A stretch of DNA of 64,000 nucleotides from Bacteroidota bacterium (GCA_037130365.1 JBAXTE010000001.1:4959-68958), one strand, 5' to 3'; positions 1 through 64,000 are shown, counted from the stretch's first letter. The notes: generated by a model not told the origin, from the letters alone. Translations and numbers: made by a program.

Positions 1-280
1 TAATACTTTTGCCCCAAGATTGCCCGTGATTAAAAATTTCAAAAAGCAGATGATACAACCACACAGGAAGCACTCCAAGAAATATAATAACAAATACTAC
101 AATTATATTTTCTCCATTCTGATTCGCAGATGTTGCAGCAATAAGCAAAATGACTACAAAAATCAGAAAAACACCAACAATTAAAGAATCAATTAGGTAT
201 GCCCAAATTCGACTAGTTAATGGAGCCATTTGGACATTTATTTCCACATTGTGCGAAGTTTCAATACTAATTTCACTCAT
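1..280 (-). CDS. RDD family membrane protein (N-terminal part; C-terminus lies beyond the window start)
   Basis: Absent from the ORF track because it runs off the window. Reverse strand from ATG (280-278) reads MSEISIETSHNVEINVQMAPLTSRIWAYLIDSLIVGVFLIFVV...FNHGQSWGKSI. The R-x-W-A-x-x-ID segment, hydrophobic helices and GQSWGK fit the RDD-domain pattern. Confidence 0.6.
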   Translation of the reverse strand, partial: MSEISIETSHNVEINVQMAPLTSRIWAYLIDSLIVGVFLIFVVILLIAATSANQNGENIIVVFVIIFLGVLPVWLYHLLFEIFNHGQSWGKSI

Positions 281-332
281 TTTAAAAATATATTAGTTAA
301 ATTTGCAAAATCTCGTCAATTATTATAACTCT

Positions 333-1322
333 ATGAAAGAAGCTTTTTTTGTCCGGCAAAACAAAGATAAATGGCAAAACTACGAAAAAATAGGTAAAAA
401 CCAATTATCAATTACACCCGACGAGCTGGCGAATACATATATTGATATCACAACTGATTTATCTTACGCACAAAGCAAATATAGAGATTCAAAATTAGCA
501 CAATATCTAAATGGGTTATCCTCTACATTACATCACGCAATTTATAAAAACAAACGCGAAAAGAGCAAACGTTTTATATCTTATTGGCTCGAAGAAGTTC
601 CGTTAGAAATGTTTAAAGCTCGTAATGCAATGTTTATTTCATTAATTGTTTTTGCAATAAGCATAGTGATTGGGTGCTTTTCTACTTCTGTAGATGACAC
701 TTTTGTGCGATTTATTTTGGGCGATGATTATGTTGAAATGACTTTACGCAATATTGCCAATAATGATCCGATGGGAGTTTATAAATCCCAAAGTTCGGAG
801 TTTATGTTTTTAGTAATCACTTTAAACAATCTTAAAGTAGCTTTTTTTGCTTTTGCACTCGGAATATTCACATCGTTTGGATCTTCTTATATTCTGATAA
901 GTAATGGAGTTATGTTAGGTGTTTTTCAATATTTTTTCTATCAAAAAGGGCTGTTGGCAGATTCGATGTTGTCGATTTGGATTCACGGAACTTTAGAAAT
1001 TTCTGCCATTGTAATTGCTGGTGGCGCAGGAATTCATATGGGAAATGGCTGGTTATTTCCAGGTACATATTCTCGTATGGCATCGTTTAAAAAATCCTCA
1101 AAAACAGGGCTTAAAATTGTTATTGGACTCGTTCCCGTTATTATCACTGCAGGATTTTTAGAAAGCTACATTACACGACATTCAGAGTTTAGCCCAATAG
1201 CAAAAGCCTCATTTATTCTTGTTTCTCTTATTATTGTCATATTATATTTTATTTATTTACCTTTAAAAATCAAAAAAGATGAATCAAAATTTAATCCCAA
1301 TCGAGTTTTACAAACAACGTGA
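333..1322 (+). CDS. SpoIIM-like (stage II sporulation protein M / DUF95 family) integral membrane protein
   Basis: The track ORF starts at TTG 303; the first ATG at 333 is preferred. Several hydrophobic helices. The HGTLEISAIVIAGGAG motif is typical of the family. Confidence 0.6.
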   Translation: MKEAFFVRQNKDKWQNYEKIGKNQLSITPDELANTYIDITTDLSYAQSKYRDSKLAQYLNGLSSTLHHAIYKNKREKSKRFISYWLEEVPLEMFKARNAMFISLIVFAISIVIGCFSTSVDDTFVRFILGDDYVEMTLRNIANNDPMGVYKSQSSEFMFLVITLNNLKVAFFAFALGIFTSFGSSYILISNGVMLGVFQYFFYQKGLLADSMLSIWIHGTLEISAIVIAGGAGIHMGNGWLFPGTYSRMASFKKSSKTGLKIVIGLVPVIITAGFLESYITRHSEFSPIAKASFILVSLIIVILYFIYLPLKIKKDESKFNPNRVLQTT

Positions 1323-2139
1323 TTTAGGTGAAAAAATCAATGTAACATTTGATTTTATAAAACAAAACTTTAAAGAAATATTTGTTTTAATGGCCAAAAC
1401 AGTTCTTCCAATTGTTGCTTTTATTGCAATTATTCCAGCGTTTTTTCCAGAATTTTTCATCTCTAATGTTAAACAATTAGAATATGTCAGTCCAAGTGCT
1501 CCACTTATAATGTTGGTTTATTATCTTGGTTATTTTGCGGCAATGCTATACGGACAGTCAATAATCAACACATTGATGTATCAAAAGCTAATTGTATCAA
1601 AAGAGGGAAATTCTGAATTTTTTGATCTTAAAAGCGAAATCAATTCCAATGTTTTTAAAATTTTTGGAACAAGTATGCTTGCTGGACTTGTAATCATGGG
1701 CTTTTCACTTTTATTAATTATACCTGGAATAATTGTAGCTGTTATGCTAAATTATGCTCCTACAGTAGCGGTATTTGAAAAGATAAGTCCATCTAAAGCA
1801 ATTTCGAAATGCTGGAAAGGTGGATTGACAAATTGGTGGTCCACATTTGGATTGATCATCGTTGTAGCAATTATTGTGGGAATTCTTAATTTTTTCACTT
1901 CATTACCAGCAACAATTTTCACTTTTATCATTGCTTTTACTTCAACTAATGGTGGAGAAGCTCATGGAATTATTTTTAAATCATTTTATTTTCTCTTTCA
2001 CACCATATCCATTTTTGGGGCAATTATTTTATCCTCCATTTCTATAATCGCTTTAGCTTTTCAATATGGAAACATAAAAGAGCAAAAAGAAAATATTTCA
2101 ATAAACAAACAAATTTCAGAATTCGAAAATCTAAAATAA
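1279..2139 (+). CDS. polytopic membrane protein, function unknown
   Basis: 286-aa ORF overlapping the upstream gene by 44 nt. At least 5 long hydrophobic segments. No recognisable catalytic motif. Confidence 0.5.
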   Translation: MNQNLIPIEFYKQRDLGEKINVTFDFIKQNFKEIFVLMAKTVLPIVAFIAIIPAFFPEFFISNVKQLEYVSPSAPLIMLVYYLGYFAAMLYGQSIINTLMYQKLIVSKEGNSEFFDLKSEINSNVFKIFGTSMLAGLVIMGFSLLLIIPGIIVAVMLNYAPTVAVFEKISPSKAISKCWKGGLTNWWSTFGLIIVVAIIVGILNFFTSLPATIFTFIIAFTSTNGGEAHGIIFKSFYFLFHTISIFGAIILSSISIIALAFQYGNIKEQKENISINKQISEFENLK

Positions 2140-2205
2140 GTTTTCTTAAGTGCATTTGACTTGGGATAATACATTGAGGATTTATCGTTCCAAAATAATA
2201 ACTAA

Positions 2206-2958
2206 ATGATGAGTTGGCATAGGTTGAAAATAATTTTATTATTGCTATTTGTGATGTTTATCATAAAGCCATCCTATGCAGGTATTGATTCAAATATTAC
2301 AAATAATGCTGCTTCAAAATCTGTTATTAGTAAAAATATTTTGGACACCATTCTTATTAAAGATTTCGCTCAGAATCCAGATTTTCAATATAAAAAGGAT
2401 CTATTCAAAAAATCTTTTTTTGTCCAAACTTGGGATAATATCAAAATGTTTTTCTATAAAATTTTAAGAAAAATATTCTATAAACTATTCGGAATAAATG
2501 TAACTGAATCGGCATCAAATATCATTTTTTGGTTTTTAATTATTCTGATAATTTCTGGGTTAGGACTCCTGCTTTTTAAGTTTCGAAAGCAGTTGCTTAC
2601 AGATTCAGGGATTCTGTTTTCGGATGAATCGGAAATCTATATTGAAAAAGTAAATTATAACGAAAAATATGATGAGGCATATCAAAATTTGGATTATAAA
2701 ATGGCCATTCGATATGTCGTTTTAGAAACGATAAAGCAATTTGATGATCAAAAAAAAATCAAATTTATTCCTGGCAAAACACTTTACGAATATCAACAAG
2801 AGGTTTCTGAGGAGGAGATAAAAGTGCCGTTTTCGGAAATTTGTTATATCTATGAATACATTTGGTATGGGAACTTTACGGCGACAAAAGCATTGTGTGA
2901 TACTGCATTTTCTGATATGAATTTTATTTTTAATCAATCAAATAAATCACAACGATGA
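2206..2958 (+). CDS. DUF4129-like membrane-anchored protein
   Basis: Signal/TM segment plus a central TM (FWFLIILIISGLGLLLF). The C-terminal ...GKTLYEYQQEV...ICYIYEYIWYGNF pattern resembles the DUF4129 C-terminus (recalled from memory). Confidence 0.5.
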   Translation: MMSWHRLKIILLLLFVMFIIKPSYAGIDSNITNNAASKSVISKNILDTILIKDFAQNPDFQYKKDLFKKSFFVQTWDNIKMFFYKILRKIFYKLFGINVTESASNIIFWFLIILIISGLGLLLFKFRKQLLTDSGILFSDESEIYIEKVNYNEKYDEAYQNLDYKMAIRYVVLETIKQFDDQKKIKFIPGKTLYEYQQEVSEEEIKVPFSEICYIYEYIWYGNFTATKALCDTAFSDMNFIFNQSNKSQR

Positions 2959-4154
2959 AGTTTTTGAAAGAAAATAAAATTGTAATCATCTTGCTATTGG
3001 TAGCATCGTTACCGCTATTTTCTATTTTCCAACAAAGTAGCAAATCAGATTGGAAGTTATCGCTTAAACCAGAAGACAAGAAACCTTTCGGGACATTTGT
3101 TTTTGACTCATTGATGAGAAATCATTTTAAAAATGAATATCAAAATTCAAGAAATACGCTTTACGAAATTCATTTAAACTCAAATAAATCAAAAACAATT
3201 ATCATCCTATCTGATTATTTAAACTTGCCAAAAGCAGATATTGAAGATATAAAAAAGAATGCAAATAATGGGAATAAATACATCTTTGCTTTCAACAATA
3301 CAAATGAAGATTTCAGCAAAGAATTTGAAATAGACAATCGAAATTACCAAACGGTAAACCCATTTTGGAATTCGCTTTCGGAAGATTCTGTGTTTTTTAA
3401 GCTCTCAATAATTGACGAAAATTCCAAGACTGTGGACTCGTTAAAAATTGAGGACGGAATTCTTAACTCATACTTTATAAAAACAAAAGAAAATTCAAAA
3501 GTTTTATTAAGTAGTGAATCAGAACCAATTGCAATAAAAATTAGCTATGGTAGTGGATCTATAACCATTTGTTTATCACCATATTTGTTTACCAATTACT
3601 TTTTATTAAACAAAAATTGCTGGAAAGCTACCAACCATTTATTGACCGATATTAACACTTCGGAGATTTATTTTGCGAGTAAATATCTGATAAATGATAA
3701 GAATAATTCGTCAATTTTTAAAAATTTACTTTACAATAATGCACTTAAATCGATGTTTTATTTTTCAATAATTTTGATTTTGGTATTTATTATTTTTAGT
3801 GCAAAAAGAAAGCAACGAATTATACCAATTATCAATCAACACAAAAATAATTCTTTGAAATTTATAAAATTGATTGGACGGCTTTATTTCTTAAAAAAGA
3901 ATCATACTGATTTAGGAATTAAAAAATTCAATTACCTAAAAGACTATTTGTCAAGAACATATCAAATTAATTTCAACACAGAAGATCGCGAATGGTTATT
4001 TCAAGTAATTTCTATTAAAACTGGAATTGAAAAGAAAAGTGTACGACAATTATTCGTGAAAATGGAAAAATTAGCTACAAGTAAAGCAAGTATTAACGAA
4101 AAAATGCTCCATCAATTAATTGAGGAAATGGAACAATATTATATAAAAAAATAG
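2955..4154 (+). CDS. DUF4350-like membrane protein
   Basis: ATGA overlap with the upstream gene. N-terminal TM, late TM (MFYFSIILILVFIIFSA) and a GSGSITICLSPYLFTNYFLL motif resembling DUF4350. Sits directly upstream of MoxR. Confidence 0.5.
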   Translation: MKFLKENKIVIILLLVASLPLFSIFQQSSKSDWKLSLKPEDKKPFGTFVFDSLMRNHFKNEYQNSRNTLYEIHLNSNKSKTIIILSDYLNLPKADIEDIKKNANNGNKYIFAFNNTNEDFSKEFEIDNRNYQTVNPFWNSLSEDSVFFKLSIIDENSKTVDSLKIEDGILNSYFIKTKENSKVLLSSESEPIAIKISYGSGSITICLSPYLFTNYFLLNKNCWKATNHLLTDINTSEIYFASKYLINDKNNSSIFKNLLYNNALKSMFYFSIILILVFIIFSAKRKQRIIPIINQHKNNSLKFIKLIGRLYFLKKNHTDLGIKKFNYLKDYLSRTYQINFNTEDREWLFQVISIKTGIEKKSVRQLFVKMEKLATSKASINEKMLHQLIEEMEQYYIKK

Positions 4155-4156
4155 AT

Positions 4157-5137
4157 ATGGAAGAGATTCAAGACTTTGAAACAAGGCTCGATTTGAGCAA
4201 TCTTACACAAAAGGTTGAAACACTTAAGAAAAAAGTAAAAGAGATTATTGTAGGCAACGATCATGCAATTGACTTGATTCTTACCGCGATTATTTCTGAT
4301 GGACACGTTCTAATTGAGGGTGTACCTGGTGTTGCCAAAACATTAATGGTGAAATTAGTGGCTAAATTAATCTCATCCGATTTTTCCAGAATTCAATTTA
4401 CACCAGATTTAATGCCTTCAGATATTCTTGGAACATTGGTTTTTAATATGAAAAGCAGCGAATTTGAATACCGAAAAGGTCCAATATTCTCTAATATTGT
4501 GCTTATCGATGAGATCAATAGAGCTCCTGCAAAAACACAATCTTCATTGTTTGAAGTAATGGAAGAGCGCCAGATTACAAACGATGGAACAACGTATCAA
4601 ATGTCTAAACCGTTTATTGTTTTTGCCACTCAAAACCCTATAGAACAAGAAGGTACGTATAAATTGCCTGAAGCACAATTAGATCGTTTCTTGTTTAAAA
4701 TAGTACTGCCATATCCATCTTTTGAAGAAGAAATTGAAGTTATCAATCGACATAATTTAGATAAGAATATGGCGCTATTAACTGAGATTTCAGCACTTCT
4801 TTCTTTTCAAAATATTGAAGAATATCGAAACTTAGCAAAGCAGGTATATGTAGATGATAAAATTGTGAAATATATCGCTTCCATTATTCATCAAACACGT
4901 CTTGATCCAATGATATTTTTAGGTGCTTCACCTCGTGCGTCAATAAATGTTTTAAATGCATCTAAAGCATTTGCATTACTACGCAATCGGGATTTTGTAT
5001 CACCCGAAGATGTAAAATTTATTGTACCGAATGTTCTACGTCATCGAATTATTTTAACTGCCGAAGCAGAAATGGAAGGCTTTAATTCAGATTCTGTTTG
5101 TAAAAGGATATTGGACACAATTGAGGTTCCAAAATAG
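4157..5137 (+). CDS. MoxR-family AAA+ ATPase
   Basis: Walker A GVPGVAKT, Walker B VLIDEINRAP, and the FATQNPIEQEGTYKLPEAQLDRF sensor region. 326 aa is typical MoxR (AAA_3) length. Confidence 0.9.
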   Translation: MEEIQDFETRLDLSNLTQKVETLKKKVKEIIVGNDHAIDLILTAIISDGHVLIEGVPGVAKTLMVKLVAKLISSDFSRIQFTPDLMPSDILGTLVFNMKSSEFEYRKGPIFSNIVLIDEINRAPAKTQSSLFEVMEERQITNDGTTYQMSKPFIVFATQNPIEQEGTYKLPEAQLDRFLFKIVLPYPSFEEEIEVINRHNLDKNMALLTEISALLSFQNIEEYRNLAKQVYVDDKIVKYIASIIHQTRLDPMIFLGASPRASINVLNASKAFALLRNRDFVSPEDVKFIVPNVLRHRIILTAEAEMEGFNSDSVCKRILDTIEVPK

Positions 5138-5211
5138 GGTTTGTAAAAAATCGTCAACTTTTTCGTTTTTCTTATTAGCACTAAATAATGATTATCAGAA
5201 ATTATTAAGTT

Positions 5212-6546
5212 ATGTTTCATTTTCTTAAACTTCTTTTTATTGAAAAACGGTTTTATAAAGCATCTTTTATTGTCTTAGGAGTTTATTTTATAGGATTTTT
5301 CTTCAGCCCTTTTGTCTCAGTTGGCCATTCATTATTGCTATTGCTTATATTTATATTTATTGGCGATATTTATTACATATTTCACTCAAAAATTAATCTT
5401 GAAGCCATACGAACCGTCTCAGATCGGTTATCAAATGGGGATAGCAATAAAGTTGAAATTGAGATTAAAAACATAACACAAAAAGAACTTTTTGTAACAA
5501 TTTATGATGAACTTCCACACCAATTTCAGCGCCGAGATATTGTTTTTAAATTGTCGTTGAAAGGGAATGCTATCAATAATGTAAAATATTATCTTGTTCC
5601 AAAACAACGAGGGGTATATGATTTTGGAGATATCAATGTTTTTGTAAAATCTAAACTCGGATTTATTTCTAAAAAAGAGGTCATTATTCAACATAAAGAA
5701 GTGAAAGTATATCCTTCATACTTACAACTTAAGAAGTTTGAATTTTATGCAATTCACAACCATTTACAAGAGTATGGAATTAAAAAAGTGCAAAAAGTTG
5801 GACATAATTTAGAATTTGAACAAATTAAAGATTATGTGCAAGGCGATGATTATCGGACTTTTAACTGGAAGGCAATTGCCCGAAAAGGCTCATTAATGGT
5901 GAATGTGTATCAGGATGAAAAATCGCAACAAATTTACAGCATAGTAGACAAAGGTCGTGTAATGAAAATGCCTTTTGAAGGAATGACCCTCTTAGATTAT
6001 GCTATTAATGCATCGTTAGTGATGTCGAGTATTGCGATTGCAAAACAAGATAAAGCAGGAATTGCTAGTTTCGACACAGATTTTGGAACGTTTTTGCCTG
6101 CTTCACGCCAAAGTAATCAAATGCAAAACATTCTGGATCTGCTTTATAAACAGACCACTAATTTTGGAGAATCCGATTACGGAACTTTATATTCTAGCTT
6201 GCGTAAGCGCCTTAATCAGAGAAGTTTAATTATATTATATACCAATTTCGAAAATCAACTAGGAATGGAACGTCAGCTTCCATATTTACGACAAATTGCA
6301 AAACAACACGTTCTTGTTTGTGTATTTTTTCAAAATACGGAAGTCGCTACTTTTCTGAATGAAAAAACAAAAAGCACCGAACATCTTTATCAAAAAATAA
6401 TTGCCGAAAAGTTTGATTTCGAGCGAAGAATAATCGTAAAAAAACTCAATCAATTTGGAATTTACACCGTACTCTCCTCGCCTAAAGATCTTACTGTAAA
6501 TGTAATAAACAAGTATTTACAACTAAAAGATCGAAGAGTAATTTAA
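5212..6546 (+). CDS. DUF58 domain protein (MoxR partner, vWA-like C-terminal region)
   Basis: Two N-terminal TM helices. The LEFEQIKDYVQGDDYRTFNWKAIARKGSLMV motif is the DUF58 signature. Located immediately after MoxR. Confidence 0.8.
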   Translation: MFHFLKLLFIEKRFYKASFIVLGVYFIGFFFSPFVSVGHSLLLLLIFIFIGDIYYIFHSKINLEAIRTVSDRLSNGDSNKVEIEIKNITQKELFVTIYDELPHQFQRRDIVFKLSLKGNAINNVKYYLVPKQRGVYDFGDINVFVKSKLGFISKKEVIIQHKEVKVYPSYLQLKKFEFYAIHNHLQEYGIKKVQKVGHNLEFEQIKDYVQGDDYRTFNWKAIARKGSLMVNVYQDEKSQQIYSIVDKGRVMKMPFEGMTLLDYAINASLVMSSIAIAKQDKAGIASFDTDFGTFLPASRQSNQMQNILDLLYKQTTNFGESDYGTLYSSLRKRLNQRSLIILYTNFENQLGMERQLPYLRQIAKQHVLVCVFFQNTEVATFLNEKTKSTEHLYQKIIAEKFDFERRIIVKKLNQFGIYTVLSSPKDLTVNVINKYLQLKDRRVI

Positions 6547-6630
6547 GTCTTGAAGTTTTCCCCGAAAATGTTATTCGATTTCTGGCGCTGTAAGAGCCTG
6601 TCATGATTTGGCGTGATCAAATATTAATAA

Positions 6631-6649
6631 CCCCGTGCGATGCACGGGG
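6631..6649. terminator. GC-rich stem-loop in the convergent intergenic region
   Basis: ccccgtgc-gat-gcacgggg gives an 8-bp perfect stem between the convergent DUF58 and prfC genes. The U-tract is weak on both strands. Confidence 0.4.
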
Positions 6650-6669
6650 TCAAAACGGCTCGAAATAAA

Positions 6670-6720
6670 GATTTTGGCGGAAAAATTGTTGCGAAGCAAA
6701 ACTATTTTTATGCCAAAATC
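6670..6720. other. 51-nt imperfect hairpin containing a GCGAAGC mini-hairpin
   Basis: gattttggc (6670-6678) pairs with gccaaaatc (6712-6720). The inner arms aaaaattgttgc / gcaaaactattttt flank a gaa loop. Confidence 0.35.
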
Positions 6721-6791
6721 AATGTTAGGGCTAAAAACGGATAGTCATATTATTTCTTAGTAAATCATTATACCAGAATGGTTTCTGTTCT

Positions 6792-8372
6792 TTAAACTTT
6801 AAATTCAGAAGTAAAATGAAATATTACTTCCGGATAGTTATCTTGAATTCGTTTAAGTGCCCATTCGTTTTCTGCAAGAAAAACAGGATTTCGTTCCTTA
6901 TCATAAACTAGATGGTGCCCTCGTTCGTTGACGAATTTATTGTAAGCAACTTTATTTGTAGATGTAATCCAACAAGCTTTGTAATATTGAAGTGGCTGAA
7001 ATGTACAAGAAGCGCCATATTCATGAGCAAGTCTGAACTGAATTACTTCAAATTGCAATTCGCCAACAGTACCAATAATTTTCATGCTTCCCATCTCTTT
7101 TACAAACAACTGGGCAACTCCCTCATCTGTTAACTGACGAATTCCTTTTTCTAATTGCTTGGTTTTCATTGGGTCGCTATTGAGAAGCTCTTTAAATATT
7201 TCTGGCGAAAAACTCGGAATTCCTTCAAACTGTATAAGTTCCCCTTCGGTTAATGTATCGCCAATCTTAAAATTACCAGTGTCGTATAGCCCAATTACAT
7301 CGCCAGGATATGCTTCGTTTATTAAGCTTTTTTCGTTAGCCATAAAACTAGTCGGATTGGCAAATCGTAATTTTTTATTCAACCGCGTGTGAAAATAAAA
7401 TTTGTTCCGTTCAAATTTTCCAGAAATAATCCTACAAAAAGCAATCCTATCTCGGTGGTTAGGGTCGAGGTTTGCGTGTATTTTAAAGATAAAACCTGAG
7501 AACGTGTTTTCGTATGGGTCTACTTCCCGCTGATCTGTTATTCTTGATCGAGGACTGGGGGCAATTTTTACAAATGTATCTAATAACTCCTTTACTCCAA
7601 AATTATTGATAGCACTTCCAAAAAACACCGGAGCTAAATATCCATCTTTATACAGACCATCATCGAATGGCTCATAAAGGCTTTCAATAAGTTCAACTTC
7701 ATCACGAAGCTTAGTTGCCGCCTTGATTCCAATAAATGTATCAAGTTTTGCGTCGTTAAGATCTTCAATATGGTGAATATTTTCTGTAAGTTGGTTTTTA
7801 TTTGGTGAAAAAAGTTGGAGACTCTTATCGTATAAATTGTAAACACCCTGAAAATCGGAACCAATCCCAATTGGCCAAGCAAGGGGACGACAGTGAATAT
7901 TTAATTCCTTTTCGATGTCTTCAAGTAAAATATATGGCTCTTGACCGTCGCGGTCGAGTTTGTTGATAAAAATGATAACTGGAGTATGGCGCATCCGGCA
8001 CACTTCCATAAGCTTTCGAGTTTGAGCTTCAATTCCTTTAACACAGTCAATTACCAAAATCACACTATCAACGGCAGTAAGTGTGCGGTAGGTATCTTCG
8101 GCAAAATCCTTATGTCCAGGAGTATCTAAAATATTGATCTTATAGTCTTTATAATTAAATCCCATAACTGAAGTCGCAACAGAAATACCACGTTGCTTTT
8201 CTATTTCCATAAAATCGGAAACTGCAGTCTTTGTGATTTTATTGTTTTTAACAGCTCCGGCTGTCTGAATAGCACCTCCAAACAAAAGTAATTTTTCGGT
8301 TAGTGTGGTTTTTCCAGCATCTGGATGGCTAATAATACCAAATGTTCTTCGTTTTTCTATCTCTTTTTTCAT
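6792..8372 (-). CDS. prfC: peptide chain release factor 3
   Basis: GTPase motifs [14 protein letters not shown] and NKLD. At 526 aa it matches RF3 along its full length. Confidence 0.95.
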
Positions 8373-8572
8373 TTCGGGGGCAAAGATAGCGCTTTTTCGG
8401 AAATTTTAAAAATGAACTTAAGTTTTTCAACTTTTTAAACACATTAATATGGTGATAATCAGAATTATAATGTATTTTTGAAATAAATAGAAAACTGTAA
8501 ATTTCAAGATTACAAACTAGTGTCATAATTTCTGAAACTTATAGCTCCATTAAAAATAGAAATTTCAAACCC

Positions 8573-9835
8573 CTATTCTTCAACTACCAATTGGATTGTA
8601 GTTCTACTTTTTTGTTCGGTTAATATTTTTCTTCCTTTTACAACTTTGTCTATCGTTTCTTGGTTGTAGTTTCTAACTGTAATTAACTCTAAATCTAGAT
8701 TATACCTTACTTTAAACTCAGTATTTAATTCTGCTATCAATCCTTTTAGTTTCTCTGGATTGTAATCAACACAAACAGAAAAACTAATTGCTGAATTTTG
8801 CATCAAGTTAATTTTTACGCCAAAATGGGCAAATAATCCAAAGATTAACGATAAGTTTTCTTCGGCAATAAACGAAAAATCGATAGGATAAATGGATATT
8901 AAAGCTTGATTTCGCTTAAATATATAACACGGAATATGGTTAGATGTTGATTCATTGCCTATCACACTTCCGGGTGCTTTGTGGTTAAAAAATGATTTTA
9001 CAATTAACGGAATAGATTTGTTTTGTAAAGGTTTTATGGTTTTAGGATGAATTATTGTCGCTCCGTAATAAGCAAGCTCTATCGTCTCTTTATACGAAAT
9101 TGAATCCAGTTTAACCGCATCTGAAAAGTATTTTGGGTCTGCATTTAAAAGCCCTGAAACATCTTTCCAAATGATTACTTCTTCGGCGTTTAGCGAATAT
9201 CCAAAAATAGCTGCTGAATAGTCAGAGCCTTCCCTCCCTAAGGTTGTAACATCACCTAGACCATTAGATGCAATAAAACCTTGACTAATTACAATATTGA
9301 TATTTTTATTACTAAATACCTCAATTACGTGTTGTTGAATTTTTTGTTCGGTTATCTGCCAATCTACAATTCCTTCTCGAAAATTTGAATCGGTTTGAAT
9401 GAGATTTCGAGCATCAACCCATTGATTGGGTAATCCAATTGAGTTTAGATAATCTGAAACTATTGAAGTAGAAAGAAGCTCTCCATAAGATACAATTTGA
9501 TCGTACTCATAATCATAATTATCACTTGGTTTGCTTTTCAAGTATTTGGTAAGCTCAGCAATAAATCCAATAGTTCTAGTTGATTTTTCTAAACTTCCTG
9601 AAAACAGCTCGTGGATAATAGACAAATGGTAATGCTCAATTTCAGCAATTTGTTTGGTATTATCGATTCCTTTATAAAAGTTCTCTGCTAGTAATTCTAG
9701 TGAATTTGTGGTTTTACCCATCGCAGAAACAACCATTACTAATTGCTGATGAGCATATTCATTAATTATTTTGCTAATGTTTTTAATCGATTCAGAGCTA
9801 CTAACCGATGCTCCTCCAAATTTGAATATTTTCAT
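8573..9835 (-). CDS. lysC: aspartate kinase
   Basis: N-terminal KFGGASV kinase motif, a GREGSDYSAA segment and a C-terminal ACT-like region. 420 aa. Confidence 0.9.
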   Translation of the reverse strand: MKIFKFGGASVSSSESIKNISKIINEYAHQQLVMVVSAMGKTTNSLELLAENFYKGIDNTKQIAEIEHYHLSIIHELFSGSLEKSTRTIGFIAELTKYLKSKPSDNYDYEYDQIVSYGELLSTSIVSDYLNSIGLPNQWVDARNLIQTDSNFREGIVDWQITEQKIQQHVIEVFSNKNINIVISQGFIASNGLGDVTTLGREGSDYSAAIFGYSLNAEEVIIWKDVSGLLNADPKYFSDAVKLDSISYKETIELAYYGATIIHPKTIKPLQNKSIPLIVKSFFNHKAPGSVIGNESTSNHIPCYIFKRNQALISIYPIDFSFIAEENLSLIFGLFAHFGVKINLMQNSAISFSVCVDYNPEKLKGLIAELNTEFKVRYNLDLELITVRNYNQETIDKVVKGRKILTEQKSRTTIQLVVEE

Positions 9836-9911
9836 TTATTAAATATTTTATTGCTAAATTTTAATCGATAAACGTATTTTTATCTTTTTTAATCACTGTT
9901 GTCCTATAAGA

Positions 9912-9964
9912 TTTCAATATTTTCAGCCCCTTTCTCTCCCCCAGTTGGCGGAGAAATATTGAAA
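9912..9964 (-). terminator. AT-rich stem-loop downstream of the 9973-10611 gene
   Basis: tttcaatattt (9912-9922) pairs with aaatattgaaa (9954-9964). An inner ctcc/ggag pairing is also possible. No clean U-tract. Confidence 0.3.
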
Positions 9965-9972
9965 ATTAAATA

Positions 9973-10611
9973 TTAATCTTTAGATAAATTCGGAAAGTAT
10001 ATTCTAGTCGGTGGTGGTGTTTCCGCTTTTTTACTATTCCCTTGGAGGATTTTTCTTCTATTAATTCCTAAATTATTTTTCTTGTTATATTCGATTAAAT
10101 GTATTTCAATTTCTGACATTAGAGTATCTGATAAATCGAGTTTTTTTAAATCTATTTCAATAGTCGTATCAATCTGTTCCCCTTTTTTTATCTTTGAGAT
10201 GATTGAAATTGGCTTTGATTGGCCAAGTGGAAACGAGATAATAAAGCAATAATCCGTATTGATTAAATTTTTATCACTATAAATACTAATCTTTTTTTTG
10301 CCAATTAAGTGCTTTTGAAGTTTTAAAGTTTCATCATTAAATAACAGACCTGTAGGTTGATTATTTATTGAAAAGCCTTTGTTTTTAATCAACATCATTG
10401 TTGTTTTGCAGATTTCGGATTCAAAGGACATTATGGTAAAAGCAAAAACATTATCAGAAGGCTCGTCGTAAGATTCCAACTGTCCGGTAACCGATAAATC
10501 ACAACCCAATAGTTTATTAAGGTACGCACCAATTTGAATAATACTTAACTTGCTGTTAAATAATATTGCAATTTGTTGATAATTAGGCTCGTACTTAATC
10601 TTACCGTGCAT
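9973..10611 (-). CDS. hypothetical protein
   Basis: 212-aa ORF with no motif I can assign. It occupies the slot upstream of rnc-fabF-acpP. It may be a diverged member of the Bacteroidota IPExxxVDY family (has ...NLINTDY...), which is unverified. Confidence 0.4.
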   Translation of the reverse strand: MHGKIKYEPNYQQIAILFNSKLSIIQIGAYLNKLLGCDLSVTGQLESYDEPSDNVFAFTIMSFESEICKTTMMLIKNKGFSINNQPTGLLFNDETLKLQKHLIGKKKISIYSDKNLINTDYCFIISFPLGQSKPISIISKIKKGEQIDTTIEIDLKKLDLSDTLMSEIEIHLIEYNKKNNLGINRRKILQGNSKKAETPPPTRIYFPNLSKD

Positions 10612-10793
10612 AAATTGAATAGTAAACGTTAACTACCAAAAGTAATTTATTTTAGCAAGTCAAAATCAATAAATCTAATCAACTTATTAGTCAATGGCTG
10701 TTGATAATTAGTACTTGCAAAAAAACTCCAACTTTTTGATTATGCGTGGCAACTAAAAAAGTTCTTTTACACTAGTTTTCTTACTGACATTAA

Positions 10794-11534
10794 TTACGAA
10801 ACAGGGGATAATTCGGTTGAATTAATTGTGAGATATGCACGTTCTGCAGCAAGTTGCTCTGCGCTTTTTATCGATAAATGGATTCCTGTGGCAAGAACTT
10901 CTCCGTTTAAAAGCACTTCAACACAATATTCTTTCCGTTTACCAAACTCCTTTACATCTGCAACACGAAAATCAATGGTAAATTTGTTTCGCTGTGCATA
11001 TTCGATAATTCTACTTTTATAATTGGTTTCAGTATTTAGCAATTCTTCAACATCTATCCACCTCGGTATAATATGATGTGTGATAATATGATAAGTATAT
11101 TTGTACCCTTTGTCGATATATAACGCTCCAATAAATGCTTCAAAAACATCTCCGTTTATCGACTTGTAATATAAATTATCGTTTCGTTTTTGAATGTACT
11201 CTGAAAGTCCAGTTTTTGCAGATAATTTATTTAAATGATCTCGTTTAACAATTTTAGACCGAGTTTCTGATAAAAACCCTTCATCAGCATTAGGATATTT
11301 TCTAAAAAGATAGGTAGCCACTATAGCTCCTAGTATAGAGTCACCTAAATATTCCAAACGTTCATTATTTATTTTTTGTCCCGATTGGGATTGGTAATTA
11401 CCCGATTTATGAGTAAATGCCAATTTATAAAGAAAAATATTTCTGGGAGTAATCCCAAAAATATTTTTCAAATATCTATAAAGCTCTTTGTCTTTAGAAA
11501 AGGTCGTTCTATAAAAACTTAGAATTGTATTCAA
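10794..11534 (-). CDS. rnc: ribonuclease III
   Basis: RNase III signature NERLEYLGDSILG plus a C-terminal dsRBD. Confidence 0.9.
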   Translation of the reverse strand: MNTILSFYRTTFSKDKELYRYLKNIFGITPRNIFLYKLAFTHKSGNYQSQSGQKINNERLEYLGDSILGAIVATYLFRKYPNADEGFLSETRSKIVKRDHLNKLSAKTGLSEYIQKRNDNLYYKSINGDVFEAFIGALYIDKGYKYTYHIITHHIIPRWIDVEELLNTETNYKSRIIEYAQRNKFTIDFRVADVKEFGKRKEYCVEVLLNGEVLATGIHLSIKSAEQLAAERAYLTINSTELSPVS

Positions 11535-11536
11535 AA

Positions 11537-12790
11537 CTAATCAACAAACTTTTTAAACAATAGTGAAGTATTATGTCCACCAAAGCCAAAAGCATTGCTC
11601 AAAGCATAATTAACAATTCTTTTTTGTGCTTTGTTAAAGGTAAAATTTAATCGGCTATCAATTTCAGGATCGTCGGTAAAATGATTTATTGTAGGAGGAA
11701 TAATATCATTTTTTATAGCCAAAATGGTAGCAATAGCTTCAATTGTAGCAGCAGCTCCCAATAAGTGACCAGTCATTGACTTTGTTGAATTGATATTAAT
11801 GGAATATGCATGTTCGCCAAATAATGAACATATTGCTTTTGGTTCTACAATATCTCCAACAGGAGTAGAAGTACCATGAGTATTAATATGATCAATTTGA
11901 TCTAAACGTATTCCTGCTTCTTCAATAGCATTTTTCATCGCCATTTTTGCGCCATAACCTTCAGGATGTGGTGCTGTTAAGTGATGAGCATCAGCTGTTA
12001 AACCAGTTCCGATTAGTTCGGCATAAATTTTTGCGCCACGTGCTTTTGCATGCTCATACTCTTCTAGAATAAGCGCTCCGGCACCTTCACCAACTACAAA
12101 GCCATCTCTATCTTTATCAAAAGGACGAGAAGCAGTAGCTGGATCATCATTACGTGTAGATAATGCGTGAAGTGCATTAAACCCACCAACTCCAGCAGTG
12201 TTTACACCTGCTTCGGAACCACCTGTAATAAACAAATCCGCTTTGCCTAATCGAATCATATTAAATGCATCAGAAATTGCGTTTGCTGATGATGCACATG
12301 CTGATGAAGTGCAAAAGTTTGGTCCTCTAAATCCAAAAATCATAGACAAATGTCCTGCAGCGATATCACTGATTATTTTTGGAATAAAAAATGGGTTAAA
12401 CTTTGGAGTACCATCACCAAGGGCGAACTCAGTCACCTCGGTTATAAAAGATGAAAAACCACCTATTCCTGTTCCCCAAATTACTCCAGCACGATCTAAA
12501 TCAATTGCTGTTAAATCTAATTGAGAATCAGTAATGGCTTCGGTAGCAGTAGCAACCGCATATTGAGAGAACAAATCTAGTTTTCGTGCTTCTTTCCGAT
12601 CTAAAAATTGAGACACATCAAAGTTTTTAACTTCACAAGCAAATTGTGTCTTAAATTTAGCGGAATCAAATTTAGTGATAGTGGCGGCACCACTCACTCC
12701 ATTAAGTAATCCAGTCCAATATTCTTCGACTGTATTACCTATTGGAGTAAGTGCTCCCATACCAGTAACAACTACTCTTTTTAGCTCCAT
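11537..12790 (-). CDS. fabF: beta-ketoacyl-ACP synthase II
   Basis: Active-site region TSSACASSANAI, HINTHGTSTP and a C-terminal NAFGFGGHN. 417 aa. Confidence 0.95.
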   Translation of the reverse strand: MELKRVVVTGMGALTPIGNTVEEYWTGLLNGVSGAATITKFDSAKFKTQFACEVKNFDVSQFLDRKEARKLDLFSQYAVATATEAITDSQLDLTAIDLDRAGVIWGTGIGGFSSFITEVTEFALGDGTPKFNPFFIPKIISDIAAGHLSMIFGFRGPNFCTSSACASSANAISDAFNMIRLGKADLFITGGSEAGVNTAGVGGFNALHALSTRNDDPATASRPFDKDRDGFVVGEGAGALILEEYEHAKARGAKIYAELIGTGLTADAHHLTAPHPEGYGAKMAMKNAIEEAGIRLDQIDHINTHGTSTPVGDIVEPKAICSLFGEHAYSININSTKSMTGHLLGAAATIEAIATILAIKNDIIPPTINHFTDDPEIDSRLNFTFNKAQKRIVNYALSNAFGFGGHNTSLLFKKFVD

Positions 12791-12819
12791 AAATTGGGTT
12801 TTAGCTAATTAAAAGCAAA

Positions 12820-13059
12820 TTACTTGCTAACATTATTTTCGATGAATGATATTGCATCACCAACAGTACTGATTTTTTCAGCTTGATCGTCTGGAATAGC
12901 AATGTTGAATTCTTTTTCGAATTCCATAATTAACTCAACAGTGTCTAATGAATCAGCACCTAAATCGTTAGTAAAGTTTGCTTCTGCAACAACATCTTTT
13001 TCGTCTACGCCAAGTTTATCAATAATGATAGCTTTAACTTTTGCTTGAATTTCTGACAT
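12820..13059 (-). CDS. acpP: acyl carrier protein
   Basis: 79 aa with the [16 protein letters not shown] phosphopantetheine attachment motif. Confidence 0.95.
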
Positions 13060-13323
13060 AATATTATTTTTAATGATTAAACCGAGGCAAAATTAATCGT
13101 TTTTAGTCTGTTTTTGTATCTTTTATATATTTGATTTTCTTTTTGATTATGCAATCAGCTGATCTATAGTGTTTTAAAATTGTTAAATTTCATTAAAACC
13201 CTTGTTTGACAACTTTTTTGAACTCTACATGCTTCTTTTTCGGACAAATTTGTCATTTATTTTGTTCCTTTGCAGGGAAGTCTCTACTTTCTGATTGTTT
13301 TTTTATTAATATTTTTTTGAATT

Positions 13324-13914
13324 ATGAAAAAAATTGTGATTTTTGCTTCTGGAAGTGGTAGTAATGCTCAACGAATTATTGAATTTGCTTTAAACGAACC
13401 TAATTCCAACTTTCGAGTGGAAGCAATTTTTTGTAATAACCCAAATGCTTTTGTGATTCATCGCGCTAAAAAGTTTAATGTCCCTTGTTATCTGTTTGAT
13501 AGAGCACAATTTAATTCAATGAATCAGAATTCAGTGCTTTCAAAACTTCAGGAAATTAATCCATCTCTAATTGTTTTAGCAGGTTTTTTATGGTTGATTC
13601 CTGATTTTATAGTTAAATCGTTTCCAAATAAAATAATCAATATTCATCCTGCACTTTTACCAAAATATGGGGGAAAAGGAATGTATGGAGAACGTGTTCA
13701 TCAGGCAGTAATTGAACATCAAGAGACTGAATCTGGAATTACAATTCATTACGTTTCAGAATATTACGACGAAGGAAATATTATTGCCCAATATAAATGT
13801 TCCGTGGCTGCCAATGATTCTGCAGACTCTTTAGCGCAAAAGATTCACACTCTTGAACATCAGTGGTTTCCTGTTGAAATAAATGATTTGTGTAAAAATA
13901 TTGAGGTAATTTAA
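13324..13914 (+). CDS. purN: phosphoribosylglycinamide formyltransferase
   Basis: ASGSGSNAQ, INIHPALLPKYGG and GITIHYV motifs. 196 aa. Confidence 0.9.
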   Translation: MKKIVIFASGSGSNAQRIIEFALNEPNSNFRVEAIFCNNPNAFVIHRAKKFNVPCYLFDRAQFNSMNQNSVLSKLQEINPSLIVLAGFLWLIPDFIVKSFPNKIINIHPALLPKYGGKGMYGERVHQAVIEHQETESGITIHYVSEYYDEGNIIAQYKCSVAANDSADSLAQKIHTLEHQWFPVEINDLCKNIEVI

Positions 13915-13935
13915 CATCAATATTTTATAGGTGTA

Positions 13936-14139
13936 TCAACCTCCATGAAACAAGTGAATAATTTCCACATTGTCTCCATTGTTGACAGTCATAGCACTGT
14001 AATTTTCGTGCTTAATGAGAACTGCGTTAATCTTTATAATTAAATCGTGATGCGAGTACTTTTTTAGTTTTATAATATCCCCAATCGTCAAACAATCTGC
14101 TTCAAAAATTTCAGTATTGTGATTTAATTTAATTGTCAT
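13936..14139 (-). CDS. thiS: ThiS/MoaD-type sulfur carrier protein (C-terminal GG)
   Basis: 67 aa, beta-grasp size, ending ...IIHLFHGG. Lies 12 nt downstream of the ThiF-like gene. Whether it is ThiS or MoaD cannot be decided from sequence alone. Confidence 0.65.
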   Translation of the reverse strand: MTIKLNHNTEIFEADCLTIGDIIKLKKYSHHDLIIKINAVLIKHENYSAMTVNNGDNVEIIHLFHGG

Positions 14140-14151
14140 ATCACCGATTTT

Positions 14152-14736
14152 TTATTTTTTTAGTAAAATTGAGAGTATTTCGTTTGCCATCATATTCGAC
14201 ACAATTCCAACTCGGGGGGCTAAAGGGGGATTGTTTTCAGCAACTTCACTTTTCATATCTCCACAAATAATTAATTTGTCGGAGTAAAATGGTTTTATCT
14301 CCAGACTATTTCCCCAACCAGCCATTCCGTTGCCTGATATTATGTATTTATCGGACATTTCGCTGAGTACAGTTTCAATAATCATTTGCTTCATATCCGA
14401 CCGGTCGAATGCTTCCACAATAATGTCACAATCAGAAAACAAATCAACAACTGAAGCAGAATCTAATTTTGTATTGTGAGCCTCCACAGCTACTTCGGGA
14501 TTAATCCGCAAGATATTTTCTTTTAATGTAGTAGCTTTTGGTAATCCAATTTGATCGAAAAAATAATATTGACGATTTAAGTTCGAAAGTTCTATCACAT
14601 CAAAATCAGCAATAACAAGTTTGCCAATTCCTACGCGTGCAAGAGCCACAGCACAGTTTGATCCCAGCCCACCACAGCCAGCAATTCCTACTTTTTTGGT
14701 CTTTAATTCTGTTTTTATCTCGTTAAATGTCATCAT
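14152..14736 (-). CDS. thiF: short ThiF/MoeB-family E1-like adenylyltransferase
   Basis: GIAGCGGLGSNCAVALARVGIGKLVIADFDVIELSNLNRQ nucleotide-binding fold. 194 aa, with no rhodanese or Zn-finger extension. Confidence 0.7.
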   Translation of the reverse strand: MMTFNEIKTELKTKKVGIAGCGGLGSNCAVALARVGIGKLVIADFDVIELSNLNRQYYFFDQIGLPKATTLKENILRINPEVAVEAHNTKLDSASVVDLFSDCDIIVEAFDRSDMKQMIIETVLSEMSDKYIISGNGMAGWGNSLEIKPFYSDKLIICGDMKSEVAENNPPLAPRVGIVSNMMANEILSILLKK

Positions 14737-14939
14737 ATTGCAAAATTAAATCTTTCAACAATATAATTATCATTGAATTCAAATAATTTTTAAATCAGGA
14801 TAAGAATTTATCACACAAAATAAATCTTAACAAATCATCGATTTTTCAAATATAATTCAAATTCAACTACATACCTGATATGTAAGAATTTGCATAACGC
14901 AATTTTCAGAATTTATAGAATTAGTTTGATTTTATTTAC

Positions 14940-14947
14940 TATTTTTG
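14940..14947 (+). promoter_or_regulatory. candidate Bacteroidota -7 promoter box (TAnnTTTG) for the oxidoreductase gene
   Basis: TATTTTTG lies 45 nt upstream of ATG 14992. Confidence 0.35.
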
Positions 14948-14991
14948 CTTTCAACATTCAAATGTAAACGAACAATAAACAATATATTTAT

Positions 14992-17151
14992 ATGGACATT
15001 GCAGCATTAAAGAGCAAACAAACCCTATTGAAAGAATGGGAATATCAGCACACGCCTCTTTATAGAGGATATACCGACAAAATTTTGTATATCAATGTAG
15101 GGACAAAAGAGATTAAATCGAAAGATGTTCCTGCTCCAATGAAAGAAAAATTTATTGGCGGAAAAGGCTATGGATTACGTTTATTGTGGGATGCAACAAC
15201 ACCTACAACTAAATGGAATGATGCTGAAAATGAAATTATTATTTCTTCTGGTCCAATTGGTGGAATTACCCAATATTCTGGTGCTGGAAAGTCTTTATTA
15301 GTTTCAATTTCACCCCAAACCGATTCCATTATGGACTCAAATGTGGGTGGATTTTTTGGTTCGTTTCTTAAGTTTTCTGGCTTTGACGCTCTTGAACTTC
15401 AAGGAAAATCAGACAAAGATGTTATTATATATATTGATGCTGTTAACCATAAAATTGAGATTATGGAGGACCCAGGGTTTTCCACAGATTCTCATATTTT
15501 AGGAGAAGAGCTTACCGAATATTACGCAAACAACGAAAAAGAGTGTAAAAATATAGGTATTGTTTCTGCAGGTGCAGGTGCAGAAAACTCGTTAATTGGC
15601 ATGATTAATTTTACGTTTTGGGATAATAAACGTAAACAAATTCGATTAAAACAAGCTGGTAGAGGCGGAATAGGCACCGTAATGCGCGACAAGAAAATTA
15701 AAGCTATTGTTGCAAAAATTTCTGGGGTTCAAGGAAATGCAAATAATGTAGCTGACCTTGAACTTATCATGGAAAGAGGCCGTAGATACACTCGTGAAAT
15801 GGTTGAACTTGATGATAAGCAAAACCAAATGAGAAAAAAAGGAACAGCAAACATTGTAAATGTAATGAGCGATTACGATTTGCTGCCAACTCATAACTTC
15901 AAATACGGAACACACAAAGATGCTATTAAAATTCATAGTGATTTATTAAGAGATAAACATTTTACTCAAGGGATAAATGATGGATGCTGGATTGGCTGTG
16001 CCATGCAATGCGCTAAAGGTGTAGATGATTTTGTACCCAAAACCGGTCCTTACAAAGGCCAAAAAGTTCTTGTAGAAGGTCCAGAATATGAAACGGCTGC
16101 CGGATTAGGTTCCAATATTGGCATTTTTGATTATGATGCAATTATTGAAGCGAATTTCTATTGTGATACTTACGGAATTTGCACCATTACTTGGGGAACA
16201 ATCGTTGCTTTCTTGATGGAATGCTACGAAAATGGAATCATAAATAAAGAAATTACAGGCGGTTTAGAATTAAATTTTGGAAATGTTAATGATTCATTAG
16301 AATTAATGCATCAACTTGCTCGTGGCGAAGGATTTGGTAAAATTGCTGGAATGGGAATTCGTAAAATGAAAGCAATTTTTGTTAAAGAATATGGCGCTGA
16401 TACAAATTTTCTTCAAGATATTGGCATGGAAAACAAAGGGTTAGAGTATTCACAATATGTTTCTAAAGAATCGTTGGCTCAACAAGGTGGTTATGCAATG
16501 ACCAATAAAGGTCCACAACACGACGAAGCTTGGTTGATTTTTATGGATATGGTAAATAATCAAATTCCAACATTTGAAGATAAAGCAGAAGCATTACACT
16601 ATTTCCCTATGTTTAGAACTTGGTTTGGATTAATGGGACTTTGTAAAATTGTATGGAATGATGTGAGTCCTGCTGATAATAAACTAACCGACGAACCTGC
16701 AAAAATTCCTGAACATGTAGATAATTATGTAAATGTTTATAGAGGTGTAACGGGTGATTTATCATTTGATAAATATGCCTTAGTTCGCATGTCGGAAAGA
16801 GTGTATAATTTCCAACGGATTTTCAATATTCGACGTGGATTTGGTCTTCGTAAAAACGATGCTCAACCATACCGTGCTGCTGGTCCTGTTACTGTGGAAG
16901 AATACGAATCAAGAGCAGAACGTTACGATAAACAGATGAAAGAACTAATTGGAGTAAATCCAGAAGGTTTATCTGTAGAAGAAAAAGTAAAAATTACACG
17001 CGCATATCGTGAAGATCGCTACGAACAACTTCTCGATGCTGTTTACGAACGTAGAGGTTGGAATAAAAATGGAGTTCCAACTCTAGCGCATCTTAAAAAT
17101 ATTGGAATGGATTTACCTGAGTTAATCGAAGTCGTTACACCCTTACAATAA
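14992..17151 (+). CDS. aor: aldehyde:ferredoxin oxidoreductase family (tungstopterin enzyme)
   Basis: AFOR N-terminal domain (YRGYTDKILYINV...GGKGYGLRLLW), GPEYETAAGLGSN, a cysteine cluster CWIGCAMQC, and C-terminal YERRGWNKNGVPT. 719 aa. Confidence 0.9.
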   Translation: MDIAALKSKQTLLKEWEYQHTPLYRGYTDKILYINVGTKEIKSKDVPAPMKEKFIGGKGYGLRLLWDATTPTTKWNDAENEIIISSGPIGGITQYSGAGKSLLVSISPQTDSIMDSNVGGFFGSFLKFSGFDALELQGKSDKDVIIYIDAVNHKIEIMEDPGFSTDSHILGEELTEYYANNEKECKNIGIVSAGAGAENSLIGMINFTFWDNKRKQIRLKQAGRGGIGTVMRDKKIKAIVAKISGVQGNANNVADLELIMERGRRYTREMVELDDKQNQMRKKGTANIVNVMSDYDLLPTHNFKYGTHKDAIKIHSDLLRDKHFTQGINDGCWIGCAMQCAKGVDDFVPKTGPYKGQKVLVEGPEYETAAGLGSNIGIFDYDAIIEANFYCDTYGICTITWGTIVAFLMECYENGIINKEITGGLELNFGNVNDSLELMHQLARGEGFGKIAGMGIRKMKAIFVKEYGADTNFLQDIGMENKGLEYSQYVSKESLAQQGGYAMTNKGPQHDEAWLIFMDMVNNQIPTFEDKAEALHYFPMFRTWFGLMGLCKIVWNDVSPADNKLTDEPAKIPEHVDNYVNVYRGVTGDLSFDKYALVRMSERVYNFQRIFNIRRGFGLRKNDAQPYRAAGPVTVEEYESRAERYDKQMKELIGVNPEGLSVEEKVKITRAYREDRYEQLLDAVYERRGWNKNGVPTLAHLKNIGMDLPELIEVVTPLQ

Positions 17152-17260
17152 GGCTATTAACCGCTCTATTAATTAATAGAAAAGTAATTTTTATGTTTTG
17201 CATATGACAATAAAATTTTAGGAAATACCAAGTTTTTCAAATTTTTAAAAATCAAAAAAA

Positions 17261-17440
17261 ATGGAAGCAAAAGAACAAGTATTAAAGTTTTTATCCGATG
17301 CCGGAAAACCAATGAAAGCTGGAGAAATTGCAGATGCAATGGGAATCGACAAAAAGGAAATTGATAAAGTGATTAAAGATCTTAAAAAAGACGAAAAAAT
17401 CACTTCTCCTAAAATGTGTTTCTACGAAGCAAAAAAATAA
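17261..17440 (+). CDS. 59-aa winged-helix-like small protein (not in the ORF track)
   Basis: ATG 17261 to TAA 17438-17440 encodes MEAKEQVLKFLSDAGKPMKAGEIADAMGIDKKEIDKVIKDLKKDEKITSPKMCFYEAKK. This is an HTH-like core followed directly by a strong terminator. The overlapping antisense track ORF 17291-17563 is implausible. Confidence 0.55.
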   Translation: MEAKEQVLKFLSDAGKPMKAGEIADAMGIDKKEIDKVIKDLKKDEKITSPKMCFYEAKK

Positions 17441-17456
17441 ATTGTAATCATTACGC

Positions 17457-17492
17457 AAAAAGCCCCAAGAGCAATCCTCTTGGGGCTTTTTT
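17457..17492. terminator. bidirectional rho-independent terminator
   Basis: A-tract, then gccccaaga (17462-17470), loop gcaatcc, tcttggggc (17478-17486), then TTTTTT. Sits between convergent genes. Confidence 0.75.
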
Positions 17493-17508
17493 ATGAAATA
17501 TTTTGCTG

Positions 17509-17817
17509 TTATAAAAACTTCATAACGATTAACTCTAACTCTTTGTCTTGATGGTTTATCCACGAACGATTTTCGGTTAATGAAACCTGAGCAAGGTCGT
17601 TTTCCGAAAGTTCAAACTCCTCATCTTCGACAGTCAAAATACCCATTCCTGATTTTACAAAAAAGAGCACTTCAAACGGGTTTTTATGAAGCGGAATTGA
17701 TTCTCCCTTTTTTAAAGTTAATAATATAATTTCGAAGTTTTTCTGGCTGAAGCATTTCAACGCCAATGGCGAGGGCATTACCTCTTGGTGATTTTTTTTT
17801 GAATAAATTGTGGACAT
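17509..17817 (-). CDS. small cupin-fold protein (paralog of 18552-18890)
   Basis: 102 aa. LTLKKGESIPLHKNPFEVLFFVKSGMGILTVEDEEFEL aligns with ITLQKGESLKPHKTTVDVFFYILEGFPTIFIGEEQFEA of the upstream cupin. Confidence 0.6.
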   Translation of the reverse strand: MSTIYSKKNHQEVMPSPLALKCFSQKNFEIILLTLKKGESIPLHKNPFEVLFFVKSGMGILTVEDEEFELSENDLAQVSLTENRSWINHQDKELELIVMKFL

Positions 17818-18028
17818 TTGAAAAAGATATTTCGTGAAACGTGAAAAGAGAATACAGAATTAGGAAGACTTAGTGCTTCTTAGTGTGCTGAGTGCATTAG
17901 TGTTGGAAACGTGAAAAGATGCGAAAAGTGAATACAGGGACAAGGTGAAAGATACACGGAACAAGAATACCATGCACCGTGCGCCATGAACCATTTACCT
18001 GATTGAAGTCGCCTTCGCGTGACATTTT
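17818..18028 (-). repeat. GC-elevated 211-nt spacer with degenerate direct repeats
   Basis: The exact 14-mer gaaacgtgaaaaga occurs at 17836-17849 and 17906-17919. gaatacag occurs at 17850-17857 and 17930-17937, with a third degenerate copy gtgaaagatacacgg. TAGTG-type pentamers occur four times in 17870-17903. Confidence 0.6.
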
Positions 18029-18361
18029 TTATACCTCTTTTATCATCGTTAACAGCATTTTAAAATCTTCGGTTGCAATTACAGCATGTGGAATATTTGC
18101 GGGCATAATGATGGTGTCGCCTTCAATTAAATTAAAAGGTTCTTTATTAATAAGAATTTGGGCTTTGCCATCAAGGACTTGAATCATCGCATCGAATGCT
18201 GCAGTATGTTCGCTCAATGCTTCTCCTTTAGAAAAGGCAAACAAACTTACGTTTCCACTATTGTTTTTGGTTATCGTTTTGCTCACAATGGAGCCTTGCT
18301 GATAGCTCACTTCATCAGCGAAGCGAACAATTTTTGCTTTTGGAAATTCATTTGTGTTCAT
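18029..18361 (-). CDS. cupin_2-type small protein
   Basis: 110 aa. SKGEALSEHTAAFDAMIQVLDGKA (motif 1-like) and GDTIIMPANIPHAV (motif 2-like). Confidence 0.7.
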   Translation of the reverse strand: MNTNEFPKAKIVRFADEVSYQQGSIVSKTITKNNSGNVSLFAFSKGEALSEHTAAFDAMIQVLDGKAQILINKEPFNLIEGDTIIMPANIPHAVIATEDFKMLLTMIKEV

Positions 18362-18366
18362 TATCT

Positions 18367-18549
18367 TTATTTTTTTGATTGAATACGATTCAATAATTCG
18401 GTGATATCATCGATGCAAGTGCCACAAACAGTACCCGCTTCTGTTTTTTCTTGTATCTCTTCAAGAGTAGTCAGATTTTGTTTTAAAATCATGGTTTCTA
18501 ACTCTAAATGTGTGATTTCCATGCAGGTGCAAATATATTTTTCTTCCAT
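18367..18549 (-). CDS. BFD-like [2Fe-2S]-binding domain protein
   Basis: 60 aa with C-T-C (YICTCME) and C-G-T-C (GTVCGTCIDD) spaced about 31 residues apart, which is the Bfd-like pattern. Confidence 0.75.
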   Translation of the reverse strand: MEEKYICTCMEITHLELETMILKQNLTTLEEIQEKTEAGTVCGTCIDDITELLNRIQSKK

Positions 18550-18551
18550 AG

Positions 18552-18890
18552 TTACAATGTTTTTTTATCCTGCATTGGATTAGGCGTTTTAACTACCAAA
18601 ATTCGTGCAGGTTGATAATTTTTGTTGCTAATATAGTGTAAAATTTCTTTTGGACTCTCAATCAATGTGTCTTTTTCTGCTTCAAATTGTTCCTCCCCAA
18701 TAAAAATGGTAGGAAAACCTTCCAAAATATAGAAAAATACATCCACAGTTGTTTTATGTGGTTTCAGGGATTCTCCCTTTTGCAACGTAATGTGCATTAC
18801 TTGTGCATCGGGTTGATTATACATTTGCTTAACCTCAACTCCATGTGGATTTTGCTTGAGTTCTGCTTGTTGTATTGAGATTGTTTTCAT
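18552..18890 (-). CDS. small cupin-fold protein
   Basis: 112 aa. Beta-barrel-like pattern HITLQKGESLKPHKTTVDVFFYILEG...LIESPKEILHYISN. The stop lies 3 nt from the Bfd-like start. Confidence 0.65.
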   Translation of the reverse strand: MKTISIQQAELKQNPHGVEVKQMYNQPDAQVMHITLQKGESLKPHKTTVDVFFYILEGFPTIFIGEEQFEAEKDTLIESPKEILHYISNKNYQPARILVVKTPNPMQDKKTL

Positions 18891-18940
18891 AATTTTTTTA
18901 TCAAATGAATTATCTATTTTGAAATAAATTTTAGCTAGAT

Positions 18941-19055
18941 AAAAACGTCAAATATGAGGCTTGCGAAGCAACGAAAAACCTGTCTCAATCTATCGGGATT
19001 AATGATGTAAATGATGGCTTTTCGTTGCAAGCATAACGACATAATTGACGTTTTT
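18941..19055. other. 115-nt imperfect palindrome (terminator/attenuator candidate) between hcp and the cupin genes
   Basis: Outer stem aaaaacgtcaa (18941-18951) / ttgacgttttt (19045-19055). Inner stems gcttgc (18959-18964) / gcaagc (19027-19032) and aacgaaaa (18970-18977) / ttttcgtt (19019-19026). Ends in a T-run on either strand. Confidence 0.55.
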
Positions 19056-19066
19056 ATCGGTTAAAA

Positions 19067-20722
19067 TTAACCAACCATTAATTTGATATCTTCATCCACT
19101 TCAGTAATAGAAGCAATTCCGAAATTATCAACCAAAACCTTAGCTACATTTGGCGATAAGAAAGCAGGCAAAGTTGGTCCTAAATGGATATTTTTAACTC
19201 CTAAAGAAAGAAGTGCCAATAGAACGATTACCGCTTTTTGCTCGTACCAAGCAATATTATACGCAATTGGTAATTCGTTAATGTCTGCTAATCCAAAAAC
19301 TTCTTTAAGTTTAAGTGCAATTACGGCAAGCGAGTATGAATCATTGCATTGTCCTGCATCAAGAACACGTGGAATTCCACCAATATCACCCAAAGGAAGT
19401 TTGTTGTAACGATATTTTGCACAACCTGCAGTAAGAATTACGGTGTCTTTTGGAAGTTTTTCAGCAAAATGAGTATAATAATCACGGTCACGCATACGGC
19501 CATCACAACCAGCCATTACAATAAATTTACGAATTGCACCCGATTTTACAGCAGCTACAACTTTGTCGGCAAGTGCTAACACTTGATTATGTGCAAAACC
19601 GCCAATGATTTCACCAGTTTCAATTTCTATTGGAGAAGCACATTTTTTTGCATGTTCAATAATTTGAGAAAAATCTTTTGGAGCACCATTTACGCGGTCA
19701 GCAATATGGGTATAGCCATTAAATCCAGCTGCACCAGTTGTATAAATTCGATCGTTGTAAGTTGCAGTGGAACGTGGAGGAACTAAACAATTTGTAGTAA
19801 ATAAAACAGGACCGTTAAATGTTTCAAAATCGGTAGTTTGGTGCCACCATGAGCTTCCGTAATTTCCAACTAAATTTGGATATTTTTTCAATTCAGGATA
19901 GTAATGCGTAGGTAGCATTTCGCTATGCGTATAAACATCAACACCAGTTCCTTGTGTCTGTTTTAGCAACTCTTCCATGTCTTTTAAATCGTGACCAGTA
20001 ACTAATATTGCTGGGTTTGTGCGAACTCCCAAATTTACTTTTGTAATTTCTGGATTTCCATAAGCTTCGGTGTTTGCTTTATCCAAAAGTGCCATTACAG
20101 AAACACCATTTGCACCACATTCTAGGACAAGTGCCACCAATTGGTCAGCGGTCAATGTGTCATCAGTAGTAGAAGCTAAACCGCGGTGCATAAATTCGAA
20201 GATTGCAGGGTTTGTTTCGCCTAAGTTGTAAGCATGTTCGGCATAAGCAGCCATTCCTTTTAATCCATAAATAAGCAATTCGCGAAGCGAACGAACATCT
20301 TCGTTTGTGGTGGATAATACCCCAACAGTTGTTGCTTTAGCATCAAATTCAGCTTCATCTGCTTTCCAAAAAGCACCTTCGTATTTTATGTCATCAACAT
20401 TTATTCCTGCAGCAATTACTTGATTTTTAATTGATTCGCGTATTGCAAAAGCATCTTTTATTTTTGCAACAAAACGAGCTGTATCAAAATTTGCATTGGT
20501 AATGGTCATAAACAACCCTTCGAATACAAATTTATCAACTGCATTTGTGTTTAAACCTGCTTTGGTAGCGCGTTCGCTATAAATTGAAATTCCTCTCAAT
20601 ACGAACATTAATAAATCTTGTAAATTGGCTACTTCCGAAGTTTTTCCGCAAACTCCCTTTAATGTGCAACCGCTTCCTTTTGCAGTTTCTTGACATTGAA
20701 AACAAAACATTTGACTTTCCAT
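19067..20722 (-). CDS. hcp: hybrid cluster protein / hydroxylamine reductase
   Basis: N-terminal cysteine cluster [21 protein letters not shown]. 551 aa with typical Hcp features along the whole length. Confidence 0.95.
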
Positions 20723-20779
20723 AGTTCTAATTTTTTTAATTGATTATTTCTATTGTTATTTAATTGATTAATTTGATTT

Positions 20780-21640
20780 TTAAACCCATTCGTCGCTAAT
20801 AATTTCACCTTGAATTCCTACAACAATCAGTTTCATAGGAATTTTACGACTTGCATTTGCCATTGCCATTTTTGCTATTTGCAGCAATCCACCACAACAA
20901 GGAACTTCCATAATTGCGACCGTAAGTGTGTTGATTTTTGCATCATCTATCATAGTGGTAATTTTTTCGACATAAGATTCTTTGTTAGAATCTAGTTTTG
21001 GACAAGCAATAGCTAAAGATTTACCTTTAAGCAATTTGCCATGAAATCCACCCAAAGCAAAAGCAGTACAATCAGCAGCTAATAGCATATCTGCTCCTTG
21101 TAAATATCCTGCATTTGGATTTAATAAGTGGAGTTGAACTGGCCATTGAGTTAACTCCGAAGGTTGATTTGCTGTGGATTCAGCAACTGGAGGAGCGGTT
21201 GGTTTGTTAAATTGCATCTCTCTCGATCCAGGACATCCACCACCTTGGTGATGATGTTGATTGGTTTGTATTGGTTCCATAATTGATGTTAGATTTATTT
21301 GAATATTATTTTGACGGAGGTATTCAACCCCTTGATTGAAAAATCCCATTTCGTTGTGATCTTTTAAATGTTTAAGATGAGCTAAAATGGTTTTTTCACC
21401 TTTTTCAATCATCCGTTCCATTACAATAGCTTCGTCGTATGGTTCTGCTTCGCGTTCTTCGAGAACAATAGCACCTACAGGACATTCGCCAATGCAAGCC
21501 CCTAATCCATCGCAAAAAAGATCGCTGATTAATCGAGCTTTATCGTCAATAATTTGCAACGCACCTTCGTGACAGCCCGAAACACACATTCCACATCCGT
21601 TGCATTTATCTTCGTCTATTTTTATAATTGTTCGTTTCAT
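20780..21640 (-). CDS. ferredoxin-like 2x[4Fe-4S] protein co-transcribed with hcp
   Basis: The real start is MKRTIIKIDEDKCNGCGMCVSGCHEGA at 21640. The track's TTG start at 21778 would read through the promoter. Second cluster motif is CDGLGACIGECPVGA. A C-terminal Cys-rich domain carries EVPCCGG. Confidence 0.8.
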   Translation of the reverse strand: MKRTIIKIDEDKCNGCGMCVSGCHEGALQIIDDKARLISDLFCDGLGACIGECPVGAIVLEEREAEPYDEAIVMERMIEKGEKTILAHLKHLKDHNEMGFFNQGVEYLRQNNIQINLTSIMEPIQTNQHHHQGGGCPGSREMQFNKPTAPPVAESTANQPSELTQWPVQLHLLNPNAGYLQGADMLLAADCTAFALGGFHGKLLKGKSLAIACPKLDSNKESYVEKITTMIDDAKINTLTVAIMEVPCCGGLLQIAKMAMANASRKIPMKLIVVGIQGEIISDEWV

Positions 21641-21667
21641 TTTTTTAGTTTTATCTGTTTGTTGAGG

Positions 21668-21675
21668 CAAAGATA
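21668..21675 (-). promoter_or_regulatory. candidate -7 promoter box (TATCTTTG) of the ferredoxin-hcp operon
   Basis: Plus-strand caaagata equals minus-strand TATCTTTG, 28 nt upstream of ATG 21640. Confidence 0.45.
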
Positions 21676-21696
21676 TCTGATTGTATTCCGATGAAG

Positions 21697-21712
21697 TGTA
21701 ACCTATGTTACA
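21697..21712. promoter_or_regulatory. perfect palindrome TGTAAC-N4-GTTACA (candidate HcpR/CRP-FNR operator)
   Basis: tGTAACctatGTTACa is centred about 41.5 nt upstream of the transcription start implied by the -7 box. Confidence 0.55.
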
Positions 21713-21876
21713 AAAGGGTATAATTAAATATAAATAATTGATAATCAAATACAAAGAAAGATGTGGATAACTGAACAACCCAAAAATAATTTAGTTCATC
21801 AAAAAATTTCTGGATTTCATGTATCCAAAATAATCGAAATTTAAATATTGGATTTTAATATAAAAAACCAATTAAT

Positions 21877-21884
21877 TATCTTTG
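21877..21884 (+). promoter_or_regulatory. candidate -7 promoter box (TATCTTTG) for the DUF4337 gene
   Basis: 12 nt upstream of ATG 21896. Confidence 0.4.
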
Positions 21885-21895
21885 CATAAAAAAGT

Positions 21896-22423
21896 ATGGC
21901 AGAAGAAAAAAAAGAAAAGTGGCTAAATTATTTGGCTTTATCGACTATTATTTTTGCGGTATGTGCTACATTATCAACCTTTAAAGGTGGTGGTTTCAGC
22001 ACACAATCGCTAATGAATCAATCTAAAGCATCAGATCAGTGGGCATTATATCAGGCAAAGAGTATGAAAGGCTATATGTTTGAAATGCAGAGCGATAATT
22101 TTGAAATTCAGCTGATAAATGCTCAAGAAAAACAATCGCAAAAGATTCAGAAAAAAATTGATGCTTACCAAGGTAAAATCAAACAATACGACAAAGAAAA
22201 AGTAGAAATAAAAAGCACTGCAGAAGGTTTTGAAAAAAGCAGAGACTTAAATAAACAACATTCAAATATATTCGGAATTGCTGTAATTTTCTTGCAGGTA
22301 TCCATATTGCTTTCTTCTATCGCTGCATTGATAAAAAGAAAATATATTTGGTTTGTGAGTGTGGGTATAGGGTTAGTTGGTTTATTGTATTTTATTGATG
22401 GATTCTTTCTCTTTTTCATCTAG
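21896..22423 (+). CDS. DUF4337-like membrane protein
   Basis: An N-terminal TM and a C-terminal pair of TMs flank a coiled-coil-like region. KASDQWALYQAKSMKG resembles DUF4337 (recalled from memory). Confidence 0.6.
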   Translation: MAEEKKEKWLNYLALSTIIFAVCATLSTFKGGGFSTQSLMNQSKASDQWALYQAKSMKGYMFEMQSDNFEIQLINAQEKQSQKIQKKIDAYQGKIKQYDKEKVEIKSTAEGFEKSRDLNKQHSNIFGIAVIFLQVSILLSSIAALIKRKYIWFVSVGIGLVGLLYFIDGFFLFFI

Positions 22424-22487
22424 TGTTCGCAAAAAAATGGCGAATTATTAATTATTAAATCAGGTATTAGGATTCTAAATGTTTGCA

Positions 22488-22495
22488 TATCTTTG
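22488..22495 (+). promoter_or_regulatory. candidate -7 promoter box (TATCTTTG) for the Crp/Fnr gene
   Basis: Lies inside the TTG-extended track ORF, 12 nt upstream of ATG 22507. Confidence 0.4.
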
Positions 22496-22506
22496 TAAAA
22501 AAACAA

Positions 22507-23184
22507 ATGGAGGCCGTAAATACTAGACTTTTATTTTGCCCATTATTTAAAGGAATAAATCCCGACGAAATTGGACAATTGATTTCTCAAGTAGAATATC
22601 ACAAAAAGCGCTTCAATGCTGGAGTACTCATAGCTCAACGAGGAGAATTGTACGAATCATTAATGATAATTCTTACTGGTTCGGTTATTGGCGAAATGAT
22701 TGACACGATGGGAAAAGTGGTAAAAATTGAAGAGATGAAATCCGGGATGCCACTTGCTACGGCAGTAATCTATTGCAATAATCCACGATTACCGGTAAAT
22801 GTGACCACTTTACAAGAGACAGAAATCTTGTTTTTACCCAAAACATCGCTTACTTTATTAATGCAAAAAAGCAATCCATTACTGATCAATTTTTTGCAAA
22901 TAGTCTCCAATCGAGCCACATTTTTAACCGAACGAATTTGGTTTTTATCATTTAAAACTATCCGTGAAAAATTAGCACATTTTATTCTTCAAAAATCAAT
23001 TTTGGGCAGTAATAGAGTAAAGTTTGACCTTACTCAACAAGAAATTGCCGACTATTTTGGAGTCACTCGTCCTGCTTTAGCGCGATCAATCGCGAAATTG
23101 GAACTTGATGGAATTATTAGAACAGAGAAGAAAGAGGTGATAATATTAAACCGTGACAAGATAGAGAAAGTTGCATCTAACTAA
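22507..23184 (+). CDS. Crp/Fnr family transcriptional regulator (HcpR-like by context)
   Basis: N-terminal cNMP-binding-like barrel and C-terminal HTH QQEIADYFGVTRPALARSIAKLELDG. No N-terminal Fnr-type Cys cluster. Located next to the hcp operon. Confidence 0.8.
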   Translation: MEAVNTRLLFCPLFKGINPDEIGQLISQVEYHKKRFNAGVLIAQRGELYESLMIILTGSVIGEMIDTMGKVVKIEEMKSGMPLATAVIYCNNPRLPVNVTTLQETEILFLPKTSLTLLMQKSNPLLINFLQIVSNRATFLTERIWFLSFKTIREKLAHFILQKSILGSNRVKFDLTQQEIADYFGVTRPALARSIAKLELDGIIRTEKKEVIILNRDKIEKVASN

Positions 23185-23253
23185 GTTTTTAAAACTTTGG
23201 AATATTATCAAGTTAAATAATTTTAGGATACTAGATAATTAGCAAAAAAAAAC

Positions 23254-23261
23254 TAATTTTG
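23254..23261 (+). promoter_or_regulatory. candidate -7 promoter box (TAATTTTG)
   Basis: 20 nt upstream of ATG 23281. Confidence 0.35.
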
Positions 23262-23280
23262 CATAATATAGTAAAGGCTC

Positions 23281-23997
23281 ATGATTATAGATGTTTTTTA
23301 TCCGTGTATTCACGATGGGTTTACTCCCCAGAACAGAGAAAACTTGCTCAAAATATTAGCACATGTAGGCGACCAAGCTTCTGATGTAATTCAGCCACTT
23401 TGTTGTGGTCAGAAAGCTTATTTATCTGGATATCCGCTACTAGCAAAGTCTTACGGTGAAATTTTCGTAAAACGATATGAAACCAATAGGCCATTAATCA
23501 CTGCCTCTACCTCTTGCTTGGGTTATATGAGAAAATACTATACTCAATTCTTTTTCAATACTTCATTGCACAATGAATTAAAGCAATTTCAAGCAAATAG
23601 TTACGATATTACTCAATATCTGGTTAATGTAAAAAAGCAGTCTGGTATAGGAGCAGAATTTGAAGGAATTGTGTCGTATTACAAAACATGTTCTGCATCT
23701 CAAAAATGCAACCTAGAAGACGAAGCAGAAATTCTATTAAAAAACGTTTCCTCACTTACCCTTACAGATTATAAATCAACAAATTGCTGTGGATCAGGGG
23801 GAAAATTCCCCACTAATCATCCCGAATATGCTGAAAAACTAGCACTTATAGAATTACAATTGATGATGGACAAGGGTACTCAATACATCACGGCTACAGA
23901 TGCTCAGTGCTTAGCCCATTTTCAAAAAATTATTGACAAACATAAATTCACTATTAAAACAATTCATATTATTGATATTTTAGCATCTGGATACTAA
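23281..23997 (+). CDS. LutA/GlcF-like (Fe-S) oxidoreductase with two CCG cysteine-rich domains
   Basis: CCG motifs QPLCCGQKAY and TNCCGSGGKF. 238 aa, the size of LutA/YkgE. No lutB or lutC nearby. Confidence 0.65.
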   Translation: MIIDVFYPCIHDGFTPQNRENLLKILAHVGDQASDVIQPLCCGQKAYLSGYPLLAKSYGEIFVKRYETNRPLITASTSCLGYMRKYYTQFFFNTSLHNELKQFQANSYDITQYLVNVKKQSGIGAEFEGIVSYYKTCSASQKCNLEDEAEILLKNVSSLTLTDYKSTNCCGSGGKFPTNHPEYAEKLALIELQLMMDKGTQYITATDAQCLAHFQKIIDKHKFTIKTIHIIDILASGY

Positions 23998-24005
23998 TTT
24001 TATTT

Positions 24006-24812
24006 ATGAAACATATTCTTAAATTCATTGTAATCATCATAATAACGACCTCTTGTAGTCATAAAAACAATAATAACCTCGATCAAATAGAAAAAAATTT
24101 TGCTTTAGGAAACAACGAAAAAGCACAATCAGATTTAGATCGATTAATTAAAGATGATAGCACTAATGCCTTAAATTTTTTTACAAAAGGCAATCTTTTG
24201 GCTGAAGAGAACAACCATCGTGATGCAATTGACGCTTTTTCAAAATGCATTAAACTTCAACCCGAATACACCACTGCATTCAACAATAGAGGATATAGCT
24301 ATTTATTAATTGGTCTAACAGAGGATGCTATCAGCGATTTTAAAAAAGCAATTTCACTAACTCCCCGTTTCCCTGAAGCATACAACAATCTAGGTTTAGC
24401 ATACAAACAACAAGGAGATTTTTCACAAGCAATATCAAATTACAAATTAGCGATTTCATTTAAACCCGATTACGCTGATGCACATTACAATATTGCAAAC
24501 ACTTCACTTTTACTTGGAAAATATAAGGATGCCATCAATTATTTTGAAAAAACATTAAAAATAGCTCCAAATTATGTAGAAGCATATCATGGTAAAGCAG
24601 TCGCACTCTATCAAATATCAAAATACGAAGAAGCCATTACTTCTGAATCAAAAGCTATTCAAATCAACCCAAATTATGGACAGGCTTGGTATAGCAGGGG
24701 TTTAGCCTATTCAAAAATTAACCAAAAAGAAAATGCTTGTAATGATTTTAGGGCCGCTTTGAATCTAGGCCAGCAGGATGCAATAAAAATGCTTGATGAA
24801 TATTGTAAATAA
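24006..24812 (+). CDS. TPR-repeat lipoprotein
   Basis: Lipobox-like IITTSC. At least six TPR units follow the (A/F)xNxGxxYxxxGxxxxAIxxFxKAIxLxP pattern. Confidence 0.85.
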   Translation: MKHILKFIVIIIITTSCSHKNNNNLDQIEKNFALGNNEKAQSDLDRLIKDDSTNALNFFTKGNLLAEENNHRDAIDAFSKCIKLQPEYTTAFNNRGYSYLLIGLTEDAISDFKKAISLTPRFPEAYNNLGLAYKQQGDFSQAISNYKLAISFKPDYADAHYNIANTSLLLGKYKDAINYFEKTLKIAPNYVEAYHGKAVALYQISKYEEAITSESKAIQINPNYGQAWYSRGLAYSKINQKENACNDFRAALNLGQQDAIKMLDEYCK

Positions 24813-24905
24813 TTGTTAATTGTTAATAATGAGCTATTTTGAGTTATTAGTGATAGGACTAAGAAAAAAACGAATATTCTTATTGCTTTTTTTTGAAACT
24901 TGACC

Positions 24906-24913
24906 TATCTTTG
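24906..24913 (+). promoter_or_regulatory. candidate -7 promoter box (TATCTTTG) upstream of the surface-protein locus
   Basis: 146 nt upstream of ATG 25059, implying a long leader. Confidence 0.3.
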
Positions 24914-25058
24914 TATTTATTTTATCAAAACAATAAATTAACACACCAAATTATTTCGATTTAGACGCCAAAAAGAAAAAGGATATTGTCTTTAAAAATA
25001 ATAGGTAACTAATCAATTACGTTGAAACATAATATTACAATTAACGTATAACCAATCT

Positions 25059-26408
25059 ATGAAAATGAAAACGCACATAAAACCATTACTTAAAGCACTT
25101 ATAACAAGGTATATATTCTTTGTTTTTGTGATTTTAAGTGTTATAAAGGTATCTGCACAAAACTATTCTTTTTCAATATATGGTTATGGCGTTTATTGCA
25201 CCAATGATGCATATATTTTTATTCCTGGCAATTTAACTTCCCATGATATGACTGTACCTGGTGTGATTAATTTAGATGGAAAAATTGAATTATGGGGAGA
25301 TATTGATAATCAATCAACTGGTCCATTTTTTATTGATATTGAAGATGATCCTATTGGCGATTTAGTTATGGTTAGCCCTGATGGTTTTAACCAATCAATT
25401 AACGGCATAACTCCCATCGAATTTGAAAATTTACATTTAGATTTTTTTACAAAGAATCTAGAATTAAATAATTGTATTACATATGGAACCCTTTCAATAA
25501 ATTCACGTTTTAATTTGAATTCAAATAATTTTATTTTAAAACGTAAAAACCCCGTTCAACCAAGTCCTCCTGGTCAGTTAAATTATGAAACTGGTCATAT
25601 TCATAGCGAATCTTTACCGCCAACTTATGGAACTTTACAATGGAACATTAAAAATGGTATTGGTCAGTATAAAATTCCTTTTGGATCGGGTGCATCTGAT
25701 GGAAGTGGAAATGATAAGGATTTAGAATTAATTTATGATGTTACAATTCCTGGTAGTGCAGATGGATTTGTAAAATTTGCAACTTATCCTACTCCTTTTG
25801 ACAACAGACCTTTCCCTGTTGGAGTGTTTTCTTTAGCACCTCATAGCGATATTAATGTTGTAGATCGTTTTTGGATTATTGACCCCGATTATTCTACTCG
25901 TCCAGATATAAAACTTACCTTTAATTATATTGACGTAGAAACACGCTCTCCAAATTTTATCAATAAAAGCGAATTTAAAGCAATTCGATATAATCCAAAT
26001 AGCTCTAGCTGGAATGATTGGGTTCCAATTTCTCAAAGTAATCCAGATATATATAAAGTATCTACTCAAGCAATTCCAAAACAACATTTTTTCACAAATT
26101 GGACTTTAGCCAGTGAAGAAGCTGGTGGAGATATTTGGATTCCAAATGCATTTACTCCAGATAGAGATGAAAGTTACCTGAACGAAAGTTTTGGTCCTGT
26201 TATAACATTCCCTTATGCAAAATATGAATTCTATGTATTAGATCGTTGGGGTGAGCAAATTTTCACTTCCGACAATATTCTTAACAGATGGGATGGAACT
26301 TTAGGTGGTGTCGTGGTTAATGGAGGAGTTTATACATGGTTAATTGTGCTGACCAAAAGCACTGGAAAAAAATATAAATATACTGGTACAGTAAACGTTA
26401 TTTTATAA
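25059..26408 (+). CDS. T9SS type B (gliding-motility CHU_C) C-terminal sorting domain protein
   Basis: Signal peptide. C-terminus [11 protein letters not shown]...[16 protein letters not shown]...[17 protein letters not shown] matches the type B CTD pattern. Confidence 0.8.
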
Positions 26409-26413
26409 TAATA

Positions 26414-28315
26414 ATGAAGATGAAAGCATTTTTAATTAATTTCTTTGGAAAAAAAATATTACTTACCATATTAATTTTGGCAAGTATTGGAGCTCAAGCA
26501 CAACAGGGGGTTTTAATTAGCGATAATAGTTCAACGAGTTTTGGACCACCTCAGGTTAATTCTGCTTTGGAAATTATATCCTATAATAAAGGATTATTAA
26601 TTCCCAGAATGAGCACAATGCAACGATTAAACATGACTCCTACTACAGATTTAATAAGAGCAAATGGATTAATGGTTTACGATACAGATTTAAATTGTGT
26701 TTTTATATGGAGAAAAGATGCTGCTCCTCTTGCTGTAGATTGTTGGTTTTCACTTTGTAATGGAAGTGCTGGAACTGCTGGCCCTACTGGGGCAACAGGT
26801 GCTAACGGCACAAATGGCACCTCTGGATATGGGCTAGGTTTTTATATTGGCCATGATACTTTATTTGTTTTTGTAGATACTTTAGGCGTTGATTCTACTT
26901 TAAATTACTATATAATTCCTACTGGTGCTGCTGGTGCCACAGGCGCTACAGGTGCTACAGGAGATACTGGAGTTGCTGGAGTTGCTGGTCCTGGACTAGA
27001 TTACTCATGGTCAAATGATTCTTTGTGGATTCACGTTGTTGGAAGTTCCGACTCATTAGGACATCCATTAATTATTGGTCCGATTGGTCCTACTGGTCCT
27101 ACTGGATTAACAGGTCCTACTGGAATTGATGGGCCTACTGGTCCTATTGGTCCTACTGGAATAGATGGTTTGGTCGGCCCTACTGGTGCAACAGGTGCAA
27201 CGGGAGATCCTGGTCCTACTGGTCCTATTGGCCCCACTGGAATTGATGGTTTGGTTGGCCCTACTGGATTAACTGGTCCTACTGGAATTGATGGCCCTAC
27301 TGGCCCTATTGGCCCTACTGGAATTGATGGCTTGGTTGGTCCTACTGGCACAACTGGCGCCACGGGTGATCCTGGCCCCACTGGTCCTACTGGAATTGAT
27401 GGTCCTACTGGATCTATTGGATTAACTGGTCCTACTGGAATTGATGGCCCTACTGGCCCTATTGGACCACAAGGAAACCCTGGAACTCCAGGTACCCCTG
27501 GGTCAAATGGATTACCTGGTGCAGCTGGTCCAATTGGTCCTATCGGTCCTGCTGGTCCTGCTGGTCCTGTTGGTCCTGCTGGTCCTATTGGAGACATGGG
27601 ACCCATTGGCAACGATGCAACTATGGATATTGATTGGAATGGAACTCAACTTGGGATTAGTGTTAATGGAAGTCCTTATGTATATTCAGATTTAGTTGGC
27701 CCTATTGGAAGCCCTGGCACACCTGGCGCCAACGGGTCAAACGGTTTACCAGGTGCTCAGGGTGGCGATGGCCCTCAGGGTCCTGCTGGTCCTGCTGGTC
27801 CTCAAGGAATTCAAGGCCCTATTGGCGTTCAAGGAGATCCTGGATCTGTTGCTTGTAGTCAAAATAATTATGTTTTAAAAACTATTGGAACCACTGCTGA
27901 TTGTTCTGGAATATATGAAGATGATTATTTAAACGTTGGATTAGGAAACTCTGATCCAAAAACGAAATTAGATATTAATGGCAATATCGCTTTAAGAGTT
28001 GACCCTGCAAATCCACAAATTTCTATAACTTCTGACGTATATAACCTTAATATTGGTCCAAATTCTTTTGTCCGATTATCGAGCGATGCATCTCATGAAG
28101 TTTCAGGAATTTTGGAAGAATTTGATGGTAAAATGCTTATCATTACTAATATTGGAGCAAATGACATTGTCTTTAAAAATGATAATGTAAATGGTGGAAT
28201 TACAAATAGATTTTTGTTTAGCACTGGTGCAGATATTACATTAAGTTCTAACCATACTATTACCATTATCTACGACTTTTATTCAAAAAAATGGAGAGAT
28301 ATTTCTTTTAGATAA
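26414..28315 (+). CDS. secreted collagen-like (Gly-X-Y) repeat protein
   Basis: Signal peptide. Four Gly-X-Y tracts, the longest about 58 triplets (27077-27602). Non-collagen N-terminal and C-terminal globular regions. Starts 5 nt after the upstream gene. Confidence 0.85.
27107..27466 (+). repeat. in-frame tandem DNA repeat inside the collagen-like gene (units of 162 and 153 nt plus a partial third)
   Basis: Units start with ttaac(a/t)ggtcctactggaattgatgg at 27107, 27269 and 27422, and are near-identical over more than 70 nt. Confidence 0.8.
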
Positions 28316-28331
28316 TTGTTAAAAGCGTTAT

Positions 28332-28369
28332 AAAAAAAAAGAGTTTGGCCGTGTCAAACTCTTTTTTTT
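28332..28369 (+). terminator. rho-independent terminator
   Basis: A-run, gagtttg (28341-28347), loop gccgtgt, caaactc (28355-28361), then T8. Confidence 0.75.
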
Positions 28370-28480
28370 ATAATATAAATAGAAAAAAATGACTTTATTA
28401 AATAAAGTTTGTAGATTTACAACTAAAAATCATTTTTTTTCGTCTAACAATTATATAAATATAAATAAATCTCTTGTTCA

Positions 28481-30709
28481 ATGAAAAAAATCAAGATAAT
28501 TATTCTATTATTAAGTATTTTTCAAATATCGATATTTGCACAACCAACATTAACAACAAGCGTAACTCAAAATACAATTTGCGACGGAGTAGGTTGTAAT
28601 TATGTAGGCCCATCGATATTAATTAACGAAGTAATGCTTTGTCCATCGCAATTTGACGGATCCATATATGGTGATGGACCTGGATTTTCTGCAAATACAA
28701 ATGCAGGCGAATGGATAGAATTGTATAATCCTGATTACTGTTTTCCCAAAGATATTTCTGGATTTTTGTTAGGCAACAATGCCCCCGACAACGGAACAAA
28801 TTATGGAGGTGGTTTTGTAATCCCTGCAAATACGATTGTTCCAAGTAGAGGATTCTGCGTTATTCGTGGTGTAAATGCAACACCAGTTCCCTCAAACTTA
28901 CTTATTCAAAACGGGGGAAATACGATTGAAATTATTGTAAATAACACAAATTCATGCATTAATGGTGGATTTCGATTGTGGTTTCCAAATGCTGGTGGTT
29001 GGTTTGCTTTTTACGACCGAAATGGGAATCCTCAAGATGGTATTTCCTGGGCTTCAACAACAAACTCATGTTCAAATTGTAATGCATGTATTCCACCATC
29101 TAGCTCATTTGCGGGAACATTACCAACATATGATGCAATACCAGCAACAATGAAAACTTATATTTCAACAACTGGTCCAACCGCTGGTTTTACTTTCCGT
29201 CGTTACCCTGATGGAGGAGGATGGCAGATTTCAACTCCAGCAACTCCAACATTAGGAACGTGTAATGGCCCTTGTGTTTTACCAGCAGTAGTTACATGTA
29301 ATGGCACAGCGCAAGTAGTTGCACAAGGAGGTACAGCGCCATATCAATACCTTTGGAACGGGGGTAGTAGTCCAATAAATTCTTTAGATACTGGTTTATG
29401 TGGAGGCACTTATATTGTAACTGTAACCGATAATGCTGGTCTTACATCAACTGCAAGTGTTGTTGTTCCAAATTGGGTTCCTTCATCTTCTTTTTCACTT
29501 ACACCAGATACGTTTTGTTTAAATAATTCTGCAACAGCAACCTATACTGGAGATGTTGCTGATACAGCTACATTTAATTGGACAATTACTGGTGGTACGC
29601 TTAATTCTGGAATAGGTGTTGGTCCGCAAATAGCATCAACTACTACTATTGGAAGCCATACAGTTGGACTTACTGTTGTGCAAAATGGATGTCCTTCACC
29701 ACTTACAGAGCATACTTTTTATGTTTTTCAAATACAATCGAATGCTTCTGTTGTCCATCCTCCATTATGTGCGTTATCATCTACTGGTGAGGCCACTGCG
29801 AATGGCTTAGTGGGTGTATCTCCCTACCATTATCTATGGAGTAATGGGAATCCAACTCAAAACGCGACAAGTTTAGCAGCAGGTCAATATATTGTTACCG
29901 TTACTGATGCAATCGGATGCACATCTTCATCTACGATCACGATAATAGACCCTTCGCCATTAACATTAATCACAAATGCCTCAGACGAAACGTGTAGCGG
30001 CTATTGCAATGGTTCCATAAATGTAACAGCATCTGGGTCTACACCACCTTACAGTTACGCATGGCAAGGAAGCACATCAACTACATATCAAGCCAATAAT
30101 CTCTGCGTTGGTAGTTACTCCGTTATCGTTACAGATTCAAATAATTGTACAGCAACTGCCACTGAAATAATAAATTTCACGAACGAAATTTCTGCAATTG
30201 CAAATGCAAATCCACCAGAAGGTGTTGCACCTGCGGATATTCAATTTACTTACATAGGGAATGGCGCAACAACATTTGATTGGGGATTTGGAGATGGTAG
30301 TAGTGCGTTTAATGCAAACCCAATTCATCAATACGTAAATGCCGGAACTTATACCATTACCCTTATTGTAACGAGTGGTGCTCCTAATTTTTGCGCTGAT
30401 ACCACATGGTTAACGGTAGTAATAGTACCACCTTCTAATGTAACAATACCTAATATTTTCACTCCAAATAATGATGGATTTAACGATAATTTTTTTGCTG
30501 TTTCTTCAGGATTAGATCGCGAAACAATGAAAATTTACAACCGATGGGGAAGAGTGGTTTTTTCATCAGAAACTGTATCTGAGCCTTGGAATGGAAAAAA
30601 CGGAAACAACGAAGAGCTTTCTGATGGTATTTATTATTATATTTATCACTCAACAGGATTCGATAAAAAAGTGTATGATTTTCATGGATCAGTAACTTTA
30701 TTGAGATAA
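28481..30709 (+). CDS. T9SS type B CTD adhesin-like protein (lamin-tail domain, SprB repeats, PKD domain)
   Basis: LTD (ILINEVM...GEWIELYNP). Three SprB-type repeats (GGTAPYQYLWNGG...YIVTVTDNAG; SPYHYLWSNG...YIVTVTDAIGC; TPPYSYAWQG...YSVIVTDSNNC). PKD (FDWGFGDGS...YVNAGTYTITL). CTD IPNIFTPNNDGFNDNF...IYNRWGRVVF...WNGKN..DGIYYYIY. Confidence 0.85.
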   Translation: MKKIKIIILLLSIFQISIFAQPTLTTSVTQNTICDGVGCNYVGPSILINEVMLCPSQFDGSIYGDGPGFSANTNAGEWIELYNPDYCFPKDISGFLLGNNAPDNGTNYGGGFVIPANTIVPSRGFCVIRGVNATPVPSNLLIQNGGNTIEIIVNNTNSCINGGFRLWFPNAGGWFAFYDRNGNPQDGISWASTTNSCSNCNACIPPSSSFAGTLPTYDAIPATMKTYISTTGPTAGFTFRRYPDGGGWQISTPATPTLGTCNGPCVLPAVVTCNGTAQVVAQGGTAPYQYLWNGGSSPINSLDTGLCGGTYIVTVTDNAGLTSTASVVVPNWVPSSSFSLTPDTFCLNNSATATYTGDVADTATFNWTITGGTLNSGIGVGPQIASTTTIGSHTVGLTVVQNGCPSPLTEHTFYVFQIQSNASVVHPPLCALSSTGEATANGLVGVSPYHYLWSNGNPTQNATSLAAGQYIVTVTDAIGCTSSSTITIIDPSPLTLITNASDETCSGYCNGSINVTASGSTPPYSYAWQGSTSTTYQANNLCVGSYSVIVTDSNNCTATATEIINFTNEISAIANANPPEGVAPADIQFTYIGNGATTFDWGFGDGSSAFNANPIHQYVNAGTYTITLIVTSGAPNFCADTTWLTVVIVPPSNVTIPNIFTPNNDGFNDNFFAVSSGLDRETMKIYNRWGRVVFSSETVSEPWNGKNGNNEELSDGIYYYIYHSTGFDKKVYDFHGSVTLLR

Positions 30710-30798
30710 ACAAAACAAAATGTTTATTGTCCCATTAGGCAAATATGATATATTTGTCAACAATTTCATACGGCATTTACACAAGCGCTTTTTATTCC

Positions 30799-30806
30799 TA
30801 TATTTG
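30799..30806 (+). promoter_or_regulatory. candidate -7 promoter box (TATATTTG)
   Basis: Overlaps the track's GTG start at 30806, which argues for the ATG at 30827 as the true start. Confidence 0.4.
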
Positions 30807-30826
30807 TGATATTAAAACACACACAA

Positions 30827-32245
30827 ATGAAAAAATCATTTTTTTTGGCAATTTTGGCAATTTTTATCGTGATGCCATTTATTGGCAAAGGCCAATCTGA
30901 ACCCAATTTTGCAAAACTCAATGGCGCTTGGGAAGGCATTCTGGTTGCCGAAGGCGATTCTCAATGCATTGTTATTGAAGTTGTTGCCGACACTTCGTTG
31001 AAATCTACCGTTAGTTTACCTTGGACCGGAATGGCGAGTTTTATTGCCTCGAAAACAACGTTGGTAAACGATACTTTTTATTTTAAAGTCAGTCAGCCTA
31101 CTTTTAGCTTCAAAGGAGTTTACGATGAAAAGAGCCAATCGATAAAAGGACTTTTTAAACAAGGAAAATCTTATCCTTTAGAACTTCAAAAAACGGATCA
31201 TCCACAACGCATAAATCGTCCACAAACGCCAATTGCACCTTATCCATACATTTCAGAAGATGTGGAATTTTCGAATTCGAAACAAAATATTAAATTTGGG
31301 GGTACCCTAACTATACCTATCGGAGATGGACCATTTCCGGCAGTTGTGCTAATCTCTGGTTCGGGTCCACAAAACAGAGACGAAGAGCTTCTTGGGCACA
31401 AACCTTTTTTAGTTATTTCCGATTATTTAACCCGAAATGGAATTGCCGTACTTCGCTACGACGACCGTGGTGTTGGAAAATCAACGGGAAAATTCAGCGA
31501 AGGAACTACCCTCGATTTTGCCAATGACGCCGAATCAGCTTTTAATTTCTTAAGCACTGACAAGCGAATTTATGCCAATAAAATTGGACTCGTTGGTCAT
31601 AGTGAAGGAGGTGTTATAGCGCCTATTGTTGCTTCTCGAGAGAAAAAAGTGGCATTTATCATCCTGTTAGCAGGCACTGGTGTCGATGGTAAAATTTTAA
31701 TGTTAGAACAATACCGATTAATCTTAAAGGCATCCGGAATTCCGGATTCGATAGTCACTCCGTTAGTAGATTTGAATAGACAGGCATTTGACATTGCCCT
31801 GACAACTAAAGATAATAAGAAAGCCGCAGAAAAGATTAGAGTTGTCACAAACAATATCATCCAACAAATTGGAGTTGAAACCGCAAAGAAATATAACTTA
31901 ACTCCAATGAGTGCAGAAAAACTCATTATGCAAATTTTAACGCCTTGGATGAAAGAGTTTATGCGCTTAAATCCTGCGGAGTATTTATGCAAAGTTAATT
32001 GTCCAATTTTAGCGTTGAATGGGGATTTAGACCTTCAAGTTCCTGCTATTTTAAATATTCCTGCCATTCAAAAAGCAGTTGCCAAGAACAAAAAAGGGAA
32101 ACTCACCGTAAAGACGTTCCCAAAGCTTAACCATCTTTTTCAAACCTCAACCACGGGTTCTCCATCGGAGTATGCTCGTATTGAGGAGACATTGAACGAA
32201 GAGGTGTTGAAGGTGATGTTGGAGTATATACAGAAACTACCATAA
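30827..32245 (+). CDS. secreted alpha/beta hydrolase
   Basis: Signal peptide MKKSFFLAILAIFIVMPFIG and nucleophile elbow GHSEGG. Confidence 0.8.
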   Translation: MKKSFFLAILAIFIVMPFIGKGQSEPNFAKLNGAWEGILVAEGDSQCIVIEVVADTSLKSTVSLPWTGMASFIASKTTLVNDTFYFKVSQPTFSFKGVYDEKSQSIKGLFKQGKSYPLELQKTDHPQRINRPQTPIAPYPYISEDVEFSNSKQNIKFGGTLTIPIGDGPFPAVVLISGSGPQNRDEELLGHKPFLVISDYLTRNGIAVLRYDDRGVGKSTGKFSEGTTLDFANDAESAFNFLSTDKRIYANKIGLVGHSEGGVIAPIVASREKKVAFIILLAGTGVDGKILMLEQYRLILKASGIPDSIVTPLVDLNRQAFDIALTTKDNKKAAEKIRVVTNNIIQQIGVETAKKYNLTPMSAEKLIMQILTPWMKEFMRLNPAEYLCKVNCPILALNGDLDLQVPAILNIPAIQKAVAKNKKGKLTVKTFPKLNHLFQTSTTGSPSEYARIEETLNEEVLKVMLEYIQKLP

Positions 32246-32282
32246 AAAAACTCCGAATCGATTCACATCGTTCGGAGTTTGA
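32246..32282. terminator. bidirectional stem-loop terminator
   Basis: aaactccgaa (32248-32257) pairs with ttcggagttt (32271-32280). Sits between convergent genes. Confidence 0.65.
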
Positions 32283-32300
32283 AATCATGCGTTTGATTTT

Positions 32301-32753
32301 TCAATCAGAAAGCAAATTCTTTATAATTTCGGAAATAGCTTTATTATCGGCTTTTCCTTGTAATTGTTTAGAGGCCATACCCATTACTTTTCCCATTTCT
32401 TTTGCAGAAGTAGCTCCACATTGAGCAATAATTTCTTTAATTAATGCGGTAAGTTCTTCAACAGGCATTTCTTGAGGCAAGTATAATTTAAGTACCCCTA
32501 CTTGGTTTTGTTCAGGTTCGGCTAAATCCAATCGATTTTGTTGAATATAGATTTCTGCTGCATCCAAACGTTGTTTTACCAACTTTTTAATGATACTTAT
32601 TTCCTCATCATCAGTCAATTCACTAGTCGCACTTTTTGCGGCCATTGCAAGCGTAAATGCAGTTTTAACTGCACGAAGGGCTTCGAGTTTTTCTTTATCT
32701 TTAGCCAACATGGCTAATTTAATATCGTTGTTTATGAGTGAAGTAAGTTTCAT
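32301..32753 (-). CDS. GatB/YqeY domain protein
   Basis: 150 aa, MKLTSLINNDIKLAMLAKDKEKLEALRAVK..., typical YqeY. Usual position downstream of ftsZ. Confidence 0.85.
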   Translation of the reverse strand: MKLTSLINNDIKLAMLAKDKEKLEALRAVKTAFTLAMAAKSATSELTDDEEISIIKKLVKQRLDAAEIYIQQNRLDLAEPEQNQVGVLKLYLPQEMPVEELTALIKEIIAQCGATSAKEMGKVMGMASKQLQGKADNKAISEIIKNLLSD

Positions 32754-32774
32754 TATTATGTGAGTATAGATTTA

Positions 32775-34355
32775 TTAATCAACATTATCGAATAAATATG
32801 GATTTTTCCGTTTGATTTCAACTTGATTTTGATCGTTTGTAGCAATCAATAATGAAGAAGATTGAACATCAGATGATACATAATTGTCATTAATAGCAAT
32901 TCCTTTTCGTTGATAAGCAGGAATTTTTTCAATATCAATAAGTCCTTGTTCAGTTTTAATCGTATTGTTTAAGTTAAATGAGCGAAGTTTCGATCTGCGT
33001 TCAGCATCTTTTTCATCAAATTCCTCTGAGTCAAGTTCTGTTTCATGAATTGGATTATATTGAGGAGATACGATTTGAGCATCATCGCGAAAAGCATCAT
33101 TTTGAGAGTTTTGATTGGCAACTACTTTTAACGTTGGTGCTAAATTATTTTCTTGAGAATTTGAATTTGAAGGAGCATCATCGTCAGATAAGAAATGAAC
33201 AATATGTTCTGGTTTAAGTGCCAGTGGTTGTTCTTGATTGTTGGTAGTTTCAATCTCAGAAATTTTTTGATCTACTTTAAAATCAGTTAAATTTGAGACT
33301 TGTTTCACAACATTTTGAGCTTCTGGTTTAGGCATTTCAAGAGATCGGATTGTAGTCTTTGAAGCCGAAGTTGATGAATAGTTTGGGTTATTGGAAGCCT
33401 GGAAACCAGTAGCAATTAGGGTAACACTAATCCCGCTTTCTAATGAAGGATCTACGCCATAGCCCCAAATCACATTTACATCTTGACCAGCTTCGTCCAC
33501 TACATATTCTGTAATTTCTGTAACTTCATCCATCGTAAGTTCTTCATTACCATATGCCAAATAAAGGAGAATATCTTTTGCACCACGAATATTGCTATCA
33601 TTTAACAGCGGAGAAGTTAATGCTTCTTCAACTGCTCTGCGAGCTCTGCCTTCGCCTTCGGATTTTCCACTACCCATAATAGCAACTCCACTGGAGCGCA
33701 TTACAGTTTTAACATCTTCAAGGTCGACATTAATACCACCAATACACGTGATAATTTCAGCAATACTTTTTGCGGCTGTAGTTAAAATGTTATCAGCTTT
33801 ATCAAATGCTTCAGTCATCTTAAGATTGCCATAGAGCTCTCTCAATTTATCATTACAAATAATAAGAAGTGCGTCAACGTGATCCTTAAGTTCATTAATA
33901 CCTTCTTCGGCATAACTTCTTCTTTTACGACCTTCGAAGCCAAATGGAAGAGTAACAATCCCAACGGTAAGGATTCCCATTTCGCGAGCTAGTTCTGCTA
34001 ACACTGGAGCAGCTCCAGTTCCAGTTCCACCGCCCATTCCTGCAGTAATAAATACCATTTCGGTATTATTTTCTAAAGCAGCTCTTAGTTTTTCTAAATC
34101 TTCTATAGCAGCTTCTTTACCAACAGTAGGAATTGAACCAGCTCCTAGTCCCTTTTTTCCAATTTGAATTTTATTAGGTACAGGGTTTATTTCTAACGAT
34201 TGTGCATCGGTGTTGCAAACAATAAAATCTACACCACGAATTCCAAGTTCGTACATGTGTTTAACTGCATTGCAACCACCACCACCAACTCCAAAAACTT
34301 TAATGATTGAAGATTGATCTTTTGGTAATTCGAATTTTAATATATCGTTAGTCAT
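32775..34355 (-). CDS. ftsZ: cell division protein FtsZ
   Basis: GVGGGGCNAV and the tubulin signature GMGGGTGTGAAP. Long low-complexity linker, and a C-terminal IPAYQRKG peptide. Confidence 0.95.
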   Translation of the reverse strand: MTNDILKFELPKDQSSIIKVFGVGGGGCNAVKHMYELGIRGVDFIVCNTDAQSLEINPVPNKIQIGKKGLGAGSIPTVGKEAAIEDLEKLRAALENNTEMVFITAGMGGGTGTGAAPVLAELAREMGILTVGIVTLPFGFEGRKRRSYAEEGINELKDHVDALLIICNDKLRELYGNLKMTEAFDKADNILTTAAKSIAEIITCIGGINVDLEDVKTVMRSSGVAIMGSGKSEGEGRARRAVEEALTSPLLNDSNIRGAKDILLYLAYGNEELTMDEVTEITEYVVDEAGQDVNVIWGYGVDPSLESGISVTLIATGFQASNNPNYSSTSASKTTIRSLEMPKPEAQNVVKQVSNLTDFKVDQKISEIETTNNQEQPLALKPEHIVHFLSDDDAPSNSNSQENNLAPTLKVVANQNSQNDAFRDDAQIVSPQYNPIHETELDSEEFDEKDAERRSKLRSFNLNNTIKTEQGLIDIEKIPAYQRKGIAINDNYVSSDVQSSSLLIATNDQNQVEIKRKNPYLFDNVD

Positions 34356-34505
34356 AATCTCTTAATTATCGTTAGTTAAAATCTCTATTCTTTAGTAAAA
34401 TTCAGTTTTTTGAATTGAATTTTTAAAATTATACATTTTCCATCAATTGCAATGTTAACTTGTCAAAAGTTTATCAACAAAATTGTGTTAAAATCAAACA
34501 AAAAT

Positions 34506-35816
34506 TTACTTTACTTCCTCGCCACCAAAAAAGCCTTTGAGCATATCCGAAAGCTTTGTGTTCGAAATATCTCTAGGTGGTTTTTTTGGTTTTTCTTTTT
34601 TAACTTTGGCTTCTGTTGATGTAGAATTTACAAATTCATTTTCTGGCTCTACAGCTTTAGGTATATGACGATTAAACCCCTCAATAACCAAACCTATACT
34701 AGTTGCATAACTTGGATTAAGTAAGTCTTTGTTTGTTTCTGGTGAAATTTTTTCACTAGGAGCACCTATTCTGGCTTCCATTCCTGTTGTAAACTCAACT
34801 AATTCTTTTAAATGCTTCAACTGCGACCCACCACCGGTAAGAACAATACCAGCGATCAGTTTTTTCTTATATCCACTATTTTGAATTTCATAATCTATTT
34901 GCTCTACAATTTCTTCCACTCTTGCTTGAATGATATGAGCTAAATTACGAAGGGAGATTTCTTTTGGAGGACGCCCTTTTAATCCAGGAATTGAAACAAT
35001 TTCATCATCTCTATTTTGTTCTGCCAAACAAGACCCATATTTCACCTTTAATGCTTCGGCTTGAACTTTTATTATGGTGCATCCTTCTTTTACATCTTCG
35101 GTAATTGTATTTCCACCAAGAGGAATAACTGCAGTGTGTCGAATGATGTTGTCCTGAAAAATTGCAATATCAGAAGTACCACCACCTATATCAACTAAAA
35201 CCACACCGGCTTCTTTTTCTTCATCACTCAAAACCGATTCTGATGAAGCTAAAGGCTCAAGCACAAGAGCTTCTAGTTCAAGACCAGCTTTTACAACGCA
35301 ACGATAGATATTTTTAATGGCACTTTCATTTCCTGTGATAATATGAAAATTAGCGCCAAGCTCAACGCCAGCCATACCGATAGGTTCACGAATTCCTGTT
35401 TCTCTGTCAATGATAAACTCTTGAGGAATAACATCAATAATTTGCTCCCCAGGTTTCATTACCAATTTTTTCATATTATCGGTAAGTTTGATAATATCTT
35501 TTTTTGAAATTTCGTCCACAGTGTTATCACGAAGTACGTTTCCACGATGTTGAATACTTTTTATATGTTGACCCGCAATTCCAACCACCACAGAACCAAT
35601 CTCAACTCCACTTTCGCGTTCAGCCATTTCAACGGCAGTTCGAATTGAGGTGACTGTTTTTTCAATATTTGCAACTTGACCTCTCATCACACCTGTAGAC
35701 TCGGCTTTTCCTGATCCTAAAATTTCAATATTGCCATTTTTGTCTTTACGACCAACGATTACAGCAATTTTTGTAGTTCCAATGTCTAATCCAACAATAA
35801 GTTCTGAATTTTCCAT
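34506..35816 (-). CDS. ftsA: cell division protein FtsA
   Basis: Actin-like ATPase motifs GLDIGTTKIAV and DIGGGTSDIA. Basic C-terminal tail. Confidence 0.95.
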   Translation of the reverse strand: MENSELIVGLDIGTTKIAVIVGRKDKNGNIEILGSGKAESTGVMRGQVANIEKTVTSIRTAVEMAERESGVEIGSVVVGIAGQHIKSIQHRGNVLRDNTVDEISKKDIIKLTDNMKKLVMKPGEQIIDVIPQEFIIDRETGIREPIGMAGVELGANFHIITGNESAIKNIYRCVVKAGLELEALVLEPLASSESVLSDEEKEAGVVLVDIGGGTSDIAIFQDNIIRHTAVIPLGGNTITEDVKEGCTIIKVQAEALKVKYGSCLAEQNRDDEIVSIPGLKGRPPKEISLRNLAHIIQARVEEIVEQIDYEIQNSGYKKKLIAGIVLTGGGSQLKHLKELVEFTTGMEARIGAPSEKISPETNKDLLNPSYATSIGLVIEGFNRHIPKAVEPENEFVNSTSTEAKVKKEKPKKPPRDISNTKLSDMLKGFFGGEEVK

Positions 35817-35831
35817 TTGTTAATTTCCTTT

Positions 35832-36620
35832 CTATTTTTTTGTACAAACAACTTGATTTTTAAACTTTAAATTAATGATGGCGTATTTACTCCATCCAGT
35901 CTGACTAAACGACTCCGTATATAAGGCTTTTAGCTTTGTAATTTTTTTTTCAAGATTATCAATATTTCCAACCACGATTAGCTGCCCTCCCACTCTAGAA
36001 ACTAATTCAAATTCTCCTTTATTGGTAACAAAAATCTGATCAACTTGAGCGTCCATAAATGGGTCACTTTTTATTTTTTTTTCTAAAAACCATAATCTAA
36101 ACAATACCGACCTATTTAATAATGAATCTTCAATTGAACTATTTTCACTTTCCAGATTGCGCATACTGGAGTAATAATCGAAGATATCACCCGTTGCAAT
36201 CGGGGTTCGTTGAGTGCCATGTTCAGAAATTGGCATCATTTGACCCTTATCGGTAAGATAATACTGTTGCCCTTTGGCATTAAAGACTCTTAGAATTGGT
36301 TTCTTTTGTTTAATCTCCACATTCAGCTCTCCAGACAAACTTAAATTTGCTTGAGCTTCGCAAATAAATGGATTCGTTTGCAACATACTTTCAATAGATT
36401 GGACATTAATTTCTTTTAATCTCTGTCCAACTGGATCACCAAACATCTTCACCAAATGAGCTTTAACCTCTTCTGGTGTAACAAAAACAGATGCACTATC
36501 ATAATCAACAATAATATTTAATGCAGTACATTTTCTATACCCATGGCCAATAATTGCAGCCAATACCACAAAAGTAGTCACTCCAGATATTAACAAGCGA
36601 ATCACCCATTTTTTACTCAT
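35832..36620 (-). CDS. ftsQ: cell division protein FtsQ-like
   Basis: Single TM followed by a POTRA-like region. MSKKWVIRLL (ATG 36620) is preferred as the start, giving an 8-nt overlap with the murC stop. Confidence 0.7.
   Translation of the reverse strand: MSKKWVIRLLISGVTTFVVLAAIIGHGYRKCTALNIIVDYDSASVFVTPEEVKAHLVKMFGDPVGQRLKEINVQSIESMLQTNPFICEAQANLSLSGELNVEIKQKKPILRVFNAKGQQYYLTDKGQMMPISEHGTQRTPIATGDIFDYYSSMRNLESENSSIEDSLLNRSVLFRLWFLEKKIKSDPFMDAQVDQIFVTNKGEFELVSRVGGQLIVVGNIDNLEKKITKLKALYTESFSQTGWSKYAIINLKFKNQVVCTKK

Positions 36621-64000: not shown

Follow-up and report, generated by a model that had tools for sequence, protein, structure and literature searches.

T9SS cargo is defined by a C-terminal domain (CTD), and proteins without such a domain are presumed to lie outside the system. 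Among the systems closest to the locus described here, the sprCDBF operon places type-B T9SS cargo (SprB, together with SprF) beside accessory surface proteins; to our knowledge, no spr operon has a collagen- or tail-fibre-like trimer as a partner. Three of the 12 type-B substrates in Flavobacterium johnsoniae (Fjoh_1123, Fjoh_1720, Fjoh_4934) are orphans, and these share an unlinked SprF-like shuttle, Fjoh_1677 (PMC12618676). A Gly-X-Y stalk, a globular head and a strain-variable repeat number characterise Streptococcus Scl1/Scl2, Legionella Lcl and Bacillus BclA, and phage tail fibres and receptor-binding proteins follow a plan of conserved N-terminal attachment end, trimeric stalk and exchangeable C-terminal head.

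Our locus lies in a 64-kb stretch of DNA from a member of the Bacteroidales (Bacteroidota; 64,000 nucleotides), which was analysed as a whole and is called the window below, and it reads g1, g2, hairpin terminator and g3, all on the (+) strand (Table 1). Like the F. johnsoniae orphans, g1 and g3 carry a CHU_C/type-B CTD and have no adjacent porP/sprF-like gene; unlike them, g1 adjoins a CTD-less fibre gene, a partner not described for the orphans, and its passenger is a short family-specific domain of 320 aa rather than a long adhesin. Like sprCDBF, the locus has a type-B cargo gene whose operon also encodes accessory surface proteins, and SprB repeats occur (here in g3), but there is no SprF gene and g1 is not SprB-like. 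Stalk, head and variable repeat number liken g2 to Scl1/Scl2, Lcl and BclA, yet its scores with the Lcl/SclB/SclA equivalog models of NCBIfam fall far short of the cut-offs (NF046116, 165 vs 500; NF038329, 136 vs 325; NF038330, 125 vs 400), and these models match its collagen part only; it also lacks an LPXTG motif and the Lcl C-terminal domain, has another N-terminal module and would be anchored via a separate T9SS-tagged partner. The phage tail fibre plan fits g2 as well, although g2 carries a Sec signal peptide, has no phage genes around it and would rely on a T9SS-tagged cellular partner where a phage has its baseplate.

Table 1. Features of the g1-g2 locus and its neighbour g3, in window coordinates.
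Feature	Position	Strand	Basis or remark
Candidate promoter	24883..24913	+	TTG, ~20 nt, TAtcTTTG; 5' of g1; read from sequence
g1, 449-aa exported protein	25059..26408	+	predicted signal peptide, beta-rich N-part, CHU_C CTD
g1 T9SS type-B (CHU_C) C-terminal sorting domain	26139..26393	+	Pfam PF13585 35.1 bits, cut-off 27
g2, 633-aa exported CTD-less collagen-like fibre protein	26414..28315	+	predicted signal peptide; Pfam Collagen
g2 conserved N-terminal module, aa 32-120	26507..26773	+	N-module HMM E = 3.6e-31
g2 collagen region	26762..27850	+	Gly-X-Y runs of 8, 8, 60 and 17 triplets
g2 C-terminal beta-rich head domain	28037..28297	+	marginal Phage_depo_C, PF25692 26.7 bits, cut-off 25
Intrinsic terminator-like hairpin, A-run and U-run flanks	28327..28374	+	dG -20.1 kcal/mol
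g3, 742-aa type-B CTD adhesin-like protein	28481..30709	+	SprB, PKD and CHU_C matches

The recurrence of this gene pair, set out below, suggests that the tagged protein (g1) exports or anchors the untagged fibre (g2). To our minds, g1 and g2 may well be the two components of a surface fibre, with the T9SS-addressed g1 serving as adaptor or anchor and g2 as the CTD-less trimer, a reading to which we assign a probability of roughly 0.5.

Much of the layout had been anticipated by an earlier, sequence-only reading, which saw a collagen-like gene 5 nt behind g1 and a strong terminator behind that gene, and both points are borne out. The g1 stop codon ends 5 nt ahead of the g2 start, and the hairpin after g2 (approximately 28327-28374) folds far better than expected (z = -5.67 against shuffles), with equally good folding in 0/200 shuffled sequences. 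It escaped a consensus terminator scan because its stem holds few G-C pairs, and it appears to close the g1-g2 unit as an intrinsic terminator-like element. Upstream of g1, TAnnTTTG was read by eye at 24906-24913, and the segment listed in Table 1 may be regarded as a weak candidate for a Bacteroidota-type promoter of g1.

Three parts make up g1: a signal peptide (aa 1-33), a family-specific beta-rich part (aa 34-355) and a CHU_C/type-B CTD (aa 361-445). Its signal peptide was assigned by inspection, with a hydrophobic N-terminal helix (aa 7-28 in the model) and a predicted cleavage between A33 and Q34, the latter being invariant in 27 aligned sequences. The length and the type-B CTD claimed for g1 by the earlier reading both stand, type-B membership passing the cut-off in Pfam only (NCBIfam TIGR04131 for type B gives 25.1 bits where its cut-off is 35); CHU_C is matched in 27/27 aligned family members, and the CTDs of g1 and g3 are 27% identical. 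In an AF2 model of g1 (pLDDT 88.6) the C-terminus superposes on the T9SS CTD of NucA (8glk_D, TMt 0.68), and the N-terminal ~320 aa are confidently folded and beta-rich. This part (aa 34-355) has no relative in Pfam or the PDB, and Foldseek against PDB and BFVD matched the CTD alone and left the N-terminal part unmatched.

As for g2, its collagen nature is plain from the Pfam Collagen model (PF01391, 130.5 bits) and from 93 Gly-X-Y triplets in four runs, with X rich in Pro and Y rich in Thr; between the runs lie three non-collagen inserts (~27-30 aa) with the common motif 'D..W.g..L.v.V'. At the DNA level the collagen part is internally repetitive, with tandem repeats 9-81 nt long over 27076-27591, and matches of g2 to PDB sequences are to collagen chains only. 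The N-terminal module, whose core motif includes '....R......GLMVYDTD..C', corresponds to Pfam PF26696 (PTL_trimer) in homologues: precomputed PF26696 matches fall on the partner fibres of the related loci L001, L086, L090, L092 and L094, and the N-module HMM ties g2 to these. A local Pfam search gave no PTL_trimer match for any fibre, even the L001 partner, the local copy apparently being without the model. Neither the N-terminal 123 aa nor the C-terminal 164 aa of g2 gave a match in word-indexed homology searches, and the N-module family was found by exhaustive HMMER search instead; the N-module profile found no counterpart among solved structures. At the other end of g2, the head is kept only in the closest lineage (L001, L006-L008), and an AF2 model of the C-terminal domain from a 4-row alignment (pLDDT 46.9) was left unused as too poor. 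A more fitting description of g2 than collagen-like alone seems to be that of a trimer resembling a phage tail fibre, whose N-terminal module is conserved; in some partners, other stalks stand in for the collagen.

That g2 lacks a recognisable T9SS CTD had also been claimed, with a cryptic CTD seen by T9SS HMMs named as a finding that would overturn the earlier reading. g2 matches neither type-A nor type-B models of Pfam and NCBIfam (PF18962, PF13585, TIGR04183, TIGR04131) at E<=0.1, and the C-termini of the fibres are non-homologous across the family, so that the reading withstood this check. We considered and rejected a cryptic CTD on three counts: no CTD model matches, the C-terminus is not conserved across partners, and segments related to the g2 head occupy N-terminal and internal positions in P0163. 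A C-terminal anchor of the YadA type, as in trimeric autotransporters, is likewise absent from g2 and from the L013 partner, which has YadA_head repeats.

Only the N-terminal module (~60-90 aa) is common to all partner fibres. Their stalks consist of collagen, of two N-modules with little collagen or of YadA_head repeats, and at the C-terminus a fibre may end in a Phage_depo_C-like domain, in a Peptidase_S74 or in an unrelated stretch, be it a large domain or a short tail; collagen length is polymorphic between strains. Beyond the partners, the N-module family comprises 1337 clusters at 50% identity (E<=1e-3), with heads that include a depolymerase C-terminal domain, tail collar, Peptidase_S74 chaperone, Fib_succ_major and lectin-like domains. 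A T9SS CTD is absent from 66 of 68 sampled fibre C-termini in this class. Bacteroidota have genes for a very large class of exported, phage-tail-fibre-like, CTD-less proteins with variable receptor-binding heads. L013 and L086 encode another CTD-less fibre, with Peptidase_S74, and the very next gene codes for a small type-A CTD protein, which hints at a recurring pattern of fibre plus CTD-bearing partner.

Co-conservation of the pair, whose failure would have spoken against the earlier reading, proved strong across related loci, and the proposal in that reading that a CTD-less collagen stalk gets its T9SS address or anchor from g1 still stands as the likeliest. HMMs of the g1 N-terminal part and of the g2 N-module were run on ORFs of the window and 85 further loci. 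A locus search with a 10-sequence subset of the g1 alignment (the 27-sequence alignment being too diverse for it) gave 80 loci, most of which matched the CHU_C domain only and were used as controls. Each of the 16 N-module ORFs found is the immediate neighbour of an ORF that has the g1 N-part, and no N-module fibre gene occurs in the 69 control loci with other CHU_C genes (1.11 Mb). Further look-ups placed the pair at L086, L090/91, L092 and L094/95 as well. In ~16 diverged lineages, each CHU_C-bearing g1 homologue whose flank is present adjoins a fibre gene, always on the same strand and with a spacing of 2-176 nt, in either of two orders (g1 followed by the fibre, or the fibre followed by a 767-aa g1-like protein with PKD domains). 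Because this adjacency returns in every related locus, the g1-g2 arrangement seems to be beyond chance. Moreover, the genes flanking the pair differ from lineage to lineage and g1 identity between lineages drops to 28-35%; the linkage therefore appears to be kept by selection. The pair occurs in Lentimicrobiaceae-like Bacteroidales and in other Bacteroidota.

Two exceptions were seen: a protein resembling the g1 N-terminal part without CHU_C (L088/L089) has no fibre neighbour, and L092 has a second, non-adjacent fibre gene ~4 kb from g1. These exceptions, together with the score of the g1 CTD below the NCBIfam type-B cut-off, are points against the adaptor reading. An intermolecular disulfide between g1 and g2 was considered too and rejected, as the Cys pattern is inconsistent across 15 pairs; the module Cys is missing in the partners of L090, L094, L013, L028 and L086, and there are no compensating cysteines.

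How might such an adaptor work? Both proteins would reach the periplasm via their Sec signal peptides, where g2 would trimerise through its PTL_trimer-like N-terminal module and a collagen triple helix. The product may be a thin fibre on the phage-tail-fibre plan, with a constant N-terminal end and a stalk and C-terminal head that vary between lineages. The N-terminal part of g1 would bind the constant end of the fibre, and T9SS would recognise g1 and pass it on to a PorP/SprF-type shuttle encoded elsewhere, much as F. johnsoniae handles its orphan type-B substrates. g1 could then serve to bring the fibre through the outer membrane, to hold it at that membrane or to do the two together, so that the variable head would face outward as an adhesin.

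A bolder form of this, which we put forward as rather doubtful, has the pre-assembled CTD-less trimeric fibre hitch-hike through, or dock at, the T9SS translocon by way of its small type-B CTD partner, g1 being the founding member of a fibre-adaptor family. No established example of a CTD-less protein that hitch-hikes through T9SS is known to us, and our literature searches found none, which counts against the adaptor reading as well; nor did they return anything relevant on a pairing of T9SS with collagen or tail fibres or on the meaning of 'PTL_trimer'. If hitch-hiking were true, it might account for the surface arrival of part of the more than 1000 CTD-less N-module clusters in Bacteroidota. 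In case the adaptor reading is right, a CTD-bearing adaptor would be a new mode of cargo recruitment to T9SS and would explain how CTD-less fibres are displayed, and the pair would represent a compact two-gene adhesin system with exchangeable heads in anaerobic-digester and gut-type Bacteroidales. If it is wrong, what is left is a conserved operon of unknown function with an ordinary orphan type-B cargo.

The alternative that survives best, albeit somewhat unlikely in our view, sees g1 and g2 cooperate but has g2 exported by a route general to the N-module class (a signal in the N-module or another pathway), with g1 as an accessory that T9SS secretes separately, for example one that offers a base-plate-like site for docking, shares in adhesion or helps assembly. 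The sheer size of the class argues for it: 1337 clusters far exceed the g1 family (76 matches in our homology search), so most fibres manage without a g1-type partner, and g1 therefore may not be their exporter. With g1-type partners rare and nearly all sampled C-termini CTD-less, most of these fibres would need g1-independent export; co-conservation, for its part, suits any functional partnership and not specifically one in export. Against such a route, no other outer-membrane export signal or machinery was found beside the pair at any locus, and the fibre plus type-A CTD protein at L013/L086 hints that fibres and CTD partners come together repeatedly.

We regard it as improbable that g2 is no surface fibre and remains periplasmic or on the inner side of the outer membrane, where it would serve structurally or as a spacer and its link to g1 would reflect an interaction within the periplasm (for instance in quality control or retention of g1). 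Such a location would agree with g2 having a Sec signal peptide only and no recognisable outer-membrane targeting signal, but the distal heads are variable and of phage receptor-binding types, and the strain-polymorphic collagen length is, like these heads, typical of exposed, diversifying adhesins.

More improbable by far is that the pair is left over from a prophage, a tailocin or a contractile injection system rather than being a cellular surface structure, with g2 as tail fibre and g1 as assembly or attachment protein. PHROG tail-fibre families do match g2, weak Mtd_N/DUF2793 matches occur in N-module relatives and phage-type head domains are found within the class. The PHROG matches, however, span only the collagen repeats of g2 and are uninformative on origin because they are collagen-driven, and g1 has no PHROG match; both proteins carry Sec signal peptides, g1 has its T9SS CTD, and the neighbours of the pair are housekeeping genes, with none of phage or injection-system type among them at any locus. 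Finally, a fortuitous adjacency of functionally unrelated genes is effectively refuted by the co-conservation, that is, by the split between related and control loci and by a pairing that persists across differing flanks and two gene orders.

Returning to the adaptor reading and the surroundings of the pair, g3 had been seen as a 742-aa adhesin with LTD, SprB repeats, PKD and a type B CTD, and as one of two type-B cargo proteins that bracket the collagen-like gene. Three SprB repeats (63 bits), PKD_4 (43 bits) and the CTD were confirmed, g3 being type-B cargo by both CHU_C (PF13585, 65.3 bits, cut-off 27) and TIGR04131 (41.7 bits, cut-off 35); the LTD is present yet weak (27.8 bits, below the cut-off of 34.3). 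Bracketing, in contrast, is confined to a narrow set of loci: g3 follows the pair in the closest synteny group alone (window, L001, L006-L008) and is absent from L002-L005, L011-L013, L086, L090 and L094. We considered g3 as a third component of the system and rejected this, since most lineages lack it and a terminator separates it from the pair; because of this separation it is better seen as a neighbour, probably a separate transcription unit that is lineage-specific and outside the conserved pair.

The earlier reading was right that no PorP/SprF gene lies between 24.8 and 32.3 kb. Across the 64-kb window, PorP_SprF (PF11751) has no match in the scanned ORFs of 120 aa or more, a scan that left out 11 ORFs of a presumed dcw cluster (34.5-48 kb, including FtsA at 34506-35816), nor within ~8 kb of g1 homologues at any locus with a precomputed Pfam list. 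FtsZ of this presumed cell-division cluster was recognised by eye only. This absence, a headline feature of the earlier reading, is ordinary, because 3/12 type-B substrates of F. johnsoniae use an unlinked shuttle (PMC12618676); a shuttle gene next to type-B cargo is frequent without being a requirement. The core T9SS genes (sprA/sov, gldKLMN, porV, porP) fall outside the window. Within it, a C10 peptidase bearing a type-A CTD and a PorU2-like ORF, which is cut short by the window end (291.7 bits against the NF052324 cut-off of 450), indicate that the source genome has T9SS parts and cargo.

All elements of the locus that the sequence-only reading had described are present (see table): g1, whose product ends in a type-B CTD (the C-terminal sorting domain of T9SS cargo), the collagen-like fibre gene g2, which starts 5 nt after the g1 stop codon, a terminator and g3, the gene of another type-B CTD protein. 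The three genes share one strand, with a TPR lipoprotein gene 5' of g1 and an α/β hydrolase gene 3' of g3. The sole family match of g1 is to CHU_C, the Pfam type-B T9SS CTD (35.1 bits vs a cut-off of 27); with TIGR04131, the type-B model of NCBIfam, it reaches 25.1 bits, under the cut-off of 35, and the LTD match of g3 is likewise under cut-off. Three short non-collagen inserts divide the collagen of g2 into four runs, with 93 Gly-X-Y triplets in all, and the C-terminal domain of the protein matches Phage_depo_C marginally. In g2, the Pfam and NCBIfam models of type-A and type-B T9SS sorting domains find no match at E<=0.1, which argues against a cryptic CTD in the collagen-like protein. The inserts have a motif in common (e.g. 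'[17 protein letters not shown]' and '[15 protein letters not shown]'), and similar ones are found in partner fibres of three fetched loci from other genomes (L001, L002, L005).

Features of the window considered here, with strand, size and main characters
Feature	Position	Strand	Size	Characters
AA_kinase -> AFOR synteny	8573-17151			upstream synteny block
g1	25059-26408	+	449 aa	hydrophobic N-terminal signal sequence
g2	26414-28315	+	633 aa	signal peptide, conserved N-terminal module, collagen, β-rich C-terminal domain
g2 inserts	26834-26923, 26996-27076, 27617-27697		~27-30 aa	non-collagen, break up the Gly-X-Y runs
ORF inside g2	27031-27612	-	193 aa	antisense, Pro/Gly-rich; rejected as a gene, by-product of collagen repeat sequence
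Hairpin + U-run, 3' of g2	~28327-28374			dG -20.1 kcal/mol, z = -5.67
g3	28481-30709	+	742 aa	SprB repeats, PKD domain, clear type-B CTD
Mur_ligase_C ORF	40305-40850	-	181 aa	presumed dcw cluster, expected murD position
C10 (streptopain-like) cysteine peptidase	48276-50039	-		N-terminal Spi inhibitor domain, CUB domain, type-A T9SS CTD
PorU2-like ORF	60655-63978	-	1107 aa	putative T9SS sortase PorU2 (NF052324) and Peptidase_C25 matches

Each g1 family member whose genomic context we examined, from 56% down to 28% identity, has a same-strand gene 2-176 nt off whose product, a signal-peptide protein, begins with the N-module, the conserved N-terminal part of g2. The order is g1 then fibre in the window, L001-L012 and L090-L095, and fibre then a 764-767-aa g1-like protein, also with PKD domains, in L013, L028, L039 and L086; the genes flanking the pair are unrelated from lineage to lineage. 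As a control, HMMs of the g1 N-part (residues 34-355) and of the N-module were run on every ORF in the window and in 85 fetched loci: N-module ORFs adjoined a g1 N-part ORF in 16/16 cases, and none occurred in the 69 control loci (1.11 Mb) fetched only for another CHU_C gene. The few exceptions are L087, where a contig end cuts off the fibre N-terminus, L071, with a weak partial g1-N match, no partner and little flank, L088/L089, whose more distant g1-N-like protein has neither CHU_C nor a fibre partner, and L092, in which another fibre gene lies some 4 kb away from g1. Only in the loci of closest synteny (L001, L006-L008) does g3 stand beside the pair. The co-conservation of the two genes on which the sequence-only reading depended is thus borne out, and g1 and g2 very probably form a functional module. 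Two paralogous pairs (L005 and L006) lie on one 614,487-bp contig (CAUVYH020000027.1 / ctg33937l) of a single MAG, their g1 proteins being 52% and 35% identical to that of the window; the second, with a 1466-aa collagen protein, directly follows an aldehyde:ferredoxin oxidoreductase (AFOR) gene, and the window has the same AA_kinase -> AFOR synteny with no g1-fibre pair after AFOR.

The g1 family is small (76 matches, of which some 47 have the full length of 410-450 aa; CHU_C is present in all, including 27/27 aligned members) and comes from metagenome-assembled genomes of Lentimicrobiaceae, Bacteroidales and other Bacteroidota. An AlphaFold2 model of g1 built on the 27-sequence alignment is all-β and confident (pLDDT 88.6), and its C-terminal domain superposes on 8glk_D, the CTD of a translocon-bound T9SS substrate (TMt 0.68). 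Residues 34-355 belong to no Pfam family and have no sequence relative in PDB, and Foldseek gave no meaningful match for them in PDB or BFVD. Bacteroidota favour an N-terminal glutamine on exported proteins, a preference that fits Q34, which directly follows the predicted signal-peptide cleavage site and is invariant in the alignment.

Only the N-module is common to the partner fibres, their downstream parts being different: collagen stalks are of very unequal length (364 to 1466 aa of total protein), other stalks consist of two N-modules with little collagen or of YadA_head repeats, and the C-termini are Phage_depo_C-like, a short unrelated tail, a large unrelated domain or a Peptidase_S74 chaperone domain. 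In one anaerobic-digester population, L002:9329-10495 (388 aa), L003:6887-8467 (526 aa) and L004:6647-7741 (364 aa) have identical g1 and identical flanks, on contigs that are otherwise nearly the same, and partner collagen genes that differ in Gly-X-Y repeat number, a strain-level polymorphism of stalk length. Searched exhaustively with HMMER, the g2 module returned 1337 clusters at 50% identity (E<=1e-3); many family proteins carry the N-module 2-9 times and reach about 4000 aa (P0077-P0226). PF26696 (PTL_trimer, a newer Pfam model) is recorded on partner proteins, and N-module relatives show weak Mtd_N and DUF2793 matches. Of 68 C-termini scanned, taken from proteins in which the N-module follows an N-terminal signal peptide, two carry a type-A and none a type-B CTD (66/68 have neither), and the heads include Peptidase_S74 (11), phage tail collar (4), Phage_depo_C (4) and Fib_succ_major (3). 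Judged by sequence, g2 is a member of a large class of exported phage-tail-fibre-like proteins, whose heads are exchangeable and which have no T9SS tag. Phage tail fibres likewise have a conserved N-terminal and a variable C-terminal end, and it is by the N-terminus that they attach to the particle. With Scl, Lcl and BclA-type bacterial collagens, g2 shares the triple-helix region only, and it falls short of their equivalog models.

These findings are best explained by a surface fibre built of two components: g2 would be the fibre itself and g1 its adaptor or anchor, addressed by the T9SS; we put the probability of this mechanism at roughly 0.5. It draws on the strict linkage across unrelated flanks and two gene orders, and on the unlike nature of the linked proteins, a CTD-bearing g1 whose passenger domain is specific to its family and a fibre that lacks a CTD and is constant only at its N-terminal end. 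That g1 supplies a T9SS address or anchor for a CTD-less collagen stalk had been proposed in the sequence-only reading; co-conservation and the CTD-less g2 speak for the idea, the mechanism itself being what we infer. A test for cysteine co-variation between g1 and g2 was negative. Alternatively, g1 may be an accessory rather than the export vehicle of g2, an option kept alive by the N-module class being much larger than the g1 family, so that most such fibres must do without a g1-type partner. A prophage can be dismissed, as g1 has no PHROG match, those of g2 fall on collagen only and housekeeping genes surround the pair.

Another fibre without a CTD (592-594 aa, Peptidase_S74, N-terminus unlike that of g2) is encoded at L013:5726-7982 (-) and L086:10292-12563 (-), in both loci with a 158-aa type-A CTD protein (Por_Secre_tail) 1-10 nt after it. 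Here too, in what would be the second example, a fibre may be paired with a small protein that bears a CTD, which hints at a wider pattern.

T9SS type-B cargo, bacterial collagen and phage-like fibre modules, the components of the g1-g2 pair, are each familiar, but their conserved pairing appears undescribed: in the part of the literature searched, no T9SS-tagged protein is described as dedicated to a collagen or tail-fibre-like partner without a CTD.

A T9SS in this organism is indicated by two predicted products of the window, the C10 peptidase, an ordinary T9SS cargo, and the PorU2-like sortase ORF, whose 291.7 bits (cut-off 450) probably reflect its being cut by the window end. The sequence-only reading had also stressed that no gene of the PorP/SprF outer-membrane shuttle family accompanies the type-B cargo. 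The absence stands: Pfam PorP_SprF matches none of the window ORFs that reach 120 aa and lie outside the presumed cell-division (dcw) cluster and FtsA at its edge, and is missing from precomputed Pfam lists around the g1-fibre pairs of other loci. Its singularity does not, since in Flavobacterium johnsoniae a sprF-like gene adjoins 9/12 type-B substrate genes and the three orphan substrates share the unlinked shuttle Fjoh_1677 (PMC12618676); a missing adjacent shuttle gene is unremarkable. PorP-like proteins are thought to anchor type-B proteins (PMC9143113). As type-B cargo, g1 and g3 resemble these orphans, a part already known, and their CTDs are only 27% identical to each other. Where murD is expected, the window has only the Mur_ligase_C ORF; gene truncation, an error in the assembly or an unusual arrangement may account for this.
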